From positions 29,015 through 93,014 of IMG/VR virus record IMGVR_UViG_3300008121_000001: a DNA stretch of 64,000 nucleotides, one strand, 5' to 3'. Made by a program: the position numbers and the translations under genes. This document shows positions 1 to 64,000 of this stretch, piece after piece. Each line of letters begins with the position of its first letter. Position 1 is the first letter of the stretch. The notes beneath the pieces are model-generated. The model saw nothing but the letters and a program-made list of their open reading frames with translations. It did no database searches and was not told where the DNA came from. This DNA is from a virus.

Positions 1-149
1 TAGCCTAAAACAAAGTACTTAACGACCTCTTCGAGAGCTACAACTATTTTTGAGGGAAGGACTGAGTTAATACTAGATAGAGATAGTTCGACATTTTACG
101 AGGGGCGAGAACTTAATCTTCGCCCTTTAAATTTACTTATCAAAATAAA

Positions 150-461
150 ATGACTTACGAAGAATATTTAAAAATTGAAACAGAACTCGAAAATCAATTA
201 AAGAAACTAAAAGCTGATTACCTTGAAGAGCATGGACTTGCAATAGGGACTCCAGTTATTTTTCTAGGCAAGAATGATGGTTGGAAACATAGAGGTATCG
301 GGGAACTGCACCATATATATCAAAGGCGAATAGGCTGGAAAGGTGAAGTAGAACACAATATCCTACCAGCCAAAAAAGACGGTACACCATCTAAAAAAGG
401 TGCATATATTTACTTTTGCGAGAAAAAAGATTTACAAGTTGTAACCAATGATGACCACTAG
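150..461 (+). CDS. hypothetical phage protein
   Basis: ATG ORF, 103 aa, in the + strand gene run. Confidence 0.7.
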   Translation: MTYEEYLKIETELENQLKKLKADYLEEHGLAIGTPVIFLGKNDGWKHRGIGELHHIYQRRIGWKGEVEHNILPAKKDGTPSKKGAYIYFCEKKDLQVVTNDDH

Positions 462-520
462 AGACTATGCCTTTTTAATTCTTGGTAGATGCCGCCCTTT
501 CACTTTATTCACTGAACAAA

Positions 521-688
521 ATGACCATAGAAATAAATGTCTCCAATCTAGAGCCACTGAACGCTACTCACCTCCTCTCTTCTGCATCCTATGACAGAAT
601 ACAGACCTTAAAAGCGCTACTGAATAAATCAGAAAAAGAAGTTATCGAAATTGTAATAAAAGAAGGGTACAAGGCACTAATAAAATGA
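521..688 (+). CDS. small hypothetical protein (possibly RHH-like)
   Basis: ATG at 521; stop overlaps dUTPase start (ATGA). Confidence 0.5.
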   Translation: MTIEINVSNLEPLNATHLLSSASYDRIQTLKALLNKSEKEVIEIVIKEGYKALIK

Positions 689-1353
689 AACTACTATTAT
701 CACTTCCTCTTTCTGACACAGCACAAAAGTATTACGGCTCAACTGCACCTACATACAATAAAGTTGGCGACGCTGGAATTGACCTGCCATTTATCGGTGA
801 TGTTAAGCCTTATGATGCTGAAGTTACTGAAACTATTGGTGTTATTAGCTTCGAGACTGTTTTCGCAATGTATGATAACGTTTACCCTGCAATTTTCGAT
901 ACTTTTAACACTGTTTTGAAACAATCTGACATTGTAGATATCTTGACCCACTTTTTAACTAGAAAAGATAGAGTTTTTTGTGAGCTAACTCCTTCTCACT
1001 TCGATATCCGACCTCGCAGCAGCATTGGAAAATCACCATTCCGTCTTGCAAACTGTGTTGGTACAATCGACAAGACTTATCGTGGTATTGAGATATTCTT
1101 TGATGAGGAAGGAGAGTATATTATTAGTGCAAAGGAAGATGCCCTTGGTTGCTACCTCGACTACCATCCTCAACTGGGCAAGCCTAGAGCAGACAAGCAC
1201 GTAATCTATGCTGGCGACCGTTTACTTCAAGTGGTGTCTCCAAACTTAGATGACATACTTTGGGTGAGATTGGACTTTACAGAGGCGAATTGTTTGTTCT
1301 GGAGCGAAGTGATTGGTAATAAGAATAGAGGCGGCTTTGGTAGCACTAATTAG
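685..1353 (+). CDS. dut: trimeric dUTPase
   Basis: Five motifs: GDAGIDL, RPRSSIG, GTIDKTYRG, GDRLLQ, RGGFGST. Confidence 0.92.
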   Translation: MKLLLSLPLSDTAQKYYGSTAPTYNKVGDAGIDLPFIGDVKPYDAEVTETIGVISFETVFAMYDNVYPAIFDTFNTVLKQSDIVDILTHFLTRKDRVFCELTPSHFDIRPRSSIGKSPFRLANCVGTIDKTYRGIEIFFDEEGEYIISAKEDALGCYLDYHPQLGKPRADKHVIYAGDRLLQVVSPNLDDILWVRLDFTEANCLFWSEVIGNKNRGGFGSTN

Positions 1354-1355
1354 CT

Positions 1356-1598
1356 ATGAATTATCTTATTTACACTGATTTTGAAAATTTATCGCGTTTG
1401 TACGTGGTTCCTGACGAGTGGCTTGCTCAAGTTGAAGAAATAGACGGTAAAATTTGCGGTTCTGACAATCTTTCTGGAGAGCAAATAAATACGTTTACTT
1501 GTATTTCAGAAAAAATTTATTACAAAGAATGGTTACCTATCTCTAGCTCTGAATGTGTAGCTGCTGAACGTATTTTCACTGCTGGTTGGGTTCCTTAA
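1356..1598 (+). CDS. hypothetical protein
   Basis: Coupled ORF (TAATG with next gene). Confidence 0.65.
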   Translation: MNYLIYTDFENLSRLYVVPDEWLAQVEEIDGKICGSDNLSGEQINTFTCISEKIYYKEWLPISSSECVAAERIFTAGWVP

Positions 1599-2521
1599 TG
1601 GCTAAGAAACTGTTTGAATATGAACCTTTTATCAAATATAAAGGGGAAGTGACAGAAGAAAATGGTAAGCGTCAGTATGAGTCTGTGTGCGGATTGAAAG
1701 CGGCTTCGACTACAACAGTCCTCTCAGCTTACGAGGATAAAGACTTTCTAGAAGTTTGGAGACAGAAGAAAATAGCAGAAGGTGAAGACCCCGATGCCAT
1801 CTCTGAAGAATCAGCGCGAGTGGGAAGTCGCTCTCATGAGTACATCGAATCCTATTTAATCGATGGAGTATATCCGCTAGGAAGCCTTGTCGAACAAAAA
1901 TTAGCCTGTGTCGCCATTGATAATTTCTACAGTCACGTATGCCCCGAAAATGCCCATTGCGAGCAGCCATTGTTCTACGATGCCAGACTACAAAAAAATC
2001 CAGAATCTTTCGCGTTAGCTGGAAGATACGATAATCTCGTGAAAATTCCCGACAATACGTTCAAAATTGTAAAAACAGGGGAAATACTACCAGAAAAATT
2101 TGTTATATGCGATTTAAAAACGAAAAGAAGCTATGACAAACTTAAAAAAGGTGGTATTAAACTGAAAAGCTTGCCGAGAATGGATAGTTGCGATTTCATG
2201 TTTAAGAATTGTCTTCAAGCATCCTTCTACGCTGCTGCGCTTACTTTGGGTACAGATTTCAAGGAAAAGTACGGTGCTGGAATAACTGGGGCAATTCTCG
2301 TATATGTGAATGAAGAACGAAGTAGGCTGGCGTACATCTCACATTCGGATTTGAATTATTACTGGAAGATTTTCAAGGATATTTTGCGAGATTTCTACGG
2401 TATTAAGCCATTGGAAAAATCGTGGAAGACGATGATAGCGGAAAGTAACTGGCGACCAGATTATGTGAATGGTGGATATACGAATAACATTCCGAAGGAG
2501 ATAGAATTAGTTTCTAAATAA
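1598..2521 (+). CDS. PD-(D/E)XK exonuclease (Cas4/lambda-exonuclease-like)
   Basis: STTTVLS...GSRSHEYIE...EQPL...AGRYD...DLKT...LQASFYA; ATG at 1598. Confidence 0.85.
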   Translation: MAKKLFEYEPFIKYKGEVTEENGKRQYESVCGLKAASTTTVLSAYEDKDFLEVWRQKKIAEGEDPDAISEESARVGSRSHEYIESYLIDGVYPLGSLVEQKLACVAIDNFYSHVCPENAHCEQPLFYDARLQKNPESFALAGRYDNLVKIPDNTFKIVKTGEILPEKFVICDLKTKRSYDKLKKGGIKLKSLPRMDSCDFMFKNCLQASFYAAALTLGTDFKEKYGAGITGAILVYVNEERSRLAYISHSDLNYYWKIFKDILRDFYGIKPLEKSWKTMIAESNWRPDYVNGGYTNNIPKEIELVSK

Positions 2522-2525
2522 GTGT

Positions 2526-3344
2526 ATGGCTAATAGGAGATTAACAACACAAGAATTTATTACCAGAGCGAAAGAAGTTCATGGAGATACATACGATTAC
2601 TCAGATTGTGAATACATACATTCAAAAATTAAAGTTAGTATAAATTGCCGTCTTCACGGAACATTCATTCAAGAGCCTCTCTCTCATATAAAAGGGTATG
2701 GATGTAAAAAATGTGGCACTCTGTCTCAAGCTAGTCGCAACAGAAAAAACCCAGAAGATTTTATAAAAGAAGCGTCTATCATTCATAATAATTTTTACGA
2801 CTATAGCCCAACTAATTATATTGATTTCAGAACTAAAGTAACAATAAGATGTAAGGTTCACAACGACTTTGAACAATTCCCTCCAGTACATTTAAGGGGA
2901 GGAGGTTGCCCTTTATGTGCAGCTAAGAAAAGTGCGGAGTACAATTCACTACATTGTGTAGGTTGGTCAGCGTCAAGCTGGCAAAAGAGTGCAGAAGTAT
3001 CTAAAGAGTTCGATAGTTTTAAGGTCTATATTTTAAAATTAACCAACGAAGATGAATCCTTATATAAACTTGGCAGGACGCATAGAAAAGCTGAAGCACG
3101 AACTAAAACCATTCCTTATGTTTGTGAAATTATAGATACTATTTGTAGTAACGACTCAAGACTTATTTTTGACTTAGAAAACGAACTCAAACGTAAATAT
3201 AAGTACTATAAATATCTGCCTAAAGTACCATTTAAAGGGATGCACGAATGTTTTAAAATATCGTTACCCATTGAAGACTTGCAAAAACACTTCCGTATTT
3301 TAAGAGAATCTGATGACTTTTTCAATTCTGAATTACTTAAATAA
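2526..3344 (+). CDS. homing endonuclease (DUF723-type Zn repeats plus GIY-YIG-like C-terminus)
   Basis: Two 'EFI..A..HG..YDY..Y..KV.I.C..HG.F.Q.P..H..G.GC..C' repeats; VYIL..YKLGRT..LE..GMHECF. Confidence 0.8.
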   Translation: MANRRLTTQEFITRAKEVHGDTYDYSDCEYIHSKIKVSINCRLHGTFIQEPLSHIKGYGCKKCGTLSQASRNRKNPEDFIKEASIIHNNFYDYSPTNYIDFRTKVTIRCKVHNDFEQFPPVHLRGGGCPLCAAKKSAEYNSLHCVGWSASSWQKSAEVSKEFDSFKVYILKLTNEDESLYKLGRTHRKAEARTKTIPYVCEIIDTICSNDSRLIFDLENELKRKYKYYKYLPKVPFKGMHECFKISLPIEDLQKHFRILRESDDFFNSELLK

Positions 3345-4221
3345 GTTAGAAGAAGTTGAACAACATAATACGTGGATAAAGGCTCAATGCCCTGTATGTG
3401 GTGGAACTCTTAAAATTGTGAGCGCTGGCAAAAAATCAGGTGCTTTTGCGTGTTATTCTGGTAACTCTTGCGAGAAGCTTCGCCCAAACCCAATTGTAAA
3501 GGAACTTACTAAGGGGGAGTTTAAACCTCGAAAAAGTAACTACTCCTCTAGGATGGTGCGAATCAACCCCACAATTGATATAGCTACCCCACTGCCTTTG
3601 AATTTAAACGAAATCGATGTTACACAGTTCTACACAAATTTACCTTACGAAAAACCTTGGAGCAGTAAAAATGAACTTGGAGACAAGATTACAATTTACG
3701 ACTATCTGGAGTTCCAACTCGTCCGAATCGACCCACACAACAAGAAGAAATTTTTTTATTTCAGGGTAAAAGATGCTAATAATAATTGGGCTAATGAAGT
3801 CCCTACAAACTTCAAAAACATTCCAGTTTATACATCTAAATACATCTCGAAGTGTGTTATTTTCACTGAGGGTGAAAAAGTTGCCGACTGCCTACAATCT
3901 TTGGGGTTATTTGCGCTAAGTTTTCCGAGTTTTGTTTACCAACAAAGTTATCTTGCTAAATTCTTACGTTGCCTCTCATTTCGTATTGAGAATATTATTT
4001 ATCTTTCTGATAATGATGAGACTGGTCAGATAAAAGCACAGAAATTCTTACAGGAAGCTTGGAAATCAAAAATCAATGCTTCTAGTTACAATATTGCGGA
4101 GTTACTTGGCAAGGCAGAAGAGAAGAATTACGACTGTGCTGATGCAGTTGAGAATTGGGAAATTGTTACAAGAGAAGAGCTACTAGGAATTTTAAAACAA
4201 TGCAGTACGACCCCATATTGA
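3313..4221 (+). CDS. DNA primase (Zn finger plus TOPRIM)
   Basis: CPVCGG..FACY..C; FTEGEKVAD; SDNDETG. Confidence 0.85.
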   Translation: MTFSILNYLNKLEEVEQHNTWIKAQCPVCGGTLKIVSAGKKSGAFACYSGNSCEKLRPNPIVKELTKGEFKPRKSNYSSRMVRINPTIDIATPLPLNLNEIDVTQFYTNLPYEKPWSSKNELGDKITIYDYLEFQLVRIDPHNKKKFFYFRVKDANNNWANEVPTNFKNIPVYTSKYISKCVIFTEGEKVADCLQSLGLFALSFPSFVYQQSYLAKFLRCLSFRIENIIYLSDNDETGQIKAQKFLQEAWKSKINASSYNIAELLGKAEEKNYDCADAVENWEIVTREELLGILKQCSTTPY

Positions 4222-5870
4222 GTTTAGAGAAAATTGTATTTGATACAAGCAAGCGCAACGATTTGTATGAAGCCTATCATCAAGATTTGAAAGATTTCAT
4301 TGATTCCATTGGCAACTCTGAAGTATCGGCAGAAATTCGTCGTTTAGAGAAGCGTTACTTACTCTCAAAACTAGAGCAGAAGTGGTATCCGTTGCTAAGT
4401 TTTGACTCTTCTACAATCAAGAATGACATTGCAGAATTGCAGACACCTAAGAAGGAGTTCAAGCAATCGTTCAACCTCGAAGAAGTCCTATCTTCTTACA
4501 ATCCATCGAGCAACTGGATTATCCCTCAATTACTGCGTTCTGCGGGTCTATTTGTTCTTGCGGGTGAGCCTAAAATTGGCAAATCTATTATCGGCTATCA
4601 CCTAGCATACGCTGTTGCTATCTCTGGAAGGTTCCTTGGAAAACCTGTTAAAAAAGGTCGTGTTTTGTATCTTCAACTTGAAGAAGATATGTCCACAATT
4701 TCCGAGAGGTTTCATTTCGTCGGGTTTGGAAACAAGCGAAATACCGCCGTGAACCTCGCTATTGAGTTTGACCCTAGTGTAGTTACAGTTGACCGCACTT
4801 TCGATGCTACAATTGACATTCCTCGCCTCTACCAGCGTATTGCCGAGCTTAACCCCTCTTTAGTAATCATCGATTCCCTTCGCGCCGCCACAATCAATTC
4901 TTTGACAGCAGAGACAGATTCTCAATTTGGCAAGTTGGTTGCATCTATTCAGCAAGTATTTAACCAGACAGATACTTGTGGAGTACTTATCCACCACATG
5001 AATAAAGAGGCTAACAAAGGCAAAAACAAGCGTAGTGGAAGCATTGTCAATGCAGTATCAGGCAGTACTTCAATTGTATCTAATTCATCGGGTGTGATAG
5101 CTCTATATGCTGCTGACGAAGAAGAATACGGTAAGGGAAAGGGGAAAGTACTCATGAGAACTCTGCCTCGTAATGGGCTTCCAATCACTTTGGAGTATAG
5201 TCAGAACACAACAGATTCTGGGTTGTGGGAATTATGCCTTGAAAGTGAAGAAGATGTCTCTCAAGACAGTCTAACTTCTAAGGTACTCAGGTTCCTTGCT
5301 AATCACCCTAGCAAATATTTCCCCTTATTAGAAATCATCGAGAACATTAAGTCGGGCGACACTTTTGAATTGCGCCAATCTGTAAACTATTTGGCTACAA
5401 GTCAGACAATTATTTGCAAACATTCTGGCGAAGTGACTGAATATTGTTTACCAGAGGAGTCTTTGTGGATTATTGACCCTGAAAAGAATACTGGAGGTGT
5501 AAAGCCTGATATCGTTGACGCAAATATACTCTCCCGTTGCAAAACAAAGACTGAGTTGTACGAGAAAACGAAAGATTGGACTCCCTATCAGCGCAAATCT
5601 GCTTTGAAACTGTTAGATGTTAATGAAAAGGCAAGACTAGACGACCTCAGACTCTCTTTTCTGTACTCCGTAGGGGATTCGGTATCTCATTCAGGTGAAA
5701 TCTTCAAGGTTGTGTCTCGTAGCGATAAAGCTACTCTTCGTGATACAGAATATGAGGTTGAAGACTCTAATAATCAGAGGTATACCTTAAGTGAGATGCT
5801 AATTGATGGTATTGCTGATAATGTAGTGAGCGTTGAAAGTTCTGTCGAGGGAATTGAGGATGAGTTTTAA
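4200..5870 (+). CDS. RepA/AAA_25-type helicase
   Basis: Walker A GEPKIGKS, LYLQLEE, Walker B LVIIDSL, IHHMNK, SGSTSI; ATG at 4200. Confidence 0.88.
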   Translation: MQYDPILSLEKIVFDTSKRNDLYEAYHQDLKDFIDSIGNSEVSAEIRRLEKRYLLSKLEQKWYPLLSFDSSTIKNDIAELQTPKKEFKQSFNLEEVLSSYNPSSNWIIPQLLRSAGLFVLAGEPKIGKSIIGYHLAYAVAISGRFLGKPVKKGRVLYLQLEEDMSTISERFHFVGFGNKRNTAVNLAIEFDPSVVTVDRTFDATIDIPRLYQRIAELNPSLVIIDSLRAATINSLTAETDSQFGKLVASIQQVFNQTDTCGVLIHHMNKEANKGKNKRSGSIVNAVSGSTSIVSNSSGVIALYAADEEEYGKGKGKVLMRTLPRNGLPITLEYSQNTTDSGLWELCLESEEDVSQDSLTSKVLRFLANHPSKYFPLLEIIENIKSGDTFELRQSVNYLATSQTIICKHSGEVTEYCLPEESLWIIDPEKNTGGVKPDIVDANILSRCKTKTELYEKTKDWTPYQRKSALKLLDVNEKARLDDLRLSFLYSVGDSVSHSGEIFKVVSRSDKATLRDTEYEVEDSNNQRYTLSEMLIDGIADNVVSVESSVEGIEDEF

Positions 5871-6039
5871 AGATGGTAAAAGCTTCATTATCACAGTTAA
5901 CGTAGATGGGGAAGAGAAAACCTTATACAGAGAAGCTGAAAATGAAGAAACTGTAACTAAGAATGTTTTAGATGAACTCACTTTAGGTGCTGTAGATTAT
6001 CCAGAATCAGTATCTATACTTTCAGTTGAGGAGTTGTAA
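5860..6039 (+). CDS. small hypothetical protein
   Basis: ATG at 5860, coupled to neighbours. Confidence 0.6.
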   Translation: MSFKDGKSFIITVNVDGEEKTLYREAENEETVTKNVLDELTLGAVDYPESVSILSVEEL

Positions 6040-6227
6040 TGAAGAGACTATTTCTGCGGTACTATTTGCAAACTACAGCAGTCTTATTTGGTGCAAGTCT
6101 ATCTGCACTAATACTTACTGCCATCTACCCTAAAGATGCAAAAGGTTACTTGACTCAGTTTGCTGTGTTTTTTGGTTCTAGTATAGGTATCGTTGTTATC
6201 GGTGAGAAGGTAAGGAAAAATGTCTAG
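6039..6227 (+). CDS. small two-TM membrane protein
   Basis: Two hydrophobic segments in 62 aa. Confidence 0.65.
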   Translation: MKRLFLRYYLQTTAVLFGASLSALILTAIYPKDAKGYLTQFAVFFGSSIGIVVIGEKVRKNV

Positions 6228-6873
6228 GAAAATTATCTGTTGCTGCGGTTCAATAAACTCTGGTAAAGACTTCATAATGAATCGCTTGCAGTCTCGATTG
6301 ATATATCAGCACCGCTACACTATGTCTACGGTGCGTTGCCGCTTCGCAGACTCGTTAAATGAAGCTGTAACACCTATTCTTGGCATCAGTGGCAAGGAAC
6401 TGCAAGACCGCAGTTTGAAAGAAGAGAAGCGTTTTGTATTTGGCTATAATCGCTCTGGCATCGAGTCTAAGTGGTCTTCGAGAGATGTGCAGAAAAGAGT
6501 AGGGCAATTGCTCCGCGAAGAACTTGGCGAAGATGTTTTTATTAATGCTCTTGACAGAAGATACAATTCTTCTGAAAGTATTTTACTCATTTCAGATTTA
6601 CGTTATCAAAATGAGCTAGATTGGGTACGTTCTCAGGGTGGAAAAGTTGTGTATATTCACAATGAAAAAGCCGCTGTTTTACAGTGTCATCGTGAGTCTG
6701 CACAATTTGGAGAAAATTATGAGCATCACCCGCCAGAGAGTGAGTTGTTGCAGTGGGATTTCTACAATAAGGTAGCGACACCTGACTACTGGCTTGATAA
6801 TAATGATTTTGATAATCATTCTCATTTTGATGATTTTGTAGAGTTTGTTTTGGATTATTTGGAGCAAGATTAA
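6220..6873 (+). CDS. deoxynucleoside monophosphate kinase
   Basis: GSINSGKD P-loop, FADSL, RDVQKRVG, ISDLRYQNE, HPPESE. Confidence 0.88.
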   Translation: MSRKIICCCGSINSGKDFIMNRLQSRLIYQHRYTMSTVRCRFADSLNEAVTPILGISGKELQDRSLKEEKRFVFGYNRSGIESKWSSRDVQKRVGQLLREELGEDVFINALDRRYNSSESILLISDLRYQNELDWVRSQGGKVVYIHNEKAAVLQCHRESAQFGENYEHHPPESELLQWDFYNKVATPDYWLDNNDFDNHSHFDDFVEFVLDYLEQD

Positions 6874-9432
6874 GTGACAGATAGAATTTTAACTTTAGAT
6901 ATAGAGGGTAACGGGCTTTTCAAAGACTTAGTAGACTTTAGTTCATTCCCTTATAAGTTATTACCCTCAGCTAGGCTCTGGTGCGTAGTCATTCGGGATG
7001 TAAATACTGGTGAGCATTGGAGTCGTGAGAAGGAAGGCATCACAAGAGAGTGGTTACAAAAAACTTTGAAGGGTTGCACGATACTTGTAACTCACAACGG
7101 ATTAAAGTTCGACTTATTAATGCTCTGGCTATTCGGCTTGCTCGATTACAGGGTAGGTTATTTAAACGAAGTAGATACGATTTTCGGTGAGCCAGTTCAG
7201 ATTGTAGATACCTTACTTCTATCTCGCTTACTATCCCCCGACCGCTACGATAATGGTGGAGGACACTCTTTAGAAACATGGGGTAAAAGAGTAGGAGATT
7301 TTAAGGATGATTATCGCCAGAAGTGCATAGAAGCAGGTTATATTGAGGCGAATGCACCTAAAGGAGCTGAGTTCTTAGAATGGAACCCTCTTATGTGTCC
7401 TTATTGCTTGCAGGATAATGTTGTAACTGCAAAAACTTTTTTAGTTCTTTGGGAACAGTTTAAACAATACAAAGGATGGGCGCAAGCGTTCAAAGCAGAG
7501 ACTAAAATTGCAGACAAAGCTATTCGTCGCGAGAATCTGGGCTTTTGGTTTGACCGTGAACTTGCTTTGGAAAATATTGCTTGGCTTGAAATTGAGATGA
7601 AGCGAATCTCAGATGCAATCAATCCAATTCTTCCTCCTAAGCCTTGCAACAAAACCGAGCTTGACCGCTTCACCCCCCCTAAAACGCAACTAAAGACACA
7701 CAAAGCCGTCTACCTACCCAAGAAGCAGGTCAACAAGGATGGAACACTCTCAGCCACGTTAATCAAATGGTTCAATCAACATCCTGAAGTTATCCACGAA
7801 GAGCAGAGTGATTTTTTCTGGTTTGAGGAAACTCGTTATCAATTACCTTATGAAGAAGCCCTTGTACCTGAGTGGACAGAGCCTAGCGAAAATATTTTAA
7901 AGTTTGCTGAGCAAGTTGGTGGTCGAGTCGAAAACATTGATGGTGTGTGGACTTTCTTTTACAAAGATAGATTCTATGACTTACCTTTCGATGAACCTCT
8001 TGAAACTGAAATCGCAGCAACGCTGGATAATATTGACCACGTTAAGCACTATCTAATTTCTTTGGGTTGGGAGCCAATTGAGTTCAAGCAACGCGACCTA
8101 ACTAAAGACTCCAAGAAGCAATCTATTTCTTATGAAAAGAGAGTTGTTGCTACAGAGAAATATATAGAAGAAACTCTCGGAGGTAAATACAAAGCTGAGC
8201 GCCTAGAAATCCTTGAAGTAACTGAAGAGCAGCTTAGGGATAACTTAATGTCCAGAATTGGTAAAAACAGACCTGTATATGTGCCAACTGCTCCCTGTGT
8301 TCGCGTAGGTGTAACTAAAGTTTTCTGCCCTTCTTTAGAGAGGTTGGGAGATAAGGTTGCTTTTGCTAAAGACTTCGCTCTGTACCTTACTTACAAGCAC
8401 CGTAAGAACAGCTTGGCAGGTGGAGTGGACGAGGATTTTGACTATGAGGAAGATAATCCTCCTACAGGATTTCTAGCGCAATACCGTGAAGTTGACGGAA
8501 GAATACCTACTCCTAGTGTGGAGGTAGCTACAAATACCCATAGAATGAAGCATATTGGAGTTGCCAATATCCCTAAAGCCGATTCAATCTTCGGCAAGGA
8601 AATGCGTTCATTATTTTGTTCAGGTAAAAATGGGTATTTTTTCGGTTATGACCACTCAAGTTTGGAGTCAAGAACTGCATCTTCGTATATTTTTAAGTAT
8701 GATGGTGGTCAAGAGTTGGCAGTCGATATGATTGCGGAAAAACCTAACTCTATTCATTGCAAAAATGCAATTAGACTAAATATTTCCAGAAATGATGCTA
8801 AGGCATTTAGCTTCGGTATTATGTTTGGAGCGCAAGCTAGAAAACTTGCAAAAATGTTAGGTATTACTGTAAAACGGGCAGAGGAGATGTTAAAAGACTA
8901 TTGGGATAACATGAAAGCTCTTGCCCAATTCAAGGAAGCTATTGAAAAGTTCTGGATTAAAAATGGTAAGACTTATATACCTGCATTAGATGGTAGGAAA
9001 GTGGCTATTAGAAGCCAGCACTCTATTGTTAATGCTGCGATTCAATCTGCGGGTGCTTTGTGTTCCAAGTACACTTCACTATTCTTGATGCAGATATTAG
9101 AAGAGAAGGGATTATGCACCGACCCATTTTTAGGTGAGCCTGACTGTTCTCAGATGATTATCTACCACGATGAAGAAGCCTTGTACGTCAATAAAAAGCT
9201 TTTCGAGATTAAAAAGTTTCCAGACGAAGATTCGGCAAAGCAATTTGTTTCTGATTGGAAAGGTGGACAATTGAGTGCTGTCTCCCACATTAATAATTGG
9301 TATGTTGTGATGCCTAATGTCGTATCCGAGTCTATAATAGAATCATTGAGAAAAACAGAAGAAATTTTGAAACTTCGTGTACCTTTAGCTATAGAATGGA
9401 AACTTGGACGTAATTGGTACGAGTGTCATTAA
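6874..9432 (+). CDS. polA: family A DNA polymerase with 3'-5' exonuclease
   Basis: ExoI LDIE, HNGLKFD, YCLQD; motif A GYDHSSLESR, motif B RNDAKAFSFGIMFG, motif C YHDE. Confidence 0.95.
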   Translation: MTDRILTLDIEGNGLFKDLVDFSSFPYKLLPSARLWCVVIRDVNTGEHWSREKEGITREWLQKTLKGCTILVTHNGLKFDLLMLWLFGLLDYRVGYLNEVDTIFGEPVQIVDTLLLSRLLSPDRYDNGGGHSLETWGKRVGDFKDDYRQKCIEAGYIEANAPKGAEFLEWNPLMCPYCLQDNVVTAKTFLVLWEQFKQYKGWAQAFKAETKIADKAIRRENLGFWFDRELALENIAWLEIEMKRISDAINPILPPKPCNKTELDRFTPPKTQLKTHKAVYLPKKQVNKDGTLSATLIKWFNQHPEVIHEEQSDFFWFEETRYQLPYEEALVPEWTEPSENILKFAEQVGGRVENIDGVWTFFYKDRFYDLPFDEPLETEIAATLDNIDHVKHYLISLGWEPIEFKQRDLTKDSKKQSISYEKRVVATEKYIEETLGGKYKAERLEILEVTEEQLRDNLMSRIGKNRPVYVPTAPCVRVGVTKVFCPSLERLGDKVAFAKDFALYLTYKHRKNSLAGGVDEDFDYEEDNPPTGFLAQYREVDGRIPTPSVEVATNTHRMKHIGVANIPKADSIFGKEMRSLFCSGKNGYFFGYDHSSLESRTASSYIFKYDGGQELAVDMIAEKPNSIHCKNAIRLNISRNDAKAFSFGIMFGAQARKLAKMLGITVKRAEEMLKDYWDNMKALAQFKEAIEKFWIKNGKTYIPALDGRKVAIRSQHSIVNAAIQSAGALCSKYTSLFLMQILEEKGLCTDPFLGEPDCSQMIIYHDEEALYVNKKLFEIKKFPDEDSAKQFVSDWKGGQLSAVSHINNWYVVMPNVVSESIIESLRKTEEILKLRVPLAIEWKLGRNWYECH

Positions 9433-9435
9433 ATT

Positions 9436-10440
9436 ATGCCTAGAAAATCTACAATTGAAGAAGTTATTTGTAAAGCAAACCAAGTTCACAATAACTTTTA
9501 TAATTATGAAAAATTTGAATACATCTCAAACTCTACTAAGAGTATAATCACTTGCCCTTTACATGGTAATTTCACTCAGCAGGTGGATAGTCATCTTCGA
9601 GGTAGAGGATGTCCTACTTGTGGTCAGATTAAAGGTACTTTGGCAATAACGGAAACTACTGAAGGTTTTAAATCTAAACTATTAAACAAACACAATAATA
9701 AATTAGATTTTAATGTCGTTGGAGATTATGTTAATTCTCATACTCTTATAATGTTAGAAAAAGACGGTTTTCTTTATAAAATGATGCCCTCCACCTTATT
9801 AGAGGGGGCAAAACCCTCTTTAATAAGTTGTATAGAAAAAGACAAATTCATAATCTCTAAATTCAGGGGAATCCACAAAGAACGTTATTTGTACGATAAA
9901 GTTAAATATAAAAGTTACCACGATTTAGTAACTATAACGTGTAAAATGCATGGAGACTTTAATCAGAAAGTCTATATACACTTAGACGGTAGTGGATGCC
10001 CAAGTTGCGCTCAAGAAAATAGGCAAGGTTGGAACGCAACTTCATGGGGATTATCTGGTAGTAATTCTTCAAATTTTAAAAATTTTACTTTATACATAGT
10101 AGAGTTTTACAACCACAGGGAAAGATTTCTGAAAATAGGTATTACTTACAAGGATATTAAAAGTAGGTTGGAAACTATACCTTATAGATACAAAGAGTTG
10201 TTTAGTCTAACTTCAGAAAGTCCTGAACAAATAATGACTTTAGAAGGAAAACTTCATAAGCATTATAATAAGCGCAAGTATAAGCCAGCAACATCTTTTG
10301 CGGGTATGCATGAGTGTTTTGATATATCTTTAGATATAGGTGAAGTAATTTCTTATTTATCTACTCAAACCAATTTAGTAATACCTCTACCGACAGATGA
10401 CAACCCCAAGCTCTTCCGACATAATACCCACATCAACTAA
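9436..10440 (+). CDS. homing endonuclease (DUF723-type repeats plus GIY-YIG-like C-terminus)
   Basis: ITCPLHGNFTQ..HLRGRGCPTC repeats; LYIVE..LKIGIT..GMHECF; paralog of 2526..3344. Confidence 0.8.
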   Translation: MPRKSTIEEVICKANQVHNNFYNYEKFEYISNSTKSIITCPLHGNFTQQVDSHLRGRGCPTCGQIKGTLAITETTEGFKSKLLNKHNNKLDFNVVGDYVNSHTLIMLEKDGFLYKMMPSTLLEGAKPSLISCIEKDKFIISKFRGIHKERYLYDKVKYKSYHDLVTITCKMHGDFNQKVYIHLDGSGCPSCAQENRQGWNATSWGLSGSNSSNFKNFTLYIVEFYNHRERFLKIGITYKDIKSRLETIPYRYKELFSLTSESPEQIMTLEGKLHKHYNKRKYKPATSFAGMHECFDISLDIGEVISYLSTQTNLVIPLPTDDNPKLFRHNTHIN

Positions 10441-10746
10441 GTGACACACATGACCAACCAATTCCTAACTGAAGCCAAACGAATCCTTTCCGAGTTTGTA
10501 TCTGAAACTCGCGAATCTCTTCATTACGTTAAAACCGAACTTCTCCGCCAGTACCACCTCTCAATCATCAAGGAAATCAAGGAAACGTATCCCACAACTT
10601 ACCCATACATCGATACGGTCTACAAGATTGTTGACAGACTAGCCCAAGATGAAGACTGTCCCGATTTCGTCGAAGCACCTGAGTTTGAATCCGACGACGG
10701 ACTCAACGAACCTGACTACCCCTATGATAAGGAGCCAAGCGCATGA
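10441..10746 (+). CDS. hypothetical protein
   Basis: Coupled ORF with acidic tail. Confidence 0.6.
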   Translation: MTHMTNQFLTEAKRILSEFVSETRESLHYVKTELLRQYHLSIIKEIKETYPTTYPYIDTVYKIVDRLAQDEDCPDFVEAPEFESDDGLNEPDYPYDKEPSA

Positions 10747-10982
10747 ATCCAGAAGTAATCCAAGTGTTTTACATCTACCCTGAAGGCTGCGAAGACCTGT
10801 ATCGCTATGCAGTTATTGGTGAACTCCGCGATGTTGGTACTAATGGTGTCACTATCGACTTTGAGGAACGCGCAAGTGTAGACGAGCCTTATAAGACTCA
10901 ACAAACAATCTCATTTACGGTAGAAGAAGCTCAGGCACTACAAAAAAGTGTCGGACTAATTCTTAAGCAATTTAAGTGCTAG
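10743..10982 (+). CDS. hypothetical protein
   Basis: ATGA overlap with upstream ORF. Confidence 0.65.
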   Translation: MNPEVIQVFYIYPEGCEDLYRYAVIGELRDVGTNGVTIDFEERASVDEPYKTQQTISFTVEEAQALQKSVGLILKQFKC

Positions 10983-11395
10983 TAGGGAGGCTCTTGTTCA
11001 GGCTGAGGCTTCTGAGGCATAAGTCCCCCTAGTGTAGGGAGTAGCATCGATGCTGTAACTGCCGCACCACCAAGTCCAGCAACCTTACCACCCCAACGCT
11101 TAGCTGTATTGCCAATCTTGCCCATAGTTCCAGCAGCTTGATTAGCGTTAGTTCCTTTAACAAAGGCTTGATTATAGTTTTGGCGATTCTGTGCATATAA
11201 GTCAGCCGCATTACCGCCAGCAGCTACTTGCTTTTGTATAACTGGTACATTTACATTTTGATTTCTTTTTCTGACAGCTTGCCCAGCAGCTTTTACTCTG
11301 TTAAACTCTTCTGGGTCATTTTGTCTAAGATAGTTAAGACTATCAGCAGTTTTTTGTTGCTCTGGACTAAGTGCAAAATTGGCAAAGTGTTGCAT
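10979..11395 (-). CDS. Ala/Gly/Gln-rich protein with N-terminal HFANF motif (candidate internal virion protein)
   Basis: MQHFANFA start; own TGGTAGAAT extended -10 upstream. Confidence 0.7.
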   Translation of the reverse strand: MQHFANFALSPEQQKTADSLNYLRQNDPEEFNRVKAAGQAVRKRNQNVNVPVIQKQVAAGGNAADLYAQNRQNYNQAFVKGTNANQAAGTMGKIGNTAKRWGGKVAGLGGAAVTASMLLPTLGGLMPQKPQPEQEPPY

Positions 11396-11446
11396 TTTCT
11401 CTTTTCTGTGTTATCATTTACAACAATTCTACCACCTGATAAACCT

Positions 11447-11716
11447 ATGTCATTAGAACTACCCGACCAACCTGAATCTAAGCTCGATTTTTCAATGCTC
11501 AGCAAGCGTATTGCTGAAGTAAAAGACGCAGACGCTACAATGAGCCAAAAACAGCTTGCCAAAGCATTTGTCAACAACACTATAATCCCTATCCTCAACA
11601 ATAAAGATATCTACCAGATGCTTCAGAACCCTAACTTTGTAGAGCAATTATCTGGTCTTCTTACTGGTTTTCTTCTTACAGCGCCTAAAGTTGCACCTCC
11701 TAAGCCTAATGAGTAA
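11447..11716 (+). CDS. hypothetical protein
   Basis: ATG at 11447 (MSLELPD), divergent from 11395. Confidence 0.65.
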   Translation: MSLELPDQPESKLDFSMLSKRIAEVKDADATMSQKQLAKAFVNNTIIPILNNKDIYQMLQNPNFVEQLSGLLTGFLLTAPKVAPPKPNE

Positions 11717-11915
11717 AATAATCTGCTCATATCGCGGCACACCGATGAAATCGACAGTCGGGCTACCAATTGGTGTTCGGCTGTTTCCTTCAGATGCAAA
11801 CTACCCATACAATCGTGTAGAAATTGAAACTAAAACGCAGTTGACACCTGAGCAAGAGCGTAAGTTGTTTAAAATACTTGGAGAATGGTTCTTAGAATTA
11901 AAGAGGGAGGCATAA
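11709..11915 (+). CDS. hypothetical protein
   Basis: ATG at 11709, coupled. Confidence 0.55.
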   Translation: MSKIICSYRGTPMKSTVGLPIGVRLFPSDANYPYNRVEIETKTQLTPEQERKLFKILGEWFLELKREA

Positions 11916-11916
11916 A

Positions 11917-12219
11917 TTGGACAAAGAAATTCATAATTACATCTGTTCCCTTGGGTTTCAGCTTACCGATGGGGAAACATTTGAAACTTGGAAAGCCCAT
12001 AACTTAGAGTACCCCTACGAAAGTACTTCTGACAATGTTGAATTTCTTTACGACGACTGGAAAAACAATCACTCGTTAGAATGCGCTATACCTCATGGAG
12101 GAGGCGGAGTTATAACCCATTGGCTTGACAATGTTTATGAATTGCCCAACGTACTCCAACTTATTAGGTTGCAAATTGAGGTTTTAAAAAAGCATTTGAA
12201 ATCCTCACACCTTGATTGA
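11917..12219 (+). CDS. hypothetical protein
   Basis: TTG-start ORF directly after previous stop. Confidence 0.6.
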   Translation: MDKEIHNYICSLGFQLTDGETFETWKAHNLEYPYESTSDNVEFLYDDWKNNHSLECAIPHGGGGVITHWLDNVYELPNVLQLIRLQIEVLKKHLKSSHLD

Positions 12220-12244
12220 TTTAAAGAAGCTTCGATGCTAAAAT
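12216..12244 (+). promoter_or_regulatory. sigma70-type promoter for nrdJ
   Basis: TTGATT-17 nt-TAAAAT with TG extension, 28 nt before ATG. Confidence 0.6.
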
Positions 12245-12272
12245 AGATAAACCAAAACGACAAAAAGATATA

Positions 12273-14408
12273 ATGCAAGTACTTGAATTTGGCTCTGACA
12301 CAGACCAGCAATACATTTCAATTGTAAAACCAAAGCTCCTCACCCGAAATTTTCTTTCAAAATACATCGATAAACAGCCTCCTTTTGGGCAACTTGGCTT
12401 GATTGTATATCTACGGACTTACTCTCGATTCATCCATCAACTAAAGCGCCGAGAAAAGTGGTGGGAAACTTGTCTTCGTGTTGTTGAATACTCACTCTCT
12501 CTTCTGCCAGACAAACCTCGCAAACCATCTTACTTTACTCAAGAAAAGCAGAAAGAAGAAGCTGAAGCTCTATTTGATACTCTATTCAATTTGCGTGGAT
12601 TTACGTCTGGCAGAACTCTTTTTGTAGGTGGTTCGGAAGCTTCAAGATTATATCCTTCTAGCAACTTCAACTGTAGCTACTGTAACGTAGATAGTTTGAA
12701 GAGTTTCACAGACGCAATGTATCTTCTTCTACTTGGTTGTGGTGTTGGCTACAGTGTAGAATCTAAGCACGTATCCAAACTTCCTCGATTTAATAGAGAA
12801 GTTTTGTTACAATTCGAGCCTTATGCTGGCAAGCCTAATGTTTTTCGCAAAGTAGACACAGAAGTTGTTGGCGACTCTAATTCTAACTATGAAATCACAG
12901 TTGGCGATTCTAAAGAGGGTTGGGTCACTGCTTTGCAGGAATTTCTTTGGTTACACTCCAGTCAAGATACCAAGACAATCACTTTGAATTTTGATAGTGT
13001 AAGACCAGAGGGTGAGCGCCTAAAAACATTCGGAGGTCGTGCTTCTGGCTACATTCCTCTTCAGACTATGTTTGAAGAAATCCATGACCGCATTATCTCT
13101 ACTGATAATGGTGTAATTGATTCTGTGACTGCAATGGACATCATGAACTCGATTGCTAAGGCGATTGTAGTTGGTGGAGTGCGTCGAAGTTCTCAGATTG
13201 CATTTGGTGATGTTGATGATGCTAATTTCCGCGATGCCAAGAAAGATTTGTGGTCGAATCCAGAAAAAGCCAAGTACAGCACGACTAGAGTTCTATCAAA
13301 CAACTCGGTACATCTTTGGGAAAAGCCTAGTTACGATAGACTTAAAGAACTTTTCGAGACTATCAAGAATAATGGCGAACCTGCACTTTCTATTGCTGGT
13401 AACGCATCTCTAAGACGCGAAAACTATTTTGGCAGTAACCCTTGCCATGAGATTCTGCTAGACAATTTAGGTGTTTGTAATCTAACGACACAAAACTTGC
13501 TTAGTTTTGTAGACGAGTTTGGAAATTTTCTATTCGATGCTGCAATTAAGGCTATCAAGTTACTTACAAGAGTTGGTTCCCGTATCACTCTTGTAGATAT
13601 GTGGGACAAAGATTGGGATTACATTCAAAAGCGTGACCGACTTCTTGGTGTGAGTCTTACAGGTATTGTAGAGGCATATAACGCCCTTAACGACACTGAA
13701 AAGCTGAATTGGGAGTATTACATCACAGAACTCCACAAAGCCGCTAGAACCGAAGCAGACCTCTACCACGACGCTCTTGGAATCCCCCGCAGCTATCTAG
13801 TGACGACACTCAAGCCTGAAGGGACATTATCACAACTACCAACAGTCTCCTCTGGTGTCCATGCACCGTATGCCCCTTACTATACTCGTAGAATCCGTAT
13901 TAGTAAGCGCGACCCTATTGCTAACGCTCTTTTAGATTTAGGTCTTGTACCTGTACCTGAGAATGGTCAAGGAAACGATATTCATGCAGACGAGTGTAAT
14001 ACTTGGGTATTCTCTTTTTCTGTTAAGACGAAGGCACAAATCAGGTCAATCGATGAATCTGCAATTGAGCAACTTGAGCGTTATAAGTTCTTCATGAAAA
14101 ATTGGGCTGAACATACTGTTTCCGTTACCATCACAGTTGCAGAAAATGAATGGGATGGGGTTGTTGACTGGGTTTGGCAAAATTGGGAATATTGTATTGG
14201 CATTGCTTTCTTACCTAGATTTGACCCAGCCGAACTTGATTCCCCTTACCCAAATATGCCTTACGAGTCTTCAACCGAAGCAGATTACCGACCACTTGAA
14301 ATATCCGAATCGCAATTAGTCTCTCTCATTTCTAAGTATGAAACTGAGTACGAAGAATATGAACTAGATGCGTCTTGCGGAGGATTAACAGCTTGCCCCG
14401 TTCGTTGA
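12273..14408 (+). CDS. nrdJ: class II (adenosylcobalamin-dependent) ribonucleotide reductase
   Basis: YLRTYSR, SGRTL, FNC, GCGVG, KTFGGRASG, GGVRRSS, SNPCHE, CNL, KPEGT, C-terminal CGGLTACPVR. Confidence 0.95.
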   Translation: MQVLEFGSDTDQQYISIVKPKLLTRNFLSKYIDKQPPFGQLGLIVYLRTYSRFIHQLKRREKWWETCLRVVEYSLSLLPDKPRKPSYFTQEKQKEEAEALFDTLFNLRGFTSGRTLFVGGSEASRLYPSSNFNCSYCNVDSLKSFTDAMYLLLLGCGVGYSVESKHVSKLPRFNREVLLQFEPYAGKPNVFRKVDTEVVGDSNSNYEITVGDSKEGWVTALQEFLWLHSSQDTKTITLNFDSVRPEGERLKTFGGRASGYIPLQTMFEEIHDRIISTDNGVIDSVTAMDIMNSIAKAIVVGGVRRSSQIAFGDVDDANFRDAKKDLWSNPEKAKYSTTRVLSNNSVHLWEKPSYDRLKELFETIKNNGEPALSIAGNASLRRENYFGSNPCHEILLDNLGVCNLTTQNLLSFVDEFGNFLFDAAIKAIKLLTRVGSRITLVDMWDKDWDYIQKRDRLLGVSLTGIVEAYNALNDTEKLNWEYYITELHKAARTEADLYHDALGIPRSYLVTTLKPEGTLSQLPTVSSGVHAPYAPYYTRRIRISKRDPIANALLDLGLVPVPENGQGNDIHADECNTWVFSFSVKTKAQIRSIDESAIEQLERYKFFMKNWAEHTVSVTITVAENEWDGVVDWVWQNWEYCIGIAFLPRFDPAELDSPYPNMPYESSTEADYRPLEISESQLVSLISKYETEYEEYELDASCGGLTACPVR

Positions 14409-14439
14409 TACAATACACACAACAACTGAGAAAGACATC

Positions 14440-15024
14440 ATGACTATAAGACTCACCGCTAAAACTTTTGGTAGGGGGTCTTTAGGATACACACAGGCTC
14501 ATCAAAACAATGGTAAGCCTGTATTTGTCCGAAAAGACCACATCTCTTGCACAACTTATGCACATATCGACCTTGTTAATGCAGCTATCGGTAAAGTAAA
14601 ATCTACTCTCACCGAGACTAGCAAGACATGGAAGACGCTCGATAAATTGCAAGATGCTATGTTCAATATAGGCTCAATGATTTTCGATACTAAGTATGCC
14701 ACTTATGAAGTAAATCTAAAGAATCTCATCTCTCGCATGGAGTCCAGAACTAGTGCTGTAAATACGACCCTAGAAGCGACTGAATTTGTTAAGTATGGAC
14801 TAGACCCTATTCATGCTGATTGGGGTACGTTAACTACTCAAACAAGACTTGCAGAGACTGTTTTTGTATCTTGGGTTCATACAAGCACTTTGGACGAAGA
14901 AACACTGACTCAGTATCAGTATGTTTTAGATTTGCTTAATACAATGTCCAAGTGGACTTTTGCAGAAAGTAGAGCTTATGCAGCTTCAAAACAACTTAAA
15001 GAAAAGACTTGGGATAGTAAATAA
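14440..15024 (+). CDS. divergent PduO-type cob(I)alamin adenosyltransferase-like protein
   Basis: GRGSLGYT~TGDKGTT; VRKDH..YAHIDLVNAAIG~VSKD..YGTVDELNSAIG; LQDAMFNIGS; TRLAET~RRAER; LNTMSKWTF..R~LNRLSD.LF..R. Confidence 0.7.
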   Translation: MTIRLTAKTFGRGSLGYTQAHQNNGKPVFVRKDHISCTTYAHIDLVNAAIGKVKSTLTETSKTWKTLDKLQDAMFNIGSMIFDTKYATYEVNLKNLISRMESRTSAVNTTLEATEFVKYGLDPIHADWGTLTTQTRLAETVFVSWVHTSTLDEETLTQYQYVLDLLNTMSKWTFAESRAYAASKQLKEKTWDSK

Positions 15025-15062
15025 GTATGGTAAACTATAGTTAAATAATTCAATAACTATAA

Positions 15063-15995
15063 ATGCCTAGGCACATCTGGAGTTCGCAAGAATTAGCTAT
15101 TTTAGAAAACAACAGAGAAAAGAAAAATTTTTCTGAACTCTCCACCCTGTTAAATCGTTCTGAGAAAGCTATACAACTTAAACTATGCAAACTGAAAAAA
15201 CATTGTAAACGTAAGACACGTCCCAAGTTAAAACTACCCAGTAATACAGAAGAGTTATTAAAAGAAAAATATCTGACACATTCTCTATTAGAACTAGCAT
15301 CTTTACTTGGGGTAAGTGTTAGTACTGTAAGCTCCACTATGCGAAGTTTAGGTCTTACCAAAACAAAGAGTTTGAATAATTCTTTTTTTAACTCAGAGAA
15401 TTTGCTGAGTTGTTATTGGGCAGGGTTTCTGGCAGCCGATGGTTGTGTTAGAAAACAAAAAAAGTCTAATGGTCGAGAATTATCTGTATCTTTACAGGAG
15501 AAAGATATAAATCAAATCATCCAGTTAAAAAAGGACATCGAAGCTTACGACTTTGATTTGGTATATAGCCAGCGAGGACACAGCAAAACTGGCAAAATGA
15601 CTGGACAATATGCACTATACCTAACTATATCAAAACATTGTTTTGAAGATTTAGCTAATAACTTTTCTATAGTTCCAGTAAAATCTTTAACCCTACTCCC
15701 CCCAAAAATCAGTAATCATCAAAATAAGTTAGCTTTTATAAAAGGTTACATAGATGGTGATGGGTGTATAATCAAACACAAGAATAGCTCTTATGTCGGG
15801 GTATCTTGTTTAGGGACTTTTGAGTTGTTGTCTTGGGTAGCTGAAACCTTAAACTTAACCACCGCCCCTTTAAAAAAAGATAAAAACAATGACAAAAACA
15901 CGTTTCGTTTGAATATCAAAAATTCTGTGGCAAAAACAGTAAAAAACTCCATCTCGTACAGGGGTTTAGAAAGAAAATGGGATAAAATTAACTAA
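15063..15995 (+). CDS. LAGLIDADG homing endonuclease with N-terminal HTH
   Basis: YWAGFLAADGC and FIKGYIDGDGC. Confidence 0.88.
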   Translation: MPRHIWSSQELAILENNREKKNFSELSTLLNRSEKAIQLKLCKLKKHCKRKTRPKLKLPSNTEELLKEKYLTHSLLELASLLGVSVSTVSSTMRSLGLTKTKSLNNSFFNSENLLSCYWAGFLAADGCVRKQKKSNGRELSVSLQEKDINQIIQLKKDIEAYDFDLVYSQRGHSKTGKMTGQYALYLTISKHCFEDLANNFSIVPVKSLTLLPPKISNHQNKLAFIKGYIDGDGCIIKHKNSSYVGVSCLGTFELLSWVAETLNLTTAPLKKDKNNDKNTFRLNIKNSVAKTVKNSISYRGLERKWDKIN

Positions 15996-16013
15996 ATACC
16001 CATATGTACAACT

Positions 16014-16043
16014 GAAGAGGGATGCCATTGTCCCTCTTTTTTA
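16014..16043 (+). terminator. intrinsic terminator
   Basis: AAGAGGGA-8 nt-TCCCTCTT followed by T tract. Confidence 0.7.
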
Positions 16044-16057
16044 TTTATAGTGACAAC

Positions 16058-16291
16058 ATGAAATTCTTCAACTACCGCTTCCATCAACGAGACGGTATCT
16101 CCAAAGCTAATTGGCATCCTCGCGCAATGAACAACTGGCGCAAACAAGGGCTTCCATTTATCGATTTTGGTACTCGCGTTGATTTTGGGCAGCATCACCC
16201 TGACTACAGCCAAGTACGGCTTCGAGTTGGTAATTGGCGACTGACGCTTCATTTTAATTTTGTAAATTGCGAGTTTGACACATGGAACTGA
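16058..16291 (+). CDS. hypothetical protein
   Basis: ATG at 16058 after terminator. Confidence 0.55.
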   Translation: MKFFNYRFHQRDGISKANWHPRAMNNWRKQGLPFIDFGTRVDFGQHHPDYSQVRLRVGNWRLTLHFNFVNCEFDTWN

Positions 16292-16440
16292 CACTAGAAG
16301 ACCTCAAGAAGCACGTAGAAAAATACTACGAAGTCAATGGAAAATACCCTAACAACATTCGGCTAACTAAAAAGCTGAAGACTGGCACAGGATTTCAAGC
16401 ATATTGTGCAGAAAAAGGGATTAAGGTGAATTATGTCTAG
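16282..16440 (+). CDS. small hypothetical protein (52 aa, below ORF-track cutoff)
   Basis: MELTLEDLKKHVEKYYEVNGKYP..., overlaps both neighbours. Confidence 0.55.
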   Translation: MELTLEDLKKHVEKYYEVNGKYPNNIRLTKKLKTGTGFQAYCAEKGIKVNYV

Positions 16441-16909
16441 TATTGACCCGACTAAAGATGGTAAAACTCACATCAACATCTACTCTAAAGGTAAAACACC
16501 TCTTGGCAGATTTTTAACTAACTTCGCCAAACACGAACTTGTTCTGCCTGAAGGCACATTTCAATCTCTGGAAGGGTACTGGTACTACTTAACAACCAAA
16601 GAAAAGCCGCCAGAACTCCTTACTCTTTCAGGGTTTGAGGCTAAAAAATTAGGTCAAATGCTAACTCAAGTAAAAGTACCACAAGAAGAGTTCCAAGCCA
16701 AAATCAAAAAGGCTATGGACTTAAAAATCAAATCTAGTTCTTACTGGCTAGAAGAGTTCACTAATTCGGAACTACCTTTTGTTCACTACTATGTATTCAA
16801 AGGAGTTGTGAAGGATGTTACAGACAAATACCGATGGATTATGAATCACTGGGAAGCTCGGCGCACATTACTAAAAGAGAGGCAGAAAGGAAATGCAGGT
16901 CAATCCTAA
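16433..16909 (+). CDS. NADAR-like protein (T4 gp30.3-type)
   Basis: INIYSKGKT.LGRFLTNFA; FQSLEGYWYYL; LSGFEAKKLG. Confidence 0.7.
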   Translation: MSSIDPTKDGKTHINIYSKGKTPLGRFLTNFAKHELVLPEGTFQSLEGYWYYLTTKEKPPELLTLSGFEAKKLGQMLTQVKVPQEEFQAKIKKAMDLKIKSSSYWLEEFTNSELPFVHYYVFKGVVKDVTDKYRWIMNHWEARRTLLKERQKGNAGQS

Positions 16910-17387
16910 ATTAGATGGTGTGGAGCATATTAATATTTGGGCTAAAGGCGCAACTTTCATCGGTAAATTCCTCGCCCCTCGAACTCTTTGCGAACTAAAT
17001 CTGCCCGAAGGACGATTCCTATGTGTAGCCGCCTACTGGTATCATCTAACTTGCAAAGAAGACAGCCGCCTTAACCGTGTTCACGATTGGGAAACTGAGC
17101 TTCTTGCTACCCAACTCATTGCGTTGCCTAAAAAACAGCAGCTACCCGCATCCGAACTACAAGCGAAAATCAAAAAGGCGCTCGATATCAAAATCAAGTG
17201 GAGTGAGTACTGGCAAGAAGAGTTCACCGAATCAACACTTCCTTTTCTGCATTATCATCTTGATACTGAAGGAAATGTGGTTGACGAAAGCAGGAAATAT
17301 CGGTGGTTGCTGAATCACTTAGAAGCAAGACGAAAACTATTACAACAGAGAAGAAACGATGCAAATCTTGTCAGCGAAGGCGCTTAG
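16893..17387 (+). CDS. NADAR-like paralog with degenerate active-site motif
   Basis: Clear paralog of 16433 gene (QAKIKKA.D.KIK, EEFT.S.LPF.HY, KYRW..NH.EARR); SLEG is replaced by CVAA. Confidence 0.65.
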   Translation: MQVNPKLDGVEHINIWAKGATFIGKFLAPRTLCELNLPEGRFLCVAAYWYHLTCKEDSRLNRVHDWETELLATQLIALPKKQQLPASELQAKIKKALDIKIKWSEYWQEEFTESTLPFLHYHLDTEGNVVDESRKYRWLLNHLEARRKLLQQRRNDANLVSEGA

Positions 17388-17619
17388 AGCCTTAGAAGTT
17401 TATGATGAACTATACAATGACCTTGAATATTTAATTGCATTTTTTATAACTGAACAGAAAGAAGGTCTGCGTTATGCTAAACTCCATTTCGCAGAAAAAG
17501 AGGATATCTCAGAAGAGACTAAAGCTCGTCTACGTGCTTTGGGATACACTATCAAATGGATGGATACTGCAAATGGTAGCTATTATGTTGTAAGTTGGAG
17601 CGAAGCTGATGCAGCTTGA
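17359..17619 (+). CDS. hypothetical protein
   Basis: Overlapping ORF in operon. Confidence 0.6.
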   Translation: MQILSAKALRALEVYDELYNDLEYLIAFFITEQKEGLRYAKLHFAEKEDISEETKARLRALGYTIKWMDTANGSYYVVSWSEADAA

Positions 17620-17845
17620 ATTTCGTAAATCTCCTCGCACATGGGGAAACGGTGTTGATATACAAAACTTCTTTGTTATAGAATACCGCTACACAACTTA
17701 CGGGGATATGGCTTGGTATGAACTAGAAGACTTTAATGAAAAAGTGGCTGACATTATTGTAGAAGCACTTACTAAATATCAATTACAAAATTCTGACGAA
17801 CTAGCTTGCAAATGGAGCAAAGTGACTAACAATGACGACAACTAA
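17609..17845 (+). CDS. hypothetical protein
   Basis: Overlapping ORF in operon. Confidence 0.6.
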   Translation: MQLEFRKSPRTWGNGVDIQNFFVIEYRYTTYGDMAWYELEDFNEKVADIIVEALTKYQLQNSDELACKWSKVTNNDDN

Positions 17846-18764
17846 CTACACTTCCGCCGACCTCACTTACGCTTTTTTACTACAAGACATTTTACGCCTC
17901 AACAACGTAGTCGAAACACGTAACCATTCGTGTTACTGCAATCCATTTCTCGATAACGTGACATTCGACTCTCTGCCTCTCATCACCGTTCGCAAGACAG
18001 CTTGGAAACTTGCACTGACTGAGATGGAATGGTTTATGTCTGGTAACTCTAAGTGTCCTGAGAAACTTGCTAAATGGTGGGCTGGTCAACTTAATCCTGA
18101 TGGTCATTATTTTGACGGTTATAGTTATCAGTTCAGAAACTCTTCCTATGCTTGGGATACTCAGACTGGGTATGCAATGGGTAGTCCTCTCGGAGAGTTC
18201 GACCAAATTGCTTACATTCTCGATGGACTGAAAAATCACCAACATTCTCGGCGTTTAGTTATGACATCTTGGAATACAGGCGAGATGGCTAACATTACGA
18301 AAACGAACAACAACCCTCAAACTCCGTCCTGCTGCCACAGTACAGTACTTCAGTTTTTTGTTGTCAACGGTGAGTTACATATCAAACACTACGCCAGAAG
18401 TCAAGATATGTTACTTGGTTTTCAGGCAAATATCGTACAGTACTGGGCTTTACTTACTTACTTTGCTTTCCACGCTAATCTAAAAGTTGGCTTACTCACT
18501 TGGGTATTTGGCGATGCTCATATATACAATGAAGAATCGCATCTGGAAGCTGCTAAGGAGATTATTGATTTTGGTAATCTTAATATTAGAGACTATGCTT
18601 GCGGGTTAGCTCGTTTTCCCGACCCTAAAATCGAACTGAAGTTGGTTTACAACTACTCTGGCGAACTTGACTCATTTGGCACACCTCGCTTTGCTGCTGC
18701 CGACTTCACTATTGAAGGTGAGATTCCCAAGCCGACTATATTAACCAAGCCTAAATTATTGTAA
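17832..18764 (+). CDS. thyA: thymidylate synthase
   Basis: LPLITVRK, EMEWF, YSYQFR, DQI, SRR..SWN, PSCCH, RSQD..LG..N, GDAHIY. Confidence 0.93.
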   Translation: MTTTNYTSADLTYAFLLQDILRLNNVVETRNHSCYCNPFLDNVTFDSLPLITVRKTAWKLALTEMEWFMSGNSKCPEKLAKWWAGQLNPDGHYFDGYSYQFRNSSYAWDTQTGYAMGSPLGEFDQIAYILDGLKNHQHSRRLVMTSWNTGEMANITKTNNNPQTPSCCHSTVLQFFVVNGELHIKHYARSQDMLLGFQANIVQYWALLTYFAFHANLKVGLLTWVFGDAHIYNEESHLEAAKEIIDFGNLNIRDYACGLARFPDPKIELKLVYNYSGELDSFGTPRFAAADFTIEGEIPKPTILTKPKLL

Positions 18765-18794
18765 TCTACTCCTTTAGATAGATACAATCAATAG

Positions 18795-18838
18795 TTACAT
18801 GATGTTAACTTTAAGACAGTAAACATCATGTAATTTTT
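18795..18838 (+). terminator. 12-bp perfect inverted repeat plus T tract
   Basis: TTACATGATGTT-15 nt-AACATCATGTAA-TTTTT after thyA. Confidence 0.55.
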
Positions 18839-18839
18839 C

Positions 18840-18932
18840 ATGTTAACTTTTTTAATAGCTACATTTGGTACTGCTTTTATATGTTGGCTAATTTCATTAG
18901 CTTGTGGCACTGAAGGAAATGGTAAGTCTTAA
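18840..18932 (+). CDS. 30-aa single-TM micropeptide
   Basis: MLTFLIATFGTAFICWLISLACGTEGNGKS; stop overlaps next ATG. Confidence 0.55.
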   Translation: MLTFLIATFGTAFICWLISLACGTEGNGKS

Positions 18933-19534
18933 TGGTAAAACATGACATTCGCCTCCGAGTCAACAATCTCATTCGTCAACTAGACTACCCTCAAATCAAG
19001 CTAAAACGTCTTGATGTTGATAAGGTACGCAATTGGTGTTACGTCAATATTCCTAAAGCAGTTTCTAGATTTAAAGATAATCGTTTCGACTTAAACGAAT
19101 CGACAACTTGGGAAGAGCTTGTTTGCTATAACACCATCTTACAAATTTATGGTCGTAAAGTGGCTGTATATTTCACTTTCGGATGGCTCGATTATCAGGG
19201 GGTAAAAGAGTTCATTCAATCTAAGAAGGGGGCAAAGTTCCGCCAAGAGTTCGGGCTTGACCATCACAGTGCAATCTTGCTATCACCCCAGACGTTCTTT
19301 TCTGCCGAGTCGTTAGACGAGTTTTGGGTAAGTTTTGATTTGAAAGGAGGTAGAGGGTATAATTTCCTAGATTACTCCCATTACAATGAGAATGAAGATA
19401 TGGACTCATCTCAATATCAGTGGCTTAATGACGCACTCTCCGAACAAGAGGACGCAAAAATCAAAAACCCTTACCCAGACCTAGACCGACGCACTAAAAC
19501 CAGAAAGAAAAAAGATGTCCCTATTACCAACTAA
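18932..19534 (+). CDS. hypothetical protein
   Basis: 200-aa ORF. Confidence 0.7.
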   Translation: MVKHDIRLRVNNLIRQLDYPQIKLKRLDVDKVRNWCYVNIPKAVSRFKDNRFDLNESTTWEELVCYNTILQIYGRKVAVYFTFGWLDYQGVKEFIQSKKGAKFRQEFGLDHHSAILLSPQTFFSAESLDEFWVSFDLKGGRGYNFLDYSHYNENEDMDSSQYQWLNDALSEQEDAKIKNPYPDLDRRTKTRKKKDVPITN

Positions 19535-19922
19535 AAAATACGCTCGAATCCCACAGCAACAACCTGAACTTGTTGTTATTAAAAAAGAGCCACCAACACT
19601 CATCGAAGTACTTGAAAATGAAGAGTACGACCTTCAATACAAACTCAATCAAATCGAGGAAGCTAAAAGTAGAGAACGTGACCTGAGATTGCGCCTCAAT
19701 GTAGTTCAACAGTCGTTGCAAGCATTTCGCGCTTTGGAAGTTGCACCAGAGCCTGTACAGGAACAATCCACACCTGCGCCTATCGTCAAAAATGTTCGGA
19801 AAGCCGCCACTAGAAAGACGGCAATACCTGCCCAAAGTAGTATTGCACAAGAACCAGTTGTGAGTGATACTGAAAATATCGACCTTGTACACGATGATTT
19901 TTCAACATTTCCTACTAAATAA
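19515..19922 (+). CDS. coiled-coil hypothetical protein
   Basis: Heptad-like central segment. Confidence 0.65.
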   Translation: MSLLPTKKYARIPQQQPELVVIKKEPPTLIEVLENEEYDLQYKLNQIEEAKSRERDLRLRLNVVQQSLQAFRALEVAPEPVQEQSTPAPIVKNVRKAATRKTAIPAQSSIAQEPVVSDTENIDLVHDDFSTFPTK

Positions 19923-19924
19923 CT

Positions 19925-20401
19925 ATGCTAGACAATAGCCCTAACGATATGGATTGGTTGTATTTGCAATTAATTCCTTTCGCATCTATAAATCCAAATG
20001 ATAATTATAAATGTGTAACTAAACAAAGTAAAAGTACTGCAAAAGACTTGGCTGCGACGATAAAAGGTAATCATGCCGAACTTCTTTCTCCTGTAGCCGT
20101 TTTTAAAAACGAGTACATTTATGACAATGTAAAAAACAAGAAGGAATTTATTGTTTCTCTTGGTATTTTCGACCTCGACCCCAGTTCTGCTATCATCACT
20201 GTAACTAAAAACAACAATCTTGAAGTCACTTGGACTGAACGAGCTGGTAAAGGAAAATTCTCTAGTAAGATTCCTAGCTACCTAGTTGCCACTTCAGCAC
20301 CTGTATTAAGCTACGAGGGAGGAGTACTTAACATCTCAGTTCCAGTGAAGTCTAGAAATGAAGATGAAACGGTATTTATCGGTAAGCTTGAATCGAAGTA
20401 G
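19925..20401 (+). CDS. Hsp20/alpha-crystallin-like protein
   Basis: C-terminal YEGGVLNISVP signature. Confidence 0.65.
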   Translation: MLDNSPNDMDWLYLQLIPFASINPNDNYKCVTKQSKSTAKDLAATIKGNHAELLSPVAVFKNEYIYDNVKNKKEFIVSLGIFDLDPSSAIITVTKNNNLEVTWTERAGKGKFSSKIPSYLVATSAPVLSYEGGVLNISVPVKSRNEDETVFIGKLESK

Positions 20402-20462
20402 TAAAGAATTACAAAAACTAATTCTCCCTATCCTTATTGAAAGGGTAAAGCAATAAATTTAT

Positions 20463-20491
20463 AGGGGACGCTGCGGTGTCCCTTTTCTTTT
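20463..20491 (+). terminator. intrinsic terminator
   Basis: AGGGGACGC-TGCG-GTGTCCCTT followed by T-rich tract. Confidence 0.75.
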
Positions 20492-20505
20492 ACTAAAGAG
20501 TAACC

Positions 20506-20640
20506 ATGTTTAACTTTGACCAACTCTACAAATTGATGCTTGAATATCTACTAATAGTAGTATTGACTATTCTTGGTCTTCAAGTTACACTTCTGTTTGT
20601 CAAAACTATTTGGGATTTATATAGCTATGGCAGACCCTAG
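20506..20640 (+). CDS. 44-aa single-TM small protein
   Basis: MFNFDQLYKLMLEYLLIVVLTILGLQVTLLFVKTIWDLYSYGRP. Confidence 0.55.
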   Translation: MFNFDQLYKLMLEYLLIVVLTILGLQVTLLFVKTIWDLYSYGRP

Positions 20641-21265
20641 ACACTACAGTATTTCAATTCTCGAAAACTTCTCAGATAAGCCGCTACAAGAAATTGTACT
20701 TGCAGTTGCAAGAAAGATTGAAAAAGAAATTTCCGAGGATGATTTCACCCTTTGGGATGAGGCTCAAGGTTTGGAATTAGGTACAAACTTCTTAACTACA
20801 GAAGAAGCTTACACTTGGTACAGTGTCGCAGAAGACCTTGCTCTAGTATTCGCAGATTTTCCTGACACCTGCTTCTGTCTCTCTGTCAGCGACGGCGAAG
20901 CTGGTGGTCAGTATCGTATCTTGTTCTTCAATGGTAAATGGGTCAAACAATATCCCGAAATCCACTACGAAGACTTTCGTCCTAATGATTTTGAATACCA
21001 AGTTTCAGCAAAAAAATCTTTACTGGATGAGCGCATTACTAAGATTGCCGAAATGATTGAGAGTGATGTAACTTCTCCTTTTGACCAAGCTGTAGACGCT
21101 CTTGTCAAAAAGAGTCTTTCTATTAATCAGGACAATCTTGCTGAAGTTATAGCTGAGATGGACAGACGTATAGAAAAAGCTTTTGGGCATTGCAGAAAAG
21201 AGGTTACTATAACTACTACAGACGTGCCTAATAACCTAAAATCTGATAAATGGGAAAAATTATAA
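20627..21265 (+). CDS. hypothetical protein
   Basis: ATG at 20627 (MADPRHY). Confidence 0.7.
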   Translation: MADPRHYSISILENFSDKPLQEIVLAVARKIEKEISEDDFTLWDEAQGLELGTNFLTTEEAYTWYSVAEDLALVFADFPDTCFCLSVSDGEAGGQYRILFFNGKWVKQYPEIHYEDFRPNDFEYQVSAKKSLLDERITKIAEMIESDVTSPFDQAVDALVKKSLSINQDNLAEVIAEMDRRIEKAFGHCRKEVTITTTDVPNNLKSDKWEKL

Positions 21266-21275
21266 AGGGAGAGAC

Positions 21276-21755
21276 ATGATGCTTAATACAATACCACAAG
21301 GCGCTAACATTCTCGATGTTGACCTCACTAATCCTGAGAACTCCATTTTCATACCTGTGAACTGTGTTGGAGTTATGGGTAGAGGTTTAGCCCTTGATTT
21401 CAAGAAAAAATACCCAAACCTAGTTTGGCAATATGAAAATCTTTGTCAAAAACATTATCTTCAGGTCGGTTTCCCTGAGTTCATCTCTTTCGATGGTTCT
21501 TGTTTAAATATTGTTCTTTTTCCGACTAAAAAACACTGGAAAGACTCTTCCCAATTACACTGGATTAAATCTGGGTTACTGGAATTATCTGTAAGTGCTA
21601 ACTTAGACTTCCAGTATTGGCGTAAACAAGCTCGCAATCTACATATACCAAAACTTGGTTGTGGTCTTGGAGGTCTTAATTGGGTTGATGTACGCCCTTT
21701 GATTGCACAGTTTGCAGATATGATGCCTGAACATGAGATGTATTTATATGAGTAG
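21276..21755 (+). CDS. macrodomain ADP-ribosylglycohydrolase (DarG-like)
   Basis: PVNCVGVMGRGLA.DFKKKYP; FPTKKHW..S; IPKLGCGLGGLNW..V.PLI. Confidence 0.88.
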   Translation: MMLNTIPQGANILDVDLTNPENSIFIPVNCVGVMGRGLALDFKKKYPNLVWQYENLCQKHYLQVGFPEFISFDGSCLNIVLFPTKKHWKDSSQLHWIKSGLLELSVSANLDFQYWRKQARNLHIPKLGCGLGGLNWVDVRPLIAQFADMMPEHEMYLYE

Positions 21756-21758
21756 AAT

Positions 21759-22211
21759 ATGTTAGAAAGTTTGCCAACTGAGCCAGAAGAAGTTAAATTA
21801 GTCATCATTGATGATGAGTTAAACAAGCTTTATATTGACACTCAACATCTACTACAGAAATATAGCTCTCTTGTTTCTGAAAATACTCCTCTTCTAGTCA
21901 ACCAAATTAAAAAAGCTCTGAAAGATTTGGATTTTATTTTTGAAAATCTGAACTCTGAAAGCGAGGAATGGGAAATTAACTCCTGTAAACGCAAATACCA
22001 ATATTGGCACAAACAACTCACACATTTCGATGAACTATTTATTCCCGAAATCATTGAGAAATATCTCGAAGAAGAGGCGGAAAAAGAAAAACAAAGCGAA
22101 TTAGAACGTGAAAAACGTTACCAACTAGAAAAAGCAGAAGCTGAAAAAGCAAAATTAAATAATAGATGGATTGACGAAATGCGTGTCACCTACTACAATA
22201 ATATTTTCTAA
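21759..22211 (+). CDS. hypothetical protein
   Basis: 150-aa charged helical ORF. Confidence 0.65.
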   Translation: MLESLPTEPEEVKLVIIDDELNKLYIDTQHLLQKYSSLVSENTPLLVNQIKKALKDLDFIFENLNSESEEWEINSCKRKYQYWHKQLTHFDELFIPEIIEKYLEEEAEKEKQSELEREKRYQLEKAEAEKAKLNNRWIDEMRVTYYNNIF

Positions 22212-22229
22212 TGCTTAAGGAGAAGATAA

Positions 22230-22607
22230 ATGTCACGAACAAAGAAGCATATTGACCTCAAGTTCCTAAGATGCCTCCATAAACGTATTAAGTTTCTCGG
22301 TAACCCAAATACACACCGATTTGTGGCTTACTTGCTCAAATTGCGACGTAAAGTTAGTCGTAAGTATGGAGGGACTAACTGGGGCGATAATCAGAGGGTA
22401 GATACCAAATACAACTTTACACCTAAGTATCGCGCAATGAAACGTGCATCTCGTCGAGAAGCCTTGAAACAAGCACAACAACAACTTGAGGAATATAAAG
22501 ATGAGGTAGACTACTTTAGACGAGTGCAGATTCAACGTGATTGGTTGATTGATGTACTTGGAGAACCAGAAGAAGACTTTGACCCAGCAGGAGGTTATTT
22601 TGATTAA
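22230..22607 (+). CDS. basic hypothetical protein
   Basis: AAGGAG RBS upstream. Confidence 0.65.
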   Translation: MSRTKKHIDLKFLRCLHKRIKFLGNPNTHRFVAYLLKLRRKVSRKYGGTNWGDNQRVDTKYNFTPKYRAMKRASRREALKQAQQQLEEYKDEVDYFRRVQIQRDWLIDVLGEPEEDFDPAGGYFD

Positions 22608-22624
22608 ATTAAGTGGGTACAACG

Positions 22625-22828
22625 ATGAAGTTTAAATTGCTTGCAGATTTTAATTCTGGTGCTGATATTATTGTCCTCTTATTACTTAGGGTGATGTTTA
22701 CTTTTGTATTCAAGTCTTTTAAGTATTGGTCTTGGCATTTTCGCACAGATACTGGTACTAACAGTGTTTGGTTCACATTACCCACTTTTTCTGTGATTAT
22801 TGATTGGGATAGAACTCATGAAATTTAA
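22625..22828 (+). CDS. hypothetical protein
   Basis: ATG at 22625. Confidence 0.5.
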   Translation: MKFKLLADFNSGADIIVLLLLRVMFTFVFKSFKYWSWHFRTDTGTNSVWFTLPTFSVIIDWDRTHEI

Positions 22829-23108
22829 ACTCCCGCCACGATTCAAGATTTTTCACAATGTCAGTGAAGACTACTATTTCATCAAAGAACGATTCTGTTT
22901 CTTTTGGTATCTCAGGGAAAAGACAGGCAGAGAACTTCAATCTTTTATCTGGAGAAAACAAAAAATGAAAATAGAGAGTCTCCCTCAACATGTAACCAAA
23001 TACGATACTCTCGAAGAAGCTAAATCTAAAATTAACTTTCTTCTTGAGTGGGAAAAACAATCTAATACACCTGATGAAATCAAACTAGTGAAAGAATATG
23101 ATATTTGA
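22818..23108 (+). CDS. hypothetical protein
   Basis: ATG at 22818. Confidence 0.6.
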   Translation: MKFKLPPRFKIFHNVSEDYYFIKERFCFFWYLREKTGRELQSFIWRKQKMKIESLPQHVTKYDTLEEAKSKINFLLEWEKQSNTPDEIKLVKEYDI

Positions 23109-23313
23109 AGAAGAAGCTCTAGAACATCTCGAAGATTTCCAAAAACACTACTTAGGCTTTATAAATCCTCTTGCTTTTGATAGCGGATTTAAGAATAGCC
23201 TTGTTGCTCTAACTGCAATTGTTCTCAAGCAACAAAAAGAAATTTCTGAGTTGAAAGATTATGTTGAAAACCAAAAACAAGAAGCTAGATTAGCATTTGA
23301 GGATTGGAATTAA
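23098..23313 (+). CDS. hypothetical protein
   Basis: Coupled ORF. Confidence 0.6.
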   Translation: MIFEEEALEHLEDFQKHYLGFINPLAFDSGFKNSLVALTAIVLKQQKEISELKDYVENQKQEARLAFEDWN

Positions 23314-23613
23314 ATGATTACAACCCTTGAAAATAAAACACCTTCAGATTTTGAACATCAACTACAACTTTGGAATTACCACTACTCTGACCCTTCAGAC
23401 AAGTTTTTCAAATATGTAGGTATGGGAATGATGGTACTTGATAATACTTGGAATCTCTCATTTATTATCAGGGGTATGAATGGCAAATTACTAACTCATC
23501 ACAGTAAGCAAATTACGGAGTCTATCGAATATTTGCCTTGGGCTGAAGCTGAGGTTTTTAAAAAGTATCTTCAACTACCAGAACCACTTATGTTACATAA
23601 ACCATGTACATAA
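23314..23613 (+). CDS. hypothetical protein
   Basis: Coupled ORF. Confidence 0.6.
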   Translation: MITTLENKTPSDFEHQLQLWNYHYSDPSDKFFKYVGMGMMVLDNTWNLSFIIRGMNGKLLTHHSKQITESIEYLPWAEAEVFKKYLQLPEPLMLHKPCT

Positions 23614-23861
23614 TTCGTAAATCTTCTAGGAGTGGCAATACTCCTTATGCTTGTGGACTTACTTGTGAAGAAGCTGGTGTACCTTGTGAATACACCTATA
23701 AAGATAAGAATACAGCTATTATTGATGCTGAAAAACTATCTAAAGTAAACCCTATAGGTTTTGATGTTATTAAAATCATTAAGAAAAGAGGTAAATCCCC
23801 AAACTATATTCCTTGGTCTGTCAAAATTTTATGCTGTATAAGGAAATTTAATAGTGAGTGA
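23604..23861 (+). CDS. hypothetical protein
   Basis: Coupled ORF. Confidence 0.55.
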   Translation: MYIIRKSSRSGNTPYACGLTCEEAGVPCEYTYKDKNTAIIDAEKLSKVNPIGFDVIKIIKKRGKSPNYIPWSVKILCCIRKFNSE

Positions 23862-24357
23862 CACTCTTCACATAAATAAGATTGTTAATACAAGTAAACT
23901 CGATAATTGCGAAATTACTTGAAAATGCGAAGGTCGCCCAAGAACCCCATCTCAGTCTTGAGTCCCACCCCGTAATCGTCCAAGCACCACTATTCCTATC
24001 CAACAATAAGCTACCAGCACCATTTCTCAGCGTTGTCTGTAGGTTAATGGTGCTGTTTTGTGTGAATACCACTCGAACTTGCTCTACGCTCGTAAAGTCG
24101 GCTACGGTCGTCCCTGAAGTGGTTGTGACGCTCGTAATCGTGTTTAGTTTGTTAGTAGTGTTATTTGACCTGAACCATCTGCCAGCACCAACCGTAGGAG
24201 CGAATATCTGCCCTGAAACAACAGCGTCAGCAGAGGTTGCATCATAAATGAGCCAAGACTTCAATTCAATGCACACAACCGCAAAACTTTGAGGAATCGC
24301 ACTAACATCAAGATTAAGAATTTCAGTAAGTGTAGAAAAAGAGATAGGATGAGCCAT
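23848..24357 (-). CDS. virion/tail-fibre-associated protein
   Basis: N-terminal domain ending PTVGAGRWF, shared with the 47246 protein. Confidence 0.65.
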   Translation of the reverse strand: MAHPISFSTLTEILNLDVSAIPQSFAVVCIELKSWLIYDATSADAVVSGQIFAPTVGAGRWFRSNNTTNKLNTITSVTTTSGTTVADFTSVEQVRVVFTQNSTINLQTTLRNGAGSLLLDRNSGAWTITGWDSRLRWGSWATFAFSSNFAIIEFTCINNLIYVKSVTHY

Positions 24358-24359
24358 GT

Positions 24360-26129
24360 TTATTCTCCGTAAAAAACGTCAGGAATATAGTCTCCAGTGT
24401 ACCGCGCAGTCTTGGTGACTCTTAGTTGAGCAATTTCAATCCAACTTCTACTGCGGAATAACGAGGTGTTAAGATTTGCTACTGCACTGTCTTGACTATA
24501 CAACCTCTTGATGCTAAATTCCGAGCTTGACGAGCTTGTATTCATCACTTCGCTGGTTGTATCAGTTGCTTCTAATTCGCCATTCAAGAATAGAGAACAA
24601 GTTGTGCCAGATTTTACAAAAGACACATCAACTATCGTGCTATCGGGGATATCAGTCACACCATCCAAAGTAAAGCTGCCGAAAGCAATTCTGAGCTTGA
24701 GGTCATAGATGCCCCACGTAAAGCCACCTTCAACATCAATAATCGCACCTCGCGTATTGCCAGAAGGATTGAATATTTTAGCTTCGAGCGTGACATTGCC
24801 AGTTATTTCTAAATTGCTGTTGGTATATCCAATGTGCGAGTACTTATTGAGCCGTCCTGACGCGATAAGAGGTTGAACCGTAACATTCGACGTAAAACTA
24901 CGCGAAAGGGTGTACTGGGCAAAATCGGCATCGCTGACGTTATACTTCAGTAGCAAAACAGTGGAAGCAGTGAGTGTATCATTGGGTGGAACGTCATTGG
25001 CAGAAAAAGGAGTGCTGGCTGCTGTATTAATGGTAAGTTGGCGCAAATATCCTTGCCAACTCTGGGAAGTCCATGAAGGTGTTCCTACTGCATTTTTTAA
25101 GCTACCTATGCACAGTGGCTCGGTTGAGTTGTTGTTGAAATTATTAGTTGCTTTAAGATGGGTGCTCAGGACTCCATCGATAAATATTTTGTAGACTCGC
25201 CCGATTCTATTAATGACAACGCTATGCTCGGCTATATCGTCTGGAAGGACACAAGAGAGCGTGTTACTACCAAAGATAGCAAACAAGGTACTATCAGTCG
25301 CTACACCCACATAAAAGCCAGCACTGGAAGAGCGATGGCTACCCAAGATACATCCATAGTTCCCTGCGGTCATCTTGGCAGAAAAGAAGGAGATGGTAAA
25401 GTCAGTTTCGTTGAGGTCGATTGCCGATGTTTTCGTCGCCTCAAGTCTGCCCCCTGAAAGGATTAGACGGGCTTTGACTATGCTCGGAGTGCCGATTGTA
25501 TTGCCGATTGTTGAGATGCCCGAACCTGTATATGTAGTTGTTGATGATGCGAACGCCAAATACAATACTTCGCTGGAAGGGGCTATCCAATTTATTTTCT
25601 GCACCATAGCGACTGCGCCAGCAGGAGTGATATTGTCGCTGTAGTCGATATTTGCGTAGAGTTTATTGATGTATTGCAGTTCTAAGACTTGCTTTCCAAA
25701 ATATGCCGTGAGCAGTGTTACTAGACTATATTGTTTGGGTAGCGCAAAAATATCAGTGAAATTCTTGATTATGTGACCGTTTGAGATAAGCTCGATATAG
25801 TATTTTGTGTACTTGCCAGCATTGAGGATTGTAAGTGTAGTGTTGGCAGCTAGGGTGATGCTGATGTACTGTGTGACGCTAGCTAGGTCAAGTGAGTATG
25901 TGTCGGTTGAGATATTTATTGAGGTCAAGTCGTATGCGTTAATACTGTTCTGGGGAATGTACTCGAAGCCAGAAGATGCATTGAGACTGTTAGCCGCCTC
26001 TGTAAAGATTCCCCAACATTTGCGGTCAAAATTAATTAAAGGCGTATTTGCAGGTAATAACAAGGAATCTAGTGCCGAAAGCTCTAAATCACTGTTTATC
26101 GTATAGCCGTTGCGAGGTGGTCTGCTCAT
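24360..26129 (-). CDS. tail fibre/virion protein with two LamG-like domains
   Basis: DFTISFF..KIFIDG..WQGYLRQL; VTLEA..LFLNG..IAQLRVTKTARY. Confidence 0.8.
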   Translation of the reverse strand: MSRPPRNGYTINSDLELSALDSLLLPANTPLINFDRKCWGIFTEAANSLNASSGFEYIPQNSINAYDLTSINISTDTYSLDLASVTQYISITLAANTTLTILNAGKYTKYYIELISNGHIIKNFTDIFALPKQYSLVTLLTAYFGKQVLELQYINKLYANIDYSDNITPAGAVAMVQKINWIAPSSEVLYLAFASSTTTYTGSGISTIGNTIGTPSIVKARLILSGGRLEATKTSAIDLNETDFTISFFSAKMTAGNYGCILGSHRSSSAGFYVGVATDSTLFAIFGSNTLSCVLPDDIAEHSVVINRIGRVYKIFIDGVLSTHLKATNNFNNNSTEPLCIGSLKNAVGTPSWTSQSWQGYLRQLTINTAASTPFSANDVPPNDTLTASTVLLLKYNVSDADFAQYTLSRSFTSNVTVQPLIASGRLNKYSHIGYTNSNLEITGNVTLEAKIFNPSGNTRGAIIDVEGGFTWGIYDLKLRIAFGSFTLDGVTDIPDSTIVDVSFVKSGTTCSLFLNGELEATDTTSEVMNTSSSSSEFSIKRLYSQDSAVANLNTSLFRSRSWIEIAQLRVTKTARYTGDYIPDVFYGE

Positions 26130-26207
26130 CTCATTATTATACCTCTAGAGGGATTCATAGAAAAGAGGTTGCAGGTAATATTGAGTGGTTAATCACGAGC
26201 AAAGCCA

Positions 26208-26444
26208 ATGAATACTAGACACTTATATATACTCCAAGATGGTAGGGTTCTTGTACTTGAGCATATTGTAGCTATAGGCAGCATTTACCCCTCGCGAGAT
26301 GAGGGTATGTTTTTTCAAGTGGATATGCTTGGTGATGTTTGCTATTGTTATCCAAATGTTGAGTTTGAAAAGACTCGCTCAGCATTGCAGAACTACAAAA
26401 CAACTGAACGTGCCGAACTTATTAAAGCACTCGCAGCAATTTAA
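26208..26444 (+). CDS. hypothetical protein
   Basis: ATG ORF after divergent intergenic region. Confidence 0.6.
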   Translation: MNTRHLYILQDGRVLVLEHIVAIGSIYPSRDEGMFFQVDMLGDVCYCYPNVEFEKTRSALQNYKTTERAELIKALAAI

Positions 26445-26445
26445 T

Positions 26446-26802
26446 ATGCTAACAAAAACACTAAAAGTAGGCGACGAAGTTTTCGTAACTCAAAAAGGAT
26501 TCCGCAACGAAATTACAAGCTTGGGAGTTTTTCCGATTGCAAAAGTTGGTAGATTATACTTGCACGTAGAAGTCAATTACTCTGCCCCTGAAAAGTTTAA
26601 TTTTAACGGTGTAGGCACAGACAGTCGTTATGAGTTGTGGGATAGTGAAGAGTCTTATAAAACTATCACTAAAAGGCAAAAAGAACGTGCATCAAAAATC
26701 AAACAAATTCAAGCTATAGTCTCTGATTATAAATTTGGAAATAACTTGAGAGATGAGGCGCTTGACGAAATTTTGCAATTAATAACATCACAGGCACATT
26801 GA
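26446..26802 (+). CDS. hypothetical protein (SH3-like beta barrel)
   Basis: MLTKTLKVGDEVFV..IAKVGRLY. Confidence 0.6.
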   Translation: MLTKTLKVGDEVFVTQKGFRNEITSLGVFPIAKVGRLYLHVEVNYSAPEKFNFNGVGTDSRYELWDSEESYKTITKRQKERASKIKQIQAIVSDYKFGNNLRDEALDEILQLITSQAH

Positions 26803-26996
26803 TGAGAAAGCCTAAAAATTGTTGTAAAACAAGAATAATGGGTTATCAGTATGAGGGTTACTACGTTATCCAAGAACGTCTATTCTTTTGGAGTTATACT
26901 GACCTAGTGTGTTGGGTTAGAGATACGGGGTATCGGACTGAAGTATATAAAACGCCCCCAACTGAAAAGCTAGCTGAACTGCTTAAGTATGGCTAG
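26799..26996 (+). CDS. hypothetical protein
   Basis: Coupled ORF. Confidence 0.5.
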   Translation: MMRKPKNCCKTRIMGYQYEGYYVIQERLFFWSYTDLVCWVRDTGYRTEVYKTPPTEKLAELLKYG

Positions 26997-27036
26997 AGGT
27001 GCTAGAATCATTAAAACCTAGCAACAGGCGAAGATT

Positions 27037-27744
27037 TTGGCTAAACGACAAAACCAATCATCCACTGCTCTATTCGATATCTCAAAGCTACTCACAGTTA
27101 AGCCACTTACTGAAAATCAAACTCGCGTTTTTGATTATTGGGGTGAGAACTACAATCTAATACTAAGCGGAAGCGCAGGTTCAGGTAAATCCTTTCTTGC
27201 GCTTTTTCTTGCTCTCAAGTCATTCTTGCTCCGTAAGTATGAAAAAGTGATAATCTTCCGTTCGACTGTACCTACCCGTAATCAAGGCTTTCTTAAGGGT
27301 TCACTAGAAGAGAAGCAGCTCCCCTACGAAGATATATATCGTGCAATTTTCGCAGAACTTTTACCTACAATCCCTAATCCTTACGATGTACTGAAAAAAG
27401 AGAAGACTGTAGAGTTCAAAAGTACATCTTTTGTAAGAGGTCTTACCATCGCAAACTCGATTATCGTGGTTGATGAGTTTCAAAACTTAAATTTTCACGA
27501 ATTATCTTCAGTAATAACTCGTGTAGGTGAAGGTTCAAGGATTATATTTTCAGGGGATTTTTGGCAATCAGATTTCAAGTACGATGATGAGAAGGAAGGG
27601 GTCTTAAAGTTCTTGAAGATTCTCTCATCTATGGAAGAGGATTTCAAAAGAGTGGACTTCCAAATTTCGGATGTCGTAAGGTCGGGACTTTGTAAACGTT
27701 TCCTTCTCGCAGAGCATGAACTAAGGCAGTCTAGTAACGCTTAG
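27037..27744 (+). CDS. phoH: PhoH-like ATPase
   Basis: PLTENQ, GSAGSGKS, GFLKGSLEEK, FVRGLT, VDEFQN, TRVGEGS, GDFWQSD, DVVRSGL. Confidence 0.93.
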   Translation: MAKRQNQSSTALFDISKLLTVKPLTENQTRVFDYWGENYNLILSGSAGSGKSFLALFLALKSFLLRKYEKVIIFRSTVPTRNQGFLKGSLEEKQLPYEDIYRAIFAELLPTIPNPYDVLKKEKTVEFKSTSFVRGLTIANSIIVVDEFQNLNFHELSSVITRVGEGSRIIFSGDFWQSDFKYDDEKEGVLKFLKILSSMEEDFKRVDFQISDVVRSGLCKRFLLAEHELRQSSNA

Positions 27745-27961
27745 AGTCTTCTGGAGTAGGGGTTGGTGCATCTACAGGTGCATCATCCTCTCCATCGTCA
27801 TCCCAAAAAATCTCTGCAATGTCATAGAGTTCAAACAAGAGATTTAAGTGAGTTTCTACCATTTCGCTAGTCTTCTCGTTTAATTCAATGAGTGCTAAAT
27901 TTTGGGCTTTCGCTATCAGCTTTATTTGATTTTCAATGATAGGATTTAGGTCGGTTTCCAT
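27731..27961 (-). CDS. acidic hypothetical protein
   Basis: 76-aa ORF downstream of RHH gene. Confidence 0.6.
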   Translation of the reverse strand: METDLNPIIENQIKLIAKAQNLALIELNEKTSEMVETHLNLLFELYDIAEIFWDDDGEDDAPVDAPTPTPEDSKRY

Positions 27962-27985
27962 GTTATTTCTCTAGGGGTAGTTTTA

Positions 27986-28132
27986 TTATACTGTTGTTTC
28001 GGGGAGGGAATCAATCCAGTCTTCTAGAACTGCGGTCATTTTCTTATCCTTAGACTCAGAGTACTTTCTAAGTTTTTCGAGTCTTTTTTCTGATAAGTTT
28101 GCGTTAAATCTCTTGCTTTTGTCAATACTCAT
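27986..28132 (-). CDS. ribbon-helix-helix DNA-binding protein
   Basis: KRFNANLSEKRLEKLRKYSESKDKKMTAVLEDWIDSL. Confidence 0.75.
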   Translation of the reverse strand: MSIDKSKRFNANLSEKRLEKLRKYSESKDKKMTAVLEDWIDSLPETTV

Positions 28133-28187
28133 AATCTGTATACGATATGTTATAATCACATTATACATTAAAAAGTGATTACGTGCA

Positions 28188-29174
28188 ATGACAGAAGATA
28201 AGGAAACGTGGATTTTGTACCGTACCGAAAATTTGTTAAATCATAAAATTTATGTTGGTGTACACAAACTTACCGACACTTACAGGTCTAAAAATTATCT
28301 TGGAAGTGGTGATGCTTTGAAACCAGCCATTAAAAAACATGGCAGGGAAAATTTCACCAGAGTTACCCTAGCAGAGTTTAACTGTGCCGAAGATGCTTAC
28401 TTAGCTGAAGAAGTTATGGTTACTCAAGAATTTGTTAATCGTCCAGATACCTATAACATGAAAGTAGGGGGAATGGGGGGTAAGGGACTTATTTTTACCA
28501 AAGAACATAGAGCAAAAATAGGGGCTGCCAATAAAGGCAGGGTAAAGAGTATCGAAACCCGATTAAAACTTAGCGCTTCCAATAAAGGGAAAGTACATAG
28601 CGAAGAGACAAAAGCTAAAATTGGAGCAAAAAATAAAGGTAACAAACATATGCTCGGTAAAAAACTTAGCGAAGAAACTAAGGCAAAAATTAGTGCGGCA
28701 GGTAAAGGTAGGGAACTAAGTGAGGAGGCGAGAGCTAGGATAGGGGAGGCAAACAGAACAAGAGTTCTAACAGCAGAATCCAGAGCAAAAATTAGTGCTG
28801 CAAATAAAGGGAATAAACACACTCTAGGCAGAAAATTAACTGACGAACACAAAGCAAAAGTCAGTGCTGCACATAGAGGTAAGATAGTATCGGAAGAAAC
28901 TAGAGCTAAACTCAGCAATAGTCTTAAAGGTGTTAATGTAGGTGCTGAACATTGTCGGAGCATAGCAATAGTGATAAACGGCAAGTACTACGGATGCGTA
29001 GCAATAGCAGCTAAAGTAGAGAAAGTGAATCGTCAAACTATAATGGATAGAGTAAAAAATACCAGACTAAGATGGGTTGATTGGCGATACGCTACAGAAG
29101 AGGAAAAATCAGGGCATCCTAGAAGTACAATTTTAATTGAGGAAATTCTAGATTTATCCACTCCCAAAAACTGA
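28188..29174 (+). CDS. GIY-YIG homing endonuclease with NUMOD3 repeats
   Basis: ILYRT.N..N.KIYVGVH..YLGSG..YNMKVGG; about nine 'SEETKAKISAA.KG' repeats. Confidence 0.9.
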   Translation: MTEDKETWILYRTENLLNHKIYVGVHKLTDTYRSKNYLGSGDALKPAIKKHGRENFTRVTLAEFNCAEDAYLAEEVMVTQEFVNRPDTYNMKVGGMGGKGLIFTKEHRAKIGAANKGRVKSIETRLKLSASNKGKVHSEETKAKIGAKNKGNKHMLGKKLSEETKAKISAAGKGRELSEEARARIGEANRTRVLTAESRAKISAANKGNKHTLGRKLTDEHKAKVSAAHRGKIVSEETRAKLSNSLKGVNVGAEHCRSIAIVINGKYYGCVAIAAKVEKVNRQTIMDRVKNTRLRWVDWRYATEEEKSGHPRSTILIEEILDLSTPKN

Positions 29175-30513
29175 TATTGCTAAAATCGTATCTACGTTTA
29201 GGTAAAGGTTGTACGAAGGGTTGAAAGGTTGGAGTACCATCTTCAAGATAAACACCATTACATAAACCTAAAATATTGCTGGCTATAATGAAGGCATTAC
29301 TATTTGTGGCTGTGGCAGTTGTATAGGCTGTACTAGTGTCAATGTCTCCTGAATTTACTCTGAGTTTTACTTCAGAAGAACTCTTCTGTATCCATACATG
29401 ATTCCACTGATGGATAACTGGAGTCCAAGGTACTGAAATTAATATGCTGCCATTTACACTTACCTCAAGATTATTTGAAATTGTCTTAGCTAACTTGAAA
29501 ATTCCAGCTTTCTCCGTGAAAATAATAAGTCTACCATTCGTAGCTTGTGTAAAATACACAAAAGTATTCAGTGTGAACTCATTAGGAAAAACCACACCTT
29601 CATACTGCACATTGGTAGTTGAGCCACAAATAAGACACTCCGTCCCAAACAACTTATTTTCTGACTCATATTCAATACCTACCATTGAGGATATTTTTGA
29701 ATTGCTGCTCTGGTCACTTAACCTACCATTGAAATCTAAGTGTAGGAGGCTCGAACTGTTGCTTGGTGAAGTATATGTCGCCAAATTTATCTCTGGGTCG
29801 CTGACGCGCAAAACAAGGCTATTGGAGTAGATAACTGAACTTGGCTTTAGCGTCGTGGGTATAGCTATATCTGCCTCGAACCAAATATTGTTACTTGCAT
29901 CTGTAATTCTCGCAAGATTTATTGTGCTGTTGATACTCGGTAAAGTCTGCGTGTTACCGTACTCGAAAAATATCTCGCCAAGTGTACCAATTTCACGTTC
30001 TGACCACTTAGCTGCTGTCAAGCTAATGGTTGCTTGTAATGTACCACTGTTGTCGTAATATTTGGCGCTTAGTGAGCTGGGAAAAGTGTTTGTTCCCTTA
30101 AAAAGTAAGTTGAGTATCGCGTTGCTTAGCTTGGCTGTGCCGAAGTCCAGTGTCAGTGTTACACCTGTGTCTGCGTAGAGAGTCAATTCTGAGCCAGTCT
30201 CTATGGTGACATCAAGTGCAACAGTATCAAAAACAATGCCGTCAGAGGTAGTAAGACGGAGGAAAATGGGGTCTGCATAGTCGGCTATCGCCTCTCCGAA
30301 GTTGATATCATTTTCATTTTGTACTGAATTATCTGTCACGTCCCAGTAGCTTGCGTCTAATGGTAGCGCTGAGATACCAAACAGTGTTGAGGTGATGTTG
30401 GTATTCGTATTGTCGAGAATGGTTGCTGCTATAGGGAGAGCAGCCGATGTAATTGGTTGTTCTCGTATTACTTTTTCTGTGATGTCAACGCAAGTGCTGA
30501 AAAGGGTAGTCAT
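29119..30513 (-). CDS. virion protein with C-terminal LamG domain
   Basis: LLHLDFNG..FTLNTFVY..WNHVWI. Confidence 0.75.
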   Translation of the reverse strand: MTTLFSTCVDITEKVIREQPITSAALPIAATILDNTNTNITSTLFGISALPLDASYWDVTDNSVQNENDINFGEAIADYADPIFLRLTTSDGIVFDTVALDVTIETGSELTLYADTGVTLTLDFGTAKLSNAILNLLFKGTNTFPSSLSAKYYDNSGTLQATISLTAAKWSEREIGTLGEIFFEYGNTQTLPSINSTINLARITDASNNIWFEADIAIPTTLKPSSVIYSNSLVLRVSDPEINLATYTSPSNSSSLLHLDFNGRLSDQSSNSKISSMVGIEYESENKLFGTECLICGSTTNVQYEGVVFPNEFTLNTFVYFTQATNGRLIIFTEKAGIFKLAKTISNNLEVSVNGSILISVPWTPVIHQWNHVWIQKSSSEVKLRVNSGDIDTSTAYTTATATNSNAFIIASNILGLCNGVYLEDGTPTFQPFVQPLPKRRYDFSNISFWEWINLEFPQLKLYF

Positions 30514-30589
30514 TGTTATATCTTACCATCGGAGTATTGCAAAACTGCTACAACGTATATAAAATGGCTAAATAAATTGAGGCGATACC

Positions 30590-30949
30590 ATGCCAGACAC
30601 ATTAGAATCTATTTACGAAGAACTGAATAAAAACTGCGCTGTTACCGAATACCTCAACCAGCAACAGAAAGAAAACAACGAGAATTACGTGAAGCTGATG
30701 CGTAAAAAGTGGTGGTTACTCAATCCTGATATCGTTGAGATTTCTTACCTCACGGACTTAGATACTGACTACTCTGGTTCTGATTGGGGCAGCTATCCAT
30801 CGATTTTGTGGAAGACTGTATTTGATAAAGAGGGTAACGATGTTGTGTACACAAGAGATACATCAGGCTATCCTGCACTTGAGTCTGAGATTACTGACGA
30901 GGAAACTGTTATTACTGTTCGGAATCCGTACCTAGAGGATGTTGCTTAA
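30590..30949 (+). CDS. hypothetical protein
   Basis: GAGG RBS, 119 aa. Confidence 0.65.
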   Translation: MPDTLESIYEELNKNCAVTEYLNQQQKENNENYVKLMRKKWWLLNPDIVEISYLTDLDTDYSGSDWGSYPSILWKTVFDKEGNDVVYTRDTSGYPALESEITDEETVITVRNPYLEDVA

Positions 30950-30950
30950 C

Positions 30951-31355
30951 ATGAAAAAATTATTACGCAGTTGGATTGAATCTCTATACGAAGCTACCGA
31001 GTCTTGGGTAGAGCCTGAATTGCCAAGTCGGGAATTTTATACTGCTGGTCGAACTTCGGAGGATGTTAGGAAAGAAGAATACATCAAGTCATGTCCTTTC
31101 AGAATTGCAATGCACCATGTAGAGAAATATTACAAAATAGCTCCCCGTTATGATGGACGCGAGAAAGATGCACCAGATTGGGTACAAACTTCATATTGGT
31201 ACGTGATTCACAAACGTACAGGTATTCTTTGCGAGAAACCTTACGACTCACAACGAGAAGCAGAGAGAGCTATTACTGACTATTGGGAGGAACACTATAA
31301 AGAGTGGGTTTCCAAGAATTTACACAAGATTGAAATACCAAATCGAAGCTGGTAG
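30951..31355 (+). CDS. hypothetical protein
   Basis: ATG at 30951. Confidence 0.65.
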   Translation: MKKLLRSWIESLYEATESWVEPELPSREFYTAGRTSEDVRKEEYIKSCPFRIAMHHVEKYYKIAPRYDGREKDAPDWVQTSYWYVIHKRTGILCEKPYDSQREAERAITDYWEEHYKEWVSKNLHKIEIPNRSW

Positions 31356-31422
31356 TATCTCAAGCGCCGATGGGCTGTGAAGATTTATCCTGAATAATAA
31401 TAACAATAATATAGGAAATCCT

Positions 31423-31525
31423 TGTACAGACCTTGGAAGCCTTACTGATTATAGAAGTTTGTACAAGATTATCTAGGAATTTACAATATTTGTACAAGAG
31501 TATGGTGTACAATAAGTTAAGTACA
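31423..31525. repeat. cluster of TGTACA palindromes next to an AT-rich tract
   Basis: TGTACA at 31423, 31460, 31491, 31506; AGTACA at 31520; two more at 31816 and 31827. Confidence 0.6.
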
Positions 31526-31537
31526 ATAATACTTGAC

Positions 31538-32170
31538 ATGAACAACTTAGATAAGGCAATATTAAAAAGACCACCAGATGTAGAAATGGCAGCGCTAGTG
31601 TTTTCCGAAACTACCTCTATAACTCTTGAGCAAGGCAGGGAAGTCTCTATGGCTATCCTACCAACGATTGCAGGGTTACAAAAATCATTAGATAAGCTAC
31701 AACAGACAGTTGAAAATACCCAACGACTAACAGCGCCAAACATAGCTAGATACTTTTTAGCTAACCCACATATTTTAGAAGATTTTGAGATTGTGGAGGA
31801 TGATGAGCAAGATACTGTACAAGTTCTGTACAAGGGTAGTTCTGCCAACAATGTAATTCGTCGTGCTTACAACAAAATTACTGCCGAACTCATGAAAACG
31901 TTCGGTTGCAAGGATGTATCTTTCAAAACAATGTCAGAGGCGATATTAAAAGCTTACGACTGGAAAATGATGTCTACAAATGATTCAGTGGATATCTCTA
32001 TTTTGAATGTTGCCTATAGTTTCAACAGATTATTCACTACGGCAGATATCAAGAAAGCCATACCTAGCTTAAACTGGTCAAAAGAAGAAATTTCAGATTT
32101 ACTTTTAGGTAATGGTTACACACTGAGGACTTACCCTTCAAACCGAGTCAAATACTTTAAAAAACCATGA
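31538..32170 (+). CDS. hypothetical protein, possible C-terminal winged helix
   Basis: ATG at 31538; C-terminus FTTADIKKA..ISDLL..GY..R..YF. Confidence 0.65.
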   Translation: MNNLDKAILKRPPDVEMAALVFSETTSITLEQGREVSMAILPTIAGLQKSLDKLQQTVENTQRLTAPNIARYFLANPHILEDFEIVEDDEQDTVQVLYKGSSANNVIRRAYNKITAELMKTFGCKDVSFKTMSEAILKAYDWKMMSTNDSVDISILNVAYSFNRLFTTADIKKAIPSLNWSKEEISDLLLGNGYTLRTYPSNRVKYFKKP

Positions 32171-32502
32171 ACAAAGTACTCACAAATTTCCGCGACCATC
32201 CCTCACTCCGCTTCGATGACCCACAATCTGTCTTCAAAATCGACGATAAAGTGTATCTTATCAGTGAAGGTGTTGTAAGACAAATTATTCCTAAGAGTGT
32301 ACAACTAACTAACATCGGGGAACCTTACCGTAATTTAGTGAGGCTCAATTATTTCTTTGCTGCTGAAGCATATCTTTTCGACTTTACCGATGTACTTAAC
32401 GAGCAGCATCAATTGTGTATCGACTTTGCCCCAGAAGATGAAGAAACACTGAGGCAACTAATCAGCCCTGAGACAGATGCAGAAAAGAGAATTGACGCTT
32501 AG
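32167..32502 (+). CDS. hypothetical protein
   Basis: ATGA overlap. Confidence 0.65.
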   Translation: MNKVLTNFRDHPSLRFDDPQSVFKIDDKVYLISEGVVRQIIPKSVQLTNIGEPYRNLVRLNYFFAAEAYLFDFTDVLNEQHQLCIDFAPEDEETLRQLISPETDAEKRIDA

Positions 32503-32530
32503 TATTGGTTTGTTGTGATTCGAGGCGCTA

Positions 32531-32659
32531 ATGCTGACACTACTGCTTAACTTGGTCACTTACCTTTTACTATCCCTGCTTGCAATTATTACAGTCTGCC
32601 TCATACTATTTTTTCTGTCTCTGCTTGTTGACGGTGTAGTTGAAAGGTTTAAGAGTTAA
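32531..32659 (+). CDS. 42-aa hydrophobic micropeptide
   Basis: MLTLLLNLVTYLLLSLLAIITVCLILFFLSLLVDGVVERFKS; GAGG upstream. Confidence 0.55.
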   Translation: MLTLLLNLVTYLLLSLLAIITVCLILFFLSLLVDGVVERFKS

Positions 32660-32660
32660 T

Positions 32661-32753
32661 ATGTTCTCTCACCTAATTTTGCCACTCATGATGGCGCTCG
32701 TCATCCCTGCACTTCTTGGCTACATTGCATTGAAACTTTACTTTGGTAACTAA
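32661..32753 (+). CDS. 30-aa single-TM micropeptide
   Basis: MFSHLILPLMMALVIPALLGYIALKLYFGN; 1-nt spacing to both neighbours. Confidence 0.6.
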   Translation: MFSHLILPLMMALVIPALLGYIALKLYFGN

Positions 32754-32754
32754 T

Positions 32755-33234
32755 ATGACCGCACCACAAATTCTCGCTGTCTCTAACACCACTACCGAAC
32801 TTTCGCCTGAAGAGAATGAGTTGCTCCTTTCTGCAATCAACTTGAGCAGTCAAGAAAAGAGCGTCCAAGCCGAGTTGAAGGACGTAAAGGTAAAAGTAAC
32901 CCAACTGTTCACTAAACGCTTTGACACCGCAAAAACTGGCACAATCGCGAAGCTTGGCAAGAGCAGCATTCAGGTCAAGCGCAAAGCTAGCAAAGTCGTG
33001 TTGACCGATGAGCTAATTCAACTGAGAGAAACTATCGATGACGCAATCACAGACCACATTGCATCCAACGAAGGTGAAATTCTAAAGCTGAAAGAGCAAA
33101 TCGAAGCTTTGCAACAACAGATTCTAGCACTGCAAATCAGTGATGAAATCTTGATGATGGAGTTTGACTTCAAACAACGTGTTGCTGCATTGAAATCTCC
33201 TGAACCAGAATATGAAGTAGCAATTAAGGTGTGA
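32755..33234 (+). CDS. coiled-coil hypothetical protein
   Basis: ATG at 32755; heptad-rich. Confidence 0.7.
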   Translation: MTAPQILAVSNTTTELSPEENELLLSAINLSSQEKSVQAELKDVKVKVTQLFTKRFDTAKTGTIAKLGKSSIQVKRKASKVVLTDELIQLRETIDDAITDHIASNEGEILKLKEQIEALQQQILALQISDEILMMEFDFKQRVAALKSPEPEYEVAIKV

Positions 33235-33235
33235 T

Positions 33236-33454
33236 ATGGCTGAATACACACAACAAATCTACTACACTGTAACAGGCAGAAGAAGGAAATCTACCCTAAA
33301 AGATTGGCTTCTGTGGTTATTATGGTTCCCTAAAGACGTGGTTGAAGAGAATGTGTTTACCGCGCAAGACATTGTATCAACTATCTTCAAGTTTCAATAT
33401 TCAGGATACGACCAAATCGAAATCATTCAAAAGCGCGGAGATAAAGAATACTAA
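33236..33454 (+). CDS. hypothetical protein
   Basis: Coupled ORF. Confidence 0.55.
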   Translation: MAEYTQQIYYTVTGRRRKSTLKDWLLWLLWFPKDVVEENVFTAQDIVSTIFKFQYSGYDQIEIIQKRGDKEY

Positions 33455-33711
33455 TGAAACGTGACTCCCGCATCAAACATCGATTCGTCACAGTCTTCCC
33501 CGTTGACTTTTTTCGCGGTAAACATAAATGTCGTGATGGAGTTGAGCGTAGTGTTGTATGGCATAGACCTTGGAAGCTTGGAGGAGTGATTTTTATTCCT
33601 CTGTTTCAGTTTGAGATATGCCCTAGATTTGGTAATAGAGATAGCTACTGCTATTTTACCCTTAGATTTATCTGGTGGCAAATTAACGGGTATTTTTGGT
33701 ACAGCAAATGA
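33454..33711 (+). CDS. hypothetical protein
   Basis: TAATG coupling. Confidence 0.55.
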   Translation: MKRDSRIKHRFVTVFPVDFFRGKHKCRDGVERSVVWHRPWKLGGVIFIPLFQFEICPRFGNRDSYCYFTLRFIWWQINGYFWYSK

Positions 33712-33840
33712 GTATTCTTCACCCCAAGAAATTAGATACGATTTTCAAACAAGAAATTGCAAAGTATAGATACAAACCCAACTGGGAATTTTTTGCTAAT
33801 CCTTATAATGAACTAATCATTCCACCAATAATGGATAATC

Positions 33841-34122
33841 ATGGAACCTAAAAACAGAATCTACGTTGTGGCAGTCTACGCTGAAATTAGAAATAGCGAG
33901 GACACGTACAACAATATCTACACAGTTCTGCTCGATGAGCCAGATGAAACCGAGCAAGATGCAATCAACATGGGTAGAATACTTTTCGTCGCTGATGTAC
34001 TGAGAGACTCAAAACTTGATGTCATGGGTGAGACTGTGATAAGTAAAGACGACATTTGCATCTGCTACATCGGATGCAGAGAAATCACTGCTGAAGACCT
34101 TGACCCTGAGAGCTATGAGTAA
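33841..34122 (+). CDS. hypothetical protein
   Basis: 93-aa acidic ORF. Confidence 0.6.
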   Translation: MEPKNRIYVVAVYAEIRNSEDTYNNIYTVLLDEPDETEQDAINMGRILFVADVLRDSKLDVMGETVISKDDICICYIGCREITAEDLDPESYE

Positions 34123-34125
34123 ATT

Positions 34126-35226
34126 ATGAAAAGAATCCAAGCAGAACAAAATACAATTCTATTAAGCCTTACTGGGTCTAGATTGTACGGTATTGAGAAT
34201 GAGGATAGTGATTACGATTACAAAGGTATCTGTATTCCTTCCATAGACTATTTCATTGGCACTAAGACATTTGAGCAGCTAGATAGCTTTAATGAGCCAA
34301 CCTGCGTATTTCCTATACTGACAGGTACAGATAGTGTCATTTATAATCTGAAAAAATTTTGCCATCTGGCGACTTTGAACAACCCTAATATTCTAGAGGT
34401 TCTTTATGTTGACCCTAAAAATTATATTGTGTGTAGTGGGGCGGCAAAGCAACTGATTGCTATTCGAGATTCATTCTTGTCCCAGAAAGTTTATTACAGC
34501 TATTCAGGTTACGCTCACGCTCAAATTCGTAAGGTTGACACACATAGGAAATGGCTACTCAAGTACAAAAAAGACCCTAATTTCTTTTCTGTGCCTCCAA
34601 ACCCTAAAGACTTTGGACTTGACGAGAATCCTTTGAGAAAAGAGCAGTTACACGCTTTTCTTGAGTTCTTATACACTTTGATTAAAGATGCTGCTCAGTA
34701 CCATGAAACCACTGTAGAGCTACTAGAAAAAATTGAATTAAAAGGTTTACTAAAAGAGAGGAAGTTGCCAGAAGAAGTACTAGACTGTGTTCAGTACTAT
34801 ACAAGAGCAACCAATGATTTTATGACTCTTTTAAGAGGTACTCAAGCATATAGGACTGCTCTACAAGAGTATGAAGCTTATCAGTCTTGGAAAAACAACC
34901 GCAACTCCAAAAGAGCAGAGGTAGAAGCAAAATGTGGCTACGATGGAAAACATCTGGGTCACTGCTATCGATTGTTACAAACTGGTATTGAAATTTTATC
35001 TGGCGAAGGTATTCAGCCTGACAGAAGACTTGTAGGAGATGCAGAGTATATTAAGTCAATCCGAAATGGTAATGTAGATTATGATGATGTAAAACAAAAT
35101 GTGGATGCTCTTCTACTAAAACTCGAAGAAGCTAAGCAAAATACTCGTCTACCTAAGACTCCTAACACTAAAACTATTGAGCAAGTTCAGATTGATATTT
35201 TGAAGAGTAGTCTAGGAGTAAAGTGA
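34126..35226 (+). CDS. Pol-beta-superfamily nucleotidyltransferase (RlaP/YcgL-like)
   Basis: GSRLYG...SDYDYKGI; NPNILE; YSYSGYA.AQ; GYDGKHLGHCYRLL. Confidence 0.85.
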   Translation: MKRIQAEQNTILLSLTGSRLYGIENEDSDYDYKGICIPSIDYFIGTKTFEQLDSFNEPTCVFPILTGTDSVIYNLKKFCHLATLNNPNILEVLYVDPKNYIVCSGAAKQLIAIRDSFLSQKVYYSYSGYAHAQIRKVDTHRKWLLKYKKDPNFFSVPPNPKDFGLDENPLRKEQLHAFLEFLYTLIKDAAQYHETTVELLEKIELKGLLKERKLPEEVLDCVQYYTRATNDFMTLLRGTQAYRTALQEYEAYQSWKNNRNSKRAEVEAKCGYDGKHLGHCYRLLQTGIEILSGEGIQPDRRLVGDAEYIKSIRNGNVDYDDVKQNVDALLLKLEEAKQNTRLPKTPNTKTIEQVQIDILKSSLGVK

Positions 35227-38200
35227 CCTCTCCGCCAACCCAAGATATTCATGAATATTTGTCTCAATCCCCTGAATCTCAGCCGTAGTAAGCTGTCTGT
35301 TATACATCAAGCAGCCCAAGAAAAGTCCCTGAATATCTGTAGCGATGCTGTCAACCGTCAACGCGCTGCTTGAACTAAACACCAATACCTGAGCGTCTGT
35401 GTTATCTAAGTTTGTACTTAGAGTCACAGACGCTTTTTTTTGCCTCACATCTGTAATTATCTGAGGAATACTAGCTCCATCGCTACTATAAAACTCTAGT
35501 TGGTCTGTGTAGTTGCTTATCAGGACACTATCAGCCGTTAGAGCATTCGTATACCCATATAGTCCAGTACTAACGAAACTTTTCGGGGTAGTCCAGTTGT
35601 CAGAAAAAGAGTACAGAAAAGAAGTACTTTCATTTGGGCTACCCACCAGCAAGTCATAGGCAGAATTGAATGACAACGAGTATCCAAAATTAGTGGTCGC
35701 GCTTGTGATGGTTTTGATGACTGTCCAAGTACCAGTTTCGTATTTCCAAATTTTCACTTCGTTAGAGAAGTTGGCGGTCGCCAAGTAATCACCCTTCAGG
35801 GCGAAGTCCAAGTCTGCGCCTGTAATCGTTTGTGTGAGTGTATCTGAGTCAAAAACCCTCACATTTCCCGAATTGTCCATCGCCGCCCAACGTGACAAAG
35901 AAAAATTACCCAGAATTTTTTTCCCAAAAAAGTTGAAGACGTTACTAGGAGTTGTATTGTAGATACCAGCATTTTTTTGGAATTGGTAGATGCGATTACT
36001 ATCCTGAACTGATACTAATAATTTGGTATCGTAATCATTTACGGTAGCAGAAAGTCCAAAACCATCGATATAAGGTAGAGGACTGGTTTGACCTAAATTA
36101 AGGCTAGATGTCCAAGTAGCTACACCAGTCCGAGTGAAGTGAAGTACGCGACCTTCACCCAAGTTGCTATTCTTAACACCAATACAAATCAAATCTCCAG
36201 TGCTATTTATTTGAAGCGAGGCATTAGCTAGAGCAGCAGCGTCACCTGAAGTCAGTGGCAAAGTTACCGCAGAATCAAATCGCCACACACCAGAGATTCT
36301 TCGTACTACTTTGACTGTGTTTGCCAAGTCATCAATATAGACCAAATTACTTTCATCTTCCGAAATTGCCACTTTACTAAAGCGACCAGACTGCGTAGCT
36401 ACTTTTACAAAATCACCTTCATTAAATTGAAGTGCGCCGACCAACTGAGTGCCTGAGCCGCCATTAAAGGTATATCCAGAAGCTGAGCCAACATATTTAC
36501 GATACGATTTTGCTGCTAATTCCCGATAAACAAAAAATAAGGTGCGGACACCGACCACTGGAGATGATAAATTTATTTTCTGCCCTGAGCTTGCGATGTT
36601 GTATGTCTTGCCGTATAGAAGCGAAGTTTCCAATGTCGCGCTTGTTGTTGCATTGGCTGTTGCAGTGAGATTTGGTATTGTGCCGCTAGTTACACTTGAT
36701 TTTGCAAAGTATCCATCAAGATACCCAGAAATATTTGTGATACCAAAACTGCGGGATTCATTAAGGTCAACCAAGTAATCTTGATAATAAGTACCATTTG
36801 AAACTCTTATAGTGATTGGTTTTCTAGCTGGACGCACTGCAAAATTACTAAGAACTAGCTGGAAAGTTGTCGTCAATGAATTTGGAGCTACAGAAACATT
36901 ACTGACATTTAATCCAACATCACCCACTTGCCAATCAGAGTTGGATGGAATTAATAAATCTAAAAAATAAGTTGTGAAATTAGAGTATACCCCAGTCTGA
37001 GTAATTGTATAAGTTGTTGTTGAATTTGGGGCGACAGAAGTTGCACCAGAAATAGAAAAAATTCGCCTAGAAAAAATCCCCTGAAAAGTTGAAGACGTTT
37101 TGTTCCTGAACTTAATCGGGTAAAATTGCTCGACCTTAGCTTGGGGTAAAATTGGGTCAATTTGAGGAAAATATTGGTCGAGGTTAGTGACCCTTTCCCA
37201 GACAGAAAAAGAAATTAAACTGAAATTGCCTGTAGGCGCTTGATATTTACTTGAATTAAACCGAAACTTGTAGCTAGGTATTTTTATTTGTAACGTAGTA
37301 GTGAGCTTTAGTACCCCGTTTAGCCACACTTTTACCGTGTACTGGTTAAACTCTAGGCGAAGTACTTGAATAGGCTCTGAGGGGTCAAAAGTGCCAATAT
37401 CTTGCAAATTAATAGCACTTGAGTTTAGTCTGCCAAATTTAAGTAGATTGTCTAGTTTTCTCACAAAAAAACTAAGGTTAGGTGAGTCCCAATAGCTTAG
37501 TAGTTCTACATTTGCACCGATATTAGCTGATAAAAAACGTAGCTCGACTGTAAAACTTGATGTGAGGGGTCGAGCGCTTTGTATGACGAAAGAATTGGGT
37601 GTCACTAGCTTCGTCTGTGTTTTGTAATCATTTGTGGTCGTGTCAGTTGGTTTTGTAAAGTTACCAATCTCATCAGCATATTTTAGATAGCAGATTTGGT
37701 TGTCACTCGGCTTATAGTCAACCAAGGTGCTAGCAAAAACATCTGCATTTATTGATAAAAGCCAAGGCAATGCCACAGACTTGTATCCAATATTTTCGAC
37801 ATCTCCAGTAAAGTTGCCGACCTTGAAAGTGCCAGACTGAATCTTGTAGTTGAAAGTGAGAGTTGCCGCCGACTCGTTTACCTTGATACTCAGCACATTT
37901 CCTTTTCTGACAACGCGCAGCAGCGCCCATGTGAGCGTAGTAAAGGTTAGTCCAGTACTTATAGTTTCAAAGATGCCCGAAGCTATCTGACGCTTGATTA
38001 CTAGCACACCAGAGACGATTGCAAAGTCAAAAATATCCCCTACAGTGAATAAAGTCTGATTTATGACTCCAGAGGGATAAAATTGCCCAAAGAATGAGAA
38101 ATCGTATTTGTTTGTGACGGTTGAGTAATTTGTCGAGGATGCTGTATATGAAGTCGTGCTGCTATCGTATACGTCTAGAGTAGTAGGAAAATAATTCTGC

Positions 38201-38253
38201 TCTACTTCAGTTAGTTGGATAAGTTCAGGAGAATAGGTATGTCTGGGGAACAT
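35212..38253 (-). CDS. large virion/tail protein (LamG-like plus beta-propeller repeats)
   Basis: Ser/Thr-rich; FGLS, FGYSLS..LLVGSP propeller repeats. Confidence 0.75.
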   Translation of the reverse strand: MFPRHTYSPELIQLTEVEQNYFPTTLDVYDSSTTSYTASSTNYSTVTNKYDFSFFGQFYPSGVINQTLFTVGDIFDFAIVSGVLVIKRQIASGIFETISTGLTFTTLTWALLRVVRKGNVLSIKVNESAATLTFNYKIQSGTFKVGNFTGDVENIGYKSVALPWLLSINADVFASTLVDYKPSDNQICYLKYADEIGNFTKPTDTTTNDYKTQTKLVTPNSFVIQSARPLTSSFTVELRFLSANIGANVELLSYWDSPNLSFFVRKLDNLLKFGRLNSSAINLQDIGTFDPSEPIQVLRLEFNQYTVKVWLNGVLKLTTTLQIKIPSYKFRFNSSKYQAPTGNFSLISFSVWERVTNLDQYFPQIDPILPQAKVEQFYPIKFRNKTSSTFQGIFSRRIFSISGATSVAPNSTTTYTITQTGVYSNFTTYFLDLLIPSNSDWQVGDVGLNVSNVSVAPNSLTTTFQLVLSNFAVRPARKPITIRVSNGTYYQDYLVDLNESRSFGITNISGYLDGYFAKSSVTSGTIPNLTATANATTSATLETSLLYGKTYNIASSGQKINLSSPVVGVRTLFFVYRELAAKSYRKYVGSASGYTFNGGSGTQLVGALQFNEGDFVKVATQSGRFSKVAISEDESNLVYIDDLANTVKVVRRISGVWRFDSAVTLPLTSGDAAALANASLQINSTGDLICIGVKNSNLGEGRVLHFTRTGVATWTSSLNLGQTSPLPYIDGFGLSATVNDYDTKLLVSVQDSNRIYQFQKNAGIYNTTPSNVFNFFGKKILGNFSLSRWAAMDNSGNVRVFDSDTLTQTITGADLDFALKGDYLATANFSNEVKIWKYETGTWTVIKTITSATTNFGYSLSFNSAYDLLVGSPNESTSFLYSFSDNWTTPKSFVSTGLYGYTNALTADSVLISNYTDQLEFYSSDGASIPQIITDVRQKKASVTLSTNLDNTDAQVLVFSSSSALTVDSIATDIQGLFLGCLMYNRQLTTAEIQGIETNIHEYLGLAERSLYS

Positions 38254-38603
38254 TAGATAGTTACAATCTCATTAACAAATCCATACGCAACAATAGCTCC
38301 AGTAGTTGCAGCCCAAGCTTTTATAACTACCGAGCCTGTATAGACTAAGCCATTTATCACAGGCACAAGTCCTCTGCCAGCAGGAATAGTAACAGGAATT
38401 AAATTAGTTGAACCAGTCCCGCCAATTGCAAGAGTTACAAGTACATCATTCGCACTATTATTGCAAAATGCGACCCAACATTCGTGCAAATTTGTCGGGT
38501 GAGCCGTGTGAATCGTGTTAGCTGAACCTGAAGTTGTGGCATTGATAGGAATACCAATTCCTGACGTAGACCCACTTAGTAACTGCTTTTGAAAAGTATC
38601 CAA
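38253..38603 (-). CDS. small virion protein
   Basis: Beta-rich 116-aa ORF in structural operon. Confidence 0.65.
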   Translation of the reverse strand: MDTFQKQLLSGSTSGIGIPINATTSGSANTIHTAHPTNLHECWVAFCNNSANDVLVTLAIGGTGSTNLIPVTIPAGRGLVPVINGLVYTGSVVIKAWAATTGAIVAYGFVNEIVTI

Positions 38604-41096
38604 TTATAAATCCTCTGAGTGTGGTACTAATAAACTAGCTTTTTTAACACCTTCATTAATAATAACTAAATCAGCTTCAATATCTGATAAATTTGTATTA
38701 ACTAATACGTCTGTTTTAGCTTTAATACTATCTAATTTAGTTTCGTTAGCATTAATCTCACTTATTATAGCTGTTTGAGCATTACTTACATTAGTTGGTG
38801 TAGCAAATCCTGTTGCAGTTACCCACTGACCTTGATTAGTTTGAAGTTCACTAGTATCTTCAAGTATAGAAACAATAGCAGAATTATTTGGAGCTACATA
38901 TCCAGATGAAGCTAATCTTGTAGAAGTTGCTACATCAATTCTAGCTAGTTCAGTAGCCAACTCTGACCTAACTGCTGATGCAATTACTCCAGATGTTATG
39001 TTTGTATTACCAATAGCTGCAACAATAGCTGCTATTACTTGTTGACTATCGCCTTCATTTATGATGGCTGCTTCTACGCCTGTTGCTATTGCTGTCACTT
39101 GGGCTGTGCTTATTGTCACATCAACATTTAAACTTCTAGTTACAGCAGTCCAAACAGCATTTGCAATTGTAGTGGCACTAATAGGAGCAGTATAACTGCT
39201 AGTGGCTAGTCTGCTAGATATTGCGGTATCTAAATTATCTAATCTGCTATCTGTAGTTAGTAACGGATTTGAAGGTATAGCAGTAATTTTAGTTAACTCA
39301 GTACCAAGTTCAGTTCTAACTTGTCCTGCAATCACTGAAGCTGTAGGAGGTGTAGTGTAGCTACCTGATGCTAACCTTGTGCTGATAGCTACATCTAGTT
39401 TTGTTGAATTGCTATCTATTTCTGAACGAATAGCAGAAACAGATGGGGGTATTGTATAAGAGGCACTAGCTAACCTGCTTGAAATAGTTGCATCTAAATT
39501 ATCAAGTCTACTGTCACTAGATAGTAAGGTCGTAGTGGGTATGGAGTTAACACTTGATTGGCTAGCCCTAGTTGAGGTCGCTACGTCAAGTCTTCCCAAC
39601 TCGGCAGTTAATTCAGTTCTGACTTGAGAAGCTACCGTAGCAGCAGAAGCAGGGGCAGTGTAGCTAGCAGTTGCGAGTCTAGTAGATATAGCAGCATCAA
39701 GATTATTTAGTCTAGCGTCTGAGGAAAGTAATGTTGTGGTTGGTATTGCACTTACACTTGCTTGTGAAGCTCTAGTCGCAATATCTGTACTAACAGACAC
39801 GCTAGGTGTTCCCAGTTTAGTATTTATAGCTGATATTGTCGCATTATCGGGGGCTGTATATCCTCCAGAAGCTAGACGAGTTGAAATTGCAGCATCTATT
39901 CTACCAAGTTCTGTTGATATTTCTGTTCTAACTTGAGAAGCTACTTGAGAGACTGTAGGAGGTATAGTGTAAGTTACTTCAGATAATCTTGTGCTAATTG
40001 CAACATCTAGCTTAGTAGAGTTAGTATCTAGTTCAGTCCTAATTTGCGTGACAGTAGGTGGAGTTACTGCGTTACGACTTGAAATAGTTGTGTCAATTCG
40101 AGATAATTCTGTACCTAATTCAGTTCGTACTTGAGTGGCTATAGTGGAAGCAGGTATTGGAGCAGAATAACTTGCAGTTGCTAGTCTACTACTTACCGTA
40201 GTATCGAGATTATCAAGTCTTAAATCTGTTGTAAGAAGTGTTGTTGTTGGAATTGCATTAACACTTGTTTGAGAAGCTCTGCTTGCAATGTCTGCACTAA
40301 CAGAAGTCGCAGGAGTCCCTAACTTAGTATTAATAGTCGAAATTGTTAAGTTATCTGGAGCTGTATAACCAGCACTTGCTAAACGACTAGAAACAGTTGT
40401 ATCAATTCTACCTAACTCTGTAGAAAGCTCGGTTCTAACCGCAGTGGCAATAGTTGCAGGAGAACTACCTCCACCTGCATCTGCCAAAGCTTTACCCGCA
40501 CTTCCACTGATTATATGACCAGATAATAACCTATCCCAAACGGCAGTGGCAATACTAGAAGCACTTGCCCCTCCTCCGCCTCCTCCCGTAGCACTGTTTA
40601 GAACTTCGCCCATTGTCCCTATTACATTGTTGAGCGAAGCTATAGCCCCCCAAACTTCTTGAGCAATATCATAGGCAGAAGGTTTAAATCCTATATTTAA
40701 AGTTGCACCTATAACTCCCCTTCCAAATAAAGTTAAGGTATTACAAGTTGCAACACCGTTAGCTGTCCCTGATTTCAAGCTTCCTGCAATTAAAAAACTT
40801 GAAGTTGTAATTAAACCAGTCAAATCTACTGAACCAGCAATAGACCCTACAGCTTGAATTGAACCTGTTGTCGTAGACGAACCAAATGTTCTAAAAGTAC
40901 TAGCTATTTGACCTATTGAAAATGGAAGTTTTAAAGCGCTTCCATAATACCCAACAGGATAAGAAGTAGTAGCGCCAAAGGCTATTCTATTAGCCATTGA
41001 CCGACCAACATCACCCCTAGAGTTTAGAGAAGAAGAAAATGAACCTCCTCCAACAAATCTTAATCCATTACTTGTAACTCCATTATTCCTCAGCAT
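38604..41096 (-). CDS. repetitive fibre-like virion protein
   Basis: Many 'VRTEL.TEL.RID..ISTRLAS..YTAP' repeats. Confidence 0.8.
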   Translation of the reverse strand: MLRNNGVTSNGLRFVGGGSFSSSLNSRGDVGRSMANRIAFGATTSYPVGYYGSALKLPFSIGQIASTFRTFGSSTTTGSIQAVGSIAGSVDLTGLITTSSFLIAGSLKSGTANGVATCNTLTLFGRGVIGATLNIGFKPSAYDIAQEVWGAIASLNNVIGTMGEVLNSATGGGGGGASASSIATAVWDRLLSGHIISGSAGKALADAGGGSSPATIATAVRTELSTELGRIDTTVSSRLASAGYTAPDNLTISTINTKLGTPATSVSADIASRASQTSVNAIPTTTLLTTDLRLDNLDTTVSSRLATASYSAPIPASTIATQVRTELGTELSRIDTTISSRNAVTPPTVTQIRTELDTNSTKLDVAISTRLSEVTYTIPPTVSQVASQVRTEISTELGRIDAAISTRLASGGYTAPDNATISAINTKLGTPSVSVSTDIATRASQASVSAIPTTTLLSSDARLNNLDAAISTRLATASYTAPASAATVASQVRTELTAELGRLDVATSTRASQSSVNSIPTTTLLSSDSRLDNLDATISSRLASASYTIPPSVSAIRSEIDSNSTKLDVAISTRLASGSYTTPPTASVIAGQVRTELGTELTKITAIPSNPLLTTDSRLDNLDTAISSRLATSSYTAPISATTIANAVWTAVTRSLNVDVTISTAQVTAIATGVEAAIINEGDSQQVIAAIVAAIGNTNITSGVIASAVRSELATELARIDVATSTRLASSGYVAPNNSAIVSILEDTSELQTNQGQWVTATGFATPTNVSNAQTAIISEINANETKLDSIKAKTDVLVNTNLSDIEADLVIINEGVKKASLLVPHSEDL

Positions 41097-41262
41097 TTAT
41101 GCTCCAGTTATCTGCAATAATTTGTAGAGCAACTATTAAATCCAAAGCTTCTTTTTGACTATTGATTCTGATAAATCTACCATCAACAATTTCAAAACCT
41201 ACTACAGTACCTTCATTGTACGGAGGGGATGGGACAGGAATCTTCAAGCTAGTTCCAAGCAT
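41083..41262 (-). CDS. small hypothetical protein
   Basis: Overlaps both neighbours in operon. Confidence 0.5.
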   Translation of the reverse strand: MLGTSLKIPVPSPPYNEGTVVGFEIVDGRFIRINSQKEALDLIVALQIIADNWSINAEE

Positions 41263-42151
41263 ATTGAATTTCTCCAAAAACTACGCTACCAGAAGTCAAT
41301 GCTCCGCCAACTTGAATAAACATACCTAAACAAGAATCATCAAAAATTCGTGGTAGTGAAGGGATTTGATTAAGGAAATCTCTTTCCCCTGCTACGTTAG
41401 CAGCAACTAAAGGAATGTATGCAATAGGTCTATGTAAAACTAAACATCCTACACCAGATGTTGCTCCTGTATTGATAACGTAAGATTGCACTGACTGAAC
41501 ACCTAAATCCCCAGCTTGTTTCGGATGGTAAAGACCACCAACTGTAACTGCTGCATTTGTTTGACCATAACAAGCTCCAACTGGAGTTGCTGTGGCAGGT
41601 GCAAAAAGAGAACCCGCAGGTGCTGTTGTAGTTCTCCCCGCCGTTCCTGCTTCGTTAGTATATGTCAAAGTAACTTGACCATTACCAGCAGTTGTTGCTG
41701 TAGTAACAATAAGAGAAGCCTCTACACCATTGGCATTAGTCATTCTAGTGCTACCCGTACCTGTCCAGACTGGATGGTTAGATAAAGTACTCGGAGCGCC
41801 AGTTAAAGCTAATGAAGGATAGATATGAATAATATCTGTTAGTAGTAAATAAGAGGGAACTGCTGTAGCTGAAGCTGTAACTGCTGTCATAGACAACAAA
41901 TGTCGGGTAAGGGCTGCTACGTCGGCATTAAGAGGCAAAGCTCCAACACTTGAACGATTTCGTACAATTCCAGTACCTGCTGTTCCAGTTAATACCATCT
42001 GACCGCCAGTACCACCTGCCGTAAGAAGTTCGTGCCATCTGCCAGCCGCAGAAGTTGCTCCTGTCTGAATTGTTTTATTAAAGCCTAATTTTTGAATACT
42101 ATTATTTACTGTAATAGCATTTACAAGTGCATCAATACTCGAAAAACCCAT
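41249..42151 (-). CDS. putative virion protein (Gly/Thr-rich)
   Basis: 300-aa ORF; contains LTYTNEAGTAGRT and QAGDLGVQSVQS. Confidence 0.7.
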   Translation of the reverse strand: MGFSSIDALVNAITVNNSIQKLGFNKTIQTGATSAAGRWHELLTAGGTGGQMVLTGTAGTGIVRNRSSVGALPLNADVAALTRHLLSMTAVTASATAVPSYLLLTDIIHIYPSLALTGAPSTLSNHPVWTGTGSTRMTNANGVEASLIVTTATTAGNGQVTLTYTNEAGTAGRTTTAPAGSLFAPATATPVGACYGQTNAAVTVGGLYHPKQAGDLGVQSVQSYVINTGATSGVGCLVLHRPIAYIPLVAANVAGERDFLNQIPSLPRIFDDSCLGMFIQVGGALTSGSVVFGEIQYAWN

Positions 42152-42154
42152 TTT

Positions 42155-42562
42155 TTAATCCTCTGAAATACTTAGAGCGCCAGCACCGATAATTGGCTGA
42201 ATATTTTCTGAAATAGATAAAGAAGAGTTTAACGCTCCTTTATAAAGTACTTTTCCAGTCCCACTAGAAGCTGTACCTATAGCCCAGTGAGTTGCTGTAG
42301 CAGTGCCTCCAGTACAATTACCAAAAGTAATTTGTGCAGCATTAACTGAATTATTATCTACTACAGTCCATCCAGTGTTGTCTCTGGGTACACTAACTCT
42401 TGCATATCCTGTATAAGAAATTTCAGAAGTAGTTTGAACCCCTGCTTCTCCGACATCTGCATTATGTAAAGAAACGAATAAGTTACCGCCAATACCACCA
42501 ATTGCAGTAGCATTGAAAGTGAATAACATTAAATCGTTTTCGTAAGTATTTGATTTACTCAT
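42155..42562 (-). CDS. putative tail-associated protein
   Basis: MSKSNTYEN..VSLH.AD.GEAG.Q.TSE..Y.GYARV..ITF..THW.IG. Confidence 0.75.
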   Translation of the reverse strand: MSKSNTYENDLMLFTFNATAIGGIGGNLFVSLHNADVGEAGVQTTSEISYTGYARVSVPRDNTGWTVVDNNSVNAAQITFGNCTGGTATATHWAIGTASSGTGKVLYKGALNSSLSISENIQPIIGAGALSISED

Positions 42563-42990
42563 TATCTTGAAACTATTAAACCGCTTAAATTTGGACTATT
42601 GTAAGTGCTGTAAAAAGCATCTTGAGAAGACACATAAGGCGAAGGAACAAATCTATACCTAATTGTAGCATTTTGCGTATAACGATAGATTGACCCATCT
42701 GTAACTGTTTCTAAAAATTCAGGAGGAGTATCCCAAGTGCTGACATAATAAATCCAACTATTTAAAGTTGCATCTTGCCCTTGAAGACTTTCGAGCCACT
42801 CTTCTTTTGTACCTACAAAACCACTTATAAGAGCTAAATCATATGCACTAAGACCACTAACTCCCAATTGCGCTACTGTAACTCGTATATTAGTTGATAC
42901 TGACTCAGACACTGCAATACGAAACTGATTTGTATTTCCAGTTGCAGTTACTTTGTACTCTTGCAGTGTCTGGTTTACTGTAACTCTCAT
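42562..42990 (-). CDS. putative tail protein
   Basis: GLSAYDLA...GFVGT.EEWLESL.G motif typical of phage tail/collagen-like proteins. Confidence 0.7.
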   Translation of the reverse strand: MRVTVNQTLQEYKVTATGNTNQFRIAVSESVSTNIRVTVAQLGVSGLSAYDLALISGFVGTKEEWLESLQGQDATLNSWIYYVSTWDTPPEFLETVTDGSIYRYTQNATIRYRFVPSPYVSSQDAFYSTYNSPNLSGLIVSR

Positions 42991-43346
42991 TAACTTATAT
43001 CAGGTAATATGTTCCAAACTAACGGACTAGAGCCGTCTGTAATTGTAGTAACTTTCCCATTAGGTGCAGTCATCTCTATCCCGAAAATATAGCGCTGAGC
43101 GGGATAATTTATAACTTCTGGCATAAAATATATTTTGCCATTTGTAGGAGTAGGGCAAGTTATTTTACCATTAACAGTGCTATATTCCCAAATTACGGAA
43201 CCTTGAGGGCTAGTCTTGAATTTGGCAGAAAAAGAATAGCCAGTTAAGTCCATGTCAGTGTATACGTTGTTATCTTCACTCTCGAAGTGAAACTCAACTC
43301 CATCCCAAGTATCGCCTTTTTTGTGCGGTTTTATTGTGTCAGCCAT
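42990..43346 (-). CDS. BppU-N-like virion adaptor protein
   Basis: KGDTW..DLTGY.F.AKF..NGKI..Y.F.IE. Confidence 0.6.
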   Translation of the reverse strand: MADTIKPHKKGDTWDGVEFHFESEDNNVYTDMDLTGYSFSAKFKTSPQGSVIWEYSTVNGKITCPTPTNGKIYFMPEVINYPAQRYIFGIEMTAPNGKVTTITDGSSPLVWNILPDIS

Positions 43347-43364
43347 TTTTATTCTTATTAACTA

Positions 43365-43844
43365 TTATAATTTTACACTTGTTTTATAAATGTGGCAAAG
43401 AATACAAGCCGCTGCATCTGCACAGTGATTCTCTTTATAATCAAATTTTCTTTCTGGAAACACTTTTTCAACTGCATCTATTACATTTTGCTTATCAGAA
43501 CCTCCAAAATGAGCTACTGCTTTTTTCACTTCTGTTGGCATATAAGAAAATTCTTCCAATCCGTACTTATTTGCCAAATAACGAGTTACACCTATAGATT
43601 GGTTGAGCTTTGCACCAATATCTCCTTTTAGTACAGGATTTTCATAAATATAAGCAGTTGGTTTATACTGCTTAACTATTTTTTTAAAGTGTGCAGCTAT
43701 ATCTGCAAGATTTTGTGGTAAAGTGTCGTTTTTGTCTGTGTAGAAATTTTCAGCATAAAGTAATTGTAACTTTTCTTTTTCTGCATTTACAATTGCAAAG
43801 CCGCTAGACCTGTAACCAACATCATTACCAAGATAAACAGTCAT
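43365..43844 (-). CDS. ruvC: Holliday junction resolvase
   Basis: LGNDVG..SG; YE; Y.PTEVKKAV..G.SDK..V; HCADAAA. Confidence 0.85.
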   Translation of the reverse strand: MTVYLGNDVGYRSSGFAIVNAEKEKLQLLYAENFYTDKNDTLPQNLADIAAHFKKIVKQYKPTAYIYENPVLKGDIGAKLNQSIGVTRYLANKYGLEEFSYMPTEVKKAVAHFGGSDKQNVIDAVEKVFPERKFDYKENHCADAAACILCHIYKTSVKL

Positions 43845-43878
43845 ATAAACTAAAATATAGATAAAACAACATTAACAC

Positions 43879-44784
43879 ATGACCTTATCACTGGACTATA
43901 TAGGCATAAATTCACTTCCATGCCGTAGCTATTTAGATTTCACTAATCCTAGTTACTCATCAATTTCAGGTAGCACTTTTACTCAGCTAAATCTTACTGG
44001 CAACACAAATTATGACTTCATCTCTACAGGCGCACTAAACTTTCCTGTACGTGGTTCTGAGGGCATAACCTTTACTTCTACTCAGAAACTCTCTCCTCGC
44101 GTCTCAGACATCATCTTTGATGCACCCAGCTACTCTTTACTCATTGTGTCGAAAAATTCTAACAACTCATTACTAAAAGTTGGTAAAACTAACCCAAACC
44201 TACCAAAACTGTTGGAAATTGACTACACAGCTACCAACTTTAATCAAAATTACTCAAGACTGAACGTAGCTGACCGTGAACTAACTCTTGGCGACCTTGA
44301 GACTACTCAAGTATGCCTACTTTCTCATGATGTTGTTGCTGGAGTGAGCAACACATCGATAAATTTAGCTGATTTTCAACAAAACACCAAGCTTGATGCT
44401 GGATATATGCTGCCGAATTTGTCATCGTTCGTTTTAGGTGAGGGGTTTGGCGGAGAACTACTTAATTTCCTTCTTTTTGTGCCAGCTATTGAAAATGTGC
44501 ATCTATTAGAGCTTGGGAGACGGGTATCGGATTATATTCCACAATCAGAGCTAAAATTTGACAAACTACTGCTGACGACAGAGAGTAAACTAGAATTGGC
44601 AAGCTCACTCTTTTCTGCACCCCGAATTAAATTCAATTTGCCCATAAAAGTCCGAAACTTAGAAACAAATTCGAGTTTGTTATTTAGTAGCTCCCTAATA
44701 GTAATTGCAAGCTATCTGTGGGATTCGTTATCGGATGGGCAGTGGGTGGATATTAGTGAGTCATTGTGGGATTCAATGGGATAA
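43879..44784 (+). CDS. putative virion protein (LamG-like)
   Basis: Beta-rich; C-terminal W-rich repeat LWDSLSDGQWVDISESLWDSM. Confidence 0.65.
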   Translation: MTLSLDYIGINSLPCRSYLDFTNPSYSSISGSTFTQLNLTGNTNYDFISTGALNFPVRGSEGITFTSTQKLSPRVSDIIFDAPSYSLLIVSKNSNNSLLKVGKTNPNLPKLLEIDYTATNFNQNYSRLNVADRELTLGDLETTQVCLLSHDVVAGVSNTSINLADFQQNTKLDAGYMLPNLSSFVLGEGFGGELLNFLLFVPAIENVHLLELGRRVSDYIPQSELKFDKLLLTTESKLELASSLFSAPRIKFNLPIKVRNLETNSSLLFSSSLIVIASYLWDSLSDGQWVDISESLWDSMG

Positions 44785-45483
44785 CTAATAAACGAAGCCG
44801 TTGTAACGCCGTACTTTGAAATTAGCAAATGGTGAATCACTTTTACTAAAATCGTTTGACTGGGAAGGTAAATTGCCGTTTCTATACTGTCCTTGTGGAT
44901 ATTTCTTTAACCGTACATCTGGTCGTCGTAGTTGAGATAGTTGGGAATTTTGCTCTTGACCAACACCTTGAGTATTTTGATTAGCTAAAGGGTATGGCTG
45001 AGAATTGCCAGATTGAGTTTTACCACTTGCATTAGGTACAGTGATAGCTGTCGTATCAATAGTCTGCTGATTTGTAGGGGCAGGAGTTGTTATTACGCCA
45101 TTTTGTATAGGTTGTGGTCGTGGAACTGGTTGAGCCGCAGATAGTTGTGCTTGAGGTGCAGAAGGAATCTGAGTATCAACTTGCCCAGCTTTACGTGCTT
45201 GATAAGCATTCTTCAGACTTGCACTACCATATCCAACTGCACCACCTAATGCAGCTCCACCAGCAACCTGACCCGCAAGATTACCGATAGATTTATCTTC
45301 ACTACCTAAATAGTTGACAGCTCCAATTCCAGCACCAACACCTGCACCAAGTTTAGCGGCTCTTCCAGATGTAGAGAGCGCTTTCCCAGCTTTAGTACCA
45401 AGTTGAGTTGCCAGCCCAGCCCAATCTACTGCAAAGTTTGAGTATTTAGGATTTGTTGCTCTTGCGTATGCTGAAATTCTCAT
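44785..45483 (-). CDS. Gly/Ala/Gln-rich protein with KYSNF and PFANF motifs (candidate internal virion protein)
   Basis: Glycine-zipper segments; motif near both ends. Confidence 0.7.
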   Translation of the reverse strand: MRISAYARATNPKYSNFAVDWAGLATQLGTKAGKALSTSGRAAKLGAGVGAGIGAVNYLGSEDKSIGNLAGQVAGGAALGGAVGYGSASLKNAYQARKAGQVDTQIPSAPQAQLSAAQPVPRPQPIQNGVITTPAPTNQQTIDTTAITVPNASGKTQSGNSQPYPLANQNTQGVGQEQNSQLSQLRRPDVRLKKYPQGQYRNGNLPSQSNDFSKSDSPFANFKVRRYNGFVY

Positions 45484-45487
45484 ATTT

Positions 45488-46309
45488 TTAATTTAGACTT
45501 TGTAATATATTATATAGGGCAACCTCTTGAGTAGTGGTTAAACCCGCCCCCATCGTAAAATTGGATACTCTAGCAGCACCATACAAGGGGATTGTCCCCA
45601 CAGGCTCATTCATCGCAAAAAATGGGATGGTGTAATTGGGGTTGGCTATTGGGCTAGCAAGTCCTGCATCCGTTGTAGCATAGCCATTTACCACCAATCT
45701 ACCAGCACCGCCAGTTAGTCGATTTAGTAAATGGAACCCAGTAGCTTGAGGAGTTGTAGCAATATAAGCGGAATCTCCTAACAGAATTTGCCCCTCAAAA
45801 AATGAGTCGAAATATGCGTACATTTCAATAAAATCGTCCCCATTGTTACCGCCCCCCATTACCCCCCCGTACTCAATAGATGCATTCGCACCGTGGTCGG
45901 TCACCCAAGCCGACATGTGAACATCATATCTACCAGCATTCGAGAAAGTTCCTAGAGATGTTGCGGGGTTCCAACCTGAATTTAAATACTTGTTAGAGCC
46001 ATTGCCTTTTAGCCCTTGCGATGTCCAATCACCTGACACAAAATTATAGTTAGTAGCATTGCCAACACCGTCATCATAAACAGCCACTAAGCAGCCTGTA
46101 AACGATTCTGTTAAATTCAGGCATAACCAATATTTCAAATAATTGGCAGAACCTCGTAAATTATTTGCATAGAGATTTTTTATAGCAGAATCCAAAGCTT
46201 TAACTTTTACAGGGGCAACTGACCCCCCAACTAAAGAGACACGTTGTAAGTAGTTACGAGTGTCAGGATGTAAACTATTAGCTAATATCTGCTTTATAAT
46301 TAATTTCAT
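45488..46309 (-). CDS. putative virion protein
   Basis: GLKGNGSNKYLNSG..GAGLT..ALY; lectin-like. Confidence 0.65.
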   Translation of the reverse strand: MKLIIKQILANSLHPDTRNYLQRVSLVGGSVAPVKVKALDSAIKNLYANNLRGSANYLKYWLCLNLTESFTGCLVAVYDDGVGNATNYNFVSGDWTSQGLKGNGSNKYLNSGWNPATSLGTFSNAGRYDVHMSAWVTDHGANASIEYGGVMGGGNNGDDFIEMYAYFDSFFEGQILLGDSAYIATTPQATGFHLLNRLTGGAGRLVVNGYATTDAGLASPIANPNYTIPFFAMNEPVGTIPLYGAARVSNFTMGAGLTTTQEVALYNILQSLN

Positions 46310-47196
46310 ACTGCAATTGCCCTTACCCGAATTGTTGCAGTTTGAGAGTTGGCTGCTGGAGTAAAAGCTCCAGTAGTTACAAGATATCCAAATAAAGATG
46401 TGCCTGTCAGTTTAATGGTGCTATTTATTAGATTAGCTTGGGCTACTAGGGAACCTCCCCCTTGAGCTAGGCTGGCAGAGCCGATAGATATACCTTTAGG
46501 ATATAGGATAGAAGCTCTATCTCCACTAGAGACACTAAAAGCATCATTGTCTGCAATAGCACTAGGAGGTGTAATTGAATACGGATAAAAAGTAAAAGCT
46601 GCCATTCCAGAAGGTAAGGTAGCGATATTAAAAATAACGTCGATATCAGTAATAAGTAAAGCTATACCAGAAGGCGGAGTAGTATTACCAACTAACTGAA
46701 ATGCAGCACCATAAACATCATTAGCGGTATAAGCAGTGGTATTGGCAGCGCGTGTGATTGTGGCAGTAAATTCGTAAAAAGAAGTTGGTGTTGTTTGTGT
46801 GACGGTAAATACCGCATCACTTGCAGGGACAACTGATAAGCTATTGGCGGCTGTTTTTATGCCTAAAGAACTAGGGAAAATAGCCATCAAAGAAGTTAAC
46901 CTTTGTGCAATTCTTTGTAACCTACCATTCAGTCCACTACTTGCAGTGTCATTAGCTGGCGCTGATTCCGTTAATTCGCCAATTCTAGAATTAGTTAGCT
47001 CAGCTTCTGTGATTTGGTCTAGTTGATTTGCGGCACTTGCATCACTTGACCCTCCTTCTCCAGAACCAATACCTAAAAGACTATTAATAGTATCTAGTCT
47101 GTCTATTTGGTTTTGCTCAAGCTTTGCCCCACGCTCGGAATCTAAATACGACTCCAGCCCAGCTTTTTCTGCTTCTAATTTATCTGTGAGCGCCAT
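46306..47196 (-). CDS. putative virion protein
   Basis: N-terminal helical region plus TITRAANTTAYTANDV beta domain. Confidence 0.65.
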   Translation of the reverse strand: MALTDKLEAEKAGLESYLDSERGAKLEQNQIDRLDTINSLLGIGSGEGGSSDASAANQLDQITEAELTNSRIGELTESAPANDTASSGLNGRLQRIAQRLTSLMAIFPSSLGIKTAANSLSVVPASDAVFTVTQTTPTSFYEFTATITRAANTTAYTANDVYGAAFQLVGNTTPPSGIALLITDIDVIFNIATLPSGMAAFTFYPYSITPPSAIADNDAFSVSSGDRASILYPKGISIGSASLAQGGGSLVAQANLINSTIKLTGTSLFGYLVTTGAFTPAANSQTATIRVRAIAV

Positions 47197-47245
47197 TCGC
47201 CTACCAACTTTTTAAATTTCTACTTCTAGTATACAATAAGAATAT

Positions 47246-49069
47246 ATGGCAGTCAAAACTGGGTATTCAATCGCAGATATTTCGGCAATCAAAGCTCTTC
47301 CTACAGCTTTATTGATTGATGGTTATGCGCGACTTTGCAGGTCTGTCAACGCTTGGTTCAGCTACAACTCAACCTCGACTGCTACTGCTGATGATGTATC
47401 AGTATTGTTGCCAGTTTCAGGTACAGGACGATGGTTTAAGCTTAAGGCTGACGTAGCGGCTACTGATGTACTTAATTTCAATGAGACAGTAGACGACCGA
47501 GTTGCGGCACTCGTACAAAATAGCTCGACAGTTAGCGCAAGTTACAATGATGCAGCGAACACACTCACTTTTTCTGTGGTAGGTGCAAGTATTGGCGATA
47601 CAGAATTATCAAATTCGGGGGTTACAGCAGGAAGCTACACTAATGCAAATATTACTGTAGATAGCAAGGGAAGGGTGACAGCCGCAGCCAATGGTACTGG
47701 CAGTGGGATGGCTAACCCTATGACCTCTGCTGGAGACTTAATTGTAGGAGAATCGAGTGGAGCGCCTTTAAGATTACCAAAGACAACAAGTACTACCAAA
47801 AAATACCTTACCCAAGCTAAGAATCAGGATAGTCTATTAGCTTCTACAGCTTTACTTGTAATTCCGTCACTCGGCTTAGTTGATTCAAGTAACACTCTGA
47901 ATACTTTAACTAGCTATGGGAATATAGCACTAAGTACTGCACAGTTGAATTTAGCTTACAATTCATATCAAAGCATCTCTTTTGATGGCACTGGAGACTA
48001 TTTTACTGTTCCCACCTCCCCTAATTTAGATTTTTCGACTACAGATTTTACGTGGGAAGCATTTGTTTACTTCACAAATTTAAGTTGGGGGTTTGCTGGT
48101 AAAGTAATTTTAAGTAATTCTCCAGATGCCTCCTCTTCTACAGGGCTTTTTATAAGTTATAGAGGAGAAATACGGGTAGGAAATCCCACTTCATCTTTCT
48201 TACTGGAGACGACAAGCGCAGGAATATTAATCAATACTTGGCATCATATAGCAGTAACTCGGAGTACAAACACTTTAAAAATCTGGATAGATGGGGTTTT
48301 AAGAGCTACATCTACCTCATGCCCAACAACACTTACACAACATTCTTTATTTAGTTTTGGTAATCAACCTTCAAACGGGGGATATTTTCAAGATTTTAGC
48401 GGGTACATAGACGGAATACGGCTAACTAAAGCTGTTAGATACACCTCTACTTTTAACCCATATACAGATACTAATATCACAAATAATTCGTTAGTATTTA
48501 CAAATTGGGAAGATGTTACTTTGCCTAATACTGCTGTAAGTGCTGGCAGCTATACAAATGCAGATATTACTGTAGATAGCAAGGGAAGGATTACTGCGGC
48601 AGCAAATGGTACATCAGGAGGATTTACTAACCCAATGACGACTCTTGGTGACCTTATTATAGGAGGAGCAAGCGGCGCACCAACAAGATTTGTGGGAAAT
48701 ACAACCACACAACTAAAAGTTCTGAGTCAAACAGGAGATGGCACTAATTCAGCTAACCCAATTTGGCGAACGTTAATCAAATCTGATGTATCAGACCTTG
48801 CTGTTTTTACATATACAGTTGCTGGTCTTGTCCCAGCACCAACAGGAAGTGGTACATCAAGGTATTTGCGTGAAGATGGTAGTTGGGGTACTCCAAGTGG
48901 CAGCGCGGCAAGTATTGCAGTGCTTGATGAGGGCATAACATTGACCTCTGCGGCTACAAGTCTTAATTTTGTGGGTGATGGCGTAATTGCGACAAATACT
49001 GGAGGTGACGTAACTGTTACAATAGAAGGTAATAAAGCGGGACTTTATGAATTTTTTAATTTAATATAA
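47246..49069 (+). CDS. tail fibre with LamG domain
   Basis: Two AGSYTNA.ITVDSKGR.TAAANG repeats; SISFDGTGDY..DFTWEAFVY..WHHIAV..GYIDGIRLTK. Confidence 0.85.
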   Translation: MAVKTGYSIADISAIKALPTALLIDGYARLCRSVNAWFSYNSTSTATADDVSVLLPVSGTGRWFKLKADVAATDVLNFNETVDDRVAALVQNSSTVSASYNDAANTLTFSVVGASIGDTELSNSGVTAGSYTNANITVDSKGRVTAAANGTGSGMANPMTSAGDLIVGESSGAPLRLPKTTSTTKKYLTQAKNQDSLLASTALLVIPSLGLVDSSNTLNTLTSYGNIALSTAQLNLAYNSYQSISFDGTGDYFTVPTSPNLDFSTTDFTWEAFVYFTNLSWGFAGKVILSNSPDASSSTGLFISYRGEIRVGNPTSSFLLETTSAGILINTWHHIAVTRSTNTLKIWIDGVLRATSTSCPTTLTQHSLFSFGNQPSNGGYFQDFSGYIDGIRLTKAVRYTSTFNPYTDTNITNNSLVFTNWEDVTLPNTAVSAGSYTNADITVDSKGRITAAANGTSGGFTNPMTTLGDLIIGGASGAPTRFVGNTTTQLKVLSQTGDGTNSANPIWRTLIKSDVSDLAVFTYTVAGLVPAPTGSGTSRYLREDGSWGTPSGSAASIAVLDEGITLTSAATSLNFVGDGVIATNTGGDVTVTIEGNKAGLYEFFNLI

Positions 49070-49075
49070 ACTAAA

Positions 49076-49456
49076 ATGGCAGCATCTCCAGCATATACAG
49101 CAACACCAAGGACAGAAAGAGCTACATTATCTGCGGCTAATACTAATCGTGATGGTACTGGCACAATTGTTAATTTATTTACTGCTGGCTCAAATGGCAG
49201 TCGAGTAGAACGTATTACAATTTGTGCTACTGGCACAACCACAGCAGGAATGATTCGTTTATATTTATATGATGGTACTAATACTGACTTATGGAGGGAA
49301 ATAGCAGTAACAGCAATAACCCCTAGTGGCACAGTAAATTCTTATTATATTCAAATTTCTGGGCTAGCTTATATACTCTCTACAGGTAAAAGTATTCGAT
49401 GTTCTACACATAATGCTGAAACTTTTAGAGTTGTAGCTGAAGGGGGTGACTTTTAA
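49076..49456 (+). CDS. small virion protein
   Basis: MAASPAY..ANTNRDGTG..GSRVERI..GGDF; in fibre operon. Confidence 0.7.
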   Translation: MAASPAYTATPRTERATLSAANTNRDGTGTIVNLFTAGSNGSRVERITICATGTTTAGMIRLYLYDGTNTDLWREIAVTAITPSGTVNSYYIQISGLAYILSTGKSIRCSTHNAETFRVVAEGGDF

Positions 49457-50271
49457 TGAATTTTGGTACTTATGGAATGCCGTTAAGTATCAGCTTAAAT
49501 TCTGGACTGTTTGGATTACCTAAAAGTAGTTCCTTATGGACTCCAAAAAATATAACTACGCAATTATGGTTAGATGCTTCTGATAGTTCCACTATTTTAC
49601 TTACTTCAGATGCGGTAAGCCAATGGAGTGATAAATCTGGTAATAATCGTCATTTAATTCAAAATACTGCCGCAAACAGACCATTAAAAGGTATAAATTC
49701 GATTAATTTTGATGGCATTAATGATTTCTTATCTACATCTTCTACATTCCCATCTTTAACTGATTTTTCTATTTTTGCAGTAGCAGATGGAAGTGCTATA
49801 CCTACTAACCAAGAAAGAGGTTTATTAGCAATAGATAATGGTAATAATACTGGATACTTATTAGGTTATTGGTTTGAAAGAACTAGCTTCTCTGGAGGAA
49901 CTCTTAGTAGTTATATAGGTGGGACTAGCTTGAATACTAGTAGTTCAACTATACCTTTAACAATTTTTACTCCTAAAATCTTAAATCAAATAAGAAAATT
50001 AACTGTAAGTAATTCTTTATTAGATAATGGAATAATAAAAGCTTCAGTGACATCAGGAAATACTGTAACAACTTCTATACCTTCCAATACCCTTTATGTG
50101 GGTAGGTCAGATTTAACTTATTTGGGTAATATATATGAAATAATATTAATTTCAGAAGCTGTTGTTGATGATTTAAGATTAAAAATAGAAGGGTATTTAG
50201 CACACAAATGGGGGTTAACAAATAATCTAGCTAGCACACATTTATATAAAAATTTACCTCCTCAAACTTAA
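49456..50271 (+). CDS. LamG-like virion protein
   Basis: LWLDASD..VSQWSDKSGN..FDG.ND..IEGYLAHKWG. Confidence 0.8.
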   Translation: MNFGTYGMPLSISLNSGLFGLPKSSSLWTPKNITTQLWLDASDSSTILLTSDAVSQWSDKSGNNRHLIQNTAANRPLKGINSINFDGINDFLSTSSTFPSLTDFSIFAVADGSAIPTNQERGLLAIDNGNNTGYLLGYWFERTSFSGGTLSSYIGGTSLNTSSSTIPLTIFTPKILNQIRKLTVSNSLLDNGIIKASVTSGNTVTTSIPSNTLYVGRSDLTYLGNIYEIILISEAVVDDLRLKIEGYLAHKWGLTNNLASTHLYKNLPPQT

Positions 50272-50272
50272 T

Positions 50273-52972
50273 ATGGCTTTAATTAAACCCTCTACAACAT
50301 ATTACTATCGGACTAAAGCAATTAATCTGGACGGAGAATCTGCATACTCAAATATAGTATCTGTAACTACTCCTGCATCATCAACTAGCACTGACGTTAC
50401 TCCTCCATCACCATCTCAGCCCGTAATCGTAGCGACAGAAAATAATAGTAGTTCCATCAGAGTAGAACTGCAAAAAGCTGCGCCTAATGAGTACATAAAA
50501 GAGCTAAAACTTGACGTATCAGTAAACTCCGACTTCAGCTCCCCGCTTTACTCTAACTTGACATTCTTGCTCCCGCAAAATATTGCGGCGACAGAAAAAG
50601 AAACTCTGGCACTTACTATAGGTGGTTTGGCGGCAAATACGCTCTACTACTACCGTTTGCGCTTCTCAAATGCAACTGGACTCTCAGCGTGGACTTCAGC
50701 TTCGCTCTCAACAACCCCAAATTTCCCAATTCCAGATACTTTAGGCACGACAAATCTCACAGCTATTGCGGCTCGACTTAATTGGGGAAAAGTAACAGGC
50801 GCAACCACCTATTTTGTAGATTTGGCGACTGACAGTGCTTTTACTTCACTAATATTAAATAACGTCAATGCAGGAGATGTCAGTTTTCGTGATGTAGGGT
50901 CACTTACGGCGCTAACCCAATATTATTACCGTGTCAGGGCTTCAGATGGCTCTACAACCTCAGCTAACAGCAATGTAGTTACTTTTACCACACTTCACGA
51001 CGCAGAGACTTACGATGAGCAATTTCAGAATCTAGCTACACCCAGCATTAGTAATATTACAGATATTTACTTAACTTCTTTTTCTGTCTCTTGGAACGCA
51101 GTGGCTTTGGCTGATAGCTATAGTGCTCAGGTTTCCACAGCATCAGATTTTAGTGCTGTAGTTCAGACAATAACAACTAAAAACACATCAGCAGCATTCT
51201 CAGGGCTAACAACAGGTACAGTCTATTATGTTAGAGTCAGGGCAATCTCTGTATGGCAAACTACTGCATATTCGGCTACACAAGTAGTTACCACACTTTC
51301 TCTCAATTCTTCGCTCAATCCACCACAACTTCTTACTCCAACAACCATTACTTCGCGTAGCATTCTATTTGAATGGGTGTTACGGAGTTATGCGACTAGA
51401 TATTTGTTTGAGTTGAGTACTTCCTCTATCTTTGCTTCTATTGCATACTCAACCATCACTGGTAATGTGGGTTCGTTGCTGGTTTCGGAGGGTATTAGTC
51501 CAGCAACGACCTATTATGCGCGTATCAGGGCGTTGAACTCAAGCCAGTCGTCTGATTACTCTAATTCAGTCAATACTACGACCTCAGCCGCCCTTACAAG
51601 CATCACTGGAGTCACTACAACCAGTATTACCGATACTTCAGCCGTAATTGGCTGGACTTTAAATGGCAGCTACACCAATTATCTCCTATCGGTTTGGAAA
51701 ACAGAGTCAAATGCTTACTTAGGAGTCAACTTCTACCGTAATAAAAGTCTCGGAAATACCAATACGCATACTATCGACTTATTTTTGGAGCCAAGTTCCA
51801 ACTACAGCTACACTATTACTGGAAAAACAGCTTCTGGAGATACAAGAACAACAACCGTACAAACATTCTCGACAAAAACGGCTGCGCCAATACTTCAACT
51901 ATCGAAGAATTTGCTAACTTGGACATACAACCTAGATAACCTCGAAGTCAGTACTGATGCAGACTTCAAGTTTCTACTGAAAGGGTATCCAAGGAGTGTA
52001 ACCAACAATGGCAGCTTCAATATTGAAAATTTGCTCAGTTCCAATACAAATTACTATATTCGTGGTAATTTTACTGGAGGTATCTATTCCAATATTGTAT
52101 CTACATCAGCTCTTGCAGTTTATAAAGGTATTATAGGCAAAACTTCTTTTTCTGCCTACTGGAAGAAGAACGCTGTAGCTACTTCCTACAGCGTTCAGCT
52201 AAAGGTACTCGATACAGGCAATTACGTGCCTGTTAGTGGTTTCACGTTTCCAAGAAATGTGGGTGACGTAAGTAATTACACATTTGAATCTCTTTCCCCC
52301 GACACACAATATCAGGTATTAGTATATGACTCTAGCTCGAACATTTCTATTCCGTGCTTATTTAGAACTAACTTGTTTGCTAGTGAAAACGAACCTAGTA
52401 ACACATCTCTTACAATTCCTACAGTAGTTCTCAATGGAAGTGCTGGTTTTGACCGAGCCAGTCTAGTTTTAAGTGGATATACCAAGTATTTACTTAATTT
52501 GGCGAGAGACAGTGCTTTCACGCTCGATAATACCTACTTAGAGAGTAGTTCCAATAATATAGAGCTTCTGCTTCAGCCTAATCGTATTTATTATGTACGA
52601 GCCTATGGTTACAACGGAACTAACCGTACTACCTTGCCTTCTACCACTCTTACCATTAATACAACAGCCGAACCATTCACTGAAGTATCTATTAGCTCTG
52701 CTCCAAGCATCACAAGTGTTAATATACTTGATGAGTCGCAGGTTGAAATAACTTTTGCTCAGGTAAGTAATGCAACTGACTATACGCTTGAGATTAGTCG
52801 TGCAAGTACTTTTACAATCCTTGAGGAGTTGAGTGTGACGAGAAGTGCCGATAACAAATTTGTTGTGTCAGGATTGAGTGGTACGATTGCGTATTACATG
52901 AGGCTGTATGCATTTAATCCACACAAAATTTCAGCTTATAGTAGTACAACAACCGTTGATACTACCCCTTAA
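50273..52972 (+). CDS. multi-fibronectin type III virion protein
   Basis: Repeated L..NT.YYYRVRA...S..S FN3 units. Confidence 0.85.
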   Translation: MALIKPSTTYYYRTKAINLDGESAYSNIVSVTTPASSTSTDVTPPSPSQPVIVATENNSSSIRVELQKAAPNEYIKELKLDVSVNSDFSSPLYSNLTFLLPQNIAATEKETLALTIGGLAANTLYYYRLRFSNATGLSAWTSASLSTTPNFPIPDTLGTTNLTAIAARLNWGKVTGATTYFVDLATDSAFTSLILNNVNAGDVSFRDVGSLTALTQYYYRVRASDGSTTSANSNVVTFTTLHDAETYDEQFQNLATPSISNITDIYLTSFSVSWNAVALADSYSAQVSTASDFSAVVQTITTKNTSAAFSGLTTGTVYYVRVRAISVWQTTAYSATQVVTTLSLNSSLNPPQLLTPTTITSRSILFEWVLRSYATRYLFELSTSSIFASIAYSTITGNVGSLLVSEGISPATTYYARIRALNSSQSSDYSNSVNTTTSAALTSITGVTTTSITDTSAVIGWTLNGSYTNYLLSVWKTESNAYLGVNFYRNKSLGNTNTHTIDLFLEPSSNYSYTITGKTASGDTRTTTVQTFSTKTAAPILQLSKNLLTWTYNLDNLEVSTDADFKFLLKGYPRSVTNNGSFNIENLLSSNTNYYIRGNFTGGIYSNIVSTSALAVYKGIIGKTSFSAYWKKNAVATSYSVQLKVLDTGNYVPVSGFTFPRNVGDVSNYTFESLSPDTQYQVLVYDSSSNISIPCLFRTNLFASENEPSNTSLTIPTVVLNGSAGFDRASLVLSGYTKYLLNLARDSAFTLDNTYLESSSNNIELLLQPNRIYYVRAYGYNGTNRTTLPSTTLTINTTAEPFTEVSISSAPSITSVNILDESQVEITFAQVSNATDYTLEISRASTFTILEELSVTRSADNKFVVSGLSGTIAYYMRLYAFNPHKISAYSSTTTVDTTP

Positions 52973-53748
52973 TTTATAGGTGCGAAAATATAATCTGCAA
53001 ACTTAGGGCTAGAACTTCTTACCCTATTTAAAATAGTACTAGGACTTACTTCTTTATCTAAAGCAGCTTTTTCTGCCGATTCGTAATATTTTCCTTCCAC
53101 TATTATCGGTATGCTATTAGGTGATGCGGCACTCATTTTAGCTTTAGCTTCGTCTGTATGAGTTTTATCAAGACGGTATTGGTTGCCTTTCTTTGCATCT
53201 CTATATTTTTTTATAGCCTCTTCACTGCGAATCTTTCCTTTATTTCCAATACTAATTTTTTGTTTTGTTTCTTTGGTATGTGGTTTATCAAGACGATTTT
53301 TATTACCTTTTTTCGCATCACTAATTTTTTGCCTTGTTTCTTCACTAAATTCCCTACCTTTAAGTGAAACACTTAGTTTTGCTTTTGTTTCTTCTAAGAC
53401 AATTTTTCCTGTATTACAAGCAGAAAGTTTAGCTTTGGTTTCAAGTGTATGGACTAACCCTATACCACCTTCCCCACCTACTTTCATGTTATAAGTGTCT
53501 GAGAGATTAACAAAATCTTCAGTAACTATACTTTTTTCAGCCAGATACGCATCTTTAGCACAGTTAAATTCTGCAAGTGTAGTCCTGCTAAAATTTTCTT
53601 TCCCATATTTTTTAATAGATTGTTTTAAACCTTTTCCACTGCCAAGATAATTTTTTGAATAACTTGTATTTTGAAGTCTGTGAACTCCGATATAAACCTT
53701 ACCGTTCACATTATTAGTTGTCTGATATAAAATCCATGTGTTTTCCAT
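52969..53748 (-). CDS. GIY-YIG homing endonuclease with NUMOD3 repeats
   Basis: WILYQTTNNVNGKVYIGVH..YLGSG..YNMKVGG. Confidence 0.9.
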   Translation of the reverse strand: MENTWILYQTTNNVNGKVYIGVHRLQNTSYSKNYLGSGKGLKQSIKKYGKENFSRTTLAEFNCAKDAYLAEKSIVTEDFVNLSDTYNMKVGGEGGIGLVHTLETKAKLSACNTGKIVLEETKAKLSVSLKGREFSEETRQKISDAKKGNKNRLDKPHTKETKQKISIGNKGKIRSEEAIKKYRDAKKGNQYRLDKTHTDEAKAKMSAASPNSIPIIVEGKYYESAEKAALDKEVSPSTILNRVRSSSPKFADYIFAPIN

Positions 53749-53794
53749 CTATATATTCTAAGATATAATGGTGTAAATATCAAGACTTATAATT

Positions 53795-53929
53795 ATGAAA
53801 CATTTTTCCAATTTTTCAGCAAATATTTATCAAACTGGGATACAAAATCTGCTTAGTCCTGTCGTAGAGAAAGAGACTAAAAAATACATAAGAAAAAAGA
53901 AAGAGCAAGCAGAGACAGAAAAAGAATAG
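53795..53929 (+). CDS. 44-aa protein with N-terminal HFSNF motif
   Basis: MKHFSNFSANIYQTGIQNLLSPVVEKETKKYIRKKKEQAETEKE. Confidence 0.6.
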   Translation: MKHFSNFSANIYQTGIQNLLSPVVEKETKKYIRKKKEQAETEKE

Positions 53930-54070
53930 GGCGACCCCGCAGTTTGAGGACTGTTAGTAGCCTTGCAGGGTCTGTAATATATGGCAGTTTCGACTCTTAA
54001 CCTTGTAGCTAGCATAAGACCTTAAGAGTCCCGTGATGCCTACGGTAATCGGTCTGTAACCCGACTTTTT
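53930..54070. ncRNA. candidate structured RNA downstream of portal
   Basis: Stems 53933-41/53964-72, 53992-54000/54022-30, 54031-34/54042-45; possible pseudoknot 53983-86/54037-40. Confidence 0.45.
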
Positions 54071-54086
54071 TAATATATCACAACTA

Positions 54087-55613
54087 TTATGCAGGTGGCG
54101 CTCCTTCTTCAGGAGGATATGCTTCGGCTTGTCCTTCTGGTGGCATAGGTGGAGCTTGAAGTTGTTGCAACTGCGCTTGCAACTGTACAACCTGAGTTTG
54201 GTTCTGTAGCTCCTTCTGTACCTCAGCTTTAAGTGCTTCTTCGGCTTTTTTCTCCTTCTCGGTTTCATCCAGTGATGGTAGACCAAGATTCTTGTAGATG
54301 AGGTTGAGTACTTCGACATTATTAGTATCGATAATGCCACTTGCCATAAGCGAAGTGATAGTACTTAAACGACCATTAATGGTATTTTGGTCTTCTTCTA
54401 CATCAAAAACAAATTCTCCCCAATCTTCACTAAACCAACTTGAAGGGAAATTGTCATGCAATAACCCACGAATCATTTTATGAATAAATTCGTGCTTAAG
54501 TGTAGTTGTTAATGCAAAGATTGTTGCATCAAAGGTCATTTTGAAATTCTGACCGAAACCATTGTTACCGAGATTCGTGGTTCCTGAGCCACTGTTCACA
54601 TCAAATATGCCTGATGGTATGGCAAAACTTGACTGAATACCTCTATCAACATATTCCAGTGCTTTAAAGTGGTTATCGGCAGTATTTTGTATCTGAATAC
54701 GAGTAAGCTCAACATCATTATCAGTGACAATGAATCCTCTTTTTTGAATATCCTTTAGTTGATATGAAAGAGCAGTTTGTTTTGTTACCTCTAATGGTTT
54801 ATCTTTACTATCTTTCTTAACTGACCCATCAGGATTTATTAAAGTTGTTGTACCATTACTAGGTGTTTTAGCCCAGAGTAATCCTTCGCTGTCGTTTTTA
54901 ATTCTTAATGCAAGATGAGTTAAAATCACCTTCTTAAGCTTATAATAAGGCAGTGCCGAAATACCATCTCCGACACCCCAAACTGCTGTCTTATCAAACG
55001 CTGCACCTGCATTATTTATGATATGAATACATTTTTGATATGGTATTTTAACTGTTTTACCATTACCATTATCATATTCAATCCACTCTATTTTCCCAGC
55101 TTGATTTGTACTTTTTCCAAATGAAATAATTTGGTCTGGATTAAGTACATTAATATTCCCTATTCGCCATTGCCCTCTGTAGCCACGTATTTTGCTACTT
55201 TTAGTGAACTCAGCTATACCTATACCGTGTAGTATTACTGAAGAGAGTAGTTTAAAGACTATTTGTTTGAAATTTTTAGGTAAGGTATTTAAGTTACTAT
55301 TTACAAATGCTTCAATTTCTTTTTTTGGATGTTTATACTCTCCAAAGCTTTGTGTCGCACGTAATGCTTTAAAACTTAGACATTGGCTAGCTACAGGGTC
55401 ACGACTTGCCATAAGCGCCATTTCTTTAATAGGAGGGCGGTCTGTTTCTGCTGGATGATTGATACTCTGCATTGCTGCCCCAGTCAGTGAGGCAAGTTCT
55501 GTTGAGTATTGTCCCTGAGCCAACGCTGATAAAGGTGTAGGAACTCCAGAAAATAAAAGCTCTTCGTTTAGTTCTAGCAAGCTTAATTGTACGGCTTCTT
55601 CTGCAACAGGCAT
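54087..55613 (-). CDS. portal protein (DUF935/Mu gp29-like)
   Basis: RDPVASQCL; ILHGIGIAE; IPYQKCIH; LEYVDRGI..F.IP; size and context. Confidence 0.75.
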   Translation of the reverse strand: MPVAEEAVQLSLLELNEELLFSGVPTPLSALAQGQYSTELASLTGAAMQSINHPAETDRPPIKEMALMASRDPVASQCLSFKALRATQSFGEYKHPKKEIEAFVNSNLNTLPKNFKQIVFKLLSSVILHGIGIAEFTKSSKIRGYRGQWRIGNINVLNPDQIISFGKSTNQAGKIEWIEYDNGNGKTVKIPYQKCIHIINNAGAAFDKTAVWGVGDGISALPYYKLKKVILTHLALRIKNDSEGLLWAKTPSNGTTTLINPDGSVKKDSKDKPLEVTKQTALSYQLKDIQKRGFIVTDNDVELTRIQIQNTADNHFKALEYVDRGIQSSFAIPSGIFDVNSGSGTTNLGNNGFGQNFKMTFDATIFALTTTLKHEFIHKMIRGLLHDNFPSSWFSEDWGEFVFDVEEDQNTINGRLSTITSLMASGIIDTNNVEVLNLIYKNLGLPSLDETEKEKKAEEALKAEVQKELQNQTQVVQLQAQLQQLQAPPMPPEGQAEAYPPEEGAPPA

Positions 55614-55651
55614 TTGGTCTTATTATAGATATTATTACCCTAGTATATCTC

Positions 55652-56398
55652 ATGACAGATTTTCTTTTTCCCAAAATCACTGGCTATGAGTTTGTAGCTC
55701 CTCGTACTGCGGTCAACAAACCATTTGAAACAATCTTTGCTGCCGAAGATTTTTCTTTGCACGACCGAATTAATGGTACATATGATAAACATTTTCCTCT
55801 CTATGTACTCACAAATATTCAAGGTGCATCAAGCAATTATCGTCCCAGTATCAATTTAATCAGCGCTACGGGACTAGAGAAAAAACTAATGGGGGCAATG
55901 ACTCCGACTATATACAAAGAAAAAATAAATCGCCGAGAATACGGGAGAAAAAACGAAATTCATCCTACTCTAGGCAATAAAAATCTTGTCTTAAACCGCA
56001 TATATTATCGTGAATTTTTAATTCCTAAGTTTGACCCTCGATACACCTTAATTGTTGATGGTAAGTTTATAACCAACACAATCCAAAAACCCTCAGACCA
56101 ATTTGCCGACATCGGCAATATGCCTAGCAGCGTTTTTGAGCCGTTTGCTAAAGGAAGTCTTGTAAAGTACTCTGGTAACTACTGGAGATGCCTAGAGTCT
56201 ACCAAAGCTTATCCGAGCGGCGAAGATACAAACTGGAAACAACTGCCGCAGGAGCAATCAATTTTTACTGCGGATATTTACTCGATTTTTGGCAGTAACG
56301 TGCAATTCTTACAAACTTACACCGAAGACCGAGAATTTCGACCTGAGCAGCAAGATACCTCTCTGGTTACATATAATGTTTCATGTTTTTATGGTTAG
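55652..56398 (+). CDS. virion protein with CBM5/12-like module
   Basis: FAKGSLVKYSGNYWRCL...P....NWKQL. Confidence 0.6.
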   Translation: MTDFLFPKITGYEFVAPRTAVNKPFETIFAAEDFSLHDRINGTYDKHFPLYVLTNIQGASSNYRPSINLISATGLEKKLMGAMTPTIYKEKINRREYGRKNEIHPTLGNKNLVLNRIYYREFLIPKFDPRYTLIVDGKFITNTIQKPSDQFADIGNMPSSVFEPFAKGSLVKYSGNYWRCLESTKAYPSGEDTNWKQLPQEQSIFTADIYSIFGSNVQFLQTYTEDREFRPEQQDTSLVTYNVSCFYG

Positions 56399-56404
56399 AT
56401 AAGA

Positions 56405-56514
56405 GAGGGTTGAACCCATGAGTGTCCCGTAGGGCGCGAAAGATGTTGATAGTAGGTGAACGTCGGTTTCATACCGTGTGGTTGTTAACTCATCCCTAGC
56501 CTACTACGGCATCC
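56405..56514 (+). ncRNA. candidate structured RNA/leader
   Basis: GC-richer island; stems GATGTTG/CGGCATC, TAGTAGG/CCTACTA, GTGTCC/GGGCGC, CGGT/ACCG; long-range ATGAGT/ACTCAT. Confidence 0.55.
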
Positions 56515-56537
56515 TTTAATCAAGTAAGAATAAATAG

Positions 56538-56603
56538 ATGCTTTATATAATAATTGGTTTGGTTTGTATAATTTTTGTAGTAATCTTTAACGAGTGCAAT
56601 TAA
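56538..56603 (+). CDS. 21-aa TM micropeptide
   Basis: MLYIIIGLVCIIFVVIFNECN. Confidence 0.5.
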   Translation: MLYIIIGLVCIIFVVIFNECN

Positions 56604-56610
56604 TAAATAC

Positions 56611-56685
56611 ATGACTTGGACAACTTTAGCTATTATTTTCTTTATTTTTGTCATTTACGATATCTATGAGCTTCACAAGAAATAA
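56611..56685 (+). CDS. 24-aa TM micropeptide
   Basis: MTWTTLAIIFFIFVIYDIYELHKK. Confidence 0.6.
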   Translation: MTWTTLAIIFFIFVIYDIYELHKK

Positions 56686-56763
56686 ATGAACATTTTCCTC
56701 ACTCTGCTAGCTGGTATATCTCTAGCTACAACACTTCTCGCCCTTTATACTTTACTATTATGA
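56686..56763 (+). CDS. 25-aa TM micropeptide
   Basis: MNIFLTLLAGISLATTLLALYTLLL; abuts previous stop. Confidence 0.55.
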   Translation: MNIFLTLLAGISLATTLLALYTLLL

Positions 56764-56855
56764 TTACTTGGGTTTTGGCGATTTTACTTGTCTTAGTTAC
56801 AAGTTTTGCAGTTTGGCTTGTTTGGCAACTTATGAAATTTGTTCCTTGGAGATAA
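56760..56855 (+). CDS. 31-aa TM micropeptide
   Basis: MITWVLAILLVLVTSFAVWLVWQLMKFVPWR; ATGA overlap. Confidence 0.6.
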   Translation: MITWVLAILLVLVTSFAVWLVWQLMKFVPWR

Positions 56856-56856
56856 T

Positions 56857-57282
56857 ATGTCTAAATGCTCAACACTACGATTTAAAATTTATTCGCGAGA
56901 TTACGACAAACTCAGAAAACATACTGATAATCTAAGTACAAACCCTTCAAATCAAGCTAGACTTTGGGTACAATCTCAAATTAATAGGTTGCCAGATGAA
57001 ATTGAAGAACGTGACCCAAATTTCAAACTAGAGCATCTTGAATCTGCCTTACAACATTGGGGATTTATTTTCGACTCAAATTTTATGAGCGACTCTCCTA
57101 CTTTAAACGGTAAGTATGTTAGCAAATTCTTGAGTAAAACTTTAGTTATTTATGAATGCTTGGATGGTGTATTCTTGCATTATTGCAATGGGATAGACCT
57201 TATACCTAATTGCCATGCTTTTCCTCATATTTTGCGTCGCAGGGTGAATTTGTTAATGTCAACTCATACTATTCGACCGTAA
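56857..57282 (+). CDS. hypothetical protein with RHH-like N-terminus
   Basis: STLRFKIYSRDYDKLRKH...NPSNQARLWV. Confidence 0.6.
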   Translation: MSKCSTLRFKIYSRDYDKLRKHTDNLSTNPSNQARLWVQSQINRLPDEIEERDPNFKLEHLESALQHWGFIFDSNFMSDSPTLNGKYVSKFLSKTLVIYECLDGVFLHYCNGIDLIPNCHAFPHILRRRVNLLMSTHTIRP

Positions 57283-57290
57283 TATACCTC

Positions 57291-57761
57291 TTAAGATAGA
57301 TAATTTGGATGTTCTGTTATAGGTGTTTCAAGGTAGTTAATAAAACTTTCAAACTTTTCTTTTACAGACTCCAGATTGTCACCTAGTATACCTAAAGTAG
57401 AATTACATTTAAAACATAAAATTCCTCTTGCAATTCCCGTTTTGTGGCAATGGTCGAATGCTAATTGTTTCTCTGAGCTACAAACATCGCACTTGTCTTT
57501 TCCCCTTTTTATAAATTTTGCCGATTCTTCTTTGCTAATTTTTAAACTAGAAGCCAAATAAGAGACTTTATTACGTTTCTTCCATTCTGAAGATGCTTTA
57601 ACTTGTTTAGCGCTATTTTTGGGATACCAAACGTTCTTAACATATTCATTGTGACATTTTTTACATTTAGAACTTCTCCCAGTTTTAGATGTCTTTTTAA
57701 TAGAAAAATCTAGAACTTTTTTCCAAGTTTCACAACCAGTACAATACAAAGTTTCTTCCAT
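57291..57761 (-). CDS. endonuclease VII-like HNH homing endonuclease
   Basis: CDVC..LAFDHCHKTGIARGILCFKCNSTLG. Confidence 0.88.
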   Translation of the reverse strand: MEETLYCTGCETWKKVLDFSIKKTSKTGRSSKCKKCHNEYVKNVWYPKNSAKQVKASSEWKKRNKVSYLASSLKISKEESAKFIKRGKDKCDVCSSEKQLAFDHCHKTGIARGILCFKCNSTLGILGDNLESVKEKFESFINYLETPITEHPNYLS

Positions 57762-57867
57762 ATTAGTCTCATAACCAATTTTTAAATTATCTATATTTAT
57801 GATACCACAGTTATATCTATATCTTTAGATAGAGTTGTAGGTTAGTAATATTGTGTTATATTAAAGA

Positions 57868-57945
57868 AGCCAGTAGAGTGACGTGGTTTCATGTCAGGTT
57901 CATACCCTGAAGACGGCAGTTGGTTCGATTCCCTGCAACTGGCTT
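57868..57945 (+). tRNA. tRNA-Met(CAT) (or Ile2), atypical T arm
   Basis: AGCCAGT/ACTGGCT acceptor; TCAGG-TTCATAC-CCTGA; GGTTCGATTCC. Confidence 0.75.
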
Positions 57946-58058
57946 AACACCCTTCCGAGTGTCTCGGATTGCTTAGTGAAAGTGGCAGCTTCAACGCTGC
58001 GTCTCGCCCTGATAAGGCGAGGCTACCACAGGTGGAGATGGAAACTAATACTGGTGTT
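57946..58058 (+). ncRNA. multi-branched RNA with an Ile anticodon-like hairpin
   Basis: AACACC/GGTGTT closing stem; TCCGAG/CTCGGA; GCAGC/GCTGC; GTCTCGCC-CTGATAA-GGCGAGGC. Confidence 0.5.
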
Positions 58059-58061
58059 CAT

Positions 58062-58133
58062 AGCCGTATAGCTCAGTGGTAGAGCGCTCTCTTGATAAGG
58101 GAGATGTCGTAAGTCCGATTCTTACTTCGGCTA
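58062..58133 (+). tRNA. tRNA-Ile(GAT)
   Basis: TAGCTCAGTGGTAGAGC D arm; CTCTC-TTGATAA-GGGAG; GTAAG-TCCGATT-CTTAC. Confidence 0.85.
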
Positions 58134-58155
58134 TTGGCTTAATCGCCAAATATAG

Positions 58156-58260
58156 ATAAGAGCTACATTACGTGAGTGTGTAGAGTTGGGGCTGGTAATA
58201 TTACAGGCTGTTAGAAGGTTCCAAGAACGGTTGTAACACAGTTGAGAACTGACCTCTTAT
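58156..58260 (+). ncRNA. cloverleaf-like RNA with potential pseudoknot
   Basis: ATAAGAG/CTCTTAT closing stem, three hairpins, TTGGGGCT/GGTTCCAA pairing. Confidence 0.5.
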
Positions 58261-58270
58261 TATTTCAAAT

Positions 58271-58341
58271 GGGACTGTAGCTCAGTGGTAAAACCTACGC
58301 CTGTCTAGCGTATGTCGAGAGTTCAATTCTCTCTAGTCTCG
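58271..58341 (+). tRNA. tRNA-Asp(GTC)
   Basis: TACGC-CTGTCTA-GCGTA; GAGAG-TTCAATT-CTCTC. Confidence 0.85.
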
Positions 58342-58360
58342 TCGGTAATACACCGAACAT

Positions 58361-58435
58361 GGAGCTATCGTATAATGGTTCGTACAGCAGGTTTTCATCC
58401 TGACAATCGGGGTTCAATTCCCCGTAGCTCTTCCA
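58361..58435 (+). tRNA. tRNA-Glu(TTC), CCA encoded
   Basis: CAGG-TTTTCAT-CCTG; CGGGG-TTCAATT-CCCCG. Confidence 0.88.
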
Positions 58436-58439
58436 ATAT

Positions 58440-58512
58440 GCGGATTTAACTCAAAGGCAGAGTGCTTCGCTTCCAACGAAGAAGTCGGTGATTTCAAAAT
58501 TCCCAATCCGCT
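58440..58512 (+). tRNA. tRNA-Gly(TCC), irregular T stem
   Basis: GCGGATT/AATCCGC; CTTCG-CTTCCAA-CGAAG. Confidence 0.8.
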
Positions 58513-58519
58513 TAATAAT

Positions 58520-59080
58520 CTATAGCTCAGCTAATTTTCTACGCCTTCTTGATATATAAGCGTCAGATACTCCTAAAAACTCCCCTACTGCTACATTAGT
58601 CTTGTATTTTTTAATAAGTTCTTCAAGATTTATAGAATCCCAATTAATTTTACCTGAATTTTTTTTACTAGTTGCATGACATTTTGTAGAGCAATATTTT
58701 TGAGTTTCAGGTTTTATATTGCCACATATTGAACAATTATCATAAACTTTTAACCGTTTACTGCCTACAAATTTAAAAGTTTCATCAAATTTTTTATAGT
58801 TTGTAGGTAATTTTAAATCATTGTTATGAACTTCTCTGTGGCAATTAGCACAAACTAATATACATTTTCTTAGCTCTTCAACAATTTTAGCCCAATTTGC
58901 ATTGTTGGCTCGAACTTTACTAAAAGAAAAATCTTTCTCTTGAGGATTTATATGATGAAGTTCTAGTGCAGCTATACATTTTTTGTACCCGCAGACTTGA
59001 CAAGAGCCACCCATAGAGTCAACTATAAGCTTTTTAACTTTTTCTCTGTGTCTTTTTATTATTTCTGAACCTTTAGTCAT
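58520..59080 (-). CDS. HNH homing endonuclease
   Basis: CQVCGY...LELHHINP..K...CILVCANCHREVH. Confidence 0.88.
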   Translation of the reverse strand: MTKGSEIIKRHREKVKKLIVDSMGGSCQVCGYKKCIAALELHHINPQEKDFSFSKVRANNANWAKIVEELRKCILVCANCHREVHNNDLKLPTNYKKFDETFKFVGSKRLKVYDNCSICGNIKPETQKYCSTKCHATSKKNSGKINWDSINLEELIKKYKTNVAVGEFLGVSDAYISRRRRKLAEL

Positions 59081-59142
59081 ATTTATACATATATTGTTAA
59101 TTTAATTGTATCATGTTCGACTTATGTTATTATAGTATTAAT

Positions 59143-59214
59143 GGGTCATTAGCTCATGTGGTAGAGCATCTGGCTTTTAACCAGACTAAGACGATTCAGG
59201 CTCGCCATGACCCT
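59143..59214 (+). tRNA. tRNA-Lys(TTT)
   Basis: GGGTCAT/ATGACCC; TCTGG-CTTTTAA-CCAGA. Confidence 0.85.
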
Positions 59215-59266
59215 TTTTAACTATTAAATTTTCGCGCTATACTAAGTAAAACACGGGAATTATATT

Positions 59267-59545
59267 ATGTATTACGCCGCACTCTTAGTATTTGTTGCTT
59301 TAGCTGTATTTTTTATCACTCCAAGCTTGAAAAAGAGTGGCGATTCTCCAGCCCCTTTAGATTTGCTGTTTAGAGAAGTTCAGTATAAATTGGGACTCCC
59401 TAAAGGCACACAGCCAGCAGGAACCCGTTACACTCCTCCTAAACGTAAACCACCTGAAAAGACTCAACCTACAGGCAGTCGTGTTGAAGATAATGTTGTA
59501 ACTAACCCTGAAAATAAGGAAGACAATTCTTCTAATCTAGAATAA
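59267..59545 (+). CDS. membrane-anchored small protein
   Basis: N-terminal TM helix; GCTATACT -10-like element upstream. Confidence 0.65.
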   Translation: MYYAALLVFVALAVFFITPSLKKSGDSPAPLDLLFREVQYKLGLPKGTQPAGTRYTPPKRKPPEKTQPTGSRVEDNVVTNPENKEDNSSNLE

Positions 59546-61469
59546 ACACATCTTCAAACACACTATCTTGCCACCCGTTAGGGAATTTCGTTGGATTTTC
59601 ACTTCTCTCCAATCTTTGCTCTGGATTTGGCGAAAAAACCACAATAGATTCTGTATCACTTGCAGCAATCGGTCTGTAGCCAATATTATAGCTACTTATG
59701 CTTGCCCCATCTAAAGCCCCTAAGAGTTGAGTGTAAATAGCTACAAAAGAGTTTTGTGCATTTGTGGGGTCAACAGAACTAGCAGCACTAAAACTTGGCG
59801 CAACACTAAATGACGGACTGGGGGGTGCAGCAGAGTTATCATAGAATCGGTCACTAGATGATGAACCTCCGCCAACGCGCTGAGGATTGACTTGATAGTA
59901 GTAACAACCATCATGTGAGAACAATGGGGGCATAGAGTAGCGCAGCACAAACTTGAAAATACCTTGACGCACAGGAAAAAATCCAGACTCAGGTAAAGGC
60001 GCAGCATCCCAAGTTGTAATTACTTGATTTGGTGCAGACTTATACAAAGCTCCAAGAGGCGCAGCACCGTCCACAAATAATGTCGATGGCATCTGCTCTC
60101 CTGTTATTCTGTTGTTGAAGAATGTGAATTGATTTTTAGTTAGTGGGTAAGTGTCTGACACTCTACCGTATGCCCACCAGTATTTGTACTGGTACTCATA
60201 AGTCCTACCTCGTTCCCCAATAGCGCTTTTCTCTTCGTATGGATGCTCAATTTCCCCTTCTGCCACCCCCATATCGAGTCGCAAGAGATTTGCACCTTCT
60301 TTTGACGCAGCTAATACGCCAAATGGATTAGGTCGAATAACGTTCGATTGTTGCTGATACTTCTGCAAGCTAAATCGTGCCACATCTGTCCCATAATCAG
60401 GGGATTTTCTAGATGAGCTTAGTTCATAATTGGTATTTCCTACATAAGTAGCATCAGAGTTACAAAATTCCGTAATTGTTTTCGATACCAATTGGTTACT
60501 AGACATCTCAGGACGCAAGGTTAGGTCAAGAGAGTAGTTAGAGTTTCTTTTCTGCACTATTACAGCGCTATCAGATAAAGCCTCTTGGTCAAGCTCAACT
60601 GATGCACTGCGAATACGTTTTCTTAGCACTGACTGTCCTCTACACCAAGTAAATGAATAGGTCGGTGTAGCACTATAAGAAACAACTGTGTAAGTGCTTC
60701 CTCTGGAGCGAAAATCGGATATTTTTTTATATCTGGCATCATTTGCAGGTGCAACTCCATACACAGGAATGCGGTCTTCTGGGTCGATAATCATACACGA
60801 CCAAATCCCTCCGCCAAGATAAGTCAAATTGTCAAGTGAAAAGTTATACTTGAAGCACTCAGGCACTCCAATGGTATCAAGGTCAAGTTGGTACGTTTGA
60901 CGCTCCGTTATATGTGTAGAGCCGCCATCAGGTGCTATATCTGAATTGTCGATTGTGACCAACTTCCATTCAACTTCTTTAAGTCCGTCCTGCTTGTCTT
61001 TAACCGATTCCACATAAGCTAAGTGAACGCTCCAACCTCCACGATTAGCTGAATTGGCGCTGACGTAAGCTTTTATTTGGTTCTGATAGCTGGAAGAATA
61101 GAAGGTAAAGATTGACTCATTAGTACCCCTCAAATCCTCGTCGATGTAAACCGAGAAATAGTTGATAAGTTCACCGTCAGATTCTGGGAACTTAACAGGA
61201 GCTGGAATTGGAAATTTAGATAATACAGCACTTTTTTCAAGATTGGCTTGTGATACTCTTAATCTAGAAATTGCTGTCTCTAGCGGAACACCAGTTAGGC
61301 GGCGAACCGTAATGAGTTTGAAAAGCGACTCATTACTAGTTCTTTGTTTATTCTTACGTTGTGTCTTTATTTCAGTTGTAGACTGATTGGAAATTAACAA
61401 CCACTCTTTAGTCTGGCTTTCCTGAAGCCAGATTTTGCCAGTATTATCTCTTTTTACAAATCTCCCCAT
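59532..61469 (-). CDS. large hypothetical (probably virion) protein
   Basis: 645-aa ORF directly downstream of 61470..61883. Confidence 0.7.
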   Translation of the reverse strand: MGRFVKRDNTGKIWLQESQTKEWLLISNQSTTEIKTQRKNKQRTSNESLFKLITVRRLTGVPLETAISRLRVSQANLEKSAVLSKFPIPAPVKFPESDGELINYFSVYIDEDLRGTNESIFTFYSSSYQNQIKAYVSANSANRGGWSVHLAYVESVKDKQDGLKEVEWKLVTIDNSDIAPDGGSTHITERQTYQLDLDTIGVPECFKYNFSLDNLTYLGGGIWSCMIIDPEDRIPVYGVAPANDARYKKISDFRSRGSTYTVVSYSATPTYSFTWCRGQSVLRKRIRSASVELDQEALSDSAVIVQKRNSNYSLDLTLRPEMSSNQLVSKTITEFCNSDATYVGNTNYELSSSRKSPDYGTDVARFSLQKYQQQSNVIRPNPFGVLAASKEGANLLRLDMGVAEGEIEHPYEEKSAIGERGRTYEYQYKYWWAYGRVSDTYPLTKNQFTFFNNRITGEQMPSTLFVDGAAPLGALYKSAPNQVITTWDAAPLPESGFFPVRQGIFKFVLRYSMPPLFSHDGCYYYQVNPQRVGGGSSSSDRFYDNSAAPPSPSFSVAPSFSAASSVDPTNAQNSFVAIYTQLLGALDGASISSYNIGYRPIAASDTESIVVFSPNPEQRLERSENPTKFPNGWQDSVFEDVFILD

Positions 61470-61883
61470 TTAGAAATTAATAAAGTGCTGGAAGTTATTA
61501 CTAAAGCCGCCATATTGTCCAACCTGAGCGTTTTGTTGACTTTTCCAGTTACCAACACTAGTTTTTCGACGAATCACACCGTTTGCGTCATAGAACTCAT
61601 CTGGGGCAAGAGGTCTTTGGGGATTTCTAGGGGCTTGTTGCTTACTCATACCACGACCCACGCTGGCACTTGCAATTGCCTCCTGCCTGTTCAAGCTAGG
61701 GGGAGCGTTCTGCACGACTGCCGAGCGCTGGTTTCTCGTTAGGGCTAGAGGCGAGTTATTTATAGGCTGATTTCCCCAGCTAGGAGATGCAACTTGTTGT
61801 GGCTTGAATGTTTTCATCAAATCATTCGCCTTAGCACCAATCATAGAAGTCCCCATTAAGAAATTTGCGTTTTTTTCTTGCAT
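61470..61883 (-). CDS. Gln/Asn-rich protein with NANF and QHFINF motifs
   Basis: MQEKNANFL start; ends QHFINF. Confidence 0.7.
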   Translation of the reverse strand: MQEKNANFLMGTSMIGAKANDLMKTFKPQQVASPSWGNQPINNSPLALTRNQRSAVVQNAPPSLNRQEAIASASVGRGMSKQQAPRNPQRPLAPDEFYDANGVIRRKTSVGNWKSQQNAQVGQYGGFSNNFQHFINF

Positions 61884-61938
61884 TAGTTTGTAGTCTAATA
61901 TAAAATGTACCTACAAATTTAGTTTAACATTAGGTACG

Positions 61939-62724
61939 ATGACAATAAATAAAGAAACGTGGATTTTATACCAGACGACTAATTTGGTCAACGGGAAGAT
62001 TTATGTAGGGGTGCATAAGGTTAAAAATACATCTAAGTCTAGAACTTATCTTGGGAGTGGTTTAGCCCTTAAAAAAGCTATAAAGAATCATGGCAGAGAA
62101 AACTTCGTAAGAACTACATTAGCCGAATTTTCTTGTGGCAAAGATGCTTATGCTGCTGAGGAAACTATGGTTACTAAACAGTTTATAAGCCGTGAAGACA
62201 CCTATAACATGAAAATAGGTGGTATGGGTTGCAAAGGTCTTCCTCTTACTGAAGCACACAAAGCAAAAATTAGTGCTGGACTAAAAGAGTGGGAAAAGAA
62301 TCTTACAAAAGAGGACAAAGCTAAAATAAAAGCTGCCCACATGGGGCATATCGTATCGGAAAAAACTATAGCTAAAATTGTCGCTTTTCATAAAGGAAGT
62401 AAGCGCAGTTCTGAAGCTAGAGCTAGAATGAGTGCGGCTCAAAAAGGTAAAGTCCTTACGGTTGAAACTAAAAGGAGAATAAGTGCATCTCATGCTAGAA
62501 GTACGCCGCTATTTGTAAGAGATAAATATTACGCATCAATTATCGAAGCTGCTATAGGTGAAAAAACACATCATGCAACTGTACAATACAGACTTAGAAA
62601 TAATGCCCCTCAGTGGTCAGAATGGAGGGTAGCTACAAAAGAAGAAGTCGCTAGTTTTTCGGTAATGGAAGTGGAGGCGGTTCAAAATTCGTTGTGTATC
62701 TTTGAACACCATACGTTATCCTGA
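61939..62724 (+). CDS. GIY-YIG homing endonuclease with NUMOD3 repeats
   Basis: ETWILYQTTNLVNGKIYVGVH..YLGSG..YNMKIGG. Confidence 0.9.
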   Translation: MTINKETWILYQTTNLVNGKIYVGVHKVKNTSKSRTYLGSGLALKKAIKNHGRENFVRTTLAEFSCGKDAYAAEETMVTKQFISREDTYNMKIGGMGCKGLPLTEAHKAKISAGLKEWEKNLTKEDKAKIKAAHMGHIVSEKTIAKIVAFHKGSKRSSEARARMSAAQKGKVLTVETKRRISASHARSTPLFVRDKYYASIIEAAIGEKTHHATVQYRLRNNAPQWSEWRVATKEEVASFSVMEVEAVQNSLCIFEHHTLS

Positions 62725-64000
62725 AAGATTGGATATAGCCTTGAAAATTAGTAATAGCGTATCCGATGTTAATTGTTTCCGTCCAATTCATGTCAGTATT
62801 CTTTAATTTGTCTTTGAGTTCTCCTCCTACATATAACTTGGTCGATTTTGTGGAAGAATTATTAACCAAAGCTAAATGGAACCACTGCCGCACTTCAATA
62901 TCTTCCGCAATCGCTGGAGTTGTGTAGTTAGGTTGACTTTTGTAGCAACGAATATTGTTTTCGTCATTGAACGCAAATATCTTAGGCGAAGTTGCCCCAC
63001 TGGAAAGGATGCCTTGCAAAATGCTGTTCGATGAGTATGCACCACTTGAAGAGGTTACATCACCTACTACAGGTTCAGGCGTATATTCAATAGCATTTTC
63101 TACATCACCAATTGATATATTGTTACTACGAGTAAACAATTCCGAAACTGCACGAACACTTGTATTGAAACTGCTTGATAAAGATGTATAAACCTTATAC
63201 CCTATACTTCCCGCACGTTTTTGCCATTCCGCCACAAATCCTTTTTCTGCCTTAACTCTATTTGGAGTAACAACTGGAGATTCTATTGCTGAATTTGTCG
63301 TTATAGAAATATTAGTAACGTTACCGACAACTTTATTATCAAATCCGTCTATCTTTCTGGAAAAGTCGCTTGTATTTGAGATATCCACTACATAATCAAT
63401 TGCCTCCTCTACTTCACTCCAACTAATGTTAAATGAGGTAGGCGTAACATCAGATGCAGGACTTGCAACAGGAGCAGAAAGAGAGAATGTGGTTAATGAA
63501 GATAAATAAATGTAAAACTCAATGCAATAGTCCTGATTTGCACTCATTGCTTGATTAAGCGTTGCCACTATGCTACTACCTTGCCCATTAAACCTCATGG
63601 ATTTTAATAAACCAGTCGGATATTCATCGCTAACTACCGACACATTGTTCACTGCCAATTCACACTCGTATTGGCTCTCATCAACAATACTTGTTCCAGT
63701 TGGTTGTATAAAGAGAAGCAAATTATTGTAGTAAGGGTCTGGCAAGTAGTCAGGAACTACTGCCGTCCGAGTCAAAGTATTGGAGGCTTGGTTAGGTGTT
63801 CCAATTGCAGAGTTGACAACATTAGCCAAAACTGCTAAGCTAAAATCTCCATTTTCAATAGCTTGGACTTCAAATGTATACACATTGTTATTACTTGCTT
63901 TTATTAATCCTCCTACAACACAGTTAGTGAGAGTGAGGGCATCAAGCCCGAACGTTGGAGCAGCTTTATTGAGTGTAGCTGTTGCGTAAAGTTTGAAACT
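62651..64000 (-). CDS. virion protein with Ig-like, FN3 and LamG domains (start lies beyond the window edge)
   Basis: Frame open to position 64000; SMRFNG..WFHLAL..FQGYIQSFRIT with FN3 units inserted. Confidence 0.8.
   Translation of the reverse strand, partial: SFKLYATATLNKAAPTFGLDALTLTNCVVGGLIKASNNNVYTFEVQAIENGDFSLAVLANVVNSAIGTPNQASNTLTRTAVVPDYLPDPYYNNLLLFIQPTGTSIVDESQYECELAVNNVSVVSDEYPTGLLKSMRFNGQGSSIVATLNQAMSANQDYCIEFYIYLSSLTTFSLSAPVASPASDVTPTSFNISWSEVEEAIDYVVDISNTSDFSRKIDGFDNKVVGNVTNISITTNSAIESPVVTPNRVKAEKGFVAEWQKRAGSIGYKVYTSLSSSFNTSVRAVSELFTRSNNISIGDVENAIEYTPEPVVGDVTSSSGAYSSNSILQGILSSGATSPKIFAFNDENNIRCYKSQPNYTTPAIAEDIEVRQWFHLALVNNSSTKSTKLYVGGELKDKLKNTDMNWTETINIGYAITNFQGYIQSFRITYGVQRYTTNFEPPPLPLPKN

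Follow-up and report, generated by a model that had tools for sequence, protein, structure and literature searches.

A variable slot with small hydrophobic reading frames, a predicted ribbon-helix-helix protein and an optional structured RNA in a relative of Pseudanabaena phages

Between a conserved 248-aa gene and a tRNA array, the cyanophage DNA analyzed here carries a cassette that is new, yet ordinary in kind: a set of unannotated accessory micro-genes lodged in a phage plasticity slot. The DNA is a stretch of 64,000 nt (“the window”) that forms a section of a 93-kb IMG/VR virus record, and its sequence places it as a relative of the Pseudanabaena phages Pam2 and PA-SR01, which were the sole matches to the DNA at 55600-57800 (70-72% identity). 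Our reading of the whole—an accessory cassette in a hypervariable slot, made up of micro-proteins, a ribbon-helix-helix protein and an intercistronic hairpin—has, in our judgment, a slightly better than even chance of being right. The features on which it rests are collected in Table 1.

Table 1. Features of the slot and its surroundings (positions in the window)
Feature	Position	Strand	Description
Portal gene	54087-55613	-	Weak Phage_portal match
248-aa gene	55652-56398	+	No known family; divergent from the portal gene; left anchor of the slot
Element E	56398-56521	+	Predicted structured RNA with P0, P1, P2 and P3
P0	56398-56405 with 56514-56521		Weak closing helix; holds in minimal context only
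P1	56407-56417		Hairpin
P2	56422-56437		Hairpin; 56422-27 pairs with 56432-37
P3	56442-56513		Long bulged hairpin; branched tip of about 40 nt at 56458-56498
ORF1	56538-56603	+	21 aa, single hydrophobic helix; candidate gene
ORF2	56611-56685	+	24 aa, helix then charged C-terminus; candidate gene
ORF3	56686-56763	+	25 aa, hydrophobic helix without charge; real gene
ORF4	56760-56855	+	31 aa, helix then basic tail; real gene
141-aa protein gene	56857-57282	+	Predicted N-terminal ribbon-helix-helix-type domain (about residues 1-45) and C-terminal alpha/beta domain
Right-hand junction motif	57288-57302		CTCTTAAGATAGATA; immediately follows the final cassette gene in every relative
Endonuclease VII/HNH-type gene	57291-57761	-	Pfam PF02945, E = 2.5e-17; phrog_2633, E = 2.3e-25
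tRNA array	58061-59214
Second HNH gene	58520-59080		Within the tRNA-array region

The slot and its contents

We compared the slot in eight IMG/VR loci, two isolates (Pam2 and PA-SR01) and one further locus, taking the stop codon of the 248-aa gene as its left limit and a conserved motif ahead of the tRNA array as its right limit. The 248-aa gene, for which Pfam and PHROG searches gave no match, was found in eight IMG/VR loci as well as in Pam2 and PA-SR01, at 70-85% amino acid identity. The window shows no enrichment of the right-hand motif (7 matches vs. 5.8 expected), and in PA-SR01, where the slot is empty, CTCTTAAGATAGATA comes right after the 248-aa gene.

The contents of the slot differ from relative to relative. 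With E standing for the structured RNA element, X for an extra hydrophobic ORF of 30-32 aa and O5 for a hydrophobic ORF of 19 aa, the window reads E-ORF1-ORF2-ORF3-ORF4-141-aa gene; L009 has a diverged E, ORF3 and ORF4; L006/L007 have an eroded E, followed by a truncated ORF3 that a deletion has fused into the middle of the 141-aa gene; L013 has ORF3, X, ORF4 and the 141-aa gene; L004 has X, ORF4 and the 141-aa gene; L008 has X and then an ORF4 with an internal in-frame deletion of 13 codons; Pam2 has ORF4, O5 and a 140-aa gene; and in PA-SR01, L005, L010 and L011 the slot is empty. In every one of these combinations the modules are joined either by an ATGA overlap or by a stop directly abutting a start (e.g., TAA-ATG). 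Judged by these comparisons, the slot between the 248-aa gene and the promoter plus tRNA array is hypervariable and loaded with exchangeable modules, and, since relatives carry differing mixes of modules or an empty slot, the cassette is shown to be dispensable as well as recombining.

The contig L049 (2957 bp, binned into a Crocinitomicaceae MAG) points to an exchange of this kind. From 56234 on, it matches the window with a single base different (57184), whereas upstream of 56234 the two differ at 71 positions in about 230 nt; near-identity downstream combined with heavy divergence upstream shows that the block was recently exchanged between phages. No new relatives came to light by a metagenome scan, by DNA patterns for ORF4, ORF3, ORF2 and the L009-type element, or by way of P0006, the distant homolog of the 141-aa protein. 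The Endonuclease VII/HNH-type gene, which in the window separates the cassette from the tRNA array and is absent from that place in the relatives, is probably a homing endonuclease.

By analogy, the closest known arrangement is that of the hyperplastic regions of T4-type phages, where small-ORF modules are shuffled and PeSL cassettes (units of a promoter and a stem-loop that recur at many sites of the genome) are found (PMC2839356, PMC4122927). In both cases the slot is fixed between conserved genes and filled with small ORFs, orphans for the most part; close relatives gain, lose and exchange these ORFs at short conserved junctions; and stem-loops lie among the ORFs, with homing endonucleases nearby. 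Unlike PeSL, element E is single-copy and is without a promoter-like site in a consensus scan, and the junctions of our slot are stop-start overlaps, not promoters.

To this cyanophage group the slot adds at least two micro-protein genes supported by selection, and probably as many as six types of module. With modules arriving, disappearing and decaying at this one site, it offers a clean natural experiment. Phage annotation has a “blind spot” for small membrane proteins: the isolate genome of Pam2 leaves such micro-genes, its ORF4 homolog among them, without annotation, and Pam2 on Pseudanabaena is a culturable system. The RNA element and the pairing of ORF4 with the ribbon-helix-helix gene are leads, short of discoveries.

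The micro-genes and the 141-aa protein

The four tandem ATG ORFs of 21, 24, 25 and 31 aa reported in the initial annotation are indeed present, with gaps of exactly 7, 0, -4 and 1 nt, the last of which leads to the start of the downstream gene at 56857, and each of them encodes one hydrophobic helix, as had been proposed. A tight chain of four small ATG ORFs occurs just once in the 64 kb, both strands included; when 56521-56870 was shuffled with its dinucleotides preserved (n = 5000), a four-ORF chain arose 0 times and a three-ORF chain 4 times. The same annotation had cautioned that T-rich DNA can mimic hydrophobic ORFs. ORF3 and ORF4 withstand that caution, being conserved in frame with dN/dS of 0.03-0.20, but ORF1 and ORF2 are without such comparative support. 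Taken together, the evidence supports a genuine row of genes, more than a T-rich artefact.

ORF3 is in frame in two relatives, L009 (3046-3123) and L013 (3741-3818); comparisons with these give dN/dS of 0.03-0.14, and 12 of its 16 variable columns fall at codon position 3 (p = 8e-4). ORF4 is in frame in four (Pam2, L004, L009 and L013), with pairwise dN/dS of 0.07-0.20 and an excess of silent changes confined to its own frame, the other two frames being without bias. A per-ORF comparison of this kind had been suggested as a check, and the in-frame conservation, low dN/dS and mostly third-position changes show, at the level of sequence comparison, that ORF3 and ORF4 are real genes under purifying selection. 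Their ATGA overlaps are preserved in relatives, and the final codons of ORF4 contain the GGAG ribosome-binding site of the 141-aa gene. All four peptides are absent from a collection of 15 billion proteins; Pfam, PHROG and an atlas look-up (the last for ORF4) gave no lead for any micro-peptide, and a search of these genomes for further copies of ORF4 or ORF2 revealed no paralogs.

ORF1 and ORF2 are confined to this phage and its near-identical twin contig L049; no homolog of either was found beyond L049 in any collection searched. This absence is what would be expected if the two were chance open frames in an A+T-rich spacer, with ORF3, ORF4 and the 141-aa gene as the only real genes, and the GC content of the segment (only 23-28%) and the neutral codon score of ORF1 agree with such an origin, the codon score being a test of low power by which even ORF3 and ORF4 are unremarkable. 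Chance frames accord poorly, however, with the failure of the shuffles to produce a four-ORF chain, with the hydrophobicity of ORF1 (the highest among the 286 small ATG ORFs of the window), with the start context ATAAATAnATG common to ORF1 and ORF2, and with the ORF2-ORF3 junction, in which the stop of one abuts the start of the other just as X abuts ORF4 in the relatives. ORF2 has a codon score of 0.19, which is real-gene-like and is reached by 7% of null ORFs. On balance, we consider ORF1 and ORF2 to be probably real genes, with chance open frames a serious but weaker contender.

As for what the peptides might do, AcrZ, MgrB, KdpF, CydX and SgrT of E. coli are single-helix proteins that modulate larger membrane proteins. 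Our micro-peptides are like these, and like the small subunits of the photosystems and of cytochrome b6f, in having 20-35 residues, one helix and a short charged tail; they differ in having no sequence relation to any of those families, and none of the six micro-proteins matched the photosystem/cytochrome b6f subunit or high-light-inducible families of Pfam at E up to 10. In the mechanism that we propose, the cassette row would be read from the transcript of the 248-aa gene, with the four micro-ORFs translationally coupled through their stop-start junctions; the peptides would insert in the host membrane and act there by helix-helix contact with host membrane proteins, in an accessory role such as excluding other phages or tuning a host complex.

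Alternatively, the peptides could be type I-like membrane toxins or holin-type lysis factors that are restrained by RNA or by the 141-aa protein. Their size and hydrophobicity are those of type I toxins, and a predicted ribbon-helix-helix protein, of a fold common in antitoxins, would be co-transcribed with them: the 141-aa gene follows ORF4 in all four relatives with an intact copy, directly in L004 and L013 and after the 19-aa ORF in Pam2. Yet L009 has ORF4 without the 141-aa gene, the coupled row holds four or five different peptides, no lysis genes lie next to it, and a consensus scan of the - strand at 56400-56860 found no promoter-like site for an antisense RNA beneath the micro-ORFs. 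We regard toxins or lysis factors as highly unlikely and retain the accessory membrane role as the preferred reading.

The downstream gene had been called RHH-like, a label that a model of the protein dimer bears out and that no sequence-profile match accompanies. The 141-aa protein has five close homologs and one distant one (P0006, E = 5.6e-12), all from this phage group or without assigned origin, and found no match in Pfam, PHROG or PDB sequence searches; more specifically, none of five members matched a ribbon-helix-helix family in Pfam at E up to 10, and no ribbon-helix-helix chain was among the results of PDB sequence or profile searches with the 141-aa protein. The monomer model is poor (pLDDT 56), with helices at residues 14-23 and 30-43. 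When residues 1-56 are modeled as a homodimer, strands 5-13 run antiparallel (pairs 8-8, 9-7 and 6-10) and helix 2 packs on helix 2, with contacts at 34-38. This model scored 0.49 against 0.00 for the best control, a mark that 20 of the 30 solved homo-pairs and 1 of the 23 single chains reached, and a pass that may stem from likeness to ribbon-helix-helix dimers already solved; contact agreement between runs was at least 92% and partner pLDDT at least 74. According to the model, the N-terminus is probably an antiparallel beta-ribbon dimer of ribbon-helix-helix type.

Arc and Mnt of phage P22, CopG and NikR (which has an added C-terminal domain) are familiar ribbon-helix-helix proteins. The 141-aa protein shares with these regulators the predicted strand-helix-helix order and antiparallel beta-ribbon dimer, and is also small, phage-encoded and extended by a C-terminal domain; it departs from them in having no Pfam-family or PDB profile match and in its C-terminal domain, for which a fold search with the low-confidence monomer model returned no structural match. 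By this likeness, it may serve as a dimeric, DNA-binding transcription regulator.

The structured RNA element

The GC-richer island at the head of the cassette is as the initial annotation described it (GC of 0.49 at 56400-56499 vs. 0.23-0.28 just downstream), and its stems at 56442-48/56507-13, 56450-56/56500-06 (to which the pair 56457/56499 can be added) and 56422-27/56432-37 are all present, along with several of the G-U pairs that were said to favor the + strand. In agreement with those pairs, the + strand folds better (z of -2.43, with 2 of 200 shuffles equally good) than the - strand (z of -1.04, no better than shuffles), and it does so in all three variants of the element. The proposed pseudoknot between ATGAGT (56418-23) and ACTCAT (56488-93) fares less well: the two are exact complements, but by our estimate chance alone would supply roughly one perfect 6-nt complement among all hexamer pairs in 110 nt, the pairing competes with the stable hairpin at 56422-37, and it is absent in L009.

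Diverged homologs of E are present in L009 and in L006/L007, and their alignment with it shows homology at both termini and over portions of the stems. P3 comprises 15 pairs in the window and 16 in L009, with a bulged A on the 5' strand in both, and its pair probabilities across three sequence contexts are 0.70-0.99 and 0.94-1.00, respectively; the stem is thus retained between the two at roughly half sequence identity, next to ORF3 and ORF4 that are 91-92% identical. The L009 element folds with a z of -3.70 (0 of 200 shuffles equally good) and the L006 element with a shuffle-like z of -1.0. In the 5' hairpins, homologous sequence pairs differently in the window and in L009. RNAalifold listed 5 pairs with changes on both sides, a count drawn from only three variants in an unreliable alignment. 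The only robust part of E, as predicted by folding, is one bulged hairpin of 15-16 bp (P3).

Database searches placed the element in no known class. Rfam gave no match to 56396-56540 at E up to 10, nor, at E up to 1, to the elements of L009 and L006, and over 56200-57000 its sole match was a chance-level snoRNA at 56858-56908; the Infernal/Rfam search proposed at the outset thus came back empty, with no family (including tRNA, glutamine riboswitch/Downstream-peptide and small ribozymes) matching the element. ARAGORN found no tRNA there, neither the record to which the window belongs nor five relatives contain a second copy, and a terminator scan of 55400-58200 found none, with only UUU after P3.

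The initial annotation had inferred an RNA-controlled operon, and the comparison with relatives speaks against it. As a regulatory leader, riboswitch-like or built as a two-fold switch, the island would switch expression of the micropeptide operon, and some of its features would suit that task: it lies 17 nt 5' of the ORF1 start (in L009 directly upstream of ORF3), it folds stably on the + strand, and in the window a 6-bp alternative pairing is available. However, the same micro-genes are found without the element in L013, L004, L008 and Pam2, where they begin 8-38 nt past the stop of the 248-aa gene, so that the element cannot be the required controller of the operon; nor is its association with the genes constant, ORF3, ORF4, X and the 141-aa gene occurring alone in these four relatives. 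Of a riboswitch expression platform neither a terminator nor a start-masking helix was found, the ORF1 start region (56522-56540) is unpaired in both the minimum-energy and the centroid fold, the alternative pairing is about at chance level and missing in L009, and Rfam is blank as described above. A regulatory leader is, in our view, very unlikely, and as far as the sequences can tell the element is an optional add-on with no demonstrated switch.

An optional element could also be a functionless relic, that is, a decayed tRNA-like gene or some other structured RNA of the array that stayed in place after recombination in the slot. Aligned locally across the window, the P3 core scores highest with the neighboring tRNA(CAU)-like gene (39 vs. 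20.7 +/- 4.0 for shuffled sequence), yet other places in the window reach 38 and 37.5, which deprives the match of genome-wide significance, and a decayed copy of that particular gene was rejected on account of these near-equal scores. The Rfam tRNA model and ARAGORN both miss the element. With the same Rfam model the tRNA(CAU)-like gene itself stays below threshold at 19.3 bits, and P3b is a 7-bp stem around two hairpins, both of which would suit a tRNA-like ancestry. Erosion of the element in L006/L007, whose cassette is broken too, also fits a relic; retention of the long stem between the window and L009 despite heavy divergence, and an L009 fold far beyond chance, do not. We judge a relic to be unlikely, although it deserves to be kept in mind.

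The role that we prefer for the element, plausible if somewhat short of an even chance, is that of an intercistronic processing or stabilizing hairpin. The R-sites of phage T7 are RNase III or stabilizer hairpins in polycistronic phage mRNA, and P3 is likewise long, irregular, bulged, situated between genes and free of a U-tract; it differs in its branched tip, in being optional among relatives and in that its cleavage is only proposed. In such a role, P3 would separate the fate of the 248-aa gene message from that of the cassette, and the stretch of about 140 nt would break translational coupling at that point. That the element is a small RNA gene seems very doubtful. It is also very improbable that the GC island is the first of an undescribed class of structured phage RNA tied to the tRNA-array region, for example a tRNA-derived “punctuation” that host tRNA-processing enzymes would cut to free the cassette message, with the coupled micro-proteins forming a toolkit that docks on host membrane/thylakoid complexes under the ribbon-helix-helix protein.

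A CRISPR-repeat mimic at 56426-56443, where a hairpin is joined to GAAAG, was considered and rejected, the 18-mer having 28 single hits in GTDB genomes, about as many as chance would give, with no arrays and no cyanobacteria. One of these hits is the mis-binned phage contig L049, and the rest are unrelated, including a Duodenibacillus repeat. A paralog of the interstitial RNA of the tRNA array (58155-58260) was likewise rejected: the covariance model R1, built on three copies, recovers those same copies at 120-128 bits and is blank at the element, even with filters off. The element and the interstitial RNA share a 10-mer at the 5' end, with a local score that corresponds to p = 0.006 within the window only.

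The tRNA array and its neighbors

Within the tRNA array lies a structured element of 106 nt that is not a tRNA, with copies in the window and in two of its relatives, L006 and L013 (mean column identity 96% across the three); the L013 copy carries paired changes in the first hairpin. A search of the element against Rfam gave no match, and a covariance model built from the three copies matched only those same copies.

Near the array, a tRNA-like gene whose anticodon loop carries CAU was not detected by ARAGORN and reached just 19.3 bits with the Rfam tRNA model. Clearer versions of it occupy the same place in the relatives, and the counterpart in Pseudanabaena phage PA-SR01 is annotated as tRNA-Met (PMC10286775). 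Just 5′ of this gene is a sequence resembling an extended -10 box, kept in all relatives, which we infer to be the promoter of the tRNA array.

Two HNH/Endonuclease VII-type genes stand on either side of the array. Because both are absent from the corresponding places in the relatives examined, their distribution suggests that they are homing-endonuclease insertions.

Features of the window and two relatives
Feature	Source	Coordinates	Strand	Length
HNH/Endonuclease VII-type gene	window	57291-57761	-
HNH/Endonuclease VII-type gene	window	58520-59080	-
tRNA(CAU)-like gene	window	57870-57943	+
Extended -10 box-like sequence	window	57854-57862
Structured non-tRNA element	window	58155-58260	+	106 nt
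Structured non-tRNA element	L006	5364-5468
Structured non-tRNA element	L013	4861-4966
GC-richer island	window	53926-54075
Short ORF	L013	2835-2983	+
Small hydrophobic ATG ORF	window	32531-32659	+	42 aa
Small hydrophobic ATG ORF	window	32661-32753	+	30 aa

A twin contig of the cassette

The 2957-bp contig JBKCEW010000023.1, from a Crocinitomicaceae MAG bin, is the cassette of the window phage: from 56234 onward it is identical save for a T to G change at 57184, and upstream it is mosaic. Its assignment to that MAG is probably a binning error.

Other small ORFs and a GC-richer island

Immediately 5′ of the 248-aa gene in L013 is a short ORF whose product resembles a further protein of the ribbon-helix-helix type: by visual inspection of the sequence, its N-terminus is a basic strand, and two helices come after it. 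Directly 3′ of the portal gene, the GC-richer island gave a folding z of -2.46 on the minus strand versus -0.78 on the plus strand, the latter bearing a terminal hairpin and then a U-run. Elsewhere in the window, flanked by larger genes, is a second adjacent pair of hydrophobic small ATG ORFs, spaced by 1 nt and both in the top 10 for hydrophobicity among its small ORFs.
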